Shown here: positions 1 through 64,000 of the stretch, one piece after another
Position numbering within the stretch: the first letter of the stretch is position 1
Layout: each line of letters begins with the position of its first letter
The notes under the pieces: generated by a model
Databases searched by the model: none
What the model was told of the DNA's origin: nothing
Seen by the model: only the letters and a program-made list of their open reading frames with translations
Translations under genes and position numbers: made by a program
NCBI GenBank assembly: GCA_965214095.1
Contig: OZ243938.1
Coordinates: forward strand, 3,648,001-3,712,000
Reading direction: 5' to 3'
DNA length: 64,000 nt
Origin: Candidatus Poribacteria bacterium
GTDB taxonomy: Bacteria > Poribacteria > WGA-4E > WGA-3G

Positions 1-1113
1 AACCAAAAAGTACTCAGACCACACGTGCAGTTGGTCTCGGTTTCCAAGTTTTGGTTCGGGCAGTTCAGGCGGAATATTTTCCATCCGCTGCCTCAAATAT
101 CGCGCATAATCAATTTGATCAAATAGACCGTGATAGCAGACACCATCGCTTGCAGGATTGAGGAGCATCTTATATGCCTTCTCAAAGTATCCTGCTGCCC
201 ATAATGCTTTTCCTGTTTGGATAGGATCGCTATCAAGTGGGTAGCAATTCAGCACAATAAGGTCCGTCTCTTTTCGGGATTGCATCGGTATTTCTGTTCC
301 ATAAGTATCTAACGCGAAATGTGCACCAGCACGATGTGCCTGTACATAATCCCCAACAAACAAACCGCAAATCTCTCTACGTGAATTAAGCACAACATTC
401 GCAATTACATCAAGACCGATAACATTTGCAACTTCCTCAGCAAAATCACGATGGTCTGGCGTATCGCTTTTTCTCTCTATCACTGCATGTCCACGTCCCG
501 GTGAAAAGGTATGGAAATAGAACATCGTTGCAAACCCAGCAATACCGGGAACAACCAACTTCGCGCCACCTCCGAATCCAACCGCACCGTGTGGATAAAT
601 ACCACCCAAGCAGATTTTGAAATCCGCATCTGCGACAACACTGTTGATATAGATCGGCATCCCATTTTGTAGACTGCCATATCCACGCAAGTCACCACTC
701 ATAAAGTCATGACATGTAACCTCATATTCAGCAGCTATATCGGCACCGACTTTTTTCTCAATCTCTTCTTCTAATAGGGGACGGTGAGACCCACCACCCA
801 CTACAAATCGGATTTCAGATTTTGGAACACCAGCAATGGTAAGTTCGCGCAATAGGAAAGGGATTACTTCTGCTGCAGGCGTAGGACGACTCAGGTCATC
901 TACAACAATAGCAGCACTCTTTTTACCCTTCGCGAGTTCTGATATACGTTGTGTGCCGATAGGTTCTGCAAATGCTTGTTCAATCTGTGTATTAGTTAGT
1001 GCGGGGACATCCTTTGGACCCAAAATTTCCACTTCCCATCCAGAAGGGAAATCCAGAGTAAGTTCAATATCACCATACCAAGCATGTGAGTGGACTGTGG
1101 CTGTGTTGTTCAT
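1..1113 (-). CDS. LarA (lactate racemase/DUF2088)-family nickel-pincer enzyme homologue, 3' end truncated by window start
   Basis: Not in ORF track (runs off edge). ATG at 1113 gives MNNTATVHSHAWYGDIELTLDFPSGWEVEILGPKD..., with DDLSRPTP and GGSHRP motifs; collinear with 1506..2774. Confidence 0.85.
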   Translation of the reverse strand, partial: MNNTATVHSHAWYGDIELTLDFPSGWEVEILGPKDVPALTNTQIEQAFAEPIGTQRISELAKGKKSAAIVVDDLSRPTPAAEVIPFLLRELTIAGVPKSEIRFVVGGGSHRPLLEEEIEKKVGADIAAEYEVTCHDFMSGDLRGYGSLQNGMPIYINSVVADADFKICLGGIYPHGAVGFGGGAKLVVPGIAGFATMFYFHTFSPGRGHAVIERKSDTPDHRDFAEEVANVIGLDVIANVVLNSRREICGLFVGDYVQAHRAGAHFALDTYGTEIPMQSRKETDLIVLNCYPLDSDPIQTGKALWAAGYFEKAYKMLLNPASDGVCYHGLFDQIDYARYLRQRMENIPPELPEPKLGNRDQLHVWSEYFLV

Positions 1114-1137
1114 ATCTGTTTTCCTTTGTGGGTTTTT

Positions 1138-1273
1138 TAGTGAAATTTGAAATTAACAATACACTGGACATTTAGAAAAACGCGTTTGTAGTCGCGCAAT
1201 TCATTGCGCCTCGGACATTATATAAATAAGTAATTGGGACAATATGTCTCATTAATTGTCCGTTTTACCATAG
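1138..1273. mobile_element. MITE-like element family T1 (TATAGT..ACTATA ends, internal GTAGTCGCGCAATTCATTGCGC hairpin)
   Basis: Near-identical copies at 6715..6849 (opposite orientation), 28461..28597 and 39512..39648. Confidence 0.7.
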
Positions 1274-1294
1274 TTTTAGGATTTTGTTCAATTC

Positions 1295-1455
1295 TGTCTG
1301 AACCAGGATTTGCAGGATTTACAGATTTACAGGATAAGAATCTGAAACATCAAAGTGCCATCCAGAGAATAAACGTCAAACTCGGAATAGAAACTTGGCA
1401 GAGCCAAACTCATAATCCTGAAAATCTACTAATCCTGAAAATCCTGGTTCAGACA
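1295..1455. repeat. Inverted-repeat doublet of the TGTCTGAACCAGGATTTTCAGGATT family
   Basis: Ends tgtctgaaccaggatt / aatcctggttcagaca. Near-identical copy at 5381..5541; solo halves at ~6599, ~21700, ~21810, ~28367, ~36240, ~56357. Confidence 0.8.
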
Positions 1456-1505
1456 TGCAATTCCTAACATCGTTTGCATGACGTGTGGAAGTAGCAAATA
1501 CAACG

Positions 1506-2774
1506 TTATTGAAGTGAGTTCGGTGTTAATATTTGAGTGCCAGCAACAGGTAAAATTGCAACTTTAGCACGTGCAGGAAGTTTCTCTGTCATGAGCTCAA
1601 TCAGTTGGTCTAAGTCACGGTAAAGGAGAGATGACGGATACTCTTTGTAGAAATCATCTCTATCAAAATGCTCAGACCACACATGAAGTTGGGTCGGTTT
1701 CCCAATTTTGGGTTCAGGAGTTGGGACCGTAGGCAAACGTTCAATTTTCTGTCGCATATAACGTTTGTAATCCAGTCGGTCAAACAACCCGTGGAAACAG
1801 GAGCCGTCAGTTGCAGGATAAAGTGCAATCGTATAGGCGTTTTCAAAGTAGGAAAACGCTGCGAGTGCTTTATCAAGTTGAATCGCATCAGCATCAAGTG
1901 GATAACAGTTAATCACAACAAGATCGCTTTCTGTCCGAGTTTCCTTCGATATTTCCGTTGTGTAGGTTTCCAACGCAAAATGTGCCCCTTTACGATGTGC
2001 TTTAACGAAGTCTCCGAAAAACAATCCGCAGATTTTACGTTGACTATTGAGCACAACATTGGCAATAGCATCAAGTCCAAGTAACCCCGCTGCCATCTCA
2101 ATAGTATCGCGCCGATCAGGTTCCTCACTATCACCTTCAATCACTGCCGGACCGCGTCCTTGTGGAAAGGAATGGAAATAGTACATCGTAGCAAAACCTG
2201 CGGTACCTGGCACAATCAGTTTCGCACCCCCAGTAAAGCCAACTGAACTATGCGGATATATACCACCAATAGTCATTTTGAAGTCCGAATCTGCAACCGT
2301 CCGATTGATATACACAGGTGTGCCATTTTCAAGTTTGCCCAACGCACGTAAATCATTGCTTAAAAAATCATGATTGGTTACTTCATATTCTGCTGCGATG
2401 TCCGTCCCAACTTTCTTTCGCATCTCTTCCTCGAAAATTGGACGGTGTCCACCAACACCCACAACAAATCGTATCTCAGATTTAGGAACGCCAGCAGCGG
2501 AAAGTTCACGTAATATAAAAGGGATAACTTGATATGCTGGAGTCGGACGACTTAGATCATCGACAATGATGACAGCACTCTTTTTATCTTTAGCAAGTTC
2601 TGATATACGTTTTGTGCCAATAGGTTCTGCAAATGCCTGTTCAATTTCTGCATCAGATAGTGCGGGAGCATCCTTCTGGTTCAGCATCTCCACTTCCCAA
2701 TCCGTTGGGAAATGCAGTGTAATCTCTCTATCTCCGTACCAAGCACCTGAGCGGACCGTAGCAGTGTTAGGCAT
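1506..2774 (-). CDS. LarA-family (nickel-pincer nucleotide-dependent racemase/epimerase) homologue
   Basis: 422 aa. Motifs IVDDLSRPTP, GVGGHRP, PHSSVGFTGGAKLIVPG and YYFH match LarA_N catalytic and cofactor-binding positions. Start overlaps the pyrG stop. Confidence 0.85.
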   Translation of the reverse strand: MPNTATVRSGAWYGDREITLHFPTDWEVEMLNQKDAPALSDAEIEQAFAEPIGTKRISELAKDKKSAVIIVDDLSRPTPAYQVIPFILRELSAAGVPKSEIRFVVGVGGHRPIFEEEMRKKVGTDIAAEYEVTNHDFLSNDLRALGKLENGTPVYINRTVADSDFKMTIGGIYPHSSVGFTGGAKLIVPGTAGFATMYYFHSFPQGRGPAVIEGDSEEPDRRDTIEMAAGLLGLDAIANVVLNSQRKICGLFFGDFVKAHRKGAHFALETYTTEISKETRTESDLVVINCYPLDADAIQLDKALAAFSYFENAYTIALYPATDGSCFHGLFDRLDYKRYMRQKIERLPTVPTPEPKIGKPTQLHVWSEHFDRDDFYKEYPSSLLYRDLDQLIELMTEKLPARAKVAILPVAGTQILTPNSLQ

Positions 2775-4399
2775 TAGTCATCTCCCAATTCAGTTCTTTC
2801 CTGTTGATAACACAGGACAGATGCAATAAAGTCGCGGAATAGTGGGTGTGGTGTCAGTGGTTTTGATTGGAACTCCGGATGGAATTGCGAACCGACCATC
2901 CATGGATGATCCGGCACCTCAGCAATTTCCACCAGGCTTTCATCGGGAGATACACCACTAAAACATAAGCCGGCATCTTCCAATCTTGAACGGAAGTCAT
3001 TATTTAACTCATAACGATGCCGATGCCGTTCTAATATAATTGGTTGTTGAAACGCTTCGTAACTTTTCGTGTTTTCCTTGAGAACACACGGATAATGTCC
3101 GAGACGCATCGTTGCCCCTTTGTCTGCAATTGCACGTTGTTCCAACATCAAATCAATTACAGGATACGGTGTTTTCTCATCAACTTCAGTGGTGTTGGCA
3201 TCTTTCATGTTCGCAACGTTCCGAGCATATTCTATGACAAGGCATTGCATACCGAGACATAATCCGAAATATGGTACGCGCTGCTCGCGAGCGTATTTAA
3301 CTGCCGTGATCATACCTTCAATGCCACGATCCCCAAATCCACCGGGCACCAAAATACCGTCTATATTTTCAAACAAGCTGTCAAAATCCGTATTCTCTGT
3401 CAACGATTCAGCCTCTATCCATTCAATATGAACTTCGGCTTCATTAGCAATACCGCCATGTTTGATCGCTTCCTGAACACTAATATATGCATCGCTGCCT
3501 GTAGTATATTTCCCGACAATAGCAATTCTCGTGGAATGCTTAGGGTTCTTTAGTTTATCCACCATGGCAACCCATTCGGCATCCCGTGTCGCGCGTCTCT
3601 CAAGTCCAAGCTTCTTTGATACGAGATGTCCCATACCCTGTTGTTCAAAATTTAGCGGAATTTCGTCTACGCATTTCGTATCTAATCCTTCAATAATAAA
3701 ATCTTCACTGATGCCACAAAGGAGTGCAATTTTTCTACGGATACTATCATCAAGATGTTGACTCGTCCGACATAACAACAGGTCAGGTTGAATTCCAAAT
3801 TCTTGGAGTTTCCGGATGCTATGTTGTGTAGGTTTACTCTTGCTCTCTCCGTTAGGTAACGTGTAAATGAGTGAAACATGGAGGAACAAAGTGTTTTCGC
3901 GACCCACCTCCACGGCTAATTCTCGTATAGCTTCAACAAACGGAGGCATCTCAAAATCACCTATTGTGCCACCTATTTCCGTGATGACCACATCAATATC
4001 ACTGTCTTTACCAATCTGATAGATACGTCGTTTGATTTCATCTGTAATATGTGGAATCAACTGCACCGTTTGACCGAGATAATCGCCGCGTCTTTCTTTT
4101 TCAATCACTTCCTTATAGACAGAACCTGTTGTAAAGTTTGAATGCTTATTTAAGTCAACACCGAGAAAACGTTCATAGTTTCCTAAGTCTAAGTCAGTTT
4201 CAGCACCGTCATGCGTCACAAATACCTCGCCGTGTTGAAATGGGTTCATGACACCCGCATCAACATTTATATATGGGTCTATTTTTACGAGGTTGACATT
4301 AAATCCACGATTTATGAGCAATCTTCCTAACGATGCTGTTGTTATCCCTTTGCCAATACCAGAAATAACGCCGCCTGTTACAAAGATATATTTTGTCAT
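2774..4399 (-). CDS. pyrG: CTP synthase
   Basis: MTKYIFVTGGVISGIGKG, GLCLGMQ and QFHPEF motifs; 541 aa. Confidence 0.99.
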   Translation of the reverse strand: MTKYIFVTGGVISGIGKGITTASLGRLLINRGFNVNLVKIDPYINVDAGVMNPFQHGEVFVTHDGAETDLDLGNYERFLGVDLNKHSNFTTGSVYKEVIEKERRGDYLGQTVQLIPHITDEIKRRIYQIGKDSDIDVVITEIGGTIGDFEMPPFVEAIRELAVEVGRENTLFLHVSLIYTLPNGESKSKPTQHSIRKLQEFGIQPDLLLCRTSQHLDDSIRRKIALLCGISEDFIIEGLDTKCVDEIPLNFEQQGMGHLVSKKLGLERRATRDAEWVAMVDKLKNPKHSTRIAIVGKYTTGSDAYISVQEAIKHGGIANEAEVHIEWIEAESLTENTDFDSLFENIDGILVPGGFGDRGIEGMITAVKYAREQRVPYFGLCLGMQCLVIEYARNVANMKDANTTEVDEKTPYPVIDLMLEQRAIADKGATMRLGHYPCVLKENTKSYEAFQQPIILERHRHRYELNNDFRSRLEDAGLCFSGVSPDESLVEIAEVPDHPWMVGSQFHPEFQSKPLTPHPLFRDFIASVLCYQQERTELGDD

Positions 4400-5151
4400 T
4401 TGCTTACAATGCCTCTCTTTTCAAATATCTGTTTTACCTTTTCCAAGTCTTCAGGAACATCTACGCCAATTAGGGTCGTGTCGGTTTCAACGACGTGGAT
4501 GGGGATGCCGTGTTCCAAAAAACGCAGCTGTTCCAAACCTTCAGTAATCTCATACGGGGTGCGTTTCCAAGATGTGAAGGTAAGAAGCTGCTCCTTTCGG
4601 AACGCATATAATCCGATATGCCTGTAGACCAATGTCCTTTCATCAAAAGTGTGTGCTTTGTTGATCGGAGTACTAGGAATAGGTCCCCGTGAAAAGTACA
4701 ACGCATCCCCCTGATTATTTGTAACAACTTTAACAACGTTCCTATCAAGATAATCCTCAACAGTGTGAATACGTTCTTTCAACGTGCACACTTGGACTGA
4801 TGGTCTATCCACAAAAGGTTGAAGCATAAGATCTATCTGTTTCGGTTCAATCAATGGTTCATCCCCTTGAATGTCAACTACAACATCACAATTTATCTGT
4901 TCAGCGACGACTGCCACTCGGTCAGTCCCAGTTGCACATTCACCTGTCATCTGGACGTTCCCACCAAAACCTCTAACAGCATCATATATCCGTTTATCAT
5001 CTGTTGCAACGATAACTTGATTGAGCATCTTAGCGCAACTGGCACGTTCATATACATGTTGCACCATCGGTTTTCCCAGAATGTCTGCTAACACCTTACC
5101 TTCAAAACGACTTGAGGCATACCGTGCTGGAATAATTCCTATATTTATCAA
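4396..5151 (-). CDS. kdsB: 3-deoxy-manno-octulosonate cytidylyltransferase
   Basis: IIPARYASSRFEGK, IQGDEP, RHIGLYAF and EGLEQLRFL motifs; typical kdsB-pyrG order. Confidence 0.96.
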   Translation of the reverse strand: MINIGIIPARYASSRFEGKVLADILGKPMVQHVYERASCAKMLNQVIVATDDKRIYDAVRGFGGNVQMTGECATGTDRVAVVAEQINCDVVVDIQGDEPLIEPKQIDLMLQPFVDRPSVQVCTLKERIHTVEDYLDRNVVKVVTNNQGDALYFSRGPIPSTPINKAHTFDERTLVYRHIGLYAFRKEQLLTFTSWKRTPYEITEGLEQLRFLEHGIPIHVVETDTTLIGVDVPEDLEKVKQIFEKRGIVSK

Positions 5152-5302
5152 AGGCAGTTTCTCTCTTTACGCTGAATATTTGAATACACAAAAACTCCAA
5201 TCTGAATTATATTTCTGTGGGTTAAAATCCTATAGTTTTTTGAATTGTGTTCAATCTAATTTATCTTAATTTATCATAATAATCAAGAAAAAACAGTAAT
5301 GA

Positions 5303-5672
5303 CTGGGTTATTTAGTTTTAGGGATTTTCGTTCAATATTATACACAAACGTTAAATTCAGTATGGGTTTGGATTCCTATTTGTCTGAACCAGGATTTTCA
5401 GGATTTTTAGATTTCCGGGATAAGAGTCTGAAACATCAAAGTGCCATCCAGATAATAAACGTCAAACTAAGAATAGGAACTTTGAAGAACCAAACTCATA
5501 ATCCTGAAAATCTACTAATCCTGAAAATCCTGGTTCAGACAAGAATCAATAAGTCCAACAAATGTTAAGAATGTCTTGAAGGAGTGCACAAACTGGCAGT
5601 TTGTGCTACAAAAATGCGGCGTTTTCTATTAGAAATGGTATAATTACGAAACCTTAGAACTAAATAACCCTG
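5303..5672. mobile_element. MITE-like element family C (TIR CAGGGTTATTTAG) with nested repeats
   Basis: Ends ctgggttatttag / ctaaataaccctg; flanks aacagtaatga / accagtaatga (11 bp, 1 mismatch). Contains the 5381..5541 doublet and a GTAGCACAAACTGCCAGTTTGTGC hairpin. Confidence 0.65.
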
Positions 5673-5783
5673 ACCAGTAATGAATTAAATTGATGAGAAA
5701 AGAAAAAAGTGGTATACTTTATATTACTTAAATGAATGAGAGGAGACAAATACAATATAAATTAAAAATAAGGAGCCATCAAA

Positions 5784-6581
5784 ATGAAACGCAATATAGT
5801 CGTTCTTGTATGTCTATTATTGACATCTCAAATAGGTAGTTACGCAGCTGATGTGATAGATCCGGATTTAGTCCTTTATTTCGATTTTGAAGAGTTCACG
5901 GCTACACATGTTATTGAAAAATCCGGACATGGATACGATGGTGAAATTGTTCAAAAAGTAACACAATCTAATGATGGTAAATTTGGTAAAGCAGCACAGT
6001 TTACATCGGGTAGTTATCTCGATTTGGATGGACAGAATGTTGATCCTGAGCATATTCCGACTGAAGGGATGAGTGTTGTTGCGTGGATCAACGTTGAATC
6101 AATCGCAGATATGGCAATTTTCAATGCCCGCGCAGGAGATGGTACCTGGGTCGTGCACCCAGAGGCACGTGGGGATGGTAATTATCGGTGGCTCAATAGA
6201 GGACATAATCCAGGGAAAACGCTCTTCGATATTAAGGCAGGTGTAAACAAAGCAGAGGAATGGGTGCATTATGCAGGCACATTCAGTCATGATGAAGGTA
6301 TGGCTTACCTATATATCAATGGCAAGAAGGTAGGTGAGGAGAAAGCCCGATTGCCAGACAAGATCGCAGGTGATTGGGGACAAGGCGCACGAGTCGGTTA
6401 CAACATTGACAATAATCGACCCTTCACCGGTCTAATGGACGAACTCAATGTTTGGAAACGTGGGTTAACAGAAGAAGAAGTCATTTCCATCATGAACGAT
6501 GGTGTAAGTGAACTCTTAGATGTTGAAGCACGCGGAAAATTGGCTACCACATGGGGCAAACTGAAATCTGCAAAGCAGTAG
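5784..6581 (+). CDS. Secreted LamG-like jellyroll (Laminin_G_3) protein with C-terminal WGxLK motif
   Basis: Signal peptide; LVLYFDFEE, WVHYAGTF, LYINGK, FTGLMDELNVW; ends VEARGKLATTWGKLKSAKQ; RBS aaggag. Confidence 0.88.
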   Translation: MKRNIVVLVCLLLTSQIGSYAADVIDPDLVLYFDFEEFTATHVIEKSGHGYDGEIVQKVTQSNDGKFGKAAQFTSGSYLDLDGQNVDPEHIPTEGMSVVAWINVESIADMAIFNARAGDGTWVVHPEARGDGNYRWLNRGHNPGKTLFDIKAGVNKAEEWVHYAGTFSHDEGMAYLYINGKKVGEEKARLPDKIAGDWGQGARVGYNIDNNRPFTGLMDELNVWKRGLTEEEVISIMNDGVSELLDVEARGKLATTWGKLKSAKQ

Positions 6582-6704
6582 TTTTATTGTCAAATGTATG
6601 TCTGAACCAGGATTTTCAGGATTAGTAGATTTCCAGGATAAGAGTCTGAAACATCCGCTTTGATGAAAAAGGGTTCTCTAAATACCACAAACTCGGACTT
6701 TATT

Positions 6705-7029
6705 CAGGGTTATTTATAGTAAAACGGACAATTAATGAAACATATTGTCCCAATTGTCTATTTATAAATGTAAGAGGCGCAATGAATTGCGCGACTACAA
6801 ACGCGTTTTTCTAAATGTAAATGTATTGTTAATTTCAAATTTCACTATAGTTTTAATAATTTTCAATCGATGAACGTTACTAATAGTTTATATCGTAGGT
6901 CGGGTAGAGCGTTAGCGAAACCCGACACGTTCAATGCTTGTCGGGTTTCGCTAACGCTCTACCCGACCTACAGGTGTTATATTGAAATGTGAAAAATATA
7001 GCAGAAAAACCGAAAACTAAATAACCCTG
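6705..7029. mobile_element. MITE-like element family C with 9-bp target duplication, carrying a T1 element and a perfect 32-bp inverted REP doublet
   Basis: TIRs cagggttattta / taaataaccctg; gactttatt at both 6696..6704 and 7030..7038. T1 at 6715..6849. gtaggtcgggtagagcgttagcgaaacccgac and its inverse span 6895..6971. Homologue at 28451..28876. Confidence 0.8.
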
Positions 7030-7090
7030 GACTTTATTTCCGAACTCACGTTACTATACTATATGATATAAACTTCAATTAAGGTGAACA

Positions 7091-8152
7091 ATGCGTATTC
7101 GGAAACCTATAGTTTTTTGTCTTCTGTTCATACTTTTCTCAACTGTAGCAAATGCTAAAATCGTTTTCCTATCAAAACGTGGCAACCATTTTGGGGCAGA
7201 TGGTTTTTTTGTTTTTGATGCTTTCATAGATATATACACGATGGATGATGATGGCAGCAATTTGAGATCAATCACATCAACTCGTGAAGCTGGACATCCA
7301 CGCTGGTCGTCTGATCGAAAACAAATTGTATATCGTGATCACTCCGCAATACACATAATAAATTCAGACGGAACGGATATCCAACACATCACCCACCCAC
7401 AAGAAAAGACAATATTTGATGACAACCCAGTTTTCTCACCTGATGGACAAAAGATTCTATATGTTCGGTCAGAGATAATAGGTAAGAATACGATACATAG
7501 CGGTATCGTGCTGAATATTAAAAATGGTAATCAGGAAAAAATATCCGACCAATTCATCATATCTCCGGATTGGTCACCGAATGGAAAACAAATTGTATAC
7601 CTAATACATGATGTGCCTTTTATCGGTACAGGTGGAAATCTTTATGTCATGGATTCCGATGGAGGTAATAAACGTAGATTGGTCCCAGAAGCCCCACAAG
7701 GTGAATTGGCTATAGAACGGCACAATCCACGATGGTCCCCGAACGGTAAACAGATACTCTATACACAAAGGGAGTTTACTTTGGAGAAAAGAGATGCGAA
7801 GCCTACAACGCGTATTCCAAAGGCATTTCGGTATTTTATATGTAATCTGAATGGTGAAACCGTCAATCAGTTGGATATACCGATCCACTGGGAGCCTGGA
7901 AGCATTGACTGGATAGAGAATGGTAAATCGGTTGTTTTCAGTGCACGACAGGTAAAGTTAAATGAGCAACCACCAAAGGATGCATTTTTGAGCAACATAT
8001 ATAGGTATCATATTGATACCAAGGTAATTACACCCTTGTTGGATCGTCCCGTGCCTGATTACGCTGTGGACTGGGTGCCGGATAGTCCTTATCTTGTATC
8101 GCCTAAGGAGAAACTCACGCTTCAGTGGGGATTACTGAAGCAAACAGATTAA
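7091..8152 (+). CDS. Secreted TolB-like (PD40/WD40-like) beta-propeller protein with C-terminal WGxLK motif
   Basis: Signal peptide; repeated P.WS.DG..I motifs (PRWSSDRKQI, PVFSPDGQKI, PDWSPNGKQI, PRWSPNGKQI); ends VSPKEKLTLQWGLLKQTD. Confidence 0.85.
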   Translation: MRIRKPIVFCLLFILFSTVANAKIVFLSKRGNHFGADGFFVFDAFIDIYTMDDDGSNLRSITSTREAGHPRWSSDRKQIVYRDHSAIHIINSDGTDIQHITHPQEKTIFDDNPVFSPDGQKILYVRSEIIGKNTIHSGIVLNIKNGNQEKISDQFIISPDWSPNGKQIVYLIHDVPFIGTGGNLYVMDSDGGNKRRLVPEAPQGELAIERHNPRWSPNGKQILYTQREFTLEKRDAKPTTRIPKAFRYFICNLNGETVNQLDIPIHWEPGSIDWIENGKSVVFSARQVKLNEQPPKDAFLSNIYRYHIDTKVITPLLDRPVPDYAVDWVPDSPYLVSPKEKLTLQWGLLKQTD

Positions 8153-9009
8153 TCTGTTAAACGCGCGTGTCCCGTCACATGCAACGGTAGGAAGAACGGT
8201 CTTTTTGATAATAGCACCTCTGCACGAAGTCTTTCTGCTAATGTTTCTACACCTACCTCTTCCGGTGTGGCAATCTCATATTTCTCAATGAGTGGCAGCA
8301 GACTCTGAAAGATAGTTGCCATATATCGGTACCCGCTCCATTTTTCTTCCGCCCCAATCGGAGCCTGGAGATGCATCTGCGGTGGCGGCAGTCCCGCATC
8401 TATAAATGTTCGATACAAACCCATACCTTGGTCAAGATGTGCTCCTGAATGTTCAAATACCTCCACAATCCACTGATAAAGTTGATTCATAAGGGGTGTA
8501 TCTGGATGCTGATACGCAGGATAGAGTGTATATTCTGGCTCTTGAAACGCGACGATTCCACCGGGTTTTATATGGGGAATAAGTTTCGTCAACGCTGCTA
8601 CTGGGTCAGCCATATACATCAACACAAAGCGACCAACAAGCACGTCAAATTTCTCATCAAAATCAAAGGTGCGTGCATCACCCGCGATGAATTCCACATT
8701 TGATTGACCCGCATCAGCAGCTCTGTGACGTGCCGTTTCAAGTATTGCAGGATTGACATCAACACCAACTACATGCCCCGATTTACCGACCAGTTCTGCT
8801 ACTGTGAGCGCAACATCTCCAGCACCACTGCCGATATCAAGTACACGCATACCTGTCGTAATGCCAGCACGAATGCAGAGTTGGCGGGTTGAATCACCAT
8901 AAATCTTTGACTGCTCAATGAGGCGAGTTGTTTCGTGAGAGGTGCGTCCCAAAGTATAGTTCGCATCGCTATTTAAGGGACGCATGTTATCTGAGCTATT
9001 ATTTGTCAT
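8149..9009 (-). CDS. Class I SAM-dependent methyltransferase (paralogue of 9242..10078)
   Basis: VLDIGSGAGD motif I and FDVLVGRFVLMY. Start re-placed at ATG 9009 (8985 also possible) because the ORF-track extension runs into repeat DNA. Confidence 0.88.
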   Translation of the reverse strand: MTNNSSDNMRPLNSDANYTLGRTSHETTRLIEQSKIYGDSTRQLCIRAGITTGMRVLDIGSGAGDVALTVAELVGKSGHVVGVDVNPAILETARHRAADAGQSNVEFIAGDARTFDFDEKFDVLVGRFVLMYMADPVAALTKLIPHIKPGGIVAFQEPEYTLYPAYQHPDTPLMNQLYQWIVEVFEHSGAHLDQGMGLYRTFIDAGLPPPQMHLQAPIGAEEKWSGYRYMATIFQSLLPLIEKYEIATPEEVGVETLAERLRAEVLLSKRPFFLPLHVTGHARLTD

Positions 9010-9046
9010 GCCTAAATGTATTAACTTGGAAGGGTTGCATGTCCCT

Positions 9047-9240
9047 TGGTAGGCGAGGTTTCCTAACCTCGCCGATGCCGTGTTCAATCATAGTTAAAAC
9101 CATAATTATTTACACACTACGGTAGGTTCGGTTTCCTAACCGAACCGGTCTTTGTTCAGTCTCATAGATGCGGTTAGGAAACCGCATCTACCGCGGAGTG
9201 TGCACGTATTTTTACATTTCACTATAATTTCAAAATCTAC
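9047..9240. repeat. Nested REP/MITE cluster (T3 element 9091..9226 inside a T2 remnant)
   Basis: REP variants ggtaggcgaggtttcctaacctcgcc, ggtaggttcggtttcctaaccgaacc and gatgcggttaggaaaccgcatctacc; T3 ends tagttaaaac / tttcactata. Confidence 0.7.
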
Positions 9241-9241
9241 T

Positions 9242-10078
9242 TCAACTTGGAAGGGTTGCATGTGCTGTGATATGCGGCGGTAACATGATGGGACGTTTTG
9301 CTGCAGCGACCTCTGCTTGTATTCGGGATGCTAAAGTGTCCACGTCTACTTCCTCAGCAGTAGCGAGCTCGTAAGCCTCTATTAATGGCAACATACTTCG
9401 GAAACTGTTCGCAAGGTATTCAAAACCAGGCCAATCCTCAGGACCACCCATAGGTGCTTCAAAATGCAAAGAAGGTTCTGGTAAACCACCATCAACAAAG
9501 GCTTTATAAAGTTCCATCCCCATTTCAACATGTGCACCTGAACGTTCAAAGGCAGTCCGTCCCCATTCAATCAAGTTATTTATCAAAGGTGTATCTGGAT
9601 GGATAGCAACACTATAAGGTGAGAAATCTACCTCCTGAAACGCCGCAATTCCACCGGGGCGTAAATGAGTTGCTAAATGTTTGAGCGCATCTGCCGGGTC
9701 TGCCATATACATCAGGACGAGTCTACCGACAACCGCATCAAAATCGTTCGGAAGTTCAAGAGTTCGCGTATCGCCTGCAATGAATTCAATGTTTGTGCAT
9801 CCTGCTGCGTCGGCACGGGCTTTCGCCGTTTCAAGAATCTCTGCGTTGACATCCACACCTACCACAGTGCCATCAGCACCAACAAACTCAGCAAGTGTGA
9901 GGGCGACATCGCCAGCACCACTACCGACATCAAGCACTTTCATCCCTTTTGATATACCACTTCTTAAGAAAAATCGGCGGGTAACATCATCGTAGAGTTG
10001 TGATTGCTCAATCAATCGATCCGTTTCTGACTTGCTCCTACCCATTGTATATTCAGCATCTCTGCTTTGATTGCTCAT
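9242..10078 (-). CDS. Class I SAM-dependent methyltransferase
   Basis: VLDVGSGAGD and FDAVVGRLVLMY; ATG 10078 preceded by aggggag RBS. Confidence 0.9.
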   Translation of the reverse strand: MSNQSRDAEYTMGRSKSETDRLIEQSQLYDDVTRRFFLRSGISKGMKVLDVGSGAGDVALTLAEFVGADGTVVGVDVNAEILETAKARADAAGCTNIEFIAGDTRTLELPNDFDAVVGRLVLMYMADPADALKHLATHLRPGGIAAFQEVDFSPYSVAIHPDTPLINNLIEWGRTAFERSGAHVEMGMELYKAFVDGGLPEPSLHFEAPMGGPEDWPGFEYLANSFRSMLPLIEAYELATAEEVDVDTLASRIQAEVAAAKRPIMLPPHITAHATLPS

Positions 10079-10142
10079 GTTAATCTTCTCCCCTTTCAAA
10101 ATATGCAAGGTACAAAGACCTCGCGTGCTAATATGATACTAA

Positions 10143-10500
10143 GTTTATTGTAAAAACCTTGATTATTTACACACTACGGTAGGTTCGGTTTCCTAACCGA
10201 ACCGGCTTTTTGCCAAATACCTTCATAGAGTTTCTCGCGTAGGATCCGGTTCGGTTAGGAAACCGAACCTACCGGCCTGGGGAAAACGCCTAATTTACAC
10301 TAAATTGACGCCTATGGTTCGGTTAGGAAACCGCACCTACCGGTCTGGGGCAAAAACAACACGTCTACCTGATTTATAGTGAATTATAAAATATGTTGAC
10401 ACTTGTTCTATAGGGGCGAACTCCGATTCGCGAATTATTATTATCGAGAATCGGAGTTCGTTCCTACAGATCAAATGCCAAGTTAATTCTAAAATCCACT
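10143..10500. repeat. REP/MITE cluster (solo IS-type end at ~10297..10316; T2-like element 10375..10500)
   Basis: Three main-family REP hairpins, cactaaattgacgcctatg end, and a tatagtgaattataa... element with an internal gaactccgattc / gaatcggagttc doublet. Confidence 0.7.
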
Positions 10501-10514
10501 CTTAGGATACATGT

Positions 10515-13217
10515 TTAGAAACTATAGCCAACTTTGGCATACCAGTATGCGCCATCAAAACCGAAGGGACTAAACTGACCGTACGTGTTCCCAATATCGG
10601 GAGGATTATAAGCATCACCCCTAGTCGCTGGCGTGTCATCTGAATACGCTGGGTTTTCATCTGGATAGGTGTCTAATATATTATTTCCACCTATTGTAAA
10701 TACTATGCCACTATCAGCTGTATAACTTACTTCAAGGTCAACAATAAGCTTACCGGTATAGGTTGCATTATCTTCAGAATCGAACCAATCACCCCAGTAT
10801 CCACCACGAGCGAGGACACCAAAATTATCCATTAATGGTTGGATGACTGTCAGACTTGCACGATGTTTCGGTAAGTTTTCTTCCAATTCCTTAATACGAA
10901 GGTCATCAAGCGTAACCGGATTGTGGTCTGTAACAGTGGTCTGCGTATAATTATACACAGCGATGACATTTCCATCCAAGACTGGAATACTAACAACCGC
11001 ATCAATACCTTGGGTTGTTGTATCAAAGTCATTGGTAAAGAAACGGAATTCTTGTAAATTAGCTGCGCTGGTCACACCCTCAGCAATCAGGTCTTGCTTC
11101 TGTTCTTCTGTGAGTGCGAAATCTTGTGACAGTGCTAAACGGTCTTTCATCCGTATATCAAAAAAGTCCATGGTGAAGTTTACGTCTAAAATATTGACAG
11201 TAAATCCACCAGTAAAGTTTTGTGATGTTTCCGGATCAAGAGCGTTGTCTTCTTCCTCTGTTACAACAGCAACAGCTGGATTGGTTGACGGAATTGTACC
11301 ATTGTTAACCAAATCATTCTTTTCAAAATTGAATTCAGTGGTAACATTGAACGTATTTTGCTGTCCGGGTGTTGGCGCGCGGAAACCACTACTAAAACTA
11401 CCACGAAGTTTCATGGTCTCAGTAATTCCGTAGTTCGTAGCGACTTTATAATTGACTGTAGACCCGAAATCTTCAAAGTTTTCACCACGCACGGCAAGTG
11501 CGACAAGCCAATTGTCAAGCGGTGTGATTTCACTCTCTAAATATGCAGCAACATTTGCGCGATTCCAGGCTCCTGCTGCGATAGGACTGAAACCGGAAAA
11601 ACCGTTGGAAGCAGCAGTGTACCCTTGTGCAGCTAAAGGACCGATCTGATAAGATTCTCTTTGTCCTTCAACGACCTCAAATCCTTCGTTACGATATTCT
11701 AATCCGGCTGCAACATCTACCATTTCGTGAACGGGATATGTCACATCAAAGTTGATGTTATAGTCGGTTTGAACGTAATCACCGGGATTGAAGAATGTTG
11801 GGGTATCTGGGCCAAGTGATGCGTTGACAGTGTTAAAGATAAAGAAATCTGCATAGTGCCGTCCAAAGTACGCACTCAAATCCCAAGTAAGAGGATTTCC
11901 TAACGATTCTTCAAAAGCAGCACCTTTGATACCTATAAGAATTGAGCTATCAGCAGTATCTGCGCCGAATCGAGGTGTGAAACCACCAGGAAACATCTCT
12001 TGGTATGAGAATAAGTTCGGATCATCAAGTACGGCTTGCATTTTGGCAGGATCCGCAGGTACTCCGTTGGCGATTGCTAACCGGCTGGCAGCATCTGTAG
12101 CCACTGTTTCACCAGTTTCAGGATGTGCTAATTGAATATCATCATCATCCTTATTTTCACCTTCACCTAACCCTTGCAAATTTCCAACCAGAAGATAGAA
12201 TTCGTCAGGATTATCGTCATCATCTAAATCTACATTACGTCCAAACACACCACTACGGGTATTGGGATTTCTGAAGTAGAAACCACCTTCAACACGTTTG
12301 CTGGCATAATTGGCATGTCCATAGAATTCCATAGAATCAGTTAACTGACTGCCGTAGTTAGCAAAGAATTTGAAATCACCGTCTACAATCGGTTGTCCCC
12401 AAATTTGTGCGGGGTCTCTGACATCAAAATTCCCAGCATTCGTTAAAGCGGTTGCGTCATATCGTTGAACAGATCTGATAGTAGGATCCGCACCACCGTA
12501 TTCTACACTTAGGTTTGTCCAGGTCTCTGGCGTACCCAAACCAATATTACCTGCGATAGCATACTGACGACCATCACCATATTGATAGATACCCGGCTTA
12601 AATTCAAAACTTCCACCTTGATAATCGTCTTTCAATTGGAAGTTCATCACACCAGCAATTGCATCTGAACCGTATTGAGCTGATGCACCATCACGTAGCA
12701 CTTCAACTTGTTTCAATGCGATGGATGGAATAGGTGACAAGTCGGGTCCCTGAGCCCCGTCAGCTAATCCATTTCCGAGCCAGTGAATCACAGCGGCACG
12801 GTGCCGTCTTTTGTTGTTCACCAACACAAGCGTGTGGTCAGGTGCTAATCCACGTAGGTTCGCAGGACGCACGATGGTGCCTGCATCACTAATCGGTTGT
12901 GTGTTGACGTTGTAAGATGGCACTAACGTTCTTAACAGATTCGGTAAATCTGCACCACCCTGTTTCGCGAAATCCTCTTGTGAAACTATATCAATAGGCA
13001 CCGCGGATTCAAGTACTGAACGCGGTTTCAAACGGTTACCTACCACCACGACACTTTTAAGTTCTGCTACATCTGCTTCAGCGGTCGTATCAGTTGATTC
13101 AGCTTCCTCTGAACTTTCTTCTTCCTGAGCTATAGAGATAGGAATTAAAACCATTCCTACAGCAAAGGCAATAAGTAGCATAATCAGAATTGGCCTACTA
13201 ATCAATGTGACATTCAT
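10515..13217 (-). CDS. TonB-dependent outer-membrane receptor
   Basis: TonB box SVVVVG, plug LRGLAPDHTLVLVNNKR and VEVLRDGASAQYGSDAIAGVMNF, C-terminal YAKVGYSF. Confidence 0.96.
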   Translation of the reverse strand: MNVTLISRPILIMLLIAFAVGMVLIPISIAQEEESSEEAESTDTTAEADVAELKSVVVVGNRLKPRSVLESAVPIDIVSQEDFAKQGGADLPNLLRTLVPSYNVNTQPISDAGTIVRPANLRGLAPDHTLVLVNNKRRHRAAVIHWLGNGLADGAQGPDLSPIPSIALKQVEVLRDGASAQYGSDAIAGVMNFQLKDDYQGGSFEFKPGIYQYGDGRQYAIAGNIGLGTPETWTNLSVEYGGADPTIRSVQRYDATALTNAGNFDVRDPAQIWGQPIVDGDFKFFANYGSQLTDSMEFYGHANYASKRVEGGFYFRNPNTRSGVFGRNVDLDDDDNPDEFYLLVGNLQGLGEGENKDDDDIQLAHPETGETVATDAASRLAIANGVPADPAKMQAVLDDPNLFSYQEMFPGGFTPRFGADTADSSILIGIKGAAFEESLGNPLTWDLSAYFGRHYADFFIFNTVNASLGPDTPTFFNPGDYVQTDYNINFDVTYPVHEMVDVAAGLEYRNEGFEVVEGQRESYQIGPLAAQGYTAASNGFSGFSPIAAGAWNRANVAAYLESEITPLDNWLVALAVRGENFEDFGSTVNYKVATNYGITETMKLRGSFSSGFRAPTPGQQNTFNVTTEFNFEKNDLVNNGTIPSTNPAVAVVTEEEDNALDPETSQNFTGGFTVNILDVNFTMDFFDIRMKDRLALSQDFALTEEQKQDLIAEGVTSAANLQEFRFFTNDFDTTTQGIDAVVSIPVLDGNVIAVYNYTQTTVTDHNPVTLDDLRIKELEENLPKHRASLTVIQPLMDNFGVLARGGYWGDWFDSEDNATYTGKLIVDLEVSYTADSGIVFTIGGNNILDTYPDENPAYSDDTPATRGDAYNPPDIGNTYGQFSPFGFDGAYWYAKVGYSF

Positions 13218-13413
13218 AAAAATATTAACTCCTTAGGTGTTCTTGTTTAGAAGTACTTATCTGTTCAAAAACGGATAATACTTCAGGTTAAGACTCAATA
13301 TTGGTAAGAAAGGTTTAACGAAAGACCAATATGTGAAATACATAGTAATGTATGCATGTAGTATAATACAATATTCACTTGAATTCAAAAGAAATTATTG
13401 TTATAGTTATTTT

Positions 13414-14163
13414 ATGCTAATATTATATTTAGTGATTGCATTGGTAACAGTGGTATTCGGTGCTGGAATTGCTATCATTTTTGAGGACAAACAGGTTGAA
13501 TTCCGTATTATATTCGGTTTTACTGCCGGTGCTGTCCTCGGTTTCGTGTTATATTTGATGGTCCATCTCTTCACTGACGTAGGCTATCCCATAGTTTTAG
13601 TGATGTGGGGTGGTTTTCTTTTTATATGGTTGTTAGAGTATCTTACACATCGGATACGGAAGCAGATAAATACGAATGCAGAGACACACAAGCAAAATAT
13701 CTGGGGAGTCAACATCACTCTGATCGGCTTATCCATCCACTCAATTGCAGATGGATTCAACCTCAGTATAGCTGCGGAGGAAGGAACATTCGGTATTGCA
13801 CTTGCACTCGGCGTTCTACTTCACCGATTGCCAGTCGCAACAGTTTTAACAACAGCCTTGCACCGAGTTTATGGCGTTGGACGCACAGCATTATGGCTTG
13901 CTCCGTTTATAATCGCGCCATTCATTGGTGCATTTATGGGAGAACAGTTACTGCATGGAGTCTTTGAAGAGTTCGTTGACTATTTATTGCCATTTGCAGC
14001 AGGGACATTATTGCACGTTGTGATGGATGGTATGAAGGGTGGTTGTGTGGCATCGGAAGAAAAGATGAGTAGGACAACGAAAATAGCATTCGTTATTGGA
14101 TTGATTATAACGCTATGTGCATTTTATTTTATTCCGGGTTTAGAGCATGACCATGCACACTAA
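13414..14163 (+). CDS. ZIP-family divalent metal transporter
   Basis: Multi-TM; HSIADG, LLHRLP and AAGTLLHV motifs; His-rich tail. Start re-placed to ATG 13414. Confidence 0.85.
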   Translation: MLILYLVIALVTVVFGAGIAIIFEDKQVEFRIIFGFTAGAVLGFVLYLMVHLFTDVGYPIVLVMWGGFLFIWLLEYLTHRIRKQINTNAETHKQNIWGVNITLIGLSIHSIADGFNLSIAAEEGTFGIALALGVLLHRLPVATVLTTALHRVYGVGRTALWLAPFIIAPFIGAFMGEQLLHGVFEEFVDYLLPFAAGTLLHVVMDGMKGGCVASEEKMSRTTKIAFVIGLIITLCAFYFIPGLEHDHAH

Positions 14164-14569
14164 AGGTATTTTGCACAAATCCGGTTCGGTTAGGAAACCG
14201 AACCTACCGAACCATAGGCGTTTTCTCCAGGCTGGTAGGTGCGGTTTCCTAACCGCACGGAACTTGTGCGAGAACCTCCATGAAGGTATTTTGCACAAAT
14301 CCGGTTCGGTTAGGAAACCGAACCTACCGAACCATAGGCGTTTTCTCCAGGCTGGTAGGTGCGGTTTCCTAACCGCACGGAACTTGTGCGAGAACCTCCA
14401 TGAAGGTATTTTGCACAAATCCGGTTCGGTTAGGAAACCGAACCTACCGAACCATAGGCGTTTTCTCCAGGCTGGTAGGTTCGGTTTCCTAACCGCACGG
14501 AACCTGTGCGAGAACCTCTATGAAGGTATTTTGCACAAATCCGGTTCGGTTAGGAAACCGAATCTACCG
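14163..14569. repeat. Tandem array of a 120-bp REP-doublet unit (~3.4 copies)
   Basis: aaggtattttgcacaaatccggttcgg... recurs at 14163, 14283, 14403 and 14523; units almost identical. Confidence 0.95.
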
Positions 14570-14662
14570 CTGATAGAAAGTGTAGATATAATTCTATGCT
14601 TCTCCATAATACCAATTAATAAATAAATCTTCATACGGGCTAAAGAGCATTTTAAGAAAAAA

Positions 14663-17200
14663 ATGTGGACAAAATTACCTGAATTTGTAAAGAAATACTT
14701 AATATGTAGGTATTTAGCACAAGTCGTTATACTGATAACAGTGTGCTGTCTATATATTAATGTAACACATGTATTCGCCGCAGATATTCCGATTGTTATA
14801 TCAGGTGTACCTCGAGCGACTATTCAGATCGGTGCAAACGCGTCAATCCAAGAACGATTTGCCGCAGAAGAAATCCAGACATTCATTGAGAAATTGACAA
14901 GTGCGAAACTTGAACTACTTACCAACCAACAACCGACCACAACCCGTACAGTTATCGTCTTAGGCACACTCACCTCCAACCCGACAATCCGTTCACTACA
15001 AACAGAGACAGGATTAGATTTACCCGAAAATATTGGCGATGAAGGGTATCAGATAAAATCCGCTGATCTCGGTTCTGAAATCGTCATTATTATAAGTGCA
15101 CATACACCACGCGGTGTGATTTATGGGGTTTACGGTTTCATTGAAGCATGTATTACGGCATTGACAGGTCTCAATCCTGTCCATCCCGATATTGCGGTAG
15201 AACGCACACCAACGTTGCGAATACCCTCACTTGACGAAACTTCACGTCCATTTTATCCTGTTCGTGCTGTCCTTGAAATAGATGACCCCGATTGGCTCGC
15301 AAGGCAACGCGTCAATATGAGTGGGGGTGAAGGTATATGGACAGGTACCGGTATTGAAGATGGATTCGGAACTGCTTTCAAGTATGTAGACTCCCCTGCA
15401 TTCGCTTCCTTCCAAGATGAACCCCGCACACAACGTTTAAAAAGAATTGAAACACTCCAAAGCCGTTTCTCCGCACTAAATAAACGTGGCATTGACGCAT
15501 ATCTATTTATGTATCTGACAGGTGAACCGACTGAGGCACTCATAAAAGCACGACCAGACCTATTAGGTCCAGAGGTGTTGTATGGGGCATCACGGAACGA
15601 AGTATCCTATAGACCTTTCTGTTGGACAAATCCTGAATTCCACACGCTTGCACGCCAATTAACGCAGGAGATAGTCAAGACATATCCTGCACTTGCTGGA
15701 TTTCATCTACGTTCTTGGGGACATGAAACGCGGGCATGCAACTGTCCCGATTGCGGTGACCGATCTCCGCAGGGACAAGCAAAACTCTGGGATGTCTACT
15801 TCACCATTATCAAGGCTGCACAAGATATAAGACCCGATTTCAAATTCTATCTATCGGGATATAATAGAAGTTGGCTACAGGATCCAGATGGCACCTATGC
15901 ACGTCAATTGCCAAAAGGCACTATTTTTTCACAAAAATGGGGTGCTGATGGTGAACCAGTCGTTGATCCGAATATATCTTTTGCACAGATGAACACTCTT
16001 GGAGAGATGGGACACCGATTTATTGTCCTCTCACATGACGTTGAGGAGGTGATGCCGTTTTGGATGATTGAAAGCGATATCTTTGTACAAGGTGTGCGTC
16101 AACTTGCAAACTCCCGTGAAGCAGTCGGATTGAGCGGGTTCACTGTACAAGGTGCATCAGAAGGTTTGGGATACCTTGACCGACTCGTGAGTGCTCGCAT
16201 AAATTGGGATACTAAAATAGACCACCACCAATTAATACGTAATGAATTGATGGCAAAATACAGAGACAAACAGGCGGTTGAGTTGATCGTCAGCGCGTTG
16301 CGTATCAACGGTTTCACCTTAGCAAGTTATTTCTCCGATTATGCAAGTTCCATATCCATCGGTGGCAGTTACGGTACAGGTTCTGCGGGTTTGGCAACAC
16401 GGTTTTGGAACTTGATCGGTAGCAAAGCAGTTGAGAACACCTTGTTAATACCAGAACTAAAAATAGCCCAAACATCAGTCAACCGATTCACAGCACTTTT
16501 GCCACCACAACTCCGCGCTGCCAATGAGATGTGGCAGGCACGCGAACTCGCTGAACCGATAGACCCCGAAGCATCACAAGACCTAACCGATGCCGTGCAT
16601 CTGATGCAGCTATGGATGTTGCTCTTTCAAAGCAGAGAAAAACTGGTGGAAGCGATCGCACTCGGCTATGAAAGAAACACTGGGAGTGCTATCAATGCAA
16701 AACTTGCAAGTGCCACAGAGTTCTCAAAAGCAATGCAACCGTTGATGAAGGAATTTCACGAATTTGGTCCGCTTTTCGGATATTCACACCAGACGAATGA
16801 GGTCGAACTGACGAGGACATTAATAGATGAGGCAGCATGGCTTTCCCGATTCGACTATCGCTCGCTCCAAAAACATGATGAAACTTTCACACCAGAGGAA
16901 ACTGAATTCCGTATCTCCGATGTGCATAACTTTCCTAATCCTCTCAAACGTAAAACCACATTTACTTATATCTTGACCCTTGATGCGGATGCGGTGCAAA
17001 TAACGATTTATACCTCCGCAGGCCGACGTATTCAAACGTTGAAAGATGTTTCCGCGAAAGAGGGGTACAACGAAACCACATGGAACGCGCATGATGCTGA
17101 TGGTAGACCGCTTGCCAATGGTGTTTATTTCTACAAAATACGTGCTGTTCACGATGATAAGAAGGTTGAAAGTATCCACCGTTTGGCTGTGATTAGGTAA
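14663..17200 (+). CDS. Secreted glycoside-hydrolase-like protein (GH20/GH67-type N-terminal domain, CxCxxC, C-terminal FlgD-Ig/T9SS-like domain)
   Basis: EGYQI...IISAHTPRGVIYGVY N-domain; ACNCPDC; NFPNP...TIYTSAGRRI...WNAHDADGRPLANGVYFYKI C-terminal domain. Confidence 0.7.
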   Translation: MWTKLPEFVKKYLICRYLAQVVILITVCCLYINVTHVFAADIPIVISGVPRATIQIGANASIQERFAAEEIQTFIEKLTSAKLELLTNQQPTTTRTVIVLGTLTSNPTIRSLQTETGLDLPENIGDEGYQIKSADLGSEIVIIISAHTPRGVIYGVYGFIEACITALTGLNPVHPDIAVERTPTLRIPSLDETSRPFYPVRAVLEIDDPDWLARQRVNMSGGEGIWTGTGIEDGFGTAFKYVDSPAFASFQDEPRTQRLKRIETLQSRFSALNKRGIDAYLFMYLTGEPTEALIKARPDLLGPEVLYGASRNEVSYRPFCWTNPEFHTLARQLTQEIVKTYPALAGFHLRSWGHETRACNCPDCGDRSPQGQAKLWDVYFTIIKAAQDIRPDFKFYLSGYNRSWLQDPDGTYARQLPKGTIFSQKWGADGEPVVDPNISFAQMNTLGEMGHRFIVLSHDVEEVMPFWMIESDIFVQGVRQLANSREAVGLSGFTVQGASEGLGYLDRLVSARINWDTKIDHHQLIRNELMAKYRDKQAVELIVSALRINGFTLASYFSDYASSISIGGSYGTGSAGLATRFWNLIGSKAVENTLLIPELKIAQTSVNRFTALLPPQLRAANEMWQARELAEPIDPEASQDLTDAVHLMQLWMLLFQSREKLVEAIALGYERNTGSAINAKLASATEFSKAMQPLMKEFHEFGPLFGYSHQTNEVELTRTLIDEAAWLSRFDYRSLQKHDETFTPEETEFRISDVHNFPNPLKRKTTFTYILTLDADAVQITIYTSAGRRIQTLKDVSAKEGYNETTWNAHDADGRPLANGVYFYKIRAVHDDKKVESIHRLAVIR

Positions 17201-17224
17201 TCCGGTTCGGTTAGGAAACCGAAC

Positions 17225-20200
17225 CTACCGTGTCTGGTGATTATCCTGCGGAAGGGAATAAACCCCACGCCGCACGCGAACAATCTTCCCCTCATCCAAA
17301 AGACGTTTCAACTCATTGCCTATTGCCTGAGGACTACTGTCAATCGCTGCAACCAACGATGCCGTTGTTTTCTCGGGTCCAGAAGATAACAAAAACAGGA
17401 TCTGCTCTCGATAACTCACACGAGGGATGTTGCCGCCACGCAGTTTGTTCAACACACGATTCGCTTGCCTTGAGGAACATCCTAAAACCCGTTCCACCTC
17501 TTTTCGCGGGGTGTCAGCATTGAGGTTCTCACGTTCTGCCTCAAAACGTTCGCGTGTGCGTATCGTCTCCTCAAGTTTATCTAAACGACCAGCAACCTCA
17601 AAGTCTTCCCAGTCAAAAAGCAACGTTTCCGGTCTATCGCTGATGTCCGGTAGGTAAAAGTTGTTCAACATTACAACCGTTTTACCACTACATCTATTCA
17701 TACCTACGCGTCCAACAATCAGTGTCAGTAAGCCTGAGATATTTTGATGATAGACCTCTTGTATCCGTTCATCTGCATTGTCGTGATCCACCCACACTTC
17801 TTCATCGTATTTAAGGGGTTTCTCGTCGTTCCCGAACAACATCTGAGCTTGTTGCCAAATGTCGCGTTGTCTCCATTTCGGCGTGCCAACTATCCATAAC
17901 ACCTGGACTGCATCAAGATCTATATCCTCATAGAATAACGATTTGAAACTCTGAATAAAACGGACATGTGGCATTTCTGTCATATCCGATAACTTTTTGA
18001 CAATTTGGTAATTTGCAAAAATCGCATGTCTTCTGCTGACATCTCTTTCAATTTCTGCACGGATACCCCGAATATAACGTTCTCCTATTTTAGACAATTC
18101 CACTCTGCTTGTGGGACTATTGTTGTTTAGTACTTCATTGAGAGTGCTGCTACTTGAACGGATTTGAAAGACTCTGTTTTCAGGCATCCACGTTGTCGGT
18201 TCAACACGAACAACATCCATATCTTCGGATGGGAAAGCACGGCGAAGTTGTTCCTTGCTAAGGAATGGTGAGATTATCAGCAGACGTTTGATGTTCGGAT
18301 GGAGTCTCGGTGGCAGCCAAAACGACAGCAATCTATCAGACAACTGCATCGGGGCATCAGTATCGCGTGGGTAATGTTCAAAAAAGTGTGTCAACTGATG
18401 CCAATACGTCCACTCAGGATCCGAACAGACGGTGGGGAATAGTTCAATGTTTTCTAAAGTTCGGACATCAAGCACACCTAATCTGACCGCCTCCGTCATC
18501 TGCATCGGTATAGAAATATCTTCGTTAGTGGTATGGGCTGGTGGTGATATAGTAGGCAGACCGATGTCGTGCAGTCTATCCTTTGCATCTGCATCCAACG
18601 GGATGTAGGCGGTTGCCCTCTTTTGTGCATCAATATTGTCAAAGACAATGGCGAAGTTTGACAATACCTTGCCAGATTCCGTGTCAACAGTTTTACGCGC
18701 CAACACGCTACCGCGTACATTAATGTAACACATCTGTTCAATTATCTGATCTTCGTATTGTTTGAAAGTTTCAACGGCAACTCGAACCTGTCTGATAGGA
18801 TTACTTAAGGGTGCCACTTGTGTTTCAAGGGCATTTAAAATTGCGACTGCAAAGTTACCCAAGGCACATCCCTTCCAGTTAGCAATCCATTCCTCTAAAA
18901 CTGTTTTGGTTAATACACATTGAAAAAATAGGTCTTTTATCGTTGATCTATGTTCATCAATGATACAGATACGTTCTTCATCTACATCTTCGAATAAGTG
19001 TTGTATCAAGTGGACATGTCTCGGCTGAAAAAACAGTTTATTAACTGGTGATATCTGTGCGTAGGCACTTTGCATTGCTTGCGGTTGTGATAAATATCCG
19101 CGTTCTTGGCATGCAGTATAAACGGGACAGTTTGGACAGATATTTTCACTTGCATTGCCGCCCTTGTCCATAAATGTTTTGATTCGCTCAGGGTCCTCAC
19201 ACACATTACCGTGTTGGAAGGGGTTTGCCATGCGGTCTTCTATCGGTATATCTTTAATCTGATTCCAACGGTAAAATATGGATCGCCAACGCACGACGGA
19301 GGCCAGATTTTTTGTTGCATATCGTTCAGCTGCCGCATCTGCATATTCACGACTGGCTATATTCAAAAATGTGGCATGGTTATTTAACAAATACGTTTCT
19401 GCTTCAGTGTTCCTGAAGATTCCATCTTCGGTAGTAGTGAGTGCAAGTATGCGCGTATCGCGCTTCAAAATCTGTTTCAACCCCGATGTCTGTTCCTGAA
19501 TTGATTTATAGTGCTTAGCGACTGCCTTTTGTTTGTACAGTTTTGGTGTTGGTCGTTTTATTGTCAACGGACTTAAATCACCTTCACGAATTGACACTAC
19601 TTTTTTACTCACAAGATTTGAGGGTGAAATGCCTGTGTCGTCCCATATCTGTTATGGCAACAGCACGCGTAGGTATATCTGTATGTGGTGGTGTTGCGCG
19701 TACCCATACAATCCCTTGGTCCTCCCATAACGATACGTACTTAACAGCACCGTTTTCGTCATGAAGTTCCCAATGATGACACCCATCTTCTACACGCAGA
19801 TAAGAATAACCGCGCTTCAAGAACGCTACTTTGGCAAGATCAAGATTTGGTGAACTAAAAGAGGAGAGAGACACATCTTCAGTGTCTGAAATCTCCTCTT
19901 GTGGTAGTTCAGTTTCATGAAATGCCTCGCGGAGTTGATATATAGGGACAAATAGTACTTCTTTGGAAATAACAGGCGGGTCCAACAGATTACCCATTAG
20001 AATCTCATACCGCAAATCCCATTGACTATAACCTTCGTTCCCAAGAACTTCCAAGTAGACAACACGACGGTTCGGATCATCTTCCGTTGGTTGATCCTTA
20101 TAGATATAAAATCGCTTTTCATCAGTATTGGCATGTAAATATTCCTGAATTCGACAAGAGAAGCGAAGTCCGCCTGATTTTGTCAACGTCAACAAGGGGG

Positions 20201-20642
20201 TTGCATGAGCGTTCAGAAGCGTTTCTAAACAGGAAGAAACAGCATCAGGGGCATCACAGATAGACTCATATTTAAACTCAAAGTCGTGCCAATGCGCACC
20301 ATCACGTGCTGATGGCATGCCTGTATATATTTGAATACCCCAAGAGTTGTACCACTGCCTAATTTGCCAACTTCTTGTGCTTTGTCGTGTCAAGAACCGT
20401 TCGCCACCACAATCGGGTGGCACTTGATCATTTGCAGATGCGTGACCTATCGGCATAAATGAAATATCCGCATTCTCAAGTTCTTCAAGCATCAACGGAT
20501 TGCCACGTGCACAATGCACCTTGATGTGAAACGGCGGACGTTTGTATAACGCAGGGGTCACCACCGTTTTCCGTTGACGCAACGACTCTCTTTCCGCATG
20601 CCGTTCGTGACAAAGTTGAATAATTTCTTCTAATAAATGCAT
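17225..20642 (-). pseudogene. Frameshifted ~1140-aa gene: primase-polymerase-like N-terminus, degenerate helicase-like core, C-terminal HTH domains
   Basis: ORFs 19605..20642 and 17225..19612 join in frame if 2 nt (AT) are restored at ~19647, giving ...AITD-IWDDTGISPSNLVSKKVV.... Motifs TLTKSGGLRF, CPNCPVYTAC, ICIIDE, GKIVRVRRGVYSL. Domain calls tentative. Confidence 0.6.
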
Positions 20643-20731
20643 AGTTATACACCCAAAATTGTTGATACAGATATATGGTAGATTATGGAATTATTTATAC
20701 AGTCTACAACGGTGCGATTAGGAAATTGTAC

Positions 20732-20902
20732 CATAAGCGTCAATTTAGCATCCTTCCAAGTACTGGTAGGTTCGGTTTCCTAACCGAACCGGCTTTGTGC
20801 CAAATACCTTTATAGAGGTTCTCGCACAGGTTCCGTGCGGTTAGGAAACCGCACCTACCGGCCTGGAGAAAACGCCTAATTTACACTAAATTGACGCCTA
20901 TG
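20732..20902. mobile_element. 171-bp MITE with the IS4 element's TIRs; 20-bp target duplication
   Basis: Ends cataagcgtcaatttag / ctaaattgacgcctatg; gtgcgattaggaaattgtac at both 20712..20731 and 20903..20922. Confidence 0.9.
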
Positions 20903-20922
20903 GTGCGATTAGGAAATTGTAC

Positions 20923-21129
20923 CATAAGCGTCAATTTAGCATCCTTCCAAGTACTGGTAGGTTCGGTTTCCTAACCGAACCGGCTTTGTGCCAAATGAGG
21001 TTCTCGCACAGGTTCCGTGCGGTTAGGAAACCGCACCTACCGAGGTTCTCGCACAGGTTCCGTGCGGTTAGGAAACCGCACCTACCGGCCTGGGGAAAAC
21101 GCCTAATTTACACTAAATTGACGCCTATG
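20923..21129. mobile_element. Second tandem MITE copy (207 bp, internal rearrangement)
   Basis: Same TIRs; followed by gtgcgattaggaaatcgcac at 21130..21149. Confidence 0.85.
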
Positions 21130-21637
21130 GTGCGATTAGGAAATCGCACCTACCGGGGTACGGAAGTGTATAATTATTTTTTAACCATAATATGTTCAAT
21201 AAACGTGTCGTATCTACACGGTATGGATATGGAATCACACCGTGTGCATCACGATGGACGCAACCCGATTCACGGCAATCAGCAGGGAATTCCTAATCAT
21301 CCCTTCACCGTTAATTGTGCAAAAGTGCAAAATTAACACTGATCCCCTAATTAATTAAAAATGTAATAAAATATTGGATTCCCGATTGTTCCAATAACCT
21401 ATCCCTGTTGATCAGTACGATTAGATATGTGCACCAACCAACTTAGACATTAATATATTAGCACAGTACAGAATTTTCTTCAAGGAGTGTGTAAAGTTAA
21501 TACTCAAAGCGGTAGGTTCGGTTTCCTAACCAATGCAGAATACCACACGCGTATTCTGGCGAAACCGTCAATTTAGCATCCTTCCAAGTACCGGTAGGTT
21601 CGGTTTCCTAACCGAACCGGGTTTGCGCCAATTCATC

Positions 21638-21836
21638 ACAACCCCTTACAACATCGGAGCAGCTTATCTTAACAATGGCACTTAGAAACGTCAAACTCAC
21701 AATCCTGGAAATCTACTAATCCTGAAAATCCTGGTTCAGACAATACAACCCCTTACAACATCGGAGCAGCTTATCTTAACAATGGCACTTAGAAACGCCA
21801 AACTCACAATCCTGCAAATCCTGGTTCAGACAATAC
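21638..21836. repeat. ~107-bp tandem duplication ending in the TGTCTGAACCAGGAT-family repeat
   Basis: acaaccccttacaacatcggagcagc... at 21638 and 21745; the second copy lacks one internal aatcctg..aatctact unit. Confidence 0.85.
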
Positions 21837-22499
21837 CAAAAATCCGCAATTCTCACAAAAAATCACACAATTCCACAAAAAAATGCATTTTTCTTGTAAT
21901 TTTTTCTTGACTTATAACGTATATTTATATATAATATGTCATATACTTCATATTAAGACATAGAAAATGTAAAATATATATAAAAATTAACTTGCTTAAG
22001 TTTATATTTTATATTATCATTATTATGTGTTGAATATATGATTTCAATTTTCGTAAAACAAACCGATACCTTACAAACAGAATATAAAGGTATTGGCAAG
22101 TGAGGACACCAGAGAAAAAGATATAAGTTCCATAACGGAGTCCCATTTTTATAACTTAATAATAAGACAATAACATTTTAATTTGACATTATATTAATTT
22201 TATCTTATAATTAATATACTAAACTTTGAAAACCTTGCAAACTGGCGCGAATTATTGGGATAGATAGAAAACATATTCGCAAATGCCACACGCAAGGAAA
22301 AGCATCAATAACCCCGATGTAGGTAAAAATAGATGGATAGATTAGGTGAGTTATTGATTGAGATAGGTAAACAGGAAACCCCTGTTTAAACACAATATTA
22401 ATAAAAATTATTAATATTTACGATTGGAAGATTAGATTAACAGGAATTAATCCCTGAATCTTAACTTGAATTTAATATTCCTAAAAGGAGAAATAAGTA

Positions 22500-25400
22500 A
22501 TGCGATTGTCAAATAAATCGACATTTTCCTTAGTATGTTTTATTTTTCTACTGGCATTCGTCGCGCTGCCTGTGATGGCACACGGACCAGATGCTACGGA
22601 TGTAGGTCCACATACTCATCCAGTAACGGAGGCAGTTGCGGCAAACAACCAGGCCGATCCTCCTGTATTAGAAGTGCCTATACATAATGCTCACCCTGTA
22701 GTCACATCAATTGTTCTAAAGGGTGATAATACGCGTGGCACAATGGCTGCAGTTATAACAGATGACGATGTCAATGAAAATCAATTCACCTTAGTTGTGA
22801 CTTTTGATAGAGATATTGTGGGTACAGCTGCAACTACTGTTGTTCCTGATTTTGTTGCTGGTACTCGTACGGACGGTGCAGCTTTAGAAGGTGCTGATCT
22901 CACTACTACCATCCTGCAAGTTGACAACACACCAGCTTATATAGCTACATCTGATTTTGTTATCAATCGTGTAATGGGTAATGATGCTCAGTATGAAATA
23001 GTCGTTACACCTGGGACAGTTCCGAATGCCGACACCGCAGACACAGCTACGAACGATGATACCTTGACATACAGAATACAAGTAAATGCTAATGTCGTGT
23101 TTAGTTTGCGAACAACAGAGATTGTAGAAACGAGTGTTACTCCAGTGACTGTTGATGGTGGTGGAAATCTGGCATCAGATGTCTACGTGTTCACATTGGT
23201 CAGTGAGTTGCCACCCGCACCCACGCCTCCAGACACCACAAAACCCAGTTTTACGGTTGCCATGTCACCAGCCAATATGAGCGAACTTGAAGCAGGTAGC
23301 ACGGTTCAGTTTACACTTACTGCTTCTGAGGCTTTGGGAACTGGAAATAATGAGCTTCTGGCGACTGATGTTGTAGGCACAACGAATGTTGCATCACAAT
23401 CATTTGTTAAAGTTACAAACACCCAATACGTCGTGATTGTAACACCTACGGATCTTACGCAGCCAATAGTTCTTACAATTCCAGCGGATTCTGTGTTTGA
23501 TACAGCTGATACCCCTAATGGCAATGCAGAGCAGGTGATTACGTTTACGCCCGAAGATACTGAAGCTCCAACAGTCACTATTGAATCTGCTCTAGTGGAA
23601 ACAGGTGCTGATGCGGGTAAGATTCGTTTCACATTCACATTTAGTGAAGCAGTACAAGGCTTTGATGAAGATGATCTTATAAGAGGTAGTGGTGTTACGT
23701 TAGCAGGAAATCTTGTTCCTAATGACGACAATACAGTGTTTACAGTGCTTGTAAACCCAGCCCCAGCGGGTTCTCCGACATCACTGACACTTCGAGCTGG
23801 AGCGGTTAAGGACGGTGCTAATGAATTAGTAGGGGATCAACTGCATACTTATGTACCAGTTGTTCCGCCAGATCCCCCAGGTCCAGATCCGACAAATCCG
23901 ACCACACCAGCGAACATCTTTAGTTTCTCTGTTCCTGCAAATTCTTTCGTTATACTTGTGCGGAATGCGAATGCTCTGGTAGGAGGTTCTCCTCCGACAT
24001 CACTGAAAAGCCGTTTTGCTGGAATTGTGGATATAAACAATGCACGTGTTATATCAGATGCCAAAATCATAGAATGGTCAGCTATGCCAGACTTAGCCGA
24101 ACTCTTTGATAGAGGTGCTCCTGGCGGTGGCGGTGCACTGGTCTTGAGAAAGTCTGTTGGTGATACTGCTGCACCTGCCGTTGGTACAGTCGGTATCAGC
24201 GAAATCATGTGGGCTATGGATGCTGGATACATTGGTCAAACAAAGGCAAGAGATACACAGTGGATTGAAATTGAAAATCTCAATGCTACTGCTAAGACCG
24301 TTTTGATATATGCCCAAACAGGTGCTCAGATTACTGATTCCAATAAAGTAGTTACGAAAACACAAGCCGACGACACAATCCACGGGAACCCCAGTGGTAT
24401 GGTTGTTGATGTGATGACAAACTACTTTAACGGTAGTAGCCGTGGCTCTGCTGGTTGGGATGTTGTAGGCAGTAACGGTAGTAGCAAAACAGGTATTGAT
24501 TTTGTGTCAATGGCACGAAAAGGTACCTTTGATCTGGCCAGCAAAGATGGCGATCAATACAACAAGCGATATGTCAAAACAGCCGGAAGCACAAAAAGTT
24601 CAGATGGTCGTTCTTCAGGTTCTTGGGAAGCTTCTACAGTCCGTTATGATAGAGATACAACGGATAAACCGGCAAGTGTAACAACTGCTGTGCCAGCAAC
24701 TTTTGATTACTTGGGCACACCCGGACGCGCAAATACATTCTCAGTCTCAACACATCTTACAACAGCAGGGAGAACTAATCTGAATGATACACCTCCCGTG
24801 CTCTTTAATGAGATTGGTAACCGTTCTGACTCTGATAAGGCTTATGAATGGATTGAAATTCGTAATACTACGGGTTCACCTGTGAGTCTAAAGTCATATC
24901 GTATTACCACGATAACAGCAGTGGATACAGAAAATGTTCTGTATACCTTCCCACATGATAAGGCAGCAGATGTTCCTGCAAACGGTGTGTTGTTATTATT
25001 AGCATCAGACCCCGCAGATGATACTGATCATCCTATAGCTGTCGGTTACAATGTTGATAAAGTTCCAGAAGATCAACCATTAGGTTCAATAGGTGACCAT
25101 ATACCACGTTATAAGGTTACACCATTTGCTGGTAATGGTATTCCCAATGGTAACTTTGTTTTAGTGTTGCGTAGACCAGATACAGTTGAGAATAAAAATG
25201 AAGGTGGAAAAGGACCTTCTGAAACCGGTAACAATGATCTTGATAAGATTGTTGATATTGCAGGACACCATTCAAATTTGAGTAAAGCAAATTATCCTAA
25301 CGCAGTATCCAGTACCAGTTTCTGGCCGCTACACAATTTCCCCGCACCTCAATTTGGCAACAACAACCTGACGGAAAACAAGGTCCATTATCGGAGAAAC

Positions 25401-26723
25401 GTTAAATCCAATAAGGACGACCGTCTTGGTACAGGTGCTTGGGACAACGATAACGGCAAATCTGCATATACAACCGTAGGGTATACAGGTATCGGATATA
25501 AACGATGGGTGCCCCGTGATAACAACAGATATGGTGGTGATCCCGGTTATCATAGTCCTTTAGTTAATCTAACCACTGATGTGGCTGATGATGTAACTAT
25601 TAGTGAGATTATGTTGTCTACGGGTGATAATGGAAGACTACCGCAGTGGATAGAACTTACTAACAACTCTAAGACCAAAACGATTAACCTAAAATCTGAA
25701 GGTGGATGGAGATTAGTAATTGAAACACCTGGCGATGCTATCAGGACCCTCAACTTTAAAGATTGGGATAATGGCAATTACATTTATCCAAATCAAACTG
25801 TTCTAATCGTAGCAGGAAGTGTTGGTCGTGGTGCACAAGCAGGTAGTGATCTACTTCGGAGCTCTATTGTCTTCAAGGCTGACCGTGTTTTCAACGTCCT
25901 ACGTGAATATGCAAGTAATTTCAGTGAAATCGAAGTAGACGGTGAAATGGTCAAGAATGACCGATATCGTTTTATCCATCCACAAGCATTCAACATCAAG
26001 TTAATTGATGGAAAGAATAATGTAGCGGATGAAATCGGTAACCTTGATGGCCGTGGACGTACAAACGATACACCTGCTTGGGAATACCCAGATGGTCTAA
26101 CGAAAGATGGCTACAGAACATCCTTTATCCGTGTATACGATGAAGGTGTTGCACGTGCAGCCGTTGGTAGTGATGCCGTTGATGTACTCCCAGTGAATAC
26201 AGGCGATACCAGACTTGAACTCAATGATACTGATAGTGTTATACCTGATGAATATGCTTGGATCCGAGCTGAAGTATTGAACTTTGATTCCATTTATGTG
26301 AGACATACGTGGTATGGAAGTGAATCAGACTTCGGAACACCCGGTGTACGTAAAGGTCAACCACTACCCGTTTCATTGTCATTCTTCCGTCCAACATTGG
26401 AAGACGGTAAAGTTGTTATCCGTTGGACTACCGAATCTGAACTTGACAACGCTGGATTTAATATCCTTCGTAGTGAAAGCCGTAATGGTGAGTTCACAAA
26501 GGTCAACAACCAGTTGATTCAAGGTAATGGTACCACAGCGGAACGTAGTACATATAAATGGGTAGATACTTCAGCCAAACCAGGTGCAGTATACTACTAT
26601 CAAATTGAAGACGTATCCTTCGCTGGTGAGCATAATACGCTTACGACTACTAAGTTGAAAGGCTTAATTTCTGCACAGAACAAGCTGACAACACAGTGGG
26701 GCGAATTGAAAGAGGTACAATAA
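22500..26723 (+). CDS. Large secreted surface protein (Ig-like domains, lamin-tail-like domains, PVxL-type domain, C-terminal WGxLK motif)
   Basis: 1407 aa, signal peptide; DTEAPTVTI...FTFSEAV Ig-like; ISEIMW/FNEIG/ISEIML...QWIEL LTD-like motifs; PLPVSLSFF...WTTESELDNAGFNILRS; ends NKLTTQWGELKEVQ. Confidence 0.8.
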   Translation: MRLSNKSTFSLVCFIFLLAFVALPVMAHGPDATDVGPHTHPVTEAVAANNQADPPVLEVPIHNAHPVVTSIVLKGDNTRGTMAAVITDDDVNENQFTLVVTFDRDIVGTAATTVVPDFVAGTRTDGAALEGADLTTTILQVDNTPAYIATSDFVINRVMGNDAQYEIVVTPGTVPNADTADTATNDDTLTYRIQVNANVVFSLRTTEIVETSVTPVTVDGGGNLASDVYVFTLVSELPPAPTPPDTTKPSFTVAMSPANMSELEAGSTVQFTLTASEALGTGNNELLATDVVGTTNVASQSFVKVTNTQYVVIVTPTDLTQPIVLTIPADSVFDTADTPNGNAEQVITFTPEDTEAPTVTIESALVETGADAGKIRFTFTFSEAVQGFDEDDLIRGSGVTLAGNLVPNDDNTVFTVLVNPAPAGSPTSLTLRAGAVKDGANELVGDQLHTYVPVVPPDPPGPDPTNPTTPANIFSFSVPANSFVILVRNANALVGGSPPTSLKSRFAGIVDINNARVISDAKIIEWSAMPDLAELFDRGAPGGGGALVLRKSVGDTAAPAVGTVGISEIMWAMDAGYIGQTKARDTQWIEIENLNATAKTVLIYAQTGAQITDSNKVVTKTQADDTIHGNPSGMVVDVMTNYFNGSSRGSAGWDVVGSNGSSKTGIDFVSMARKGTFDLASKDGDQYNKRYVKTAGSTKSSDGRSSGSWEASTVRYDRDTTDKPASVTTAVPATFDYLGTPGRANTFSVSTHLTTAGRTNLNDTPPVLFNEIGNRSDSDKAYEWIEIRNTTGSPVSLKSYRITTITAVDTENVLYTFPHDKAADVPANGVLLLLASDPADDTDHPIAVGYNVDKVPEDQPLGSIGDHIPRYKVTPFAGNGIPNGNFVLVLRRPDTVENKNEGGKGPSETGNNDLDKIVDIAGHHSNLSKANYPNAVSSTSFWPLHNFPAPQFGNNNLTENKVHYRRNVKSNKDDRLGTGAWDNDNGKSAYTTVGYTGIGYKRWVPRDNNRYGGDPGYHSPLVNLTTDVADDVTISEIMLSTGDNGRLPQWIELTNNSKTKTINLKSEGGWRLVIETPGDAIRTLNFKDWDNGNYIYPNQTVLIVAGSVGRGAQAGSDLLRSSIVFKADRVFNVLREYASNFSEIEVDGEMVKNDRYRFIHPQAFNIKLIDGKNNVADEIGNLDGRGRTNDTPAWEYPDGLTKDGYRTSFIRVYDEGVARAAVGSDAVDVLPVNTGDTRLELNDTDSVIPDEYAWIRAEVLNFDSIYVRHTWYGSESDFGTPGVRKGQPLPVSLSFFRPTLEDGKVVIRWTTESELDNAGFNILRSESRNGEFTKVNNQLIQGNGTTAERSTYKWVDTSAKPGAVYYYQIEDVSFAGEHNTLTTTKLKGLISAQNKLTTQWGELKEVQ

Positions 26724-26897
26724 GGTTAAATTCAGGGATATTTAACCAGTTCTCCTAACAATAAGGAAACTGCAGAATCCTTGTTGGAGAGAATTTTCTA
26801 AAATACACCCATTGTAGGAAACTATTGTTACTTCCCGATGCAATAGTTTCCTAATTGGGCTAAGTTTAACTAACCTAACCTATCCAACTAACCTATC

Positions 26898-26940
26898 AAA
26901 ATAGAGACTTGCTCCCCCTGCAAGTCTCTATTTTTGTTTT
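26898..26940 (+). terminator. Rho-independent terminator
   Basis: aaaatagagacttgc-tccccct-gcaagtctctatttt followed by a T-run. Confidence 0.85.
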
Positions 26941-27016
26941 AATCCTTTGTCCCACACACCGGTAGGTGCGATTTAGCGTGCTTCTAGGTCCGGTAGGTTC
27001 GGTTAGGAAACCGCAC

Positions 27017-27187
27017 CATAAGCGTCAATTTAGCATCCTTCCAAGTACCGGTAGGTTCGGTTTCCTAACCGAACCGGCTTTGTGCCAAATACCTTTATAG
27101 AGGTTCTCGCACAGGTTCCGTGCGGTTAGGAAACCGCACCTACCGGTCTGGGGAAAACGCCTAATTTACACTAAATTGACGCCTATG
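27017..27187. mobile_element. 171-bp MITE with IS4-type TIRs; 20-bp target duplication
   Basis: gttcggttaggaaaccgcac at both 26997..27016 and 27188..27207. Confidence 0.9.
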
Positions 27188-27264
27188 GTTCGGTTAGGAA
27201 ACCGCACCTACCAGCCTGGCGTCGGCACAAAGCCGGTTCGGTTAGGAAACCGAACCTACCGGCA

Positions 27265-28362
27265 CTACTTCAATCCGCTACCCGTAAGAATGGAAACTGT
27301 GACATCATCCTTTTGGATAATACCTTGCTGTTGAAACTTATCATAACCGCTAATAACAACAGCAGAGGTCGGTTCTACATAGATACCTTGCTCAGCAAGT
27401 GTATTCATACCAGTAAGGATGTCAGCATCATCCACAGTGGTAAACGCTCCATCTGAGAAACGGATAGCATCCATAAGCATCTCACTACGGACAGGAAGTT
27501 CAGCGGTAATGCCTTCCGCAAGTGTCTGAGTGGTTTGTGGCATTCTTGAGATTGTAGGTGTCTTATCTCGGAAGGCGTTGTAGATAGGGCAGCAGGTAGC
27601 AGGTTGAACCCCAAGCAAGCGAGGAACACGATCAATCACACCCGCCTCATAAAGTTCAGAAAAACCGAGGTATAAACCAAGATAGATGCTACCAAATCCC
27701 ACAGGACAGATAATATGCTGTGGCAAAGAGTCACCAAATTGTTCAGTGATTTCAAAAGCGAGTGTTTTCGTGCCTTCTAAGAAGAAAGGATTCCAATTGT
27801 GAGAAGCATAACAGGTGTTTTGAGCGGCGTGTTGAACGGCTTCCGTAGTTGCCATCCGATTTCCCGGCACCAGTTTTAACGAAGCACCGTAAGCAGAAAT
27901 CTGTTTCAACTTGCCTTCTGAAGTGGAGTCAGGACAGTAGATCGTGCAGTGGATGCCTGCCCGCGCACTATACGCAGCGATGGCAGCACCCGCATTACCA
28001 GAGGAGTCCTCTACCACTGCATCAACTCCCAATGCTTTCAGATGTGTCAACAGCACAGAGGCACCACGGTCTTTATATGACCCAGTTGGACAGAGGTAGT
28101 CTAATTTTACGAAGTGTTTTGGGTTATCTGTAGGAGGATATAAAGGAACAATAGGTGTTATCCCTTCCCCGAGCGTAACGATGTCTGCGTCTGCGGGAAT
28201 AGGTAATGCATCACGATAACGCCAGAGGGATGGCGTTGAATTGTCCCATTGATATGAATAGGAGGTGTCTTTTTTGACCGTTAGCGGGGAACCGCAATCA
28301 CATTTGTATCGTAAAGGAGAGATGATGTAAGCAATGTTACATTTACTGCATAGGTATTGCAT
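27265..28362 (-). CDS. thrC: Threonine synthase (PLP fold type II)
   Basis: TLGEGITP, PTGSYKDRG, SSGNAG, VEPTSA and LTGSGLK motifs; N-terminal CxxC/CxC. Confidence 0.85.
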   Translation of the reverse strand: MQYLCSKCNIAYIISPLRYKCDCGSPLTVKKDTSYSYQWDNSTPSLWRYRDALPIPADADIVTLGEGITPIVPLYPPTDNPKHFVKLDYLCPTGSYKDRGASVLLTHLKALGVDAVVEDSSGNAGAAIAAYSARAGIHCTIYCPDSTSEGKLKQISAYGASLKLVPGNRMATTEAVQHAAQNTCYASHNWNPFFLEGTKTLAFEITEQFGDSLPQHIICPVGFGSIYLGLYLGFSELYEAGVIDRVPRLLGVQPATCCPIYNAFRDKTPTISRMPQTTQTLAEGITAELPVRSEMLMDAIRFSDGAFTTVDDADILTGMNTLAEQGIYVEPTSAVVISGYDKFQQQGIIQKDDVTVSILTGSGLK

Positions 28363-28450
28363 AAAATGTCTGAACCAGGATTTTCAGGATTGGTAGATTT
28401 CCAGGATTATCTCTATCAGTGGTATCTGTCAATATTATACCAATTCTAAT

Positions 28451-28876
28451 CAGGGTTATTTATAGTAAAATCTGAAATTAACGATGCACTTTACATTTAG
28501 AATAACGCGTTTGTAGTCGCGCAATTCATTGCGTCTCTTATATTGTATGAATATGCAATTGGGACAATATGTTTCATTAATTGTCCGTTTTACTATAGAA
28601 TAACGCGTTTGTAGTCGCGCAATTCATTGCGCCTCTTACATTCTATAAATATGCAATTGGGACAATATGTTTCATTAATTGTAAGTCTTACTATAGTTTT
28701 AATAATTTTCAATTGATGAATGTTACTAAGAGTTTATATAGTAGGTCGGGTAGAGCGTTAGCGAAACCCGACACGTTCAATGCTTGTCGGGTTTCGCTAA
28801 CGCTCTACCCGACCTACAGATGGTTGTATTGAAATGTGAAAAATATAGCAGAAATACCGAAAATTAAATAACCCTG
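28451..28876. mobile_element. MITE-like element family C with nested T1 (plus partial duplicate) and REP doublet
   Basis: cagggttatt...aaataaccctg; T1 at 28461..28695; doublet 28741..28817 identical to 6895..6971. Confidence 0.75.
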
Positions 28877-29127
28877 ATTGTAGCGCAAACTGCCAGTTTG
28901 CGTACACTACTGCACAAACTGGCAGTTTGTGCTACGGCACAGTCCAGATAGTAAAATGTAAAAATATGTACACACTTCTCGGTAGATGCGGTTTCCTAAC
29001 CGCATCTATGAGACTGAACAAACGAACAAACACCGGTTCGGTTAGGAAACCGAACCTACCGGCACGGGAGTCGGCACAACACCGGTTCGGTTAGGAAACC
29101 GAACCTACCGACTGTGTTGATTACAAT

Positions 29128-30999
29128 CTACTTTAAGATAACAAGCTGCCGTATTTGCTGGAAGGATGACGTTTCCAATCGGTAGAAATACACACCACTT
29201 GCAACCCGTTCACCTAATGCATTTCTACCATCCCAATACGCAGCACGTCCTTGGTTGTGATAGAAACCTTCGGACTGATACCCCATAGTAAGCGTCCGAA
29301 CAAGTCCACCTGTCGCATCATATATTGATATGGATACAGGGGACGCAACTGACAACTGATACGGAATCCACGTCTCTGGATTGAACGGATTCGGATAGTT
29401 CTGCAACAACCGATCTTTGTTCGGTTGACCGATACTATCAAGTGTGACAGGAAGCAAAGCATTCGCTAAGTTATCAGGTGTTACCGTAAAGATGTATTTT
29501 TCAGAGGCAACGTTTCCGTTGGTATCAGTGACGGTAACTTCCAGTGTATCACCAACTTGCACAACATTCCGATAGGTCAGGTCTGCTGTAGCAGCAGCGA
29601 AGTAGTTATCATTCACTTGTGCTGTCATGAGGGTGTTTGTCCGTGTATTTCTGACAGTGATAAGATAGCCGTCATATTGTTGTGTGCCATCTAATTGTCC
29701 ACTCACAACGAATGCCCATGTTTCGGGTGCTGTTATATTTGGCGTTGCAGTTGGTGCTGCCGCACTGTCTTGTTGTGGGTTTGCCCAACCTGCACCGACG
29801 AATGCGAAGTCGCGTGCTTGTGGTACATTGACGATATAGCCTTTTCCGCCTTCAATAGCGAATCCATCGTTAGGTGCGTTCGGTGTCCACCCGACGAAAC
29901 TCTGTTTCTCGGTATCCAGTGCTATAACAACCGTTGCACCAGTCAATCCAGCAAATGATTTTGCGTTCATTGGTGTTCGGGAAGCTAAAGGCACAGAAAG
30001 CATGTTCAAACCTTCAGTAAGGTGTGTTTGGAAAACGTTACTATGTCTTTCTGCTTCTTCTTGTGTAGTAGGAATGGCAACACATCCGTGTCTACGTCCA
30101 TCTGGTGTATCATAGTATCCTGTTATCCAGCCGTTGTTGTCAATATCACGCAGCACAGTTACAACACTGCCGGGATAACGGAGTTCAAGGGGTTCACTGC
30201 CGAGGTGGATAACATAAGAACGTTCAATATCGTCTACGGCTTTCGCTCGGAATACAATGGACCCTACATCATTGATTGCATTCACAAAGAGGTATTCAGG
30301 GTTCGGGATGTTGGGAACATCAATATCGTGAACACTACCGTCAGGAAGGCGGGAAAACCCGTGATAGATACCATCACTATTGACATAACTCCCAACGACG
30401 ACACCCGCAGTATTAATATCATCAATGTATGTTGTTATTGCCGAAGGCACATTATATTGTCCTTCTCCAATAAAACCATTAACAACTTCTTCAACGTCAA
30501 TAGTGTCTCCGAGCAATTGTCCATCTTCTGCGATACCGAAGATTTGTGTGTTTAATGCACCAGGGAAGTTCCACACATTTATCTCACCATCCTGCAAAAT
30601 AATGCCGTGAGAAATCTCGTTTTGATCTATGTAAAATCCTGCTGCTTGTCCACTGTTATTGAGTCCATAGAAGGTAGTCTGTTTGGAATCAGGGACATCA
30701 TAAGTGATAAATTCTCCATCAATCAAGGTGAATCCAATAAGTTTATCATCAACGTTCTTAGTATTACCCGCGTAATGTCCGTGATCGTTGCTGGCAGTCA
30801 CTTCAAGGAAGTCAACACCGGGAACATTTATCGTTTCAAAGATATAGTACGAAGGTAATGGTGATACGGGTTCGGCAGAAATTAGGACAGGAACTGGCGG
30901 ACCGGGAGGTGTAGTATCAGATTGTGCTGTGGTGTGCCCTCCCAAACAGACAATAAGAGTTATAATCAGGAGAATATTAGTTTTTATAAGGTATTTCAA
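29128..30999 (-). CDS. Secreted repeat (HAF-like, probable beta-propeller) protein with FlgD-Ig/T9SS-like C-terminal domain, paralogue 1
   Basis: ~40-aa repeats (D.PG....ginn.G...G.Y); LLQNYPNPFNPETWIPYQL C-terminal domain. Probable TTG start at 30999; the ORF-track extension lies in repeat DNA. Confidence 0.75.
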   Translation of the reverse strand: MKYLIKTNILLIITLIVCLGGHTTAQSDTTPPGPPVPVLISAEPVSPLPSYYIFETINVPGVDFLEVTASNDHGHYAGNTKNVDDKLIGFTLIDGEFITYDVPDSKQTTFYGLNNSGQAAGFYIDQNEISHGIILQDGEINVWNFPGALNTQIFGIAEDGQLLGDTIDVEEVVNGFIGEGQYNVPSAITTYIDDINTAGVVVGSYVNSDGIYHGFSRLPDGSVHDIDVPNIPNPEYLFVNAINDVGSIVFRAKAVDDIERSYVIHLGSEPLELRYPGSVVTVLRDIDNNGWITGYYDTPDGRRHGCVAIPTTQEEAERHSNVFQTHLTEGLNMLSVPLASRTPMNAKSFAGLTGATVVIALDTEKQSFVGWTPNAPNDGFAIEGGKGYIVNVPQARDFAFVGAGWANPQQDSAAAPTATPNITAPETWAFVVSGQLDGTQQYDGYLITVRNTRTNTLMTAQVNDNYFAAATADLTYRNVVQVGDTLEVTVTDTNGNVASEKYIFTVTPDNLANALLPVTLDSIGQPNKDRLLQNYPNPFNPETWIPYQLSVASPVSISIYDATGGLVRTLTMGYQSEGFYHNQGRAAYWDGRNALGERVASGVYFYRLETSSFQQIRQLVILK

Positions 31000-31200
31000 A
31001 TCTCTATCCCTTTTAGTTGCATAGTAGTAGGCACACTCCGTGTGCCGTCCTATAGGTGTCAATTTCGGTTAGGAAACCCTGAGCATCAATTTCACCAAGG
31101 CTGGTAGGCTCGGTTTCCTAACCGAGCCGGATCCTACGCGAGAGCCTATAAAAAGACCGGTAGATGCGGTTTCCTAACCGCATCTATGAGACTAAACACA

Positions 31201-31524
31201 CACCAGTTCGGTTAGGAAACCGAACCTACCAGCACGGGTATCGGCACAACACCGGTTCGGTTAGGAAACCGAACCTACCAGCACGGGTATCGCCACTACA
31301 CTGGTTCGGTTAGGAAACCGAACCTACCGGCACGGGTATCGGCACAACACCAGTTCGGTTAGGAAACCGAACCTACCGGCACGGGTATCGGCACAACACC
31401 AGTTCGGTTAGGAAACCGAACCTACCAGCACGGGTATCGCCACTACACTGGTTCGGTTAGGAAACCGAACCTACCGGCACGGGTATCGGCACAACACCAG
31501 TTCGGTTAGGAAACCGAACCTACC
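31201..31524. repeat. Tandem array of seven REP hairpins with a 49-bp period
   Basis: gttcggttaggaaaccgaacctacc plus a near-constant linker (gcacgggtatcg(g/c)cac(a/t)acac); the homologous site at 29031..29110 has only two units. Confidence 0.92.
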
Positions 31525-31542
31525 GGCTGTGTTGATTACAAT

Positions 31543-34224
31543 CTATTTTAATATAACAAGCTGCCGTATTTGCTGGAAAGATGACGTTTCCAATCGGTAG
31601 AAATAGACACCACTTGCAACCCGTTCACCTAAAGCATTTCTACCATCCCAATACGCAGCACGTCCTTGGTTGTGATAGAAACCTTCGGACTGATACCCTA
31701 TAGTAAGCGTCCGAACAAGTCCACCTGTTGAATCATATATTGATATGGATACAGGGGACGCAACTGACAACTGATACGGAATCCACGTCTCAGGATTGAA
31801 CGGATTCGGATAGTTCTGCAACAACTTATCTTTGTTCGGTTGACCGATACTATCCAGTGTGACAGGAAGCAAAGCATTCGCTAAGTTATCAGGTGTTACC
31901 GTAAAGATGTATCTCTCAGAGGCAACGTTTCCGTTGGTATCAGTGACGGTAACTTCCAGTGTATCACCAACTTGCACAACGCTTCGATAGCTCAGGTCTG
32001 CCGTTGCAGCAGCGAAGTAGTTATCACTGACCTGTGCTGTCATGAGGGTGTTTGTCCGTGTGTTTCTGACTGAGATAAGATAGCCATCATATTGTTGTGT
32101 GTCATCTAATTGTCCACTCATAACGAATGCCCATGTTTCGGGTGCTGTTATATTTGGTGTTGCAGTCGGTGCTGCTGCACTGTCTTGTTGTGGGTTTGTC
32201 CAACCTGCACCGACGAATGCGAATTCGCGTGCTTGTGGCACATTGACGATGTAGCCTTTTCCGCCTTCAATAGCGAATCCATCGTTAGGTGCGTTTGGTG
32301 TCCACCCGACGAAACTCTGTTTCTCGGTATCCAGTGCTATAACAACCGTTGCACCAGTCAATCCAGCAAATGATTTTGCGTTCATTGGTGTTCGGGAAGC
32401 TAAAGGCACAGAAAGCATGTTCAAACCTTTCGTCAACTTCACACTGTAGGCGTTGCCAAACAAGTCGCTCACTGCTTCGGTAGTAGGTTTAGCGATAAAT
32501 CCGTGTCTACGTCCATCCGCTGACACATAGTTCCCGACAATAGAGCCATCCTGATTGATATTCCAACCCTCAGTGCTAACACTACCCGGGAATTCCAATT
32601 CTTTGAGTCCGTGCTGGAATGAACCGGTTACGGTACCCACCACATCTCCATACCTTTTGGCTCTGCCTACCAGAGTCCCTACATCGTTGATTCCGTGCAC
32701 AAAAAAGAATTCAAACGTTGCTGCTCGTGGCAATTCAATAGATATAAACCTTTCATCAGGGTTAAGCACATAAGGATGATATACCCCATCAGCATCCACA
32801 TAACTACCTACGAGGCGACCACTCGCGTTTACAAAATTGGCATAAGTTGCAGATGCATCGGGAACTTCCACGATGTCGTCTCCTGTGAACCCGCGACGAA
32901 CACCGGCTTCATCAATATAAGTCCCAGTCAATGCACCTGTCGCATCACTGATTCCATATATCTCTGTTTGCACAGCACCCGGGAAATCGTATTGCCGCAG
33001 TTCCCCATTTTCCAAAACGACACCATGATAGTTTCCGTCACTATCCATGTAGTGTCCAGCAGCGTTTCCATTATTACCGAGTGCATAGAAATGCGTTTTC
33101 TGTGAGTCGGGGAAATTATACCTCTTGAACTCACCATCAATTAGGGTAAATGCAACTTCTTTTTCACCATCAGCACTCAGTGTGTAACCGGCGTAATCCT
33201 CAAAGTCGCTACTTGCAGTCAACGCTAAGAAATCCACACCTGGAACATTAATACTTTCAAAGGTAAAGTTGAATTCGGTAGGCGTAGCAACAACAGGTTC
33301 GTCTTCAACTTCTGGAGCGATTCTGGCGATAAAGCCGTGTCTGTTACCATCTTCAGTGTCATAATGTCCGACAATAGAACCGTCTTGATTGATATTCCAC
33401 CCTTCCGTACTCACGCTGTCCGGAACCATAAACGGCTGTAGTCCATCCTGAAATGTACCGACAAATGTACTCGGAACACCGCCTTTACGTTTAGTCCGTG
33501 CAACGATGACTCTTGCATCGTTGATACCGTGCACAAAGAAGTATTCCAGAAATGATGCTTGTGGAAGGTCAAGAGAAACAAATCTGCCATCGGGTGTACG
33601 AATATAAGGATGATATAGACCTTCAGCATCAACGTAGCTCCCCACCATACCACCGCTTGAGTTCACAAAGTCAGCAAAAGTTTCCTGTGCTCCTTCAACT
33701 TCAATTATTTCGTCTCCAGAGAATCCGCGGCGAACACCAGAAGCATCTGTATAATTACCTGTCAAAGCACCAGTTGAATCACTGATACCGTAGATTTCAG
33801 TTTGAACGGAATCCGGAAAATCGTATTGCTGCAATTCGCCATTTTCATCCAAAACGACACCGTGTGTTAGCCCTTCACTGTCCTCGTAGTGTCCGGCAGC
33901 TTGACCATTATTACCGAGTGCAAAGAAATAAGTGTTTTGCGAACCCGGGAAATCATGCGTTGTAAAAACACCATCAATGAGTGTGAAGGCAACATTTTTT
34001 TCACCATCAGCACTTTTCGTGTAACCAGCGAAATCTCCAAAATCGTTACTCGCTGTCAACGCTAAAAAATCTACCCCCGGAACATCTATCGTCTCAAAAG
34101 TATAGTTGTCACTGGCAGATGCAGTCACATCTTGTGCAACAGTGTTCATCAAGAAAAATGAATTGAAGCACATCAACACTATAAGCATGTAAAAGAAAGG
34201 ACTCGTCTTAATCAATTTAGACAT
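31543..34224 (-). CDS. Secreted two-domain repeat protein with FlgD-Ig/T9SS-like C-terminal domain, paralogue 2
   Basis: Signal peptide; two ~275-aa homologous domains (FETIDVPGVDFLALTAS... / FESINVPGVDFLALTAS...); LLQNYPNPFNPETWIPY. Confidence 0.8.
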   Translation of the reverse strand: MSKLIKTSPFFYMLIVLMCFNSFFLMNTVAQDVTASASDNYTFETIDVPGVDFLALTASNDFGDFAGYTKSADGEKNVAFTLIDGVFTTHDFPGSQNTYFFALGNNGQAAGHYEDSEGLTHGVVLDENGELQQYDFPDSVQTEIYGISDSTGALTGNYTDASGVRRGFSGDEIIEVEGAQETFADFVNSSGGMVGSYVDAEGLYHPYIRTPDGRFVSLDLPQASFLEYFFVHGINDARVIVARTKRKGGVPSTFVGTFQDGLQPFMVPDSVSTEGWNINQDGSIVGHYDTEDGNRHGFIARIAPEVEDEPVVATPTEFNFTFESINVPGVDFLALTASSDFEDYAGYTLSADGEKEVAFTLIDGEFKRYNFPDSQKTHFYALGNNGNAAGHYMDSDGNYHGVVLENGELRQYDFPGAVQTEIYGISDATGALTGTYIDEAGVRRGFTGDDIVEVPDASATYANFVNASGRLVGSYVDADGVYHPYVLNPDERFISIELPRAATFEFFFVHGINDVGTLVGRAKRYGDVVGTVTGSFQHGLKELEFPGSVSTEGWNINQDGSIVGNYVSADGRRHGFIAKPTTEAVSDLFGNAYSVKLTKGLNMLSVPLASRTPMNAKSFAGLTGATVVIALDTEKQSFVGWTPNAPNDGFAIEGGKGYIVNVPQAREFAFVGAGWTNPQQDSAAAPTATPNITAPETWAFVMSGQLDDTQQYDGYLISVRNTRTNTLMTAQVSDNYFAAATADLSYRSVVQVGDTLEVTVTDTNGNVASERYIFTVTPDNLANALLPVTLDSIGQPNKDKLLQNYPNPFNPETWIPYQLSVASPVSISIYDSTGGLVRTLTIGYQSEGFYHNQGRAAYWDGRNALGERVASGVYFYRLETSSFQQIRQLVILK

Positions 34225-34704
34225 AAAAAAAACTCCTCTTGGTAATTTCTATAAATCTCAACATCCCTGTCAAACAAAGTGTCTCATATTTGATTTGTAA
34301 ATATCTTAACAGTATCTAATTTTTTCAAGAAAAACACAAGTTAAATTGTCTGTATTCAGGGTTATTTAGCCTTAGGTTTATCTGGTGTTTCTTTCACGGA
34401 CGCTAAATGTCCCAAAACGGTAGGTGCGGTTTCCTAACCGAACCGGCTTTGTTCCAAATACGTTCATATAGGTTCTCGCACAGGTTCCGTGCGGTTAGGA
34501 AACCGCACCTACCGGCCTGGGGAAAACGCGTAGGATCCGGTTCGGTTAGGAAACTTTCACGGACGCTAAATGCCCCAGGCCGGTAGGTTCGGTTTCCTAA
34601 CCGAACCGGCTTTATGCCAAATACGTTCATATAGGTTCTTGCACAGGTTCCGTGCGGTTAGGAAACCGCACCTACCGGCCTTAGGTGAGGTTAGGAAACC
34701 GCAC

Positions 34705-36192
34705 CATAGGCGTCAATTTAGTGATTTTTTGCTGCATTTTCAAGGTGTTCTAATGTTGTGTCTCTATTAGCACGTCTCTCAATGTAGCACCCATTTTGGA
34801 AAGCGTGTTTTATTTCATCAAAAGTTTGCCGAAAAGACATTATAGACTTGCGGAAACCTATTGCAAGTGTGCGTGCGAAGGTGCTAATAAGTTCTGCTGT
34901 TTTTGTTAGACTATGTTTTAGACATCGCCAACCGACCCTTAACATGATCCAGTGCCGCATAATTGCGACGATGAGTTTTGCATATAACTCACATAAGATT
35001 CTATATGGCTTGTCGCTACGGGAGGTATCAACTTTTCCAATGCTTTTGAAGCACTTGAACATCAACTCAACCTGCCATCGGATGCGTGCGACAGCACAAA
35101 TCTGTTCAGCAGTCAGATGGTCTACTTTTATATTAGTAATGTAGATATTCCATCTTGCGAGCTGAAGTCGTTTGGGTGAAGGTTTCGTATACTTCCGCTT
35201 TGCACGATGTTTTATCTCCTTAATACGCTGTTGGGTTTCTGTTTCTGAAAGTCTTTGAACAACTAATCGTGCTTTGAGACGCTTGTTTTTACCTATAAAG
35301 ATTTGTTTGTCCTTGAAGTTATTAGAACCCTTCTTGAGCCATTTTAGCAAACAAAAAGGGTCACCTGTTTCATCATAGAGAAAACACTGGACTTTGTAGC
35401 GTGATATCCAAAAGACGTTTGCATCGGAAAGTCTTTTGAAGGTATCAAGTGAATAATAGCCGAGGTCTGCGAGGCGCAAACTGCCGGCGGGTAGCATGTC
35501 AATCTGCTTTTCAATAGCACTATCAGCGGTGATACCATTGGTCAGTTCAAAGTGTTCAAAAGTGCCTGTGGCACTATCAAAACGCAGGTGGAGTTTCACG
35601 GCAGCTGTGTTCGGTTTATTCTTTTTGCTTCCACCTTCCCAAGTTTCGTGGAGCACATCAGGGAGTGTAATCCAAGAACTATCTTGTAAATAGACACCAG
35701 TGAACTTTTCAAGGAGCGGAAGCGTTTGCGGGTCGGCAGAAATAACCTTGGACGCAGTAGCATCAAGGATAACTTTCAGGGTCTCTGCTGCTTCAGATGT
35801 AAATCGTTGTTCAATGGCTTGTCGTGAGATTGAAATCCCCAGCACACCAGCGGTTTGCGCAAGTTGTGTATAGGTGGCATCTGGGTTTTCTAACCAAGTC
35901 CAAATGAGTATTTGAGCAAAACGACTACCGTTGAGTTTACAACTTCTTTTGACAAAACCTGTATTGAGAGCTGCATCATTGGCTATAGTTGTAAGAATAT
36001 GTTGCATTTCTTTGGGAACTTGTGATAATGTATTCATTAGGAAACACCTCTTTGTAGACCATAATAAATCTATATCTACATTATATATGAGGTGTTTTCA
36101 TTTTTACAGAAGTTTTATTTCATAATTTATACTTCCTCTGATTAAAAGTTGACACTTATCGGTCTTGGTGCATCCTTAAATTGACGCCTATG
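34705..36192 (-). mobile_element. IS4-family insertion sequence (IS231-like CAT..ATG ends), 1488 bp, inserted in a REP hairpin
   Basis: TIRs cataggcgtcaattta / taaattgacgcctatg; direct repeat gtgaggttaggaaaccgcac at 34685..34704 and 36193..36212. Confidence 0.93.
34718..36037 (-). CDS. IS4-family DDE transposase
   Basis: 439 aa; QDSS (D1), LADLGY (D2), ARIRWQVELMFKCFKS (YREK-type motif, with A in place of Y); stop codon inside the TIR. Confidence 0.95.
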   Translation of the reverse strand: MNTLSQVPKEMQHILTTIANDAALNTGFVKRSCKLNGSRFAQILIWTWLENPDATYTQLAQTAGVLGISISRQAIEQRFTSEAAETLKVILDATASKVISADPQTLPLLEKFTGVYLQDSSWITLPDVLHETWEGGSKKNKPNTAAVKLHLRFDSATGTFEHFELTNGITADSAIEKQIDMLPAGSLRLADLGYYSLDTFKRLSDANVFWISRYKVQCFLYDETGDPFCLLKWLKKGSNNFKDKQIFIGKNKRLKARLVVQRLSETETQQRIKEIKHRAKRKYTKPSPKRLQLARWNIYITNIKVDHLTAEQICAVARIRWQVELMFKCFKSIGKVDTSRSDKPYRILCELYAKLIVAIMRHWIMLRVGWRCLKHSLTKTAELISTFARTLAIGFRKSIMSFRQTFDEIKHAFQNGCYIERRANRDTTLEHLENAAKNH

Positions 36193-36259
36193 GTGAGGTT
36201 AGGAAACCGCACCCTACCAGCCTGGGGATTAACATAATCCTGAAAATCCTGGTTCAGAA

Positions 36260-38959
36260 TTACTTCAAAATAATTAACCGACGCGTTTGCTGGAAAGAAG
36301 GTGTCGTCAACTGGTAGAAATAAATACCACTTGCAACTTTTTCACCTAAAGTATTTCTGCCATTCCAATACGCAGCACGTCCGTGGTTATGATAGAATCC
36401 CTCCGATTGATAGCCGAGAGTAAGCGTCCGAACAAGTCCACCTGCCGTATCATATATTGATATGGATACAGGGGACGCAACCGACAGTTGATACGGTATC
36501 CACGTCTCAGGATTGAAGGGGTTCGGGTAGTTCTGCAACAACTGGTCTTTGTTCGGTTGACCGATGCTGTCAAGGGTGACAGGAAGCAAAGCATTCGCTA
36601 AGTTGTCGGGTGTCACCTTAAAGATATATTTCTCTGATGCGACATTCCCGATTATGTCAGACACGATTACTTCCAACGTATCACCAACTTGCACAACACT
36701 CCGATATGAAAGGTCTGCCGTAGCAGCGGCAAAGTAGTTATCACTGACTTTCGCTGTCATAACGGTGTTTGTCCGCGTGTTTCGGACTGTGATATGATAA
36801 CCGTCGTATTTCTGTGTACCTTGTAATTGTCCACTGACAACGAAAGCCCAAGCCTCACGTGCTGTCGCATTTGGAGATGCAGTCGGTGCTGCACTCGTAG
36901 GCATTTCATTTGTCCAACGTGCTCCGACGAAAGCAAAATCACGAACTTCTGGGACATTGACGATATAACCCTGACCACCTTCTATTGTGAAGCCATCATC
37001 AGGTGAACTTGGTGTCCAACCGATGAAACTTTGACTTTCAGTGTCAAGTGCTATCACCATTGTTGATCCTGTTATACCCGCCAGAGATTTTGCGTTCATT
37101 CGCGTTGTCGGTGCTAATGGCACAGACAGCATGTTTAGACCTTTGGTGAGTGTGACGGTATACGTGTTACCAAAATGATCACTCTCTTCCTGAGTACTGA
37201 GTCTTGCGACAAACCCGTGTCTACGTCCATCTGCTGAGACATAGTTCCCGACGACAGAAGCATCTTGATTGATATTCCAGCCCTCCGTGCTAACACTACC
37301 CGGATACTGCAATTCATGTAGTCCGTGCTGGAATGAGCCGACATAGGTGCGCGGCATGTCACCTACTGCTTTGGCTCTGCTAACGACAACGATGCCCCTT
37401 GCGTCTACATCGGCGACACCGTGAACGAAAAAGTATTCCAGATTGGTCGGATCCAGATAGTTCAGAACTGCGTATCTGCCATCCGGTCTATACGCGTATG
37501 AATGATATAGACCTTCAACGTCTACGTAGCTGCCGACGACAAGACCGCTTGCGTACACAAAATCGGCATAAGTTGCTGCTGCTTCAGGAGCCTCAACAAC
37601 TGTATCACCTGAGAATCCGCGACGAACGCCATCAGCACCTATAAAATTACCTGTCAGTGCGCCTGTTGCATCACTGATACCGAATATTTGCGTTTCGACG
37701 GCATCCGGAAAATCGTATTGGCGCAGTTCACCGTTTTCTAAGATGACACCGTGATAGAGACCGTCACTATCTTCGTAGTGCCCCGCAGCTTGTCCATTAT
37801 TATCGAGCGCATAGAAATATGTATTCTTAGAGCCGGGGAAATCGTAGGTGGTAAAAACACCATCAATCAGCGTAAAGGCGACTATTTTCTCGCCATCAGC
37901 ACGCCGCGTGTTACCAGCGTAATCTTCAAAATCGCTACTCGCTGTCAGATCTAAATAATCTACACCCGGCACATCAATGCTCTCAAATATAAAGTTGAAG
38001 TCGGCATCTGGTGTAGCGGGTTGCGTAGCAGTATCCGTTGTGGGTTTTGCGATAAACCCGTGTCTGTTTCCATCTGCTGTATCATAGTGTCCGACGATAG
38101 AACCGTCCTGATTAATATTCCAGCCCTCTGTGATAACACTGCCCGGATACTGCACTTCATGTAGACCATACCGCAGCGACCCGACATAGGTGCGTGTGAC
38201 ATCATCCACTGCTTTTGCTCTGCCAATGACAATCGTTGCATCGTTGATTCCATGCAGAAAAATGTATTCCAGATTGGACGCATCCAGATAATCCACAGTG
38301 AAGAATCTGCCATCCGGCGCAAACAGGTATGTATGATATAGACCTTCAACGTCTATGTATGTGCCTACGATACGACCGCTTGAGTTCACAAAATCGGCAT
38401 AAGTTGCTGTTGCATCGGGGTACTCAACGATTGTCTCGCCTGAAAATCCTCGGCGAATACCAGAAGTATCAATAAAATTGCCTGTCAGCGCGCCCGTCGC
38501 ATCACTGATACCGTATATCTCCGTTTGCACGGCACCCGGAAAATCGTATTGTCGCAACTCACCATCTTCTCCTAAGACGACACCGTGGTAGAGCCCATCG
38601 CTATCTTGGTAATGCCCCGCAGCTTGTCCATTATTACCGAATGCATAAAAATGAGTTTTCTGCGAATTGGGGAAATCGTAGGTCGTAAAAACACCATCAA
38701 TCAGTGTAAAGGCGACTTCTTTTTCTCCATCAGCACTCCGTGTGTAACCCGCATAATCCTCAAAGTCACTACTCGCTGTCACCGCTAAAAAATCTACACC
38801 CGGAACATCAATGCTCTCAAAGGTAAAGCTGGAGCCAGCGGACGCAACAGCGGATTCATCGTTATCTTGTGCAGTAGTTTCCCTTATGAAAAAGGAATTG
38901 AGGCACATGAATAACGTAAATATGTAAAACAGAAAACTGGTTCTAATTTGATTGCGCAT
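36260..38959 (-). CDS. Secreted two-domain repeat protein with FlgD-Ig/T9SS-like C-terminal domain, paralogue 3
   Basis: Same architecture as 31543..34224; 899 aa. Confidence 0.8.
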   Translation of the reverse strand: MRNQIRTSFLFYIFTLFMCLNSFFIRETTAQDNDESAVASAGSSFTFESIDVPGVDFLAVTASSDFEDYAGYTRSADGEKEVAFTLIDGVFTTYDFPNSQKTHFYAFGNNGQAAGHYQDSDGLYHGVVLGEDGELRQYDFPGAVQTEIYGISDATGALTGNFIDTSGIRRGFSGETIVEYPDATATYADFVNSSGRIVGTYIDVEGLYHTYLFAPDGRFFTVDYLDASNLEYIFLHGINDATIVIGRAKAVDDVTRTYVGSLRYGLHEVQYPGSVITEGWNINQDGSIVGHYDTADGNRHGFIAKPTTDTATQPATPDADFNFIFESIDVPGVDYLDLTASSDFEDYAGNTRRADGEKIVAFTLIDGVFTTYDFPGSKNTYFYALDNNGQAAGHYEDSDGLYHGVILENGELRQYDFPDAVETQIFGISDATGALTGNFIGADGVRRGFSGDTVVEAPEAAATYADFVYASGLVVGSYVDVEGLYHSYAYRPDGRYAVLNYLDPTNLEYFFVHGVADVDARGIVVVSRAKAVGDMPRTYVGSFQHGLHELQYPGSVSTEGWNINQDASVVGNYVSADGRRHGFVARLSTQEESDHFGNTYTVTLTKGLNMLSVPLAPTTRMNAKSLAGITGSTMVIALDTESQSFIGWTPSSPDDGFTIEGGQGYIVNVPEVRDFAFVGARWTNEMPTSAAPTASPNATAREAWAFVVSGQLQGTQKYDGYHITVRNTRTNTVMTAKVSDNYFAAATADLSYRSVVQVGDTLEVIVSDIIGNVASEKYIFKVTPDNLANALLPVTLDSIGQPNKDQLLQNYPNPFNPETWIPYQLSVASPVSISIYDTAGGLVRTLTLGYQSEGFYHNHGRAAYWNGRNTLGEKVASGIYFYQLTTPSFQQTRRLIILK

Positions 38960-39000
38960 AATGCAAACCTTTCTAAATTAAAGTGAGTTTGGCATAAACA

Positions 39001-39648
39001 GTTTCCTAACTGCACCTTATGTGTCAATTTAGTGTAAATTAGGCGTTTTCCCCAGGCCGGTAGGTTCGGTTTCCTAACCGAACCGAATACAAAAATTTGA
39101 TTTATCAAACTCACGTTATAGTGAATTATAAATATAAGTTGACACTTTCGACCCGCGGTAGGCGAGGTTTCCTAACCTCGCCGATGCAGAGTGTTCAAGT
39201 AATTTCAAAATCAAAGCAAAATATAGGTATTTTGCAAAACTAACTTAACGTCTTATAATTAATCATATTAAGACATTATTATATAATAATAGTTTATACA
39301 AAACTTATAACGTCTACATATTGATATTTTTTGTTTATGGTATTGGATTGAGAGGTGGTCTTTATGTCTCGCTTTGTGTATTTGGCACAAAGCCGGTTCG
39401 GTTAGGAAACCGAACCTACCGTCGTATGTAATAATTATGGTTTTTACTATAGTGGAATGGACAATTAATAGGACACGCCTCAGAGGGCGAGGAAACCTCG
39501 CCCCTACGATTTATAGTAAAATCTGAAATTAACAATACACTTTACATTTAGAAAAACGCGTTTGTAGTCGCGCAATTGATTGCGCCTCTTACATTGTATG
39601 AATATGCAATTGGGACAATATGTTTCATTAATTGTAAGTTTTACTATA
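39001..39648. repeat. REP/MITE cluster (degenerate IS-type end, T2 remnant 39117..39212, T1 39512..39648)
   Basis: Matches to the element families seen elsewhere in the window. Confidence 0.7.
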
Positions 39649-39661
39649 GGTTAATTTGGTA

Positions 39662-40666
39662 TTATTCATCCCACGGCAGTGGCACACCGAGACGTTCACT
39701 TGCTGAACGTGCTGATGACTGTTCCATTTCACCATATCGTATCCCCTCACGTCGATGTATTTCTGTGCGTTCTTCTTCAATTGCCCCAGGAAGTAGTGCC
39801 TCGTCTGTTCCCGGCAGCGGTTCATAAGTCTCGCGTACATCATGCACTAAACGATCAACTTCTGCGTGGAATAAATCAGATGGCACAACGGATTCAATGT
39901 GTATGGCGAGTACCATGCCGCCATGCCTTGCCCCGCTCCATTTTGCTGTGTCTTCCGATGGTGCTTCAGTAAAACCTGTCAAAGCACCCCCAAGTAGACA
40001 TGCGACAGCAGTGTACCCGATACTCTTAAAGAATGCAGCTGGAATCACGGAAAGCAGTTCATCAAATTCTGGACCGCGTTGATAGTCTGCCATAATACAC
40101 GTTGCCGCATCTAATACGACCGGGGGTTCATCGCCAGACGTTATAGCAAAACAGATAGGCGGATTGCCGTAATACCCCAGTTGTGGTTTAGAATCACGAC
40201 CACCTGCGTTCCCGTGGTTCTGATACCCTTGCACCGAAAACCCGATGCAACCTGATTCATTACACAACCGAGCATAATGTCCCGCGGAACCGTAGTGTCC
40301 AATATACCGGACGAGTCCCATACCGATGCCGACCTCTTTCGCTTTAGCAATAGCATGCTCCGTGGCACGGACCATCGGAAGATAACCGAGTGTTCCATTT
40401 CCATCAAGCACAACAGCGGTGGGGGTTTCACGGATAACACGTATATTTGGATTGGGATTCAAACTACCTTTTTCAAAACCACCGCAGTACCCGCTTAAAG
40501 TCCGTGTTCCGTGGCTACGGACACCACGCAAATCCGAATTGACAAGCAAGCGACTGATCAGTGCGGCATGTTCATGGGTTATACCTGCTTTTTCAAAACA
40601 AGTTGTGCTAAACTTGAGAAGCCTCTCTTCATCTACACGAATGAATTCTTCTGGTGGTCTATTCAT
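39662..40666 (-). CDS. Ldh_2-family (type-2 malate/L-lactate dehydrogenase-like) oxidoreductase
   Basis: DLRGVRSHG, LDGNGTLG, HYGSAGHY, GNPPICFA and LLPG.IE motifs. Confidence 0.9.
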   Translation of the reverse strand: MNRPPEEFIRVDEERLLKFSTTCFEKAGITHEHAALISRLLVNSDLRGVRSHGTRTLSGYCGGFEKGSLNPNPNIRVIRETPTAVVLDGNGTLGYLPMVRATEHAIAKAKEVGIGMGLVRYIGHYGSAGHYARLCNESGCIGFSVQGYQNHGNAGGRDSKPQLGYYGNPPICFAITSGDEPPVVLDAATCIMADYQRGPEFDELLSVIPAAFFKSIGYTAVACLLGGALTGFTEAPSEDTAKWSGARHGGMVLAIHIESVVPSDLFHAEVDRLVHDVRETYEPLPGTDEALLPGAIEEERTEIHRREGIRYGEMEQSSARSASERLGVPLPWDE

Positions 40667-40844
40667 ATTGTTGCTCCTTTATGCTAATAATATGATTGTC
40701 AAGATGTTCTTATTCAAATTATTATATCACAATCTTGGTTTAGACAGTGGTCTAAATTTTGATGACAGGACAACCGCTGATCATCTAATGACATGTATGG
40801 ATATTGTTAGGATGATATGCTATCCTATAATGAGGAGGGATAAC

Positions 40845-41333
40845 ATGAAACATTTGTGGATGAAACGCACTATACAGATTATAGGGTGTGTTGTGCTTTT
40901 TAGCATCATTGCATGGGCACAAAAAGATGAGGAACTGACGAAGGAAGGTATTACCTTGACAGATCTCGGTGTGACAGCGGAACAGAAAACCCAAATTGAA
41001 GCCATGTGGAAACTAAAACGTCAGAAACATTTAGATGCAGTCAAAGACCTTAAGACACTGAACCGACTTGTTAAGGATTCGCTGATTGGAGATGAGGAAA
41101 TTCGGAAAACACTGGAGAATTTCCGAACGAAACGGAAGGAATTACAGAAGCAAATTGATAAGTCAGAGACGAAGTTAGTAGAAGTTTTATCCCCACGTGC
41201 ACAACTTCATCTGACGGTATTAGGTGTTTTGGAAAACGGTTTACCACGTAGAATTGTCAAGACACAAAAAGATAAATCAGCACCAGAAAAAAGCAGTGAT
41301 GTACCTACACCGCCTGAACAACCGACAGAATAA
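40845..41333 (+). CDS. Small periplasmic helical protein (Spy/CpxP or heavy-metal-sensor-like)
   Basis: RBS gaggagg then ATG at 40845; signal peptide; LGVTAEQKTQI and VLSPRAQ resemble LTxxQ motifs. Confidence 0.6.
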   Translation: MKHLWMKRTIQIIGCVVLFSIIAWAQKDEELTKEGITLTDLGVTAEQKTQIEAMWKLKRQKHLDAVKDLKTLNRLVKDSLIGDEEIRKTLENFRTKRKELQKQIDKSETKLVEVLSPRAQLHLTVLGVLENGLPRRIVKTQKDKSAPEKSSDVPTPPEQPTE

Positions 41334-41336
41334 AAA

Positions 41337-41412
<76 letters not shown>

Positions 41413-41478
41413 ACCTGCTTCAATTGTTTTAAATAATAACACATTGGGGCATGAAAAGCAAATTATTTTCGTCTATAT

Positions 41479-41697
41479 CAGGGTTATTTAGTTTTAGGTT
41501 TATCTTGTGTTTTTTTCACAAATGCTAAATGCCTCAAGCCGGTAGGTGCGGTTTCCTAACCGCACCGAATTTGTGCGAAAACCTTTCATAGTCATTATTC
41601 TTGTAGGTTCCAGTGCGGTTAGGAAACCGCACCTACCGGCCTGGGATTAACTTTCAGTAATCTCTATTCTGGAAAATACTTATAACTAATAACCCTG
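41479..41697. mobile_element. MITE-like element family C containing a REP doublet
   Basis: cagggttatttag...taataaccctg; inverted homologue at ~61391..61571. Confidence 0.7.
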
Positions 41698-41856
41698 CCA
41701 CAACTCTGTTTCACCTTGACATAATTAATGCTACGATATATAATCCAATCATTGCACAAGTAAAGTTCTGATGAATAACAAAAGAAAATAATTCATGAGA
41801 ATTCAATGGTAATGATATCTCTAATCAAATAGTTAACTCAATATAGGTAAACCATA

Positions 41857-42222
41857 ATGGAACTATTAATTCATTTCTTTCTTAGAAGTATGACTCTTAT
41901 ATTGCAATTAGTATTTATGGCGTGTTTTCTGTTTTTATACATTAAAACAAAGTCTAAGGGAGTCATCCTGATTTGGATAACACTCCTTATTGGGAAAATC
42001 CTCCATTGGTTAACTTTCAGACTATACATAAATGTTTTCAGTAATAATTCTCGTATTGGTAGTATAAGCACTGTTGAGCTTTTCTCCATAACAAACCAGA
42101 TTATTGCTTGGTTAATTCTGTTACTATCTTCGTGTGGGATCATAATCATATATAATGAATGGAAGCAAGGTAAGTTTCAGAATACTTTGCCTATAGACAA
42201 ACCTGGAATTGATTTACGTTAG
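41857..42222 (+). CDS. Hypothetical membrane protein (3 TM, AT-rich)
   Basis: 121-aa ORF with three hydrophobic segments; no recognisable motif. Confidence 0.55.
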   Translation: MELLIHFFLRSMTLILQLVFMACFLFLYIKTKSKGVILIWITLLIGKILHWLTFRLYINVFSNNSRIGSISTVELFSITNQIIAWLILLLSSCGIIIIYNEWKQGKFQNTLPIDKPGIDLR

Positions 42223-42258
42223 AATCATATCAAACACAGAATTACCAATTGACCTTGA

Positions 42259-42939
42259 ATGAAAATCTTAGGTATTGACACCTCAACCCCTATCGGCAGT
42301 GTTGCTCTCATAGACGATGAGAACATAGTCGCCGAACATACCCTCAATATCGTCCAAGCCCATTCCTCCCGATTGATGCCTGCAATTGATACCGTTCTGA
42401 AATGGGGAGAGATTACCCCACACGAATTAGATGGTTGTGCAGTCGGTATTGGACCTGGTTCATTTACTGGCATCCGTATCGGCGTTGCAACAGCGAAATC
42501 ACTCTGCTACGCAGCAGACAAACCGATTGTCGGTGTATCAACATTAGAAGCAATTGCATATAATCTCCGATGGACTGATGGTCGTATCTGTCCGATTCTT
42601 GACGCACGACGTAGTGAAATCTACGGCAGTATCTTTCAAGGTGGCGAAAAATGGCAACGCGTTACTGACGATCTCTGCTTATCTATTGATGCATTTTTAG
42701 ATGAACTTGAAGGTCATATTTCATCGGACGCTACTCCCATTTTTGTAGGAGATGGACTTGCTACTTATGGAGATGTCATCCGTGAGCGGCTTGGTGAAAC
42801 GGTGCCGTTTGCAGATGCAATCTTTAATGTGCCACGTGGGTCAACTGTTGCGAAACTCGGCGCGCAACGTCTAAAACAAGGTGACACTGATAGTTATTGG
42901 ACTTTAGTGCCAAACTATGTTAGAATTGGGTTGTATTGA
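42259..42939 (+). CDS. tsaB: tRNA threonylcarbamoyladenosine biosynthesis protein TsaB
   Basis: MKILGIDTST, HSSRLMP, GPGSFTGIRIG and DARRSEIY motifs. Confidence 0.97.
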   Translation: MKILGIDTSTPIGSVALIDDENIVAEHTLNIVQAHSSRLMPAIDTVLKWGEITPHELDGCAVGIGPGSFTGIRIGVATAKSLCYAADKPIVGVSTLEAIAYNLRWTDGRICPILDARRSEIYGSIFQGGEKWQRVTDDLCLSIDAFLDELEGHISSDATPIFVGDGLATYGDVIRERLGETVPFADAIFNVPRGSTVAKLGAQRLKQGDTDSYWTLVPNYVRIGLY

Positions 42940-43010
42940 TTCTGGATACAAACCTACATTGATATTAATCTTGGATAACCTACCTGTGTTTCTCTTGATT
43001 CTACCATGAC

Positions 43011-44435
43011 ATGAACCGTATTCTAAAAAATACATCTACGTTGTTCGGTGCACACCTTCTCGGTGGCTTTAGTTCGCTCATATTAACGCTTTGGTTGATG
43101 CCTCAGTTTTTTTCGGAGAGCGAATTAGGTGGCTACTTTGTTGCAATCGCCTTAACCAACCTGATCGCAAGTCTAACAGAACTCGGCATACAAAACCCAT
43201 TAATCCGTGAAATGACACTCAATCTACCCCAAACGCGTCATTTTCTCGGTAACGCGCTTCTTGTGCGACTTGTCTTGTCTATTGTGGCATACACACTCAT
43301 GATTGTCTTCGGTATCATTTTGTGGTCTACCTCAACAATCGTTACAATGGTCGTCTATTTAGGGGTAGCAGAGATTGTCAATTCCATCGCACAACTCTAT
43401 AGATGCGTCTTCCGAGCGCATGAAGAGATGAAATACGAAGCATTTACAGTACTGGCAGAACGTGGAACACTATTTCTCGTGGGTGGTGGTGCAATCCTAC
43501 TCGGATACAACATTGTAAATGTATGTCAAGTTTGGTTATTAACAGGTTGTCTTAACCTTGTTCTGAGTATTGCATTTGCGCGATTCCGTTTCACACCGCT
43601 AAGTTTTAAACCGAGTCGGAAGGTGATAGTCGTACTGATGCAGCAAGCACTTCCCTTTGCAGTTGGTAACTTGTTCAATTTAGTCTATTTTCGGATTGAT
43701 GCAATCATGCTGTCAAAACTTAGTCCGGACGGCGTAGATGCGAACACTTGGTATGGATTAGCATATACGTTAGTCAACGCTTTAACAACCTTACCGGGCG
43801 CATTTCTGATGGGGGCAATGTTTCCTGTGCTATCTCGTTTGTATGTAAATGAACGCGATAGGTTACCGCAAGCATACACATTCGCTGTGCGGTGGATGGT
43901 AATATGTGGGGTGCCATTAGCAATTGGACTTGCCACACTCTCACACGAAATTCCAAATCTGCTGTTTTCTTATCGGTATACACCAGGGACTATAGAGAAG
44001 ATTTCCTCTGCATTATTATGGTTAAGTGCAACAGGTGGCATGGTTTTCTTGTCAACTGTCGTTATAACAATGCTTCGCGCTGCGGATAAACGCCGTGTGT
44101 TTTCAATACTTATGGGAACAACGGCACTCTTGAACATCGTATTGAACTTTATACTGATACCGCGCTTCAACCACGTAGGTGCAGCAATTGCAATGGTAAT
44201 CAGTGAGATATATCTGTTGATCATCGGGTTTAGTTACATTTCCAAACGGATCGCCAAACTGACTGAAATTGGATTTATATTCAAGGTTGTTCTCATTTCT
44301 GCTGTAATGGGAATAGGTTTGGTGTTGTTGAAGGGGATGTTGTCTATTTGGATTTTGATTCCGTTGGCGATGGTTTTCTATTTCGGTGCAATCGTGTGTT
44401 GGGGTGAGTTTTGGATTGGGTTTGAGTTTGATTAG
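43011..44435 (+). CDS. Wzx-like polysaccharide flippase (MOP superfamily)
   Basis: Many TM segments; RILKNT start, YFRIDAIML and LNFILIPRFNHVGAAIA motifs. Confidence 0.88.
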   Translation: MNRILKNTSTLFGAHLLGGFSSLILTLWLMPQFFSESELGGYFVAIALTNLIASLTELGIQNPLIREMTLNLPQTRHFLGNALLVRLVLSIVAYTLMIVFGIILWSTSTIVTMVVYLGVAEIVNSIAQLYRCVFRAHEEMKYEAFTVLAERGTLFLVGGGAILLGYNIVNVCQVWLLTGCLNLVLSIAFARFRFTPLSFKPSRKVIVVLMQQALPFAVGNLFNLVYFRIDAIMLSKLSPDGVDANTWYGLAYTLVNALTTLPGAFLMGAMFPVLSRLYVNERDRLPQAYTFAVRWMVICGVPLAIGLATLSHEIPNLLFSYRYTPGTIEKISSALLWLSATGGMVFLSTVVITMLRAADKRRVFSILMGTTALLNIVLNFILIPRFNHVGAAIAMVISEIYLLIIGFSYISKRIAKLTEIGFIFKVVLISAVMGIGLVLLKGMLSIWILIPLAMVFYFGAIVCWGEFWIGFEFD

Positions 44436-44522
44436 TGTAGGGGGAGTCACACGGTTCAGGAAATGCTGCGGAAATGAATGCATTTTAAGTATGTCAATAC
44501 ATTCCGATTGATGAATTACACT

Positions 44523-44843
44523 TCACGGTTCAATATAGACAATTTGTTGAGGTAGAATGGATTTTAGTACTTCGCGTAACTGTGGCATTAAGGGAAGTAA
44601 AGTATCCAACCTGTTCCTATATGTAACAAGTACAATAACGGCAATGTCAAAACGGTCAAGATTCTGTTGATATTCAATGTTTCTGTCGGCAGTAAGCCAG
44701 ACATCAAATTCTTTTTCTGCTAAGTGGAGCAAGTCACCATTTTCTATGCCAGACCAACCCTTTTCTTGAACGGTAAATACAGTATGTCCACGCAACTCTT
44801 GCTTAAGTCTTTTTGGTAGGCATTCATCAATCAGAATATACAT
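44523..44843 (-). CDS. DUF5615 PIN-like toxin (VapC45-like)
   Basis: ILIDECLP...GWSGIENGDLL...LTADRNI; overlaps the upstream antitoxin gene. Confidence 0.85.
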   Translation of the reverse strand: MYILIDECLPKRLKQELRGHTVFTVQEKGWSGIENGDLLHLAEKEFDVWLTADRNIEYQQNLDRFDIAVIVLVTYRNRLDTLLPLMPQLREVLKSILPQQIVYIEP

Positions 44844-45078
44844 TTGCTTGCGAGAGTAGTATTTCCTTTGCTAATTCAAGTGCTTGGACCGCTTGCTTTC
44901 GGCTGACAGAAGGAAAATCTTCCAAAAATTCGTCTAGGTTATCACCTGCTTCCAAATAGTCAATAAGGTTTTTAATCGGAACACGCGTGTTTTTAAAGAC
45001 AGGCGTGCCACTCATAATCCGCGGATTACAAGTAATGAGGTTGTAAAATGCCTGAGTTGTCTGTTTATCAAAATTCAT
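44827..45078 (-). CDS. DUF433 antitoxin (VapB45-like)
   Basis: PRIMSGTPVFKNTRVPI...EFLEDFPSVS signature. Confidence 0.9.
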   Translation of the reverse strand: MNFDKQTTQAFYNLITCNPRIMSGTPVFKNTRVPIKNLIDYLEAGDNLDEFLEDFPSVSRKQAVQALELAKEILLSQANVYSD

Positions 45079-45208
45079 GTGTGAATTCTCCTAAAGGGTT
45101 GTTTGGTGTTTATTAAAAATACCACAAAAACACAGAAATTGCCAACATTTGTTCATCTGACCTGAAGATCCGATATGATAACTTTTACCCCGTATAGAGA
45201 AATAATGC

Positions 45209-46480
45209 TCATGTATACAATTCCTGCAGCACTTCAAAATAATCTGGAAAAGTCTTACTAACGCAATCAGGGTCTTTAATCTGAATACCCGGTACTTTCA
45301 ACCCGATAAGTGAGAATGCCATCGCAACGCGGTGGTCACTATAAGTATCAATCGCTGTCGGAGTGATTGAGGAAGGTGAAATTTCAAGTCCATCTCGATG
45401 TTCAACCACATCTACACCTAATTTTTGTAGTTCCGTCACCATTGCGTGGATTCTATCTGTCTCCTGCCAGCGCGTATGCTCAATGTTTCGGATAGAGACT
45501 TTGCTATCGGCAAACGGTGCAATCGCAGCGAGGGTTAATGCGGTATCTGATATATCCTTCATATCCACATCAATACCCTTCAACCGATGCGGTCCCTGGA
45601 CAGTTATTCCTGCATCCGATACAGAAACCTGACACCCCATCTGCTCTAAGACGTGCACAAATTGCACATCACCCTGTACGGAATCTGTGGATATATGCTG
45701 GACAGTAACACAACCACCCGTGAGTGCAGCTGCAGCGAAAAAGTATGATGCACTGGACGCATCCGGTTCAATGTAGTATGCACGTGGTTGATACTGCTGT
45801 CCACCTGCGATATGGAAATGTCTATAGTCTTTGTGCGAAACCTGCACACCGAACGTTTCCATAACTGCCAGCGTAATGTCAATATAAGGTGTTTTTAGAT
45901 CTCCGATAACCTCTATCTCCATACCCGTTTCGGCGTAGGGGGCGACGAGTAACAATGCGGTTAGAAACTGACTGCTTTTGCTGGCATCAATTGTAGTTTT
46001 TCTTCCTTTTAGTCCATCTGCTTCAACGATGATAGGGAGATGACCGTTCTCATATTGCGAATAAGCGGAAACACCGAGTTGCGTCAGGGCATCAAGTAAA
46101 TCTGACATAGGACGGCTGTGACGCATCGGTTCATCACCATCGAGCACAAATTCTCCGTGTCCGAGAGAGACATAACTGATAAGTGAACGGGTTGTTGTGC
46201 CTGAGTTGCCTACATAGAGTTCCGCGCCGTGGACAGGTATATTCTCACCATTTCCTATGACGTTGAAGGTGGATTGTTCCCTATTTTCCGATATTTGAAT
46301 ACCGAGTTTACGGAGTGCGTTGCACATATAGTGTGTGTCATCGCTGAAAAGGGCACCAGTCAACGTGGAGTTTCCGTTTGCAAGTGCAGCGACTAACAAC
46401 GCACGGTTTGTAAAACTTTTGGAGCCAGGAACTGCGATTGTAACGTTAGGCGGGTTTTGAATCGGTTGAATTGCTCTCAT
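45209..46480 (-). CDS. aroA: 3-phosphoshikimate 1-carboxyvinyltransferase
   Basis: PGSKSFTNR, GNSGTT.R, SSQFLTALL, QETDRI, DHRVAM and KTFPDY motifs. Confidence 0.98.
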   Translation of the reverse strand: MRAIQPIQNPPNVTIAVPGSKSFTNRALLVAALANGNSTLTGALFSDDTHYMCNALRKLGIQISENREQSTFNVIGNGENIPVHGAELYVGNSGTTTRSLISYVSLGHGEFVLDGDEPMRHSRPMSDLLDALTQLGVSAYSQYENGHLPIIVEADGLKGRKTTIDASKSSQFLTALLLVAPYAETGMEIEVIGDLKTPYIDITLAVMETFGVQVSHKDYRHFHIAGGQQYQPRAYYIEPDASSASYFFAAAALTGGCVTVQHISTDSVQGDVQFVHVLEQMGCQVSVSDAGITVQGPHRLKGIDVDMKDISDTALTLAAIAPFADSKVSIRNIEHTRWQETDRIHAMVTELQKLGVDVVEHRDGLEISPSSITPTAIDTYSDHRVAMAFSLIGLKVPGIQIKDPDCVSKTFPDYFEVLQELYT

Positions 46481-46498
46481 TATGTTTTGGCATTGTTC

Positions 46499-47398
46499 TT
46501 AGGACAATAATCCTAACTCGATGAGTAATTCTTTGAGTTCTGCTTTTTCTGTATCATTTAGTGGCAGCAATGGACTTGTGGTATATGCGTTGCAGACACC
46601 CAAAATCTCCAAGCAGGCTTTCATACCGCTTACACCTTGTCCGTAGGAATAAAGTTTACTAAGTTGGATCATCCATTTTTGTAGTCGGTCAACTTCATTG
46701 ATATTACGTGCTTTCGCGGCATTGTAGAGGTCAACAGATTCTTTTGGAGCGACGTTTGAAATGGAGATAACACCACCATCAGCACCGAATAACACTGCTG
46801 CTCCGATGATATAATGCGAACCGATGAAAATGGCGAAATCGTCTCGTTCACCGAGCAGGGAAAGTAGATTCAGACAGTTTATCCAATCACCTGAACTATC
46901 CTTCATCCCAACAATATTTTCACAATCATCTGCGAGTTGTGCAACAATCTGCGGTTTGATGGCAGTCTTAGCGGTAGATGGAATGTTATATATTAGAACA
47001 GGAAGGTCAGTGCTTGCTGCGATAGCTTGATAGAATTGTATAATGTCGGCATCATCAGTAGATGGATAATAATAGCCGGGTGTAGAAGCAACAGCATCTA
47101 CATCATATTGTTGTGCGATTTCAATGTTTTGGATCACCCGTTGCGTGCTTGTATCCATCACACAACAGATTATAGGCACGCGTCCTGCGACAGTCTTGGT
47201 TGCAATGTCTAATGCCCGTTCACGTTCTGCATTTGTCAATGTCGTAAACTCACCAGAAGAACCCAATAGATAAATGCCGTGAACACCGTTGTCAATAAGT
47301 CGGTTAAGTTGTTTGACAAAGCTGAGTTCATCAACAGATTCCTTTTCGTCAATCGGTGTTACTGTTGGTGTAAAAATACCTTCGTATCTGATATTCAT
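46499..47398 (-). CDS. DapA/NanA-family class I aldolase
   Basis: GSSGEF, IYNIP and GMKDSSGD motifs; substrate not assignable. Confidence 0.88.
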   Translation of the reverse strand: MNIRYEGIFTPTVTPIDEKESVDELSFVKQLNRLIDNGVHGIYLLGSSGEFTTLTNAERERALDIATKTVAGRVPIICCVMDTSTQRVIQNIEIAQQYDVDAVASTPGYYYPSTDDADIIQFYQAIAASTDLPVLIYNIPSTAKTAIKPQIVAQLADDCENIVGMKDSSGDWINCLNLLSLLGERDDFAIFIGSHYIIGAAVLFGADGGVISISNVAPKESVDLYNAAKARNINEVDRLQKWMIQLSKLYSYGQGVSGMKACLEILGVCNAYTTSPLLPLNDTEKAELKELLIELGLLS

Positions 47399-47413
47399 AA
47401 ACCCTCTTTTATG

Positions 47414-47516
47414 TATAGTGAATTATAAATATAAGTTGACACTTTCGTCCCACGGTAGGCGAGGTTTCCTAACCTCGCCGATGCAGAGTGTTCAAGTAAT
47501 TTCAAAATCTACTATA
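47414..47516. mobile_element. MITE-like element family T2 (103 bp) with GCGAGG-type REP
   Basis: tatagtgaattataaat...atttcaaaatctactata; near-identical copy at 63521..63623. Confidence 0.75.
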
Positions 47517-47632
47517 TTATTGGATTAATGCTTGATTGCAGTTTAACAAAAGGGTAAATAAATGTCAATAAATTCTATAAATGTGCTATCATAAATATCG
47601 GACATTTAACCGAACTACGGGCAAATAAATCA

Positions 47633-49423
47633 ATGACTATCCGAACACAACTCACACTTAGCTACATAGGTATCGTTCTGCTGGTGCTATTAGGAATGGG
47701 TCTTTATCTCGGTAATGCACTTAGAGGTGTGTTGAGTGATCGCATTACGGACGAGTTGAAAGTGCAGGCGGCATTGAGCAGAGAATTTCTTCTCGTGGAA
47801 CTTCCTGAAACCGATAGTTTTTCTCATAAAGTAATAGATGGTCTTGTTGATAGACTGGGAGAGACAGGGAAGATGCGATTGACATTCATCGGTAAAGATG
47901 GTACCGTTTGGGGTGATACAGAACGAGATGGAGTATCACTAATTGAGATGGAGAACCATTTATCGCGACCAGAGGTACAGAAAGCAATTATGCATGGGTA
48001 TGGCATGACTGAACGTGAAAGTGCCACAACACAGACAGAATATCGCTATTTTACGCTTCCAATAGAAAGAGATGGAGAAACAATAGGTTTTTGTCGTGTT
48101 GCAATGCCGATGGAGACCATAAATACAGCACTCGGTAACCAGCGACGTATGTTGTTATACGCTACTATAGCAGGTTCTGTTCTCGCAATTATATTTGGGA
48201 TACTTAGCACTGGTGCAATTGTCAAACCAATTAAACGATTGACACAGACTACACAATCCATTGCTGCCGGAGAAACGACATCCAAGGTTGAGGTAAAATC
48301 TAACAATGAACTTGGACAACTGCTTCAAAACTTCAACCTGATGACTGATAGAGTGGAGCAGCAGATTGAACAGGTTTCAGTTGAAAACCAACGTTTGGAA
48401 TCCATTCTGAACAATATGGGTGAAGGGGTATTACTCGTCAACGAAGCATCTGAGATTACTTATGCTAATCCGGCATCAATTGTAATGTTAAACCTACCTG
48501 AAATGTATGTTGGAAGAGCTTTGATAGAAATCAATCGCATTCCTGAACTACAAGCGTTGCTCTCTGAGGCTGAGCAGACAAGTTCCGTTGCCTTTGCAGA
48601 GATACGTCTTGCAAATGTGCAAGCATCAGAAGCGGAGGTTACTATTGTACCAGTCGCTGCAAAGAGTGAGTATGTCATTGTTATTCATGATGTTAGTCAT
48701 GTTCGTCAACTGGAGCGGATCCGTGCTGATTTCGTTGCAAACGTCTCACATGAATTGCGAACACCCTTGACTACAATTCAGGGATACGCTGAAACCTTAC
48801 TGAACAGCGAGTCAAAAAAGAGCAAAAAACGCAAAGATTTTATTGTTAAGATACTAAATCATTCTAATCGTCTTTCACGGTTGGTTTCCGATTTGTTGGA
48901 GTTGGCACGATTGGAATCGGGAGACGTGGAATTGAAAGTAGCACCAAGCCATTTGAATGCTTTCTATGAACAGATTATGGATGTCTTTGAACCTGTATTG
49001 GAAGAATCAGAATTGGTTTTGAAATGGGATATTCCGGATGAGTTGCCTCATGTAAATATAGACCAACAGTTATTCATGCAGGTTTTTATCAATCTTATTG
49101 ACAATGCTATTAAATATACTCCGGATGGGGGTGAGATTGAAATTTCAGCGAAAATTCATCCAACAAACGCGGAAAGTGCTGATGAATTGGTCGTGCATAT
49201 AAAAGACTCTGGTATTGGGATTCCATTGGAGTCGCAATCTCGTGTTTTTGAGCGTTTTTATCGCGTTGATAAAGGACGCGCACGTAAGATGGGTGGCACG
49301 GGTTTAGGCTTGGCAATTACCAAACATATTCTGCTACGTCACAACGGACGGATATGGTTGGAAAGTGAGTTGGGACAAGGCACGGTGTTCTATTTTGCAT
49401 TACCAATCCTACCAACAGATTAA
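47633..49423 (+). CDS. PhoR-like sensor histidine kinase (HAMP, PAS, HisKA, HATPase)
   Basis: FVANVSHELRTPLT, NLIDNAIKY, DSGIGIP, FERFYRVDK and GGTGLGLAI motifs; sensor ENHLSRPEV. Confidence 0.92.
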   Translation: MTIRTQLTLSYIGIVLLVLLGMGLYLGNALRGVLSDRITDELKVQAALSREFLLVELPETDSFSHKVIDGLVDRLGETGKMRLTFIGKDGTVWGDTERDGVSLIEMENHLSRPEVQKAIMHGYGMTERESATTQTEYRYFTLPIERDGETIGFCRVAMPMETINTALGNQRRMLLYATIAGSVLAIIFGILSTGAIVKPIKRLTQTTQSIAAGETTSKVEVKSNNELGQLLQNFNLMTDRVEQQIEQVSVENQRLESILNNMGEGVLLVNEASEITYANPASIVMLNLPEMYVGRALIEINRIPELQALLSEAEQTSSVAFAEIRLANVQASEAEVTIVPVAAKSEYVIVIHDVSHVRQLERIRADFVANVSHELRTPLTTIQGYAETLLNSESKKSKKRKDFIVKILNHSNRLSRLVSDLLELARLESGDVELKVAPSHLNAFYEQIMDVFEPVLEESELVLKWDIPDELPHVNIDQQLFMQVFINLIDNAIKYTPDGGEIEISAKIHPTNAESADELVVHIKDSGIGIPLESQSRVFERFYRVDKGRARKMGGTGLGLAITKHILLRHNGRIWLESELGQGTVFYFALPILPTD

Positions 49424-50097
49424 ATTTCCCACTGTTGTTCTGTCCACGCCATTTCCCAGAACAGGTATTCATAACGACTGCTAAGGTGGAAATGGTGCTT
49501 TAGTCTCTCTTTTTCCGCTGGACTACTTTCTAATGTAATTTCGTTTAACAGCTGGCGCAGCCATTCACCTAATGAAAGGAATTCAGGAGAAGCATACATA
49601 TCAATCCATTCTTGGTATAGTGGTTCGGGAGAACCCCCTTGTTCAGCAAGGTTTGTGCCGATTTCTGCATAACCCCATTGACATGGCAGCACACCAGCAA
49701 TCACATCTGCTAATGTACCTGTTTGTGCGACGTTTAGTATGTGTCGCGTATATGCATGGGTTGTCGGTGCCATCGGTGCTGCTTCCATTTCAGCAGGTGT
49801 TATTCCGAATTTCTCGCAATATCCGCGATGCAAATCCATTTCGGTGTTCAAGGTTTCATTTAGCAATTTGGCAAAGAGTGCCATCGTCTTTTCATCAGGT
49901 GCTTTGATAACACCATGTGCAAACACGCGGCTATAATCCAGTAAGAACAGGTAATCTTGGATGAGGTAGAACTTGAATTTATCTTTAGGTAGGCTCCCAT
50001 CTGCGATACCACGGACGAATGGATGTTTTAGGTCTGCTTCCCAAATAGGTGCAGCATATTGACGTAGTTTATCGGTGAATTTGGTTTGTTGTGTCAT
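49420..50097 (-). CDS. tenA: Thiaminase II / aminopyrimidine aminohydrolase
   Basis: HPFVRGIADGSL, YLIQDYLFL, LPCQWGY and EYLFWEMA motifs. Confidence 0.93.
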   Translation of the reverse strand: MTQQTKFTDKLRQYAAPIWEADLKHPFVRGIADGSLPKDKFKFYLIQDYLFLLDYSRVFAHGVIKAPDEKTMALFAKLLNETLNTEMDLHRGYCEKFGITPAEMEAAPMAPTTHAYTRHILNVAQTGTLADVIAGVLPCQWGYAEIGTNLAEQGGSPEPLYQEWIDMYASPEFLSLGEWLRQLLNEITLESSPAEKERLKHHFHLSSRYEYLFWEMAWTEQQWEI

Positions 50098-50214
50098 ATA
50101 GTCTCCTTGAAAATGGAATAGGACTCAATTATAGATTTAATTATTTACACACTACGGTAGGTTCGGTTTCCTAACCGCTTCCCCAGGACGGTAGGTTCGG
50201 TTTCCTAACCGACC

Positions 50215-50386
50215 CATAAGCGTCAATTTAGCGTCCTTCCAAGTACCGGTAGGTTCGGTTTCCTAACCGAACCGGCTTTGTGCCAAATACCTTCATAGAG
50301 GTTCTCGCATAGGATCCGGTTCGGTTAGGAAACCGAACCTACCGGCCTGGGATTATAGCGTGATTCCCCTTAAATTGACGCCTATG
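50215..50386. mobile_element. 172-bp MITE with IS4-type TIRs; 20-bp target duplication; nested in T3 element 50130..50515
   Basis: gttcggtttcctaaccgacc (non-consensus REP variant) at both 50195..50214 and 50387..50406. Confidence 0.9.
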
Positions 50387-50534
50387 GTTCGGTTTCCTAA
50401 CCGACCCGGTGTTTGTTCTGTCTCATAGTCAGGCAGAATGCGCGTATGGCATTCTGCATTGGTTAGGAAACCGCATCTACCGGGGAGTGTGCATGTATTT
50501 TTACATTTTACTATAATAACACGAGGATGTCAAA

Positions 50535-51455
50535 ATGTTTGAAAGACTTGGAATAGTTACCAATATCTGGGCGAAAGAGATGGAAGATGGTGCTCGTTTT
50601 GATGATTTGATGGTGCTGTTCGGAGAAAACGGATTTAGAGAAATGGAGGTACGTGAAGGTGATTATCTGCGTAACTCCGAATTCGGGGTTCTTATTACAG
50701 CACTTGAAGAAGCGATGCTTGTATATTCTGATAACGAGTTTAAATCTATCTGTGATGCAGTGTGGAACGGTCCTACTACTACCACTACTACAGATGGGTT
50801 TAATCTGAATGATACGGAACACGTCAAACTCTTTGAGGAGCTTGTGGATTTTGTTCAGAAAGCATCAGGATTGACACTCAGTTATGCCATGTCGCATCCT
50901 TGGCTTTCAGCACCACATGATATACAAGCAGATAATCAAAAGATAGTCATTGCCAAGAAATTGGCATATCTGTTGTGTCCAGCGCGGGCAAGGTTGCGTC
51001 TTGTTGATTTAGACACTGAAGGTGAGATTGACGAAAATATTGCGATTGATAACCTGAAACGATACAATACATTACTGCCTGAATATCCAACGGTTTTTGC
51101 CGTGGAAAACGCGCGTCAATCAGCAACGTTGACCTTGGAATTGGCTGTTACCGGTAGTGCAAAACTCACTTATGACGAAACAAATACATATCTTGCTGAT
51201 GGAACGACTATCAATTCACCAGAGGAATTCTGGAGAGAAGTGGAAATGGACGACCTAACATCAGTGCATTTCAAACAGAAAACTGAGGTAGGTGTTTTAT
51301 CAGAAGTAGGGGATGGATTCGTAGATTTTAAGGCTATTGCACATCATTTGCAATCTGGGAACTATACTGGTGATCTGTTGCTTGAAAATGCACCCACTAC
51401 ACAATCGTTGACCGATGCATTAAATAGTCGGGAGTATCTACTTGAATGCCTGTAA
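50535..51455 (+). CDS. Xylose-isomerase/AP-endonuclease-2-like TIM-barrel protein
   Basis: FAVEN, LTYD, SVHFKQ, GDGFVDF and LLLE metal-binding pattern. Confidence 0.65.
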   Translation: MFERLGIVTNIWAKEMEDGARFDDLMVLFGENGFREMEVREGDYLRNSEFGVLITALEEAMLVYSDNEFKSICDAVWNGPTTTTTTDGFNLNDTEHVKLFEELVDFVQKASGLTLSYAMSHPWLSAPHDIQADNQKIVIAKKLAYLLCPARARLRLVDLDTEGEIDENIAIDNLKRYNTLLPEYPTVFAVENARQSATLTLELAVTGSAKLTYDETNTYLADGTTINSPEEFWREVEMDDLTSVHFKQKTEVGVLSEVGDGFVDFKAIAHHLQSGNYTGDLLLENAPTTQSLTDALNSREYLLECL

Positions 51456-51514
51456 AGCTATTTCATTTAATTTAGAGTTGCATTTTCTCAGCAACTTCTG
51501 ATATAATGACAAAT

Positions 51515-51584
51515 GACATATCAAAATGATAGAAGATACATCAAAATGATAGAAGATACATCAAAATGATAGAAGACATATCAA
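51515..51584. repeat. 20-bp tandem repeat (~3.5 copies) in a probable 5' UTR
   Basis: tcaaaatgatagaaga(t/c)a(c/t)a x3 between tataat (~51502) and the aaggag RBS. Confidence 0.85.
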
Positions 51585-51597
51585 TAAGGAGTTTAGA

Positions 51598-52371
51598 ATG
51601 AAATCAAGAATTTTATTAGGTGCTTTAATTCTACTATTTATAGGAATAATGACACTGCCAGCGCAATCCCTAGATATTGAAAATGGGCTTGTTGCCTATT
51701 GGGCATTCAATGAAAGTGCTGGTGACACCGCAAGCGACTCAACAGGAAACGGACATGACGGAACATTGATGGGAGACCCTCAATGGACAGAGGATGGCAA
51801 GTACGGCGGTGCCATTGAATTCGATCAGGCTGGCGATGAAGTGAACATTCCTTTTCATAAGGACCTCAATCAAGAAGCCTTTACCATCTGTGCTTGGGCA
51901 AATGTTGAACCGGGGAGTGCTAATCATCGTGCAGTGATTTCCTCTCGTCATGAACCCCCTACGAGTGGGTATATCATTTACGCATTACCCGCAAATACAT
52001 GGCAGTTTTGGACTGGTAATGGAGATCCAACATGGGTTACCATTCAGGGTCCAGCGGTGAATCTTGGTGATTGGGATCATGTTGCTGGTGTCTATGCCGA
52101 TGGCAAACAGATGTTTTATGTCAACGGAGAACTTGCAGGTGAAGTGGACTCTAATCCGAACTTTAATGCAGAACAAGAGTTCCTCATTGGTGCAGGTGCG
52201 AATGAACGTGCAGCCCATGAATATCTCTTCAAGGGAATAATTGATGAAGTGCGGTTATATAATCGTGTGCTTGATGAAGATGAAATCGCTGCAGTGATGG
52301 ATAGTGAGTCATTGGCAGTTGAAGCATCTGGTAAGATTGCTGTCACTTGGGGACAATTGAAAACAAAGTGA
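51598..52371 (+). CDS. Secreted LamG-like jellyroll protein with C-terminal WGxLK motif
   Basis: Signal peptide; GLVAYWAFNE, WDHVAGVY, FKGIIDEVRLYNR; ends VEASGKIAVTWGQLKTK. Confidence 0.9.
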   Translation: MKSRILLGALILLFIGIMTLPAQSLDIENGLVAYWAFNESAGDTASDSTGNGHDGTLMGDPQWTEDGKYGGAIEFDQAGDEVNIPFHKDLNQEAFTICAWANVEPGSANHRAVISSRHEPPTSGYIIYALPANTWQFWTGNGDPTWVTIQGPAVNLGDWDHVAGVYADGKQMFYVNGELAGEVDSNPNFNAEQEFLIGAGANERAAHEYLFKGIIDEVRLYNRVLDEDEIAAVMDSESLAVEASGKIAVTWGQLKTK

Positions 52372-52415
52372 TTATGCTATAGTTCAGAACAATATAGAAT
52401 TGTTCAGTTTATATC

Positions 52416-52454
52416 TGCCTACGGTGAGAGAATATCTTTCATCGTAGGCATTTT
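52416..52454 (+). terminator. Probable intrinsic terminator hairpin between convergent genes
   Basis: tgcctacggtgagaga-ata-tctttcatcgtaggca followed by tttt. Confidence 0.6.
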
Positions 52455-52561
52455 ACTTGCATACAATTGTAGCGCAAACTGCCAGTTTGCGTACACTACT
52501 GCACAAACTGGCAGTTTGTGCTACGGCACAGTCTAGTGTTCTGTCTACCTTTAAGAAAATC

Positions 52562-55500
52562 CTATGTGAGTAATGGTCTTAGCCAACGTTGTGCGGTGTC
52601 AATGTCCATGCCAGTACGTTCGGCATAGTTTTCGACTTGGTCATCTCCGATTCTTGCAATACTGAAATATTTAGAATCGGGATGAGAAAAATACCATCCG
52701 CTAACAGATGCTGCTGGAAACATCGCGAGACTTTCAGTCAAAGAAATCCCAGTATTTTTTGTGACTTCCATTATATCAAACAATACTCGTTTTGGGTTAT
52801 GGTCAGGACAGGCGGGATATCCGGGAGCGGGTCGTATACCTTGATACTTTTCTGCTATCAACGCATTGTTGTCTAACTGCTCATCGGAAGCATACCCCCA
52901 TAGCGATGTTCTGACGTGTTGATGCATACATTCCGCAAACGCCTCTGCTAACCTGTCCGCCAATGCTTTTGTCATAATGCTGTTATAATCATCGTGTTGT
53001 TTTTCAAACTCAGCACAGAGTTCAGGGACACCGATACCTGTAGTTACGGCAAATGCACCGATATAATCGGGAATGGATGTTTCCTTTGGTGCGATAAAGT
53101 CACTAAGGCTCAAGTTTGGTCGTGTAAATGGTTGTTCTGTTTGCTGACGTAGATGGTGTATTGTTGCAATCGTCTCTGTTCTATCTTCGTCTGCATATAT
53201 CTCCGTATCATCACCTACACTATTTGCTGGAAAGATTCCGACCACAGTCTTTGCGCACAACCTGTTCTGTTCAACGATTTTGTGTAGGAGTTTTTTGCCA
53301 TCTTCAAAAAGTTCTCTTGCTTTCGATCCTATCTTTGGATTATCAAATATATTTGGGTATTTGCCTGTCATTTCCCATGTGATAAAGAAAGGTGTCCAGT
53401 CAATATAGTCAACAAGTTCATCTAATGGGTAATCGTCAAGAACCTTTATACCTATCATATTTGGTTCGGGTGGCAGATAGTTATTCCAGTCAAGTGCCAA
53501 CTTACGTTTTTGTGCAATACTAAAGGGTAATAATTTCGTTTTCTGTCGACTTTTTGCCCGGTTTTTACGAATGCTATCATATTCTTCGCGGGTCTGATCA
53601 ACAAAGTTTTTATGGTTTTCAGTGTTCAAAAGGTTGCTAACAACGCCGACACTCCGTGAAGCATCTTTGACGTGAATGGTTGGACCTTCATAAGCAGGTT
53701 CAATCTGAATAGCGGTATGCACCTTTGATGTCGTTGCGCCCCCTATGAGAAGCGGGATGCGGAGACCTTTTCGTTCCATTTCCTGTGCGACATGCACCAT
53801 TTCGTCTAATGAAGGTGTGATAAGTCCGCTCAATCCGATAATATCAGCATTTTCTTTACGTGCCGTATCTAAAATGTCTTCCGCAGATACCATTACACCT
53901 AAGTCTATGACATCATAATTGTTGCAACCGAGTACGACACCAACGATATTTTTACCTATGTCATGCACATCACCTTTAACAGTTGCCATGACGATCTTTC
54001 CTCTGGATTTGATTTCTCCATCTTCCTGTTCTCTTTCAATATATGGGATGAGATGTGCGACAGCCTTCTTCATAACCTGTGCACTTTTGATGACTTGTGG
54101 TAGGAACATCTTGCCATCACCAAAGAGTTCACCGACACGATCCATTCCATCCATCAATGGACCTTCAATGACATGTATTGGACGATCAAAATTGAGTCGT
54201 GCTTCTTCGGTATCTGCTTCAATGTGTTCAATGATGCCTTCAACAAGTGCATGACTGATACGTTGTTCAACAGGTAATTTTCGCCATTCTTTGTTGACGC
54301 GCGTTCTCTTACTTTTGCCTTTATGTGATTTTGCGAGTTCAAGCAGACGGTCGGTTGCATCTTCTCGCCGATTGAAAAGCACATCCTCAACTACCTCTAA
54401 TAGTTGCTTCGGCAGATCATCATAAACAGCGAGTTGTCCAGCATTGACAATACCCATGTCTAAACCTGCTTTGATAGCATGGTATAGAAAAGCTGCATGC
54501 ATCGCTTCCCGCACGGTATCATTTCCGCGGAATGCGAATGATATGTTGCTAACGCCACCGCTTACCATGGCATACTTACAAGTCTTTTTGATTTCTTTAC
54601 AAGCTTCAATAAATGCAACTGCGAATTCGTTGTGCTCAGGAATGCCCGTTCCGACTGTTAAGATATTTGGATCAAAAATAATATCTTCTGGTGGAAATCT
54701 GACTTCTTTAGTCAATAGATTATAAGCTCTTGTGCAAATTTCAATTTTTCGTTCAAACGTATCTGCTTGTCCTTGTTCATCAAAAGCCATCACAATGGCA
54801 GCTGCCCCGTATTTCCTGATGAGTCGTGCCTTCTCTAAGAAATCGGTTTCACCCTCTTTTAGGTAGATTGAGTTGACAACTCCTTTGCCTTGAACGCATT
54901 GTAGACCTGCCTCAATGACTTCCCATTTGCTGGAATCTATCATGATCGGCACACGACTGATATCTGGTTCAGCAGCGATTAGATTTAAGAATTTTACCAT
55001 TGCATTTTTAGAATCTAACAGCCCTTCATCCATATTGATGTCAATGATTTGTGCGCCGTTTTCTACCTGATCGCGTGCCACTTCTAATGCAGTTTCATAG
55101 TCTTCATTCTTGATAAGGGTTGCGAACCGTCTTGAACCAGAGATATTTGTGCGTTCACCTACATTTACGAAGAGAGATTCTGATGTGATGTTGAATGCTT
55201 CTAAACCGCTCAATCTGCATGCGCGTTTTTGGGGTTTTGGTTGACGAGGAGGGTACTCTGCAGCAGCTTTGACAACGGCTTCAATGTGCTCCGGCTGGCT
55301 GCCACAGCAACCCCCAACGATATTGACAAAACCGTTCTTCGCAAAGTCATGTATCCAATTCCCCATTTCTTGAGGTGTCTGTGTGTAATGTCCGAGTTCG
55401 TTTGGAAGTCCGGCATTGGGATAACAGACGATAGGAATGTCAGCAAGTTTTGACATTTCAGCTAAGAAGGGACGTATCTGTTCGGAACCGAAACCGCAGT

Positions 55501-56236
55501 TTAGCCCCGCCGCAAGTAGGTTTACATGTCTGATGGAGTTCCAAAATGCTTCAACAGTTTGCCCCGATAAGTTACGTCCGCCACCGCCACTTCTGTCTGA
55601 AGATACGATAATCGGTATGTTGATTTCTCGCTGTTCAAAAAGTGTTTGAATAGCAAAGAGAGCCGCTTTGCAATTGAGCGTATCCATCACGGTTTCAACG
55701 AGGAGGATATCCACGCCACCGTCAATTAGTCCTTCTACTTGTGTTGTATAGGAATCCACGAGTTCTGAAAATGTAATGTTTCTATATCCTGGGTCATTGA
55801 CATCCGGTGAGATGGAGCAGCTGCGGTTTGTTGGTCCAATACTACCAGCAACGAAGCGCGGTTTATCGTGTGTGGTGTATTTATCAGCGACTTCCCGTGC
55901 AATTTGTGCTGCCGCGTAGTTGATTTGATATGCTTGGTCTTGGAGTTGGTAGTCTGCCATAGAAACGGATGTGCTGGTGAAGGTATTCGTTTCTATGATG
56001 TCTGACCCTGCTTGACAGTAATTTGAATGAATTTCTCGTATAATCTGGGGTTGTGTGATAGATAGTAGGTCGTTATAGCCTTTGAGTTCATGGGGATGGT
56101 CGGCAAATTGTGTTCCGCGGAAATCCTCTTCTGTGAGTCTATAGGTTTGTATAAGAGAACCCATCGCACCATCAAGGACTAATATACGTTCATTTAGTGT
56201 TTTTTTTAGGTGTTGTGTCCGTTCAGTATCTATCAT
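52562..56236 (-). CDS. metH: Cobalamin-dependent methionine synthase
   Basis: [26 protein letters not shown] and [12 protein letters not shown] motifs; start re-placed to ATG 56236. Confidence 0.98.
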
Positions 56237-56356
56237 GTTTTCCCCAATTTTGTTGGTAATTTGCTTCAATATTATACTACGTGATTGCCGATATGTCCAT
56301 TGCATTTGCGTGTAATCAGAGGTGTTTTAATTTTGCTATGGGTTTGTATTCCTATT

Positions 56357-56846
56357 TGTCTGAACCAGGATTTTCAGGATTAGTAGATTTTCAAGATAAG
56401 ACTTCTCATCTAATACCATTTCTCATAAAGAATAGTTCATTATGAGATTGTGAATTCAGCGGAATATTGTCTGGACCAAGATTTTCAGGATTATGCGTCT
56501 GACGTTTCAAAGTGCCGTTGGTGGGATAGGCTGAAACTTGATGTTGGCAAGAATGGGACAATCGGGGTTAGAGACCCTACCTAAAGATTAGTGTAGACAG
56601 AACACTACGGTAGGTTCGGTTTCCTAACCGAACCGGCTTTGTGCCAAATACCTTCATAGAGGTTCTCGCACAGGTTCCGTGCGGTTAGGAAACCGCACCT
56701 ACCGGCCTGGGGAAAACGCCTAATTTACACTAAATTGACACCTATGGTTCGGTTTCCTAACCGAACTGGTGTTTGTTCAGTGTTATAGATGCGGTTAGGA
56801 AACCGCATCTACCGTGGAGTGTGCCCGTATTTTTACATTTCACTAC
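56357..56846. repeat. REP/MITE cluster upstream of metH
   Basis: Two TCTGAACCAGGAT-type halves, four main-family REPs, a solo IS-type end ctaaattgacacctatg and a T3 right end. Confidence 0.7.
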
Positions 56847-56872
56847 AATGTTAGACGATCAATTGAATGGTA

Positions 56873-57499
56873 TTAGTTTTTGTCGTTACCTAACCGAACA
56901 CCAAGTCCTATGACAGCTGAATATCCATTGTGATGCGTATTATCATACATCGCACGGTGGTACTGCAGTCCGAAACGCAGGTAATAATCGTCTTCAATAC
57001 GCCATTGGTAGCCACCACCTAATCCGATCCGTTGCCTGGAATCATCGTAGTTCTCAGTACCAAAACTATTTTGCCATGACATCCTCGCAAATAAGTAAGG
57101 CGTAGACACCGTATGACTTAAAGGAAAGTATGTCAGTTGACACCCTAAATTTATTTCATTTTGACTCCTGTTGTTTCTATCACCAAGAAATGTGTAGTTG
57201 TTTGTCACCCGTCTAAAATTGATTTCCGGACTAACAGCAAAATACTTATGTGGGAAAAACGAAATGTAGACTGATGCTGGGATACCGCCTACTGCTCCTG
57301 ATGGTGCTTGTAAAAACGTTGCTCTGGAATCTGAGTCTCGGTCAGGAGGTGTGATGTAGGATGATCCCATTTGTGTGCCGATCTCATATTCGAGTGCCAT
57401 AGCAGATGGGACACAGAGAACAGATAGGACAACTAATGTCATAACAATAATAGTGAGTGTTGATGTGTGTTTTTCTTGATATGTTGCTTGTGTGTACAT
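56873..57499 (-). CDS. Outer-membrane beta-barrel protein (OmpA-like 8-strand type)
   Basis: Signal peptide; alternating beta patterns (TPYLFAR, IGLGGGYQWR, YSAVIGLGVRL). Confidence 0.65.
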   Translation of the reverse strand: MYTQATYQEKHTSTLTIIVMTLVVLSVLCVPSAMALEYEIGTQMGSSYITPPDRDSDSRATFLQAPSGAVGGIPASVYISFFPHKYFAVSPEINFRRVTNNYTFLGDRNNRSQNEINLGCQLTYFPLSHTVSTPYLFARMSWQNSFGTENYDDSRQRIGLGGGYQWRIEDDYYLRFGLQYHRAMYDNTHHNGYSAVIGLGVRLGNDKN

Positions 57500-57768
57500 A
57501 AGGCTCCTTATTTTAATGGATTGTAGTGAATTATCTGAGATTCTGTCAATGTTTGTTTGGGTCTCGCTATACTGATATATTATGTGAAACGGATTACCTA
57601 CAAGGTAGGTTTACGATGCAGAAGAATTGTCTGAATTTGCTGTCAGATGATACATGAAAATTACTACACTCATAGTTCTGGTTAGGAAACCGCACCTACC
57701 GTGGATAGAAAGTGTAGATATAATTTAATACTTCACCAATATTTTAGAAATGGTATAATACTGATTAT

Positions 57769-58209
57769 ATGACTGAAGGGAATTGTGAGGAAGTGATGTC
57801 TCTATATGCACATAGATACGCCATTCATTTTGATATATCACCCCAAATTACTTATCTGAATCATGAATTACCTATAATAATTGCGGATCTATTACCGCTA
57901 TTTCAAGGTTTTCCTGAAGATGTGTGGATATCACAACAATCAGTTGACGAAGGACTTGATTTTTGTAGAGTTCTCTTTTGGGTTTTTTCGGACTCCTCTG
58001 ATGCCATAAAATCCTTCAGTATCTGGTTTCAGGCACTATTTCGTGATGCCAAAATGGCATCAACATTGGAACGTATCGTAGTATGTTCCATAGATGATGG
58101 TGATGAGTTAGAGGTTGAACTTACAGATTGGACACGTGTTCATGCTTTGCCTAAGGATGTTCAGAATGCGGTGCAGACAGAATTGGATAAAAAATCCATT
58201 GACAGGTAA
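57769..58209 (+). CDS. Hypothetical protein
   Basis: 146-aa ORF downstream of a tggtataat -10-like box; true start may be the ATG at ~57796. Confidence 0.55.
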   Translation: MTEGNCEEVMSLYAHRYAIHFDISPQITYLNHELPIIIADLLPLFQGFPEDVWISQQSVDEGLDFCRVLFWVFSDSSDAIKSFSIWFQALFRDAKMASTLERIVVCSIDDGDELEVELTDWTRVHALPKDVQNAVQTELDKKSIDR

Positions 58210-58279
58210 TATGTGTTATGGTAAACTTTAAGGTGCATATAGTGAATCCACGTTGTCTGCAGAAATCGGGAGATACCTA

Positions 58280-58996
58280 ATGAAAAGAAAATACTGCATT
58301 TTAATTGTAATATTTCTATGTATTGTCAACATTGGATATACCTATACGGTTGATGAGGTCTTCAAGAATTTCAGAACGGTGTATGAAAAGTGCCAGAACT
58401 TTAGTGCGGAATTTGAGGAGACAGCATTATATAAAACAAGAAAAAGTGTGAGTTTCGGCAGATTTACCTTTGGCATTCCCAACCTTTTACACATGGAATA
58501 TGTCTCGCCAAAAGACCCTGATAAAATAGTCAAGACAGTTGTCTTAGATGGCAAATATGTATGGTCTTATGTCCCACTTCTCAATGAAGTTAACAAACAG
58601 AAAATCCAAAACCCAGATAAGCGAGAGATACTACCTGGCACGGGTGCTTCACTTGAAGATCTATCAACAAACTGGAACATGAAGTTAGTGCCTGATGAAG
58701 CTGCAAAAGCAAAAGGTGTTCATTTGTTGCAGTTAACTCCAAAACCGGAACTATTAAATAGAAGACAAAATAAACCACAAGGTAGTGCAGATGTAAAAAA
58801 GCAGCTTGAGATCTGGGTTAAAGAGGGAGACTGGTTTCCAGTACAATTTGGATATGTGACACTGTTTGAAGATGGGACTCGTCGCAGCGTAATAATATCC
58901 TTGTCAAATATTCAAAGAGATCAGAAATTACCGTCGACTCAATTTAAGTTTGTTGTTCCTAAAGATGCCGAGGTAATTGATCTTTCATCAGATTAG
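58280..58996 (+). CDS. lolA: Outer-membrane lipoprotein carrier LolA-family protein
   Basis: FSAEFEE, DGKYVWSYVP.LNEV and FKFVVPKDAEVID motifs; signal peptide from ATG 58280. Confidence 0.78.
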   Translation: MKRKYCILIVIFLCIVNIGYTYTVDEVFKNFRTVYEKCQNFSAEFEETALYKTRKSVSFGRFTFGIPNLLHMEYVSPKDPDKIVKTVVLDGKYVWSYVPLLNEVNKQKIQNPDKREILPGTGASLEDLSTNWNMKLVPDEAAKAKGVHLLQLTPKPELLNRRQNKPQGSADVKKQLEIWVKEGDWFPVQFGYVTLFEDGTRRSVIISLSNIQRDQKLPSTQFKFVVPKDAEVIDLSSD

Positions 58997-59002
58997 AAGT
59001 AT

Positions 59003-59590
59003 ATGAAATTAAATGACTATTTACGTACGGCGAATCTGTTAACATTTGCCCGTTTATTGTTAACTGTCCCTTTCATTCTCTGTTTTCAGGCAAAACTAAT
59101 GGGACTTGCTGCGATATGCTTTAGTGTTGCAGCCATAACAGACCTATTAGATGGAAAAATAGCCCGTAAACAAGGTGTAACGCAGTTTGGTAGTTTTCTG
59201 GATTCGTTTGTAGATAAGATATTGATAGGTGCTGCATTAATTTGCTTATATCTTTTTCAACATGAAGATTTAGAGGATGGTGTGCATCTTTTACCGTTAT
59301 GGATGGTATATGTCATCCTTGGGCGAGAGGTTGTTGTTACGGGATTTAGAATCATATTTGTAGCGAAACATGGTGAGGTGATCTCTGCTAATCGCTGGGG
59401 TAAATATAAGACTACGACGCAGGTTGTCGTAATTCTTATAGGCTTGGTTTTACTCACCTTTTTAAGTGATTCAAATTATGTAGTTCAACGGCACGGACCG
59501 ATTTACTTTTTGATGTATTTACCACTGATATTGACAGTTACGTCAGGATTAGAAATCTTATACGGAAATCTAAAGGCTCTCTCTACTTGA
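59003..59590 (+). CDS. pgsA: CDP-diacylglycerol--glycerol-3-phosphate 3-phosphatidyltransferase
   Basis: ANLLTFAR, TDLLDGKIARK...FGSFLDSFVDK and GKYKTT.Q motifs. Confidence 0.9.
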   Translation: MKLNDYLRTANLLTFARLLLTVPFILCFQAKLMGLAAICFSVAAITDLLDGKIARKQGVTQFGSFLDSFVDKILIGAALICLYLFQHEDLEDGVHLLPLWMVYVILGREVVVTGFRIIFVAKHGEVISANRWGKYKTTTQVVVILIGLVLLTFLSDSNYVVQRHGPIYFLMYLPLILTVTSGLEILYGNLKALST

Positions 59591-59625
59591 CATAAGATGA
59601 TTTTTCACTATAGAGGTGTATTTTT

Positions 59626-60204
59626 ATGAGACCTGGTTCTATAAGGTGTTTTGTTGCTATTGAAATACCTGATAGGATCCAGTCTATTTTATCTGAAGTT
59701 CAATCAGAGTTTCGTCCGAAAATAAGAAATGCATCGTGGACGCGACATGGTAATTTCCATTTGACCTTGAAGTTTCTTGGTGATGTTGAGAAATGTGATA
59801 TTGATAAGGTAAATTCTACGGTAGAAGGAATTGCGGAAAACCGCGAACCTTTTTGTATAGAAATTGGTGGCATAGGGACATTTCCGAATTTGTATCGTCC
59901 ACGAGTGTTGTGGGTGGGGTTGAGGCAAGGTGTTAAAGAAACGACACCCTTAGCGAATACTGTAACCCGTGAACTCATGAAGTTTGGATTTGCAAACGAG
60001 AAACGTTTTCATCCACATTTTACACTTGCGAGAATAAGAAAAAGTGTTAATATGAAGGCTCATACTGAATTTTTCAAGAAATTTGAAACAATTGCGGGGA
60101 CATTGATGAATGTTGAGCACATCACACTTGTCAGAAGTGAGTTGCATCGTAGTGGTGCAGTCTACACCCCGTTACATATCTATCCATTAGGCAGGAGAAA
60201 GTAA
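59626..60204 (+). CDS. thpR: RNA 2',3'-cyclic phosphodiesterase (2H family)
   Basis: RCFVAI, HLTLKFLG and HPHFTLAR motifs. Confidence 0.93.
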   Translation: MRPGSIRCFVAIEIPDRIQSILSEVQSEFRPKIRNASWTRHGNFHLTLKFLGDVEKCDIDKVNSTVEGIAENREPFCIEIGGIGTFPNLYRPRVLWVGLRQGVKETTPLANTVTRELMKFGFANEKRFHPHFTLARIRKSVNMKAHTEFFKKFETIAGTLMNVEHITLVRSELHRSGAVYTPLHIYPLGRRK

Positions 60205-60207
60205 ATA

Positions 60208-61362
60208 ATGGCGAATGACGAGAATAAAAAACCGGAAACCGAATTAAGCGCGGAAGACAAGAAAAAAGCTGAAGCGAAAAAGAAGGCAGTAGATGATGCT
60301 ATATCTCAGGTAGAACGTGCTTACGGTAAGGGTGCTATCATGCGTTTAACAGACGACGAGGTCGTTCCTGTTAGTGCTATCCCTACAGGTGCACTTTCAC
60401 TTGATTTGGCATTAGGTGTTGGTGGTGTTCCGCGAGGAAGAATCATTGAAATCTTTGGTCATGAAGGCACTGGTAAAACCACATTGGCACTCCATATTGT
60501 TGCCGAAGCACAGAAGATGGGTGGCATTGCAGCATTTATTGATGTTGAACATGCGTTGGATACGACTTATGCCCGGAATATTGGTGTGAATTTGGAGAAC
60601 GTTTTGATTTCACAACCGGATTCTGGTGAACAAGCATTGGAAATTGTGGAAACCCTTATCCGTAGTGGTGCCATTGATGTTGTGGTTGTGGATTCAGTTG
60701 CAGCGTTGACCCCTCAAGCAGAAGTTGAGGGTGAGATGGGTGATGCGCATGTGGGTCTACTCCCGCGTTTGATGTCAAAAGCATTAAGAAAACTGTCGGG
60801 TGTGACGAACAAATCACAGACCTGTGTAATATTTACAAACCAAATTCGTCAAAAGATCGGTATAATGTTTGGCAACCCTGATACGACCCCTGGTGGACTT
60901 GCCCTGAAGTTTCATGCGTCAATTAGACTGGAAATTCGACGATCTACACAGATCAAAGAAGGGACAGAGGTGCTTGGAAATCGAGTGCTTATTAAGGTAG
61001 TAAAAAATAAGGTTGCACCGCCATTTAGAGAAGCGGAGTTTGATGTCACTTTTGGTAAGGGTATCTCGAAAGAGGGGACACTCTTAGACATTGCTGTTGA
61101 TGTCGGTTTCATAGAAAAACGGGGTTCTTGGTTCTCCTACAACAGTGAACGGATCGGTCAAGGTAGGAATAATGTAAAAGCTTATTTAGAACAGAATCCT
61201 GAAGTTGCTGCAGAACTGGATAGAAAAATCCGTGAGAATATTGGTGCTATTACCCCATCTGGTGCCGGAGAAATTCCGGGTGCAGATGTTGTAGGAGTTG
61301 ATACCGATGTTGAAGACACCTCAGACGCCTCTGATAGCTATGACGACGATGACGAGAATTAG
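60208..61362 (+). CDS. recA: Recombinase A
   Basis: [31 protein letters not shown] and [11 protein letters not shown] motifs; acidic tail. Confidence 0.99.
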
Positions 61363-61688
61363 CATAAGAGTCTGGTAATATCTTTTTATGAACTGAAAGT
61401 TAATCCCAAGACGGTAGGTGCGGTTTCCTAACCGCACCGGAACCTACAAGAATACTGACTGTGAAAGGTTTTAGCACAAATTCGGTGCGGTTAGGAAACC
61501 GCACCTACCGTCTTGAAACATTTAGCGTATGTGAAAAAAACACAAGAAAAGCTGAAAACTAAATAACCCTGGGGTATTGCGTTTTTACTTGATGTATATA
61601 ATTCAACATGCTATACTTTTATGCACTCAGGGTTAGTATAGCAAAACTGACCAATATTCTATGATACTATCAATCTTTTCAATAGAAT

Positions 61689-63500
61689 GTGAGAATAATT
61701 CGTATGACAGGTAAAAGAGAGACAACATCAGAGATATTGATAGGTTCAGAAATTGAAGACACTTCATCGGAACAGGTTAACTATCCGCAACTTATTCGTG
61801 AGTTGAATTGGCAGATAGAGATGCTTGAAAATGAGATCAGTGATCTGCGAAGACAACTCAGTAATACACCGGGAGATGATGTTGATGCGCGTCTATATGA
61901 CATGACGCGTGAACTGATGCAGGCACATCGTCAAAACCGCAAATTAAGAAATACCCTGCAAGAGGCAAAAGAGAAACTTGAACTTCTGAAAGAAAAGGTC
62001 AAGCAACTCAGTGCGCCTCCGAACAACTACGGTATTTTCCTGAGTGCTAATGATGATGGCACGATAGATGTTGACATCAGTGGTAAGAAATGGCGTGTCA
62101 ACCATGATCCCGCCCTTGACCTCAAGCAGCTACAAGTTGGACAGGAAGTCATAGTCAATAGTGGTTTAAATGTTGTAGCAATTCAACCCCCTGAAAAACA
62201 TGGCGATGTCGTCAAGATTAAAGAGATGCTTGATACTGATAGGGCTGTGATTAATGTCAGAACAGATGAAGAACAGGTTGTTCGTATATCTGAATCCTTG
62301 AAGGGTGAGACATTAAAATTGGGTGACAACGTTTTACTGAATCATACCAGTGGCATGCTGCTTGAAAAACTACCTAAACGTGAACTTGACGACCTTCTAC
62401 TTGAAGAAGTTCCTGATATTAGTTATGAAGATGTCGGTGGTTTAGATACACAGATAGAAGCCATCCGTGATGCGATTGAAATGCCGTATCTATATCCTGA
62501 TGAGTACAAGGAATTTAGTCTCACACCACCAAAAGGGGTACTATTATACGGACCGCCGGGATGTGGGAAAACTTTAATTGCACGTGCAGTCGCGAATTGT
62601 CTTGCTGAACGTATGCGTCAAGAGACTGATAGAGAAGATGTTAAAGGATATTTCATTAATATTAAGGGACCAGAATTATTGAATAAATATGTTGGGGAGA
62701 CAGAGCGAAAGATCCGAGAAGTTTTTTCCAAAGCACGCGAGAAATCCAAAGAAGGTTTTCCTGTTGTCATTTTCTTTGATGAAATGGATTCGTTGTTCCG
62801 TTCCCGTGGTACGGGTATTTCATCTGATATGGAGTCTACGTTAGTACCGCAGTTCCTTGCCATGATTGATGGTGTAGAGAATCTACGTGATGTAATTGTG
62901 ATTGGGGCAAGTAATCGTCAGGACCTATTGGATCCAGCAGTATTACGACCGGGAAGGCTTGATATAAAGATCAAGATTGATCGTCCGTGTATTGAAGGAG
63001 CAAAGGATATTTTTGCTATCTATTTAACGCCTGACTTGCCGTTTGCTAAGGAAGAAGTTGATAAATTTGATGGAAATACAGAAAGTGTTTCAGAACACAT
63101 CATTTCAGCTGCTGTTGATGAGATGTATGCGACTACTGATGAGAATAAGTTTATTGAAGTTACATACACTCGTGGTGAACGAGAGACGCTTTATTTCAAA
63201 GATTTCGTTAGTGGAGCAATGATTGAGAATATCGTCTCCCGTGCGAAGAAGATGGCGATCAAACGATTGATTAGTTCTGAAGGGAAAGATAAAGGTATTT
63301 CTCTTAACGATATGAAAACTGCCATTCGAGAAGAGTATCGTGAAAACGAGGACCTTCCGAACACCACTAATCCAGATGATTGGGCAAAGATATCTGGCAG
63401 GAAAGGTGAGAAAATCGTGAACATTCGGGCATTGATTAATGAACCTGAGCCACGTAGACAACCCGATGTTCGTGTAAGTAAAGGCGGTACATACCTATAA
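61689..63500 (+). CDS. arc: Proteasome-associated AAA ATPase ARC/Mpa
   Basis: N-terminal coiled coil, two OB folds, EEVPDISYEDVGG, GPPGCGKT, IKGPELLNKYVGE, EDLPNTTNPDDWAKISG and C-terminal GTYL. Start may be ATG 61704. Confidence 0.96.
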   Translation: MRIIRMTGKRETTSEILIGSEIEDTSSEQVNYPQLIRELNWQIEMLENEISDLRRQLSNTPGDDVDARLYDMTRELMQAHRQNRKLRNTLQEAKEKLELLKEKVKQLSAPPNNYGIFLSANDDGTIDVDISGKKWRVNHDPALDLKQLQVGQEVIVNSGLNVVAIQPPEKHGDVVKIKEMLDTDRAVINVRTDEEQVVRISESLKGETLKLGDNVLLNHTSGMLLEKLPKRELDDLLLEEVPDISYEDVGGLDTQIEAIRDAIEMPYLYPDEYKEFSLTPPKGVLLYGPPGCGKTLIARAVANCLAERMRQETDREDVKGYFINIKGPELLNKYVGETERKIREVFSKAREKSKEGFPVVIFFDEMDSLFRSRGTGISSDMESTLVPQFLAMIDGVENLRDVIVIGASNRQDLLDPAVLRPGRLDIKIKIDRPCIEGAKDIFAIYLTPDLPFAKEEVDKFDGNTESVSEHIISAAVDEMYATTDENKFIEVTYTRGERETLYFKDFVSGAMIENIVSRAKKMAIKRLISSEGKDKGISLNDMKTAIREEYRENEDLPNTTNPDDWAKISGRKGEKIVNIRALINEPEPRRQPDVRVSKGGTYL

Positions 63501-63651
63501 ATTGGTGTTCAAATCTTGACTATAGTGAATTATAAATATAAATTGACACTTTCACCTTACGGTAGGCGAAGTTTCCTAACCTCGCCGATGCAGAGTATTC
63601 AAGTAATTTCAAAATCTACTATATTGACCAATTTGATATTGAAAGTGAAGA

Positions 63652-64000
63652 ATGACAGTACCAACAATAATCGGCACCGAAACAGAGTTCGGTATCTCTG
63701 TCAAGAATGCGCGTGAACAAGACCCTGTAGCGGCATCAACATTAGTTGTCAATGCCTATAAGAGTCGTAACATTCCAACGATTTCGTGGGATTATGCCCA
63801 AGAAAGTCCAATGTTGGACGCACGCGGGTTCACGGTGGAGAGTGAAAAACAACCAAGTGAAGATGTTAATAATAGTGTAATCAACGATATTCTTATCAAT
63901 GGTGGTAGGTATTATGTTGATCACGCACATCCTGAATATTGTACCCCTGAGTGTAGTAATGCACGCGATTTGGTAAAATATGAAAAGGCAGGCGAATTGA
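63652..64000 (+). CDS. dop: Depupylase/deamidase Dop (PafA2), 5' part
   Basis: Own translation: MTVPTIIGTETEFGISV...WDYAQESPMLDARGF...NGGRYYVDHAHPEYCTPEC; runs off window end. Confidence 0.92.
   Translation, partial: MTVPTIIGTETEFGISVKNAREQDPVAASTLVVNAYKSRNIPTISWDYAQESPMLDARGFTVESEKQPSEDVNNSVINDILINGGRYYVDHAHPEYCTPECSNARDLVKYEKAGEL

Follow-up and report, generated by a model that had tools for sequence, protein, structure and literature searches.

The window that we analysed is a stretch of 64,000 nt (C1:3648001-3712000) from a genome of 5.25 Mb in 4 contigs, the assembly of which is 94.5% complete. The features of interest are listed in Table 1. The span 20712-21149 reads as hairpin, MITE, hairpin, MITE, hairpin, i.e. 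three 20-nt copies are arranged around two MITEs. The first of these MITEs (20732-20902) showed 97.6-99.4% identity to four full-length copies outside the window. The second (20923-21129) contains a 45-bp internal duplication, which resulted in a third REP, and also a 9-bp deletion. Directly after the last hairpin (21130-21149) we found CTACC, which is the GTAG tag of the REP on the opposite strand. The hairpin in the middle (20903-20922) goes back either to a second insertion into the duplicated hairpin or to a duplication of the unit of hairpin plus MITE.

Table 1. Positions of the MITEs, the hairpin target copies and the IS in the window.
Feature	Positions	Strand	Details
One-ended MITE derivative, doublet and right TIR	10178-10316	+	aligns to MITE 33-169 (92.8%); abuts REP 10316-10337
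Hairpin target copy, left	20712-20731	.	GTGCGATTAGGAAATTGTAC; identical to 20903-20922, 2 mismatches to 21130-21149
MITE copy 1, 171 bp	20732-20902	+	REP1 20769-20790, REP2 20834-20855, TIR at each end
Hairpin copy, middle	20903-20922	.	GTGCGATTAGGAAATTGTAC; common to both tandem MITEs
MITE copy 2, 207 bp	20923-21129	+	REPs 20960-20981, 21016-21037 and 21061-21082
Hairpin target copy, right	21130-21149	.	GTGCGATTAGGAAATCGCAC
MITE fragment (degenerate left TIR, arm, REP1)	21562-21625	+	repeat families D13 and D17
MITE 27017-27187, 171 bp	26997-27207 including duplications	+	perfect 20-bp REP-core repeats 26997-27016 and 27188-27207 (0 mismatches)
IS4-family IS, 1488 bp	34705-36192	-	ends CATAGGCGTCAATTTAG and its inverse
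Transposase gene, 439 aa	34718-36037	-	single ORF, DDE_Tnp_1
MITE left-end fragment	39016-39032		approximate position
MITE 50215-50386, 172 bp	50195-50406 including duplications	+	perfect 20-bp REP-core repeats on each side
One-ended MITE derivative, doublet and right TIR	56609-56746	+	aligns to MITE 33-169 (97.8%); abuts REP 56746-56767

The term REP refers here to a short, imperfectly palindromic sequence that carries a GTAG tag (GGTAG-GTKCGGTT-loop-AACCGMAC-CTACC). The MITE consists, in this order, of the TIR CATARGCGTCAATTTAG, an arm of 15 nt, REP1 (GGTAGGTTCGGTTTCCTAACCGAACC), a spacer of 43 nt, REP2, an arm and the inverted TIR. REP1 carries a TCCT loop and REP2, which lies in the inverse orientation, an AGGA loop. 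An earlier note on this DNA had described a unit of ~171 bp made of TIR, inverted REP doublet and TIR at four sites in the window and partial copies near 10180, 21565, 39015 and 56609. The sequence reads so at the four sites and the partial copies are real by alignment. The predicted DNA folding of the MITEs ranged from -41 to -52 kcal/mol; these values have no shuffle control and are not used as evidence.

The IS in the window is flanked by the 20-bp duplication GTGAGGTTAGGAAACCGCAC at positions 34685-34704 and 36193-36212. Across the genome we counted 13 copies of this 1488-bp IS, which are 98.3-100% identical and have all frames open. The transposase matched the Pfam model DDE_Tnp_1 (PF01609) with an E-value of 1.9e-22 and 80.5 bits, and the NCBIfam IS4-family model NF033592 with 195.9 bits (cut-off 115). 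Residues 317-331 (ARIRWQVELMFKCFK) follow the pattern A..R...E......K, i.e. R, E and K are spaced as in Y(2)R(3)E(6)K and the Y is replaced by A. A sequence search against solved structures returned no match at E-values up to 1. We then compared the ends of both elements. The right end of MITEs of the 20732/27017 type has 19 nt in common with the left end of the IS, whereas MITEs of the 50215 type have 19 nt at their right end in common with the right end of the IS. In 6 of the 13 IS copies, the left end is identical to that of the MITE over 17 nt. The exact match between MITE end and IS ends that had been claimed, including the copy at 50215, was thus recovered. Since only 17-19 nt are common to MITE and IS, the MITE does not appear to be a simple deletion derivative of the IS.

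For the genome-wide analysis we located 183 TIR-like termini (at most 3 mismatches). The termini were paired and pairs with a common right end were collapsed, which resulted in 50 elements: 13 IS copies and 37 MITEs of 140-320 bp. All 13 IS copies are flanked by a 20-bp direct repeat. Allowing for up to 2 mismatches, we observed a direct repeat of 19-21 bp around 24 of the 37 MITEs (20 bp in 20 cases, 19 bp in three and 21 bp in one), and the remaining 13 showed no recognisable duplication. REPs were called by a structural rule, which asks for GGTT-TCCT/AGGA-AACC with at most 1 mismatch and for pairing at no fewer than 4 of the 5 outer positions. A total of 17 duplications (3 IS, 14 MITE) lie at sites that fail this rule. 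Some of these sites are degenerate REPs, members of other hairpin families or the window's own variant hairpin; others, such as GGTACTAGGCACATCAACAC, GTGAATATGCTAATGCTCTC and ATGCTGATGTTTACATCATT, are plainly non-palindromic. As repeats of 19-21 bp are also found at sites without a hairpin, the duplication of ~20 bp is a property of the transposase, whatever the target.

Within REPs the 20-bp duplication covers the 22-bp palindrome except for its outermost base pair, and thus an element that has inserted into a REP is bordered by a whole hairpin at either end. The claim that each hop duplicates the target hairpin therefore holds for REPs, where the 20 bp are the core of the palindrome, but the duplication is not specific to hairpins, given the 19-20 bp duplicated at other sites. 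The stem variants of the hairpins co-vary across each element (GTGAGGTT... at the IS, GTGCGATT... at the tandem MITEs), which fits a duplication and not an extension of the TIRs. We also considered a model similar to IS1397, in which half-stems are carried by the element itself and only 4 bp in the hairpin loop are duplicated. At a palindromic target this model predicts the same sequence as ours. However, it is ruled out by the plain direct repeats of 19-20 bp at non-palindromic sites, and rare stem variants are found at the same site on outer and inner halves alike; we rate its chances as close to nil.

Another possible source of the copies is segmental or tandem duplication together with recombination between REPs. 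If this was the case, the distal flanks of the copies should be related. We found that 8 pairs among the 50 elements have at least 100 bp of distal flank in common (30-230 bp from the element). Apart from a trio located in another repeat, all of these are nested or in tandem. With only 8 such pairs, segmental duplication is not the explanation of the family and can be ruled out as the source of the bulk of the copies; the objection that copies might be better explained by duplications with shared distal flanks is not borne out for most of them. Duplication as the general origin is at odds with the direct repeats of 19-21 bp that the elements have of their own and with the precise termini, which recur unchanged in an IS whose transposase is intact, and we consider it very unlikely. 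It may hold for single arrays, as there are tandem arrays at 14163-14569 (3 x 120 bp) and 20712-21149, MITEs without duplications, and three MITEs (C1:1881012, 3080288 and 4972884) with flanks in common.

The comparison with related genomes points in the same direction. The two closest genomes (G044 and G042), in which the flanks are 87-93% identical, lack the whole block 20672-21190 with the REP unit and both MITEs, and G044 has 3 nt in its place. Both genomes are also without the block 50138-50499. Furthermore, a contig of a related organism from a sponge-metagenome run joins position 20633 to 21194 by ~37 nt. From these comparisons the two blocks are species-level insertions of a whole REP block, in which the step of the MITE is not isolated. 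For the same organism, short-read contigs (runs X4, X5 and X7) end at the repeats and strain-level presence or absence is unreadable from them. The MITEs have the TIRs of an autonomous IS and the duplication length of this partner, and occur as dispersed non-coding copies, the length of which leaves no room for a transposase gene. From the sequence data, MITE and IS appear to be a real and recently active pair.

Insertions are strongly concentrated in REPs. REP cores make up only ~0.3% of the genome, yet they house 10 of the 13 IS copies and, among the 24 MITEs flanked by a duplication, at least 9. Of the 183 termini, 78 are directly next to a REP. From 13 non-REP sites of 20 bp we derived the symmetric consensus G|GTGC-N12-GCAC|C. 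We infer that REPs are preferred because both arms of the stem present the half-sites at the right distance. The REPs carried by the MITEs are used in the same way. For the IS at C1:2355851 the reconstructed empty site is a full MITE (93.6% over 172 bp) that was entered in REP1. The IS copies at 443699, 2351009 and 3639488 sit in REPs that are of the MITE type according to their arms or spacer. The MITE at 2057070 adjoins MITE left-arm units, and the tandem MITEs in the window have one hairpin in common. Cargo REPs demonstrably serve as insertion targets, and MITE-hairpin-MITE tandems are found both here and in a relative. A preference for MITE-borne over other REPs was not detected: ~4 of the 10 REP-targeted IS copies compared to 20-33% MITE-associated REPs is no clear excess in a small sample.

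These observations suggest the following mechanism. The IS transposase would mobilise the MITE in trans through the common ends. Judging from the flanks, the ends of the element would be joined to target phosphates staggered by ~20 bp, i.e. two helical turns, and gap repair would duplicate the 20 bp between the staggered joins. The transposase would favour G|GTGC-N12-GCAC|C, a site that the arms of the REP palindrome (GGTKCGGTT-loop-AACCGMACC) supply perfectly. Most insertions would then enter REPs and leave one complete hairpin per side, with the terminal C and G of the element restoring the outermost base pair of the hairpin. Each new MITE copy that is retained would add two cargo REPs and one duplicated REP, and the net gain would be three REPs only where the donor copy is kept.

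In order to evaluate how much this feedback contributes, we counted the REPs. The structural rule identified 702 REPs compared to 4 in a shuffled genome. The total depends on the rule, and a stricter count (at most 3 mismatches to one consensus) gave 424. Among the 37 paired-TIR MITEs, for which a genome-wide count had been called for, we found 65 of the 702 REPs; 77 are directly next to a terminus, and the remaining 560 belong to neither group. In total 231 REPs (33%) are located within 160 bp of a terminus, compared to 0.9% of the genome, and 471 are farther away. If we add the cargo REPs and half of the terminus-abutting copies, roughly 15% of the REPs here would be attributable to the activity of IS and MITE, and a third at most. 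The idea of a self-seeding spread is thus correct in that extra REPs are made and reused as targets, but its share is limited to ~15% of ~700 REPs, with the majority more than 160 bp from any terminus.

It could still be argued that new REPs in this genome are by now made mainly by the DDE transposase, through the hopping of MITE and IS. The third of the REPs close to a terminus and the reuse of cargo REPs speak for this reading. So does the higher uniformity of the terminus-associated REPs: the three commonest variants account for 68% of them compared to 42% of the free REPs, which fits a more recent origin. On the other hand, 471 REPs are unassociated with any terminus. We encountered only 6 REPs that show MITE arm signatures and no TIR within 160 bp, and therefore hidden MITE relics among the free REPs are few. 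Convergent doublets of the MITE geometry (75 in total) had both TIRs in 26 cases, one TIR in 24 and none in 25, and the TIR-free doublets mostly belong to other spacer families.

The distribution across related genomes bears on the same question. Of 31 genomes, 21 had the REP 22-mer (at most 1 mismatch), among them 3 of the 4 in family f2 and all 4 in family f3, both of which are without the IS. Transposase homologues were found in 14 of the 18 genomes of the genus, and outside the genus there was one weak match in 12 genomes. The TIR 17-mer (at most 2 mismatches) had 11-724 matches in all 18 genomes of the genus and 0-3 matches, which is the control level, outside of it. The earlier note had tied the spread of the REPs to the transposase; this is contradicted by the REP 22-mer in 7 of the 12 genomes of other families, which lack both the IS and its TIRs. 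In one of them (G025) the REP is part of a conserved element of ~110 bp, of which the window has a copy at 9090-9204. REP and IS counts are also uncoupled: in G001 we counted 46 IS matches but not a single REP, in G006 one IS match next to 163 REPs, and in G003 724 termini next to 51 REPs. From these comparisons the REP family appears to be older and wider than the IS and independent of it. That REPs are found where the IS is absent also weighs against DDE hopping as their main generator, as do the counts of G003 and G006. The count of the 22-mer is, however, highest in this genome (303 compared to 0-163 in the 30 relatives), which would agree with it.

Few repeats in bacteria are as common as REPs, the spread of which is generally ascribed to the RAYT tyrosine transposase. 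We detected five PF01797 matches in this genome. Four of them are IS200-like copies of 141 aa and can be rejected as partners of the REPs as there is no REP within 1.5 kb. The fifth gene is N-truncated; its full-length relatives (164 aa, 91-95% identical) are flanked by another hairpin family (CCGCTCC...GGAGCGG), and it was rejected as well. A cognate RAYT was not found in this assembly, with a best E-value of 0.0065. By contrast, a search of 39 further genomes of the genus yielded RAYT homologues (E at most 1e-10) in 20. One relative (G012, L059:317-790) has a RAYT of 157 aa with 2 and 4 REPs of the same family on its two sides, and in another (G017, L058) a RAYT of 163 aa is enclosed by a pair of REPs, in which the stems are the same and the loop is TGT/ACA. 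The REPs here appear to be classical RAYT-type REPs, the RAYT of which was not found in this genome. The proposal that REPs spread without a RAYT agrees with what we found in this genome and does not hold for the relatives, where these REPs flank one. The missing gene combined with the highest REP count would favour DDE hopping as the main generator, but at 94.5% completeness the RAYT could be unassembled. Overall we find it improbable that DDE hopping is now the main generator and explains the top REP count. The reading that we prefer, and regard as likely from the sequence comparisons, is that the MITE is moved in trans by the 13-copy IS and that the REP feedback is real but secondary.

This pairing is not restricted to one genome. 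Related IS in other species, which are 46-70% identical, showed duplications of 18-20 bp in REP-like hairpins of three families. Positions 1-61 of the MITE (left TIR, 15-nt arm and REP1) are 85-89% conserved in G003, G017, G002 and G014. At the loci inspected in G003, G017 and G002 we observed REP-carrying MITEs in REPs, with 20-bp duplications and MITE-hairpin-MITE tandems. REP-carrying MITEs with these TIRs thus seem to recur across the genus, a recurrence that would also suit a larger role of DDE hopping. The cargo in G017 and G002 is the TGT/ACA-loop variant, the same variant that flanks the RAYT of G017. Such a difference in the cargo between species with the same TIRs would be expected if REPINs mobilised by a RAYT entered pre-existing MITEs, possibly repeatedly. 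The IS would then not have captured a REPIN and the feedback would be incidental. The presence of RAYTs in half of the searched genomes of the genus would make this feasible. However, the conservation of the left module of TIR, arm and REP1 in four species suggests an old common origin, and no REP-free MITE was seen among 8 loci inspected in relatives, which is a small and hit-selected sample. We regard the entry of REPINs into MITEs as unlikely, though it is the strongest of the alternatives, and we retain mobilisation of an REP-carrying MITE by the IS as the explanation.

Several known systems share parts of this behaviour. The MIC231 cassettes of IS231 (Bacillus cereus group) are moved in trans. 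There, too, a single-ORF DDE_Tnp_1 transposase is accompanied by non-autonomous derivatives bounded by IS ends, whereas the cargo here, a non-coding REP doublet, is at the same time what the transposase prefers as its target. The ends of our IS fit the end signature CAT-------AA--TAA given for the IS231 subgroup in Table 1 of De Palmenaer et al. (2008, PMC2266710); the right end is CATAGGCGTCAATTTAAGG, and at positions 15-17 the left end reads TAG. For the same subgroup the table specifies duplications of 10-12 bp and for the IS4 subgroups 7-13 bp, "approximately one DNA helix turn", in contrast to 20 bp in every one of the 13 IS copies here; a further difference to IS231 is the A in place of the Y of YREK. 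With a stagger of 20 bp instead of the 7-13 bp of the IS4 family and without this Y, the analogy to Tn5/Tn10 is uncertain.

IS that target REPs are described in passages of Tobes and Pareja (2006, PMC1525189) and include ISRm22 (IS4 family), ISPpu9/ISPpu10, ISPa11 and ISPsy8. ISRm22 was inserted at the axis of the palindromic REP consensus. As in our case the IS copies are found specifically in REP palindromes. According to these passages, however, they split the REP and have repeats of 0, 2 or 6 bp, whereas here the core of the hairpin is duplicated and remains intact; none of the passages describes a REP-carrying MITE. IS1630 of Mycoplasma fermentans (IS30 family) also duplicates a long inverted-repeat target, of 16-26 bp (PMC3317919), but its transposase belongs to another family, the length of the duplication is variable and the passages of that source report no target-carrying MITE. 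IS1272 of Staphylococcus aureus likewise targets stem-loops, by an 'inverted-repeat-replacing' insertion, and differs in that the corresponding passages (PMC5678879) report no target duplications where we see clear ones of 20 bp. With REPIN/RAYT systems (REPtron) our REPs share the GTAG tag, the inverted doublets and the occurrence in hundreds per genome (background in PMC3733652), and in relatives of this genome also the Y1 transposase gene between REPs. The 171-bp unit differs from them as it uses TIRs, a DDE transposase and a 20-bp duplication rather than HUH/Y1, and the cognate RAYT was not found here. In the open literature that we searched we found no MITE whose cargo is the REP target of its own transposase. 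New here are the REP-carrying MITE and the quantified feedback.

An IS4-type enzyme with a stagger of two turns (20 bp) raises the structural question of how the target DNA is held. For the REPs, one could go further and propose that the family has gained a second, unrelated DDE engine, which would be their main source here and multiply them without a RAYT. We doubt this, but if it is true a non-autonomous DNA has switched transposase superfamily, from HUH/Y1 to DDE. In this genome the effect is modest in quantity. Nevertheless, the DDE transposase would make extra intact REPs in two ways, by duplicating the hairpin that it enters and by carrying a REP doublet within the MITE. This would provide a concrete second route by which REPs multiply, and a case in which a mobile element adds to the pool of its own targets.

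Of the 13 IS copies, including the one at 34705-36192, 10 are targeted to a REP, and in nine of these the loop of the hairpin is AGGA when the element is read in its own direction; we observed the same for 6 of 9 MITEs. Such a bias indicates that either the near-palindromic target is read asymmetrically or the insertion itself is strand-biased. Several MITE copies of this genome (C1:1492263, 3080288, 4972884 and also 1881012) have distal flanks in common and an almost identical 20-bp duplication, GTGTATAGAAAAATGT... The common flanks would be explained by a MITE lying within another repeat that was itself copied, or by a recurrent hot spot.

REPs were also encountered as tandem arrays and as a shorter element (see table). 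The unit arm of the 120-bp array starts with CATAGGCGTTTTC and looks like the right TIR of the MITE minus 22 nt, deleted between two AGGCGT repeats. Judged by this resemblance, the units look like immobilised MITE derivatives that were tandemly amplified. The arrays with the 49-bp period sit directly downstream, past the stop codon, of large genes that encode paralogous secreted proteins, and the gap between the two paralogues listed is occupied by the IS (34705-36192) and several REP doublets.

Features associated with REPs and related hairpins (window positions unless a contig is named)
Feature	Position	Strand	Loci
REP-doublet element, ~110 bp	9090-9204		L026-L037 (G025)
Tandem array of REP doublets, 3 units × 120 bp	14163-14569
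Direct-REP tandem arrays, 49-bp period, at least 7 units	31151-31591; 28981-29176
Large secreted-protein gene adjoining a 49-bp array	31543-34224	minus
Gene related to the preceding one	36260-38959
RAYT-like gene, N-terminally truncated	G000:C1:2666096-2666419		L005/L014

The ~110-bp element, with an AT-rich arm ATAGTAAAACCAATAATTATTTAYACACTRCGGTAGG... and a REP spacing of 42 bp, is conserved between this genome and G025, which belongs to another family. The truncated RAYT-like gene immediately follows a prepilin-peptidase-like gene and has hairpins of a second family, ACATA-CCGCTCC-GCT-GGAGCGG, on its flanks; in relatives a full-length version of 164 aa lies between arrays of the same hairpin. 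A third repeat family with the GTAG tag, GTAGGTCGGGTAGAGSSAAGCGAAACCCGAC, was found at L008 (G002), L009 (G001) and L011 (G007) as well as near C1:5180447 of the present genome. In other species, IS that are 46-57% related usually land in this repeat, again with duplications, here of ~19 bp; at L011 the two flanks are inverted, not direct.

No REPs were found in the 32-kb contig C2 of the genome. The GC content of this contig, which is possibly foreign or mis-binned, is 64% compared to 41% in the main contig.

The block at 20672-21190 is inserted relative to the two closest relatives (G042 and G044) and consists of a REP unit bounded by inverted AT-rich arms of its own, into which the MITEs inserted later, implying three or more nested events at a single intergenic site.

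What the first reader, a model, noticed from the sequence alone, without database searches (positions are those of the whole stretch)
34685..36212. IS4/IS231-like transposon that inserts at REP hairpins and duplicates exactly the 20-bp hairpin
Seen: the 1488-bp IS is flanked by gtgaggttaggaaaccgcac on both sides. This is precisely the 8-bp arm + 4-nt loop + 8-bp arm of the window's dominant REP. Three MITE sites with the same TIRs show the same geometry (20712/20903, 26997/27188, 50195/50387). At each site the two flanks share private non-consensus bases (gtgAgg, aattgtac, aaccgacc), so they are true duplications and not two chance REPs. Established: IS231-subgroup elements have CAT..ATG ends and make roughly 10-12-bp duplications. 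Inference: the transposase cuts at the base of an extruded hairpin or cruciform (structure-guided targeting), giving an unusually long 20-nt stagger and confining insertions to intergenic safe sites. The stagger could be read as 18 bp if the TIR is CCAT..ATGG.
Basis: partly seen in the sequence, partly recalled or inferred. Interest (0 to 1): 0.88.

Follow-up and report, generated by a model that had tools for sequence, protein, structure and literature searches.

The report
REP-seeking IS4 element, 20-bp duplication
A young Tn5-like insertion sequence in a Poribacteria genome always copies about 20 bases of its target, twice the usual length for its family, and lands mostly in one sequence class of small intergenic hairpin repeats, apparently by reading their end sequence and not their shape.

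Summary
Window 34705-36192 is a 1488-bp IS4-family element (439-aa Tn5-like DDE transposase, 16-bp CAT..ATG inverted repeats) flanked by the same 20-mer. Three MITEs in the window show the same geometry.

Genome-wide, all 13 full-length copies (98.3-100% identical, ORFs intact) carry exact 20-bp duplications: 10 on REP-like hairpins in exact register and 3 inside genes at sequences that do not fold.

In three related genomes, the flanks of one gene insertion overlap by exactly 20 bp at 5 of 5 uninterrupted homologous sites. The 20-bp stagger therefore belongs to the transposase and is not set by the hairpin.

Targeting follows end sequence, not shape:
- Hairpins with GT..AC ends abut elements in 68 of 399 cases, against 11 of 318 for other ends.
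- Equally stable GCGA..TCGC hairpins are hit 0 of 108 times.
- Imperfect stems are used as often as perfect ones.
- Some palindromes extend 5-10 bp beyond the duplication.

Elements with 17-21-bp duplications form one clade (six Poribacteria elements plus one Herpetosiphon element, support 98/99). More distant IS231-like relatives make 9-11 bp.

The structure-guided mechanism is not supported. I read this as a new long-stagger variant of IS4/IS231-type elements.

The parts
34705..36192 (-). Full-length insertion sequence, 1488 bp, one of 13 copies in the genome
   Evidence: blastn finds exactly 13 full-length copies: 11 at 99.8-100% identity and 2 at 98.25%.
34718..36037 (-). Transposase gene, 439 aa, Tn5-like DDE enzyme. 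Catalytic candidates are D119, D191 and E324. The motif reads A317-x2-R320-x3-E324-x6-K331.
   Evidence: ORF. (PF01609, E 1.9e-22). (NF033592 IS4 family, 195.9 bits against a cut-off of 115). (motif alignment). (model pLDDT 80.2; the top five PDB matches are Tn5 transposase, E 3e-10 to 1e-8).
34705..34720 (+). Terminal inverted repeat CATAGGCGTCAATTTA, the end downstream of the transposase stop codon
36177..36192 (-). Terminal inverted repeat, the end upstream of the transposase gene. Read inward it continues TAA, which fits the IS231 end consensus.
   Evidence: consensus from PMC2266710 Table 1
34685..34704 (.). Left copy of the 20-bp target duplication (REP-like hairpin variant GTGAGG..CCGCAC)
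   Evidence: The 20-mer occurs only at these two places in the genome.
36193..36212 (.). Right copy of the 20-bp target duplication
20732..20902 (+). 171-bp MITE: 16-18-bp IS ends around an internal pair of inverted REP hairpins. Flanked by gtgcgattaggaaattgtac at 20712-20731 and 20903-20922.
   Evidence: this 20-mer is listed as occurring twice in the genome.
20923..21129 (+). 207-bp MITE in tandem with the previous one. The 20-mer at 20903-20922 serves both. Its right flank, 21130-21149, differs at 2 positions.
   Evidence: All three tandem junctions in the genome have a spacer of exactly 20 bp.
27017..27187 (+). 171-bp MITE flanked by gttcggttaggaaaccgcac (26997-27016 and 27188-27207)
50215..50386 (+). 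172-bp MITE flanked by gttcggtttcctaaccgacc (50195-50214 and 50387-50406)
   Evidence: private 20-mer
10301..10316 (-). Right end of a one-ended MITE (REP doublet plus right terminal repeat, no left terminal repeat). It abuts a GTTC.. hairpin.
56731..56746 (-). Right end (1 mismatch) of a second one-ended MITE. It abuts a GTTC..GAAC hairpin.

Best explanation
This is an active cut-and-paste type insertion sequence of the IS4 (Tn5-like DDE) family, together with its non-autonomous MITEs, in a Candidatus Poribacteria genome.

Its transposase complex attacks the two target strands about 20 bp apart (20 +/- 1), roughly two turns of the helix. Its nearest sampled relatives outside the clade use about 11 bp. 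This spacing is a built-in property of the enzyme complex and holds at any site.

Site choice is mainly by sequence. Each half of the symmetric complex prefers g|GT(G/T) at the start of the stretch to be duplicated, and the complementary (C/A)AC|c at its end. The host's commonest REP-like palindromes (g-GTKCGGTT-loop-AACCGMAC-c) offer both half-sites perfectly, at exactly the preferred spacing. They are therefore strong hot spots, and the whole 20-bp hairpin is duplicated.

Shown here: the duplication length, the register, the dependence on end sequence, the lack of a hairpin requirement, and the clade-wide long duplication.

Inferred, not shown: that recognition acts on ordinary duplex DNA through two half-sites, and that transposition is cut-and-paste. 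The second point is taken from the family.
For: 1. The stagger is intrinsic.
- All 13 of 13 full copies have exact 20-bp flanking repeats.
- Three lie at unique, non-palindromic 20-mers inside ORFs. Removing the IS plus 20 bp restores ORFs of 269, 315 and at least 600 aa.
- For one of them, the left and right flanks overlap by exactly 20 bp at 5 of 5 uninterrupted homologous places in relatives G007, G009 and G011.
- Those three 20-mers do not fold (0, -0.6 and 0 kcal/mol).
- Ten of 24 exact duplications use 20-mers found nowhere else in the genome.
- All three tandem junctions have a spacer of exactly 20 bp.

2. REP sites were single hairpins before insertion. Reconstructed empty sites match up to about 105 paralogous places at 93-98% over 100 bp.

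3. End sequence matters and shape does not.
- Hairpins abutting an element: GT..AC ends with perfect stem 55 of 351; GT..AC with imperfect stem 13 of 48; other ends with perfect stem 2 of 187; other ends with imperfect stem 9 of 131.
- GCGA..TCGC is hit 0 of 108 times and ATGC..GCAT 1 of 70. Their hairpin energies are -8.4 and -8.2 kcal/mol, against -7.3 and -8.7 for the classes that are used.
- In 126 doublet units that carry an ATGC-type and a GTTC-type hairpin 22 bp apart, elements abut the GTTC side 12 times and the other side once. That one hairpin starts with GT.
- Twelve non-REP sites, symmetrised to 24 half-sites, show G at -1 in 14 of 24, G at +1 in 20, T at +2 in 13 and G at +3 in 14.

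4. The cuts are not at the stem base. The palindrome extends beyond the duplication in 20 of 21 REP sites, and by 5, 6 and 10 bp in three sites verified by private variants.

5. The trait belongs to a clade.
- Poribacteria relatives at 47-90% identity give duplications of 17-20 bp.
- A Herpetosiphon element at 34.8% identity has a perfect 21-bp repeat (19 bp if its ends are taken as CA). Removing it restores an ORF of at least 760 aa.
- Relatives at 23-31% identity give 9-11 bp and none gives 17 or more.
- The long-duplication elements form one clade with support 98/99.
- The short-duplication relatives hit small palindromes such as gggttagaccc and gggtcagaccc. The GG..CC end preference is therefore shared, and only the spacing differs.
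Against: 1. In the related TG-type element, the duplication length follows the loop length of its REP target. It is 20 bp at 4 of 5 sites with a 14-nt loop (the fifth reads 19 or 20) and 19 bp at 8 of 8 sites with a 13-nt loop. The cut sites therefore stay fixed on the arms rather than at a fixed distance. A hairpin-reading enzyme would do this too. I explain it by +/-1 flexibility plus anchoring on the half-sites, but I have not shown that.

2. The enrichment in REPs is far stronger than the short GT..AC end motif alone would predict. Inner stem sequence, DNA deformability or transient extrusion could contribute. Selection against insertions in genes inflates the enrichment by an unknown amount.

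3. Fourteen of 24 exact flanking 20-mers are REP consensus sequences present 82 or 264 times in the genome, so each of those cases alone cannot prove a duplication. At least two sites have flanks that look recombinant.

4. Hairpin counts are not independent events, so the Fisher p-values overstate significance.

5. Nine of 10 REP-borne full copies share one orientation relative to the asymmetric loop and tail. A purely symmetric half-site model does not predict this. With MITEs added the ratio is 14 to 4.

6. No transposition was observed directly, and no empty orthologous site was recovered for the window copy itself.
Confidence: 0.68

Rival explanations
1. Structure-guided targeting. The transposase recognises an extruded hairpin or cruciform and cuts at fixed places on the stem, so the duplication equals the hairpin. 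The 20-nt stagger is then a consequence of hairpin geometry.
For: - REP insertions are in perfect register: 68 of 163 element ends have a hairpin at offset 0, one at +1, and none at other offsets within 25 bp.
- In the related TG-type element the duplication is 19 or 20 bp according to whether the REP loop is 13 or 14 nt.
- One CG-type MITE in genome G021 duplicates 19 bp at a 19-bp hairpin (L085).
Against: - The same exact 20 bp is duplicated at three unstructured gene sites, with empty sites confirmed.
- Hairpins of equal geometry and stability but with other outer base pairs are essentially unused.
- Imperfect stems are used at least as often as perfect ones: 13 of 48 against 55 of 351.
- The cuts lie inside longer palindromes, not at their base.
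- A 19-bp hairpin with a 3-nt loop gave a 20-bp duplication that includes one extra G (L088).
- The Herpetosiphon relative made a 19-21-bp duplication inside a gene.
Confidence: 0.1
2. A mixed model. The half-site sequence sets where the cuts fall and the enzyme sets the spacing of about 20 bp. In addition, the palindromic or deformable nature of REP DNA (easy bending, breathing or transient extrusion) raises the insertion rate well above that of non-palindromic sites with the same ends.
For: - REP sites take 10 of 13 full copies, although the 668 core-exact hairpins make up a tiny fraction of the 5.2-Mb genome.
- Several non-REP targets are other palindromic repeats, such as GTGCGGTAAAGGCACCGCAC.
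- The arm-tracking 19/20-bp duplications fit this model.
Against: - Stem integrity has no visible effect on use.
- Selection against gene insertions can produce much of the apparent enrichment without any structural effect.
- No test here separates rate from survival.
Confidence: 0.18
3. The flanking 20-mers are not duplications made by transposition. Either the element carries one hairpin copy with it, or it sits between pre-existing tandem hairpins, or homologous recombination between REPs produced the pattern.
For: - Most flanking 20-mers are REP consensus sequences present 82-264 times in the genome.
- A few sites have hybrid-looking flanks.
Against: - The flanking sequence differs from copy to copy and includes 10 private 20-mers.
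- No two hairpins lie closer than 33 bp anywhere in the genome, so tandem hairpins do not pre-exist.
- Paralogous empty sites hold one hairpin.
- Homologous uninterrupted gene sites hold one copy of the 20-mer.
Confidence: 0.02

Closest known systems
IS231 subgroup of the IS4 family (IS231A, IS231C, ISBth4 and others)
   Same: - Single-ORF Tn5-like DDE transposase.
- Ends fit the consensus CAT-------AA--TAA (PMC2266710 Table 1, passage read).
- The best named sequence matches are IS231C (27.8% identity, E 8e-35) and ISBth4.
- The short-duplication relatives sampled here hit small GG..CC palindromes. This matches my recollection of the IS231A target consensus GGG(N)5CCC (Hallet et al. 1994). 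I saw that paper only as an entry in a reference list.
   Different: - The duplication is 20 bp, against 10-12 bp for IS231.
- The transposases form a separate clade (98/99), whereas IS231C groups with clostridial 11-bp elements (93/96).
- The Y of the YREK motif is present in only 2 of 7 long-duplication elements, against 10 of 10 short-duplication relatives.
- The element is specialised on host REP-like repeats.
ISRm22 of Sinorhizobium meliloti (IS4 family; placed in the IS4Sa subgroup by PMC2266710)
   Same: An IS4-family element whose copies all lie in REP elements, with the insertion point at the axis of a palindromic consensus (PMC1525189, passages read).
   Different: ISRm22 duplicates 6 bp at the centre of the palindrome. 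The element here duplicates the whole 20-bp hairpin and also makes 20 bp at non-REP sites.
IS1397 / ISKpn1 (IS3 family) and IS621 / ISPpu9 / ISPpu10 (IS110 family), all REP-targeting elements
   Same: Strong preference for a fixed position within REP or palindromic-unit sequences (PMC1525189, passages; abstracts listed).
   Different: They use different enzyme families. Per the abstracts, IS110-type elements use a DEDD recombinase guided by a bridge or seek RNA. Their direct repeats are very short (2-3 bp) or absent. The element here has no long non-coding guide region.
IS1634 and IS1549 (IS1634 family)
   Same: Former IS4 relatives that make unusually long target duplications (PMC2266710, passage).
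   Different: Their duplications vary in length from 8 to 514 bp, depending on the copy. Here the length is fixed at 20 +/- 1. The transposase scores 29 bits against the IS1634 model, whose cut-off is 100.
Tn5 (IS50) transposase
   Same: Same fold. The top five PDB matches of the model are Tn5 transposase (E 3e-10 to 1e-8, probability 1.00, TM 0.42-0.45).
   Different: Sequence identity is 12-13%. IS50 makes 8-9-bp duplications (PMC2266710 Table 1).

Membership tests
IS4 family (Tn5-like DDE elements) | DDE_Tnp_1 catalytic domain; match to the curated IS4 family model | tested here: met
   PF01609 at E 1.9e-22. NF033592 at 195.9 bits against a cut-off of 115.
IS4 family (Tn5-like DDE elements) | D(60-110)D(100-150)E spacing | tested here: met
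   D119, D191 and E324 are invariant in the alignments, with spacers of 71 and 132 residues. The assignment as catalytic residues is by motif and conservation only.
IS4 family (Tn5-like DDE elements) | Complete Y(2)R(3)E(6)K signature | tested here: not met
   R320, E324 and K331 are present, but the Y position is A317 (VARIRWQVELMFKCFK). Y is present in 2 of 7 long-duplication elements and in 10 of 10 short-duplication relatives.
IS4 family (Tn5-like DDE elements) | Single transposase ORF without a frameshift; short terminal inverted repeats starting 5'-CA | tested here: met
   ORFs of 439 or 447 aa are intact in 13 of 13 copies. The 16-bp perfect repeats begin CAT.
IS4 family (Tn5-like DDE elements) | Target duplication of about one helix turn (7-13 bp; PMC2266710 Table 1) | tested here: not met
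   Exactly 20 bp in 13 of 13 full copies. Among MITEs the length is 19-21 bp.
IS4 family (Tn5-like DDE elements) | Tn5 transposase fold | tested here: met
   Model pLDDT 80.2. The best five PDB matches are Tn5 transposase.
IS231 subgroup | End consensus CAT-------AA--TAA | tested here: met
   Both ends have CAT and the AA at positions 11-12. The gene-proximal end has TAA at positions 15-17 and the other end has TAG (consensus).
IS231 subgroup | Direct repeats of 10-12 bp | tested here: not met
   20 bp.
IS231 subgroup | Transposase clusters with the IS231 elements | tested here: not met
   In an 18-row maximum-likelihood tree IS231C groups with clostridial 11-bp elements (93/96), while the element here lies in a separate clade (98/99). 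Only one named IS231 member was included, and ISfinder was not available.
REP-targeting insertion sequences (type 1 association of Tobes and Pareja, PMC1525189) | Most copies inserted at the same point of a REP sequence | tested here: met
   Ten of 13 full copies. Of 163 element ends, 68 have a hairpin at offset 0, one at +1, and none at other offsets.
REP elements proper (mobilised by a RAYT transposase) | A RAYT (Y1 transposase) gene flanked by the repeats | tested here: inconclusive
   The genome has five Y1_Tnp matches. Only two have a single hairpin within 600 bp, and four are near-identical 141-aa ORFs, which looks more like IS200-type copies. I therefore write 'REP-like'.
MITE derived from this IS | Same terminal repeats, no transposase gene, same duplication length | tested here: met
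   There are 36 elements of 160-215 bp. Nineteen have a 20-bp duplication (2 mismatches or fewer), two have 19 bp, one has 21 bp and 14 have none. The interior is a REP doublet.
IS1634 family | Match to the family model; long duplications of variable length | tested here: not met
   29.2 bits against a cut-off of 100. The duplication length is fixed at 20 +/- 1.

The most novel reading that the evidence does not exclude
One clade of Tn5-like transposases (Poribacteria plus at least one Chloroflexota element) has roughly doubled its target stagger, from about one helix turn (9-11 bp) to about two (17-21 bp), while keeping the ancestral GG..CC-type half-site preference.

Within Poribacteria its lineages have each specialised on a different host REP class. 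In one genome, CG-type ends go to GTGCGGTT-loop-AACCGCAC hairpins and TG-type ends go to GTCGGGT-N13/14-ACCCGAC hairpins. The cut sites stay anchored on the two arms even when the loop length changes.

That would mean each transposase subunit docks on one REP arm. These would then be dedicated 'safe-harbour' elements that co-evolve with the host's REP repertoire, with a transposition-complex architecture not yet described for the family.
Probability: 0.45. Interest if true: 0.72.

Novelty: new variant of a known kind. Interest (0 to 1): 0.62.

Why it matters
The length of the target duplication is treated as a family hallmark, because it reflects the geometry of the transposition complex. For the IS4 family the published range is 7-13 bp, 'about one helix turn' (PMC2266710). 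A monophyletic group with a fixed duplication of about 20 bp, nested among 9-11-bp relatives with recognisably similar ends and half-site preference, is a natural experiment on how a DDE transposase sets its stagger. It is a good target for structural work.

The genome also provides a ready-made factorial test of sequence against structure in REP targeting. It holds four hairpin classes with the same fold, plus paired hairpins 22 bp apart. The answer here favours sequence.

Practically, annotation pipelines that look for 8-13-bp duplications will mis-set the boundaries of these elements. The 20-bp duplications also create pairs of identical REP hairpins, which matters for assembling and interpreting Poribacteria genomes. 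One related genome carries 393 such element ends.

Tried and rejected
- Orthologous empty site for the window copy: the left flank matches relatives only over the gene part (query positions 6-361 of 805). The intergenic REP region is not conserved.

- Population-level empty site: four runs were laid, all held as short-read contigs that break at the repeats. No trustworthy joint skips IS plus 20 bp. The listed joints have short sides (22-34 letters) and lie between REPs. I draw nothing from contig depth.

- REP amplification by excision footprints (hairpin directly next to hairpin): rejected. No two hairpins lie closer than 33 bp.

- A clade-defining insertion or deletion in the transposase that could explain the longer stagger: none is clean. 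The segment of about 17 aa present in clostridial 11-bp elements is much shorter in some 9-10-bp relatives too.

- Orientation bias relative to the REP loop: 9 of 10 full copies but only 5 of 8 MITEs. Too weak to use.

- RAYT link for the repeats: inconclusive.

- PDB sequence search with the transposase: no match at E up to 1. The fold search did find Tn5.

- Second Herpetosiphon copy: none in the plasmid collection or in that record, so that duplication rests on one copy.

- Literature: the searches listed no paper on an IS4-family element with a duplication of about 20 bp or on Poribacteria insertion sequences. I saw search listings only. ISfinder could not be consulted, and supplements (including the additional files of PMC2266710 and PMC1525189) were closed, so a registered relative cannot be excluded.

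Full report
THE ELEMENT

Window 34705-36192 is a 1488-bp element with perfect 16-bp terminal inverted repeats (CATAGGCGTCAATTTA). It carries one ORF on the minus strand (34718-36037, 439 aa).

The protein matches Pfam DDE_Tnp_1 (E 1.9e-22). It matches the NCBIfam IS4-family equivalog NF033592 at 195.9 bits, against a cut-off of 115. The IS1634 model reaches only 29 bits against a cut-off of 100.

A model built from 34 homologues (pLDDT 80.2) has Tn5 transposase as its five best PDB matches (E 3e-10 to 1e-8).

The best named sequence relatives are IS231C and ISBth4, at about 27-28% identity. The ends fit the published IS231 end consensus (PMC2266710 Table 1, read).

All close relatives found in public genomes are in Candidatus Poribacteria assemblies.

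THE OBSERVATION

The 20-mer gtgaggttaggaaaccgcac lies on both sides of the element (34685-34704 and 36193-36212) and nowhere else in the genome. The window also holds a fourth, tandem MITE and two one-ended copies. The end motif occurs 12 times in the window against 0.08 expected.

GENOME-WIDE CENSUS

In the 5.2-Mb assembly there are exactly 13 copies of the element. All are full length and all have intact ORFs. Eleven are 99.8-100% identical to the window copy and two are 98.25% identical. The element was therefore active recently.

Pairing the end motifs gives 57 elements: 13 full copies, 36 MITEs of 160-215 bp and 8 others.

- All 13 full copies have exact 20-bp flanking repeats.
- Of the 36 MITEs, 19 have 20 bp (2 mismatches or fewer), two have 19 bp, one has 21 bp and 14 have none.
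- Of the 8 others, one has 20 bp and seven have none.
- Twenty-four elements have exact 20-bp repeats. For 10 of them the 20-mer occurs only at those flanks. The other 14 are REP consensus 20-mers present 4 to 264 times, so taken one at a time they prove nothing.

ARE THESE TRUE DUPLICATIONS?

Three lines of evidence say yes.

First, empty sites reconstructed in silico (flank, one hairpin, flank) match up to about 105 paralogous places at 93-98% over the full 100 bp. The unoccupied form therefore holds one hairpin. No two hairpins lie closer than 33 bp anywhere in the genome.

Second, three full copies lie at unique, non-palindromic 20-mers. Removing the element plus 20 bp restores ORFs of 269, 315 and at least 600 aa. 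One ORF encodes a ResIII/DEAD-type helicase and another a WD40 protein.

Third, I searched relatives separately with the two flanks of the helicase site. They overlap by exactly 20 bp at 5 of 5 uninterrupted homologous places in three genomes.

At C1:4200153 the neighbouring bases rule out CCAT..ATGG ends, so the duplication is 20 bp and not 18.

WHAT SETS THE 20 BP?

The hairpin does not. The three gene-internal 20-mers have no folding potential (0, -0.6 and 0 kcal/mol), yet each gives exactly 20 bp. All three tandem junctions between elements are exactly 20 bp. In a related genome, a hairpin variant with a 3-nt loop (19 bp in all) gave a 20-bp duplication that takes in one extra G (L088). 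The stagger is a property of the enzyme, with a tolerance of about one base.

WHAT SETS THE SITE?

The genome holds 668 hairpins with the exact core GGTT-(AGGA or TCCT)-AACC. They fall into four main classes that differ by compensatory changes in the outer four base pairs: GTTC..GAAC (264), GCGA..TCGC (108), GTGC..GCAC (82) and ATGC..GCAT (70). All four fold into the same 8-bp/4-nt hairpin, with energies of -7.3, -8.4, -8.7 and -8.2 kcal/mol.

- Hairpins that abut an element end in register number 42, 0, 10 and 1 for the four classes, in the order given above.
- In a wider set of 717 hairpin-like sites, occupancy is 55 of 351 (GT..AC ends, perfect stem), 13 of 48 (GT..AC, imperfect stem), 2 of 187 (other ends, perfect stem) and 9 of 131 (other ends, imperfect stem).
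- A built-in control removes genomic context as an explanation. In 126 units that carry an ATGC-type and a GTTC-type hairpin 22 bp apart, elements abut the GTTC side 12 times and the other side once. That single hairpin begins with GT.
- Twelve non-REP target sites, symmetrised to 24 half-sites, show G at -1 (14 of 24), G at +1 (20), T at +2 (13) and G at +3 (14). This is the REP end sequence g|GTG..CAC|c.
- The register is strict. Of 163 element ends, 68 have a hairpin at offset 0, one at +1, and none at other offsets within 25 bp.
- The palindrome runs beyond the duplicated 20-mer in 20 of 21 REP sites. In three sites whose private variants prove the duplication it runs 5, 6 and 10 bp beyond. 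The cuts are therefore not at the base of the stem.

These counts are of hairpins, not of independent events, so the p-values are only indicative.

RELATIVES

Poribacteria elements at 84% identity make 20 bp (L006). A lineage at about 55% identity, with TG-type ends, inserts in a different palindrome, GTCGGGT-N13/14-ACCCGAC. It duplicates GGT..ACC, so it cuts 4 bp inside the stem.

- At sites with a 13-nt loop the duplication is 19 bp (8 of 8).
- At sites with a 14-nt loop it is 20 bp (4 of 5; the fifth reads 19 or 20).
- At three non-REP sites it is 19 bp.

Lineages at 47-49% identity give 17-18 bp, or up to 19 if the shared terminal bases are counted.

One related genome (G021) has 393 end motifs against 0 for the reversed control. 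Seventeen element pairs were examined there.

- Ten had 20 bp, two had 19 bp and five had none.
- MITEs with CG-type ends lie in GTGCGG-type hairpins.
- Elements with TG-type ends lie in the GGGT..ACCC palindrome.

Two related lineages in one cell therefore use different REP classes.

A Herpetosiphon aurantiacus plasmid element at 34.8% identity has perfect ends and a perfect 21-bp repeat (19 bp if the ends are taken as CA). Removing it restores an ORF of at least 760 aa. This rests on a single copy.

More distant relatives, at 23-31% identity and with CATAGCC-type ends, make short duplications.

- Of 7 genome loci, three give 11 bp exactly, one gives 11 bp with one mismatch (read by eye), one gives 7 bp and two give none.
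- Of 56 metagenome loci handed to the script (out of 80 returned), five gave exact repeats of 9-11 bp, four more gave 10-11 bp with 1-2 mismatches, and none gave 17 bp or more.
- Their targets are small palindromes such as gggttagaccc.

In a maximum-likelihood tree of 18 chosen rows, the seven long-duplication elements form one clade (98/99). IS231C groups with the clostridial 11-bp elements (93/96).

The Y of the family's YREK motif is kept in 10 of 10 short-duplication relatives but in only 2 of 7 long-duplication elements. In the window copy it is alanine.

READING

The simplest account is a Tn5-like transposition complex whose two active sites engage the target about two helix turns apart instead of one. 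It has a symmetric preference for g|GT(G/T) half-sites, inherited from IS231-like ancestors that prefer GG..CC ends at 11-bp spacing.

The host's abundant palindromes present both half-sites at the right spacing and so become hot spots. Insertions there also survive better than insertions in genes.

I put this at about 0.68. A mixed model, in which palindromic DNA also raises the rate, stands at about 0.18. Pure structure guidance stands at about 0.10.

The arm-tracking 19/20-bp duplications of the TG-type lineage are the best remaining argument for reading of the arms as such. They fit half-site anchoring with one base of play, which is within the variation published for IS231 (10-12 bp) and IS4 (10-13 bp) (PMC2266710 Table 1), but I have not shown this.

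WHAT IS KNOWN

REP sequences are established targets for elements of five families. These include one IS4-family member, ISRm22, which makes 6-bp repeats at the palindrome axis (PMC1525189, passages read).

Published duplication lengths for the IS4 family are 7-13 bp. Very long duplications are known only as variable ones (8-514 bp) in IS1634 and IS1549 (PMC2266710, passages read).

My searches listed no paper on a fixed duplication of about 20 bp in this family, or on Poribacteria insertion sequences.

I therefore file this as a new variant of a known kind: IS4 family by enzyme and ends, outside the family's defining duplication length, and outside the IS231 subgroup by both the tree and the duplication length.

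Noticed in passing
window 20732-20902, 27017-27187, 50215-50386; also 34418-34680: The MITE interior is not a deleted IS. It is a REP doublet: two inverted hairpins, GTTC-type and GTGC-type, with about 41 bp between them, framed by only 16-18 bp of IS end. The same doublet occurs without the ends just left of the window IS. How the ends were acquired is unexplained.
   Followed up: partly
G000 C1:2355717-2357396: A full IS copy (2355851-2357338) is nested inside a MITE. It is inserted into the MITE's own internal hairpin with a 20-bp duplication, so MITEs create new targets for their parent element.
   Followed up: yes
window 10140-10340 and 56600-56760: Two 'one-ended' MITEs: a REP doublet with the right terminal repeat but no left one, each abutting a GTTC-type hairpin. 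They could be MITE precursors or products of recombination between REPs.
   Followed up: partly
G000 genome-wide (for example C1:769460-769521): About 126 copies of a fixed unit: an ATGC..GCAT hairpin, a 22-bp linker (ctatgagactgaacaaacaccg) and a GTTC..GAAC hairpin. This is a BIME-like composite repeat. Reconstructed 100-bp contexts match about 105 places at 93-98%.
   Followed up: partly
G000 C1:4400707-4402194, 4265783-4267269, 4200153-4201640: Three IS copies interrupt ORFs. One encodes a ResIII/DEAD-box helicase with a weak PLD-like domain (possibly a defence or restriction gene), one encodes a WD40-repeat protein, and one is a 269-aa ORF whose 174-aa N-terminal fragment had no Pfam match.
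   Followed up: partly
window 31543-34224 and 36260-38959 (minus strand): The window IS lies between two tandem paralogous genes of about 895 aa. Each has a duplicated internal module and a C-terminal ...NYPNPFNPETWIPY... segment. My impression, from recall, is that this resembles a secretion sorting domain. It was not tested.
   Followed up: no
G000 contig C2 (32,066 bp): This contig has 64.1% G+C against 41.1% for the main contig. It may be foreign or contaminant sequence in the assembly.
   Followed up: no
G000 C1:81623-81976, 2170036-2170389, 2385609-2385962, 4230081-4230434, 2666075-2666299: Five Y1 transposase (IS200/RAYT-type) matches, four of them as 141-aa ORFs. Only two have a single hairpin within 600 bp, so no clear RAYT partner for the repeats was identified.
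   Followed up: partly
G000 C1: the 10 REP-borne IS copies: Nine of 10 full copies have the same orientation relative to the asymmetric loop and tail of the hairpin (AGGA loop with the transposase gene on the minus strand, or its mirror image). MITEs show 5 to 3. This is unexplained if recognition is fully symmetric.
   Followed up: partly
L074-L089 (genome G021) and L023: In a related 6.07-Mb Poribacteria genome the end motif occurs 393 times. There are arrays of MITEs separated by single 20-mers, and hybrid elements with one TG-type and one CG-type end that lack duplications.
   Followed up: partly
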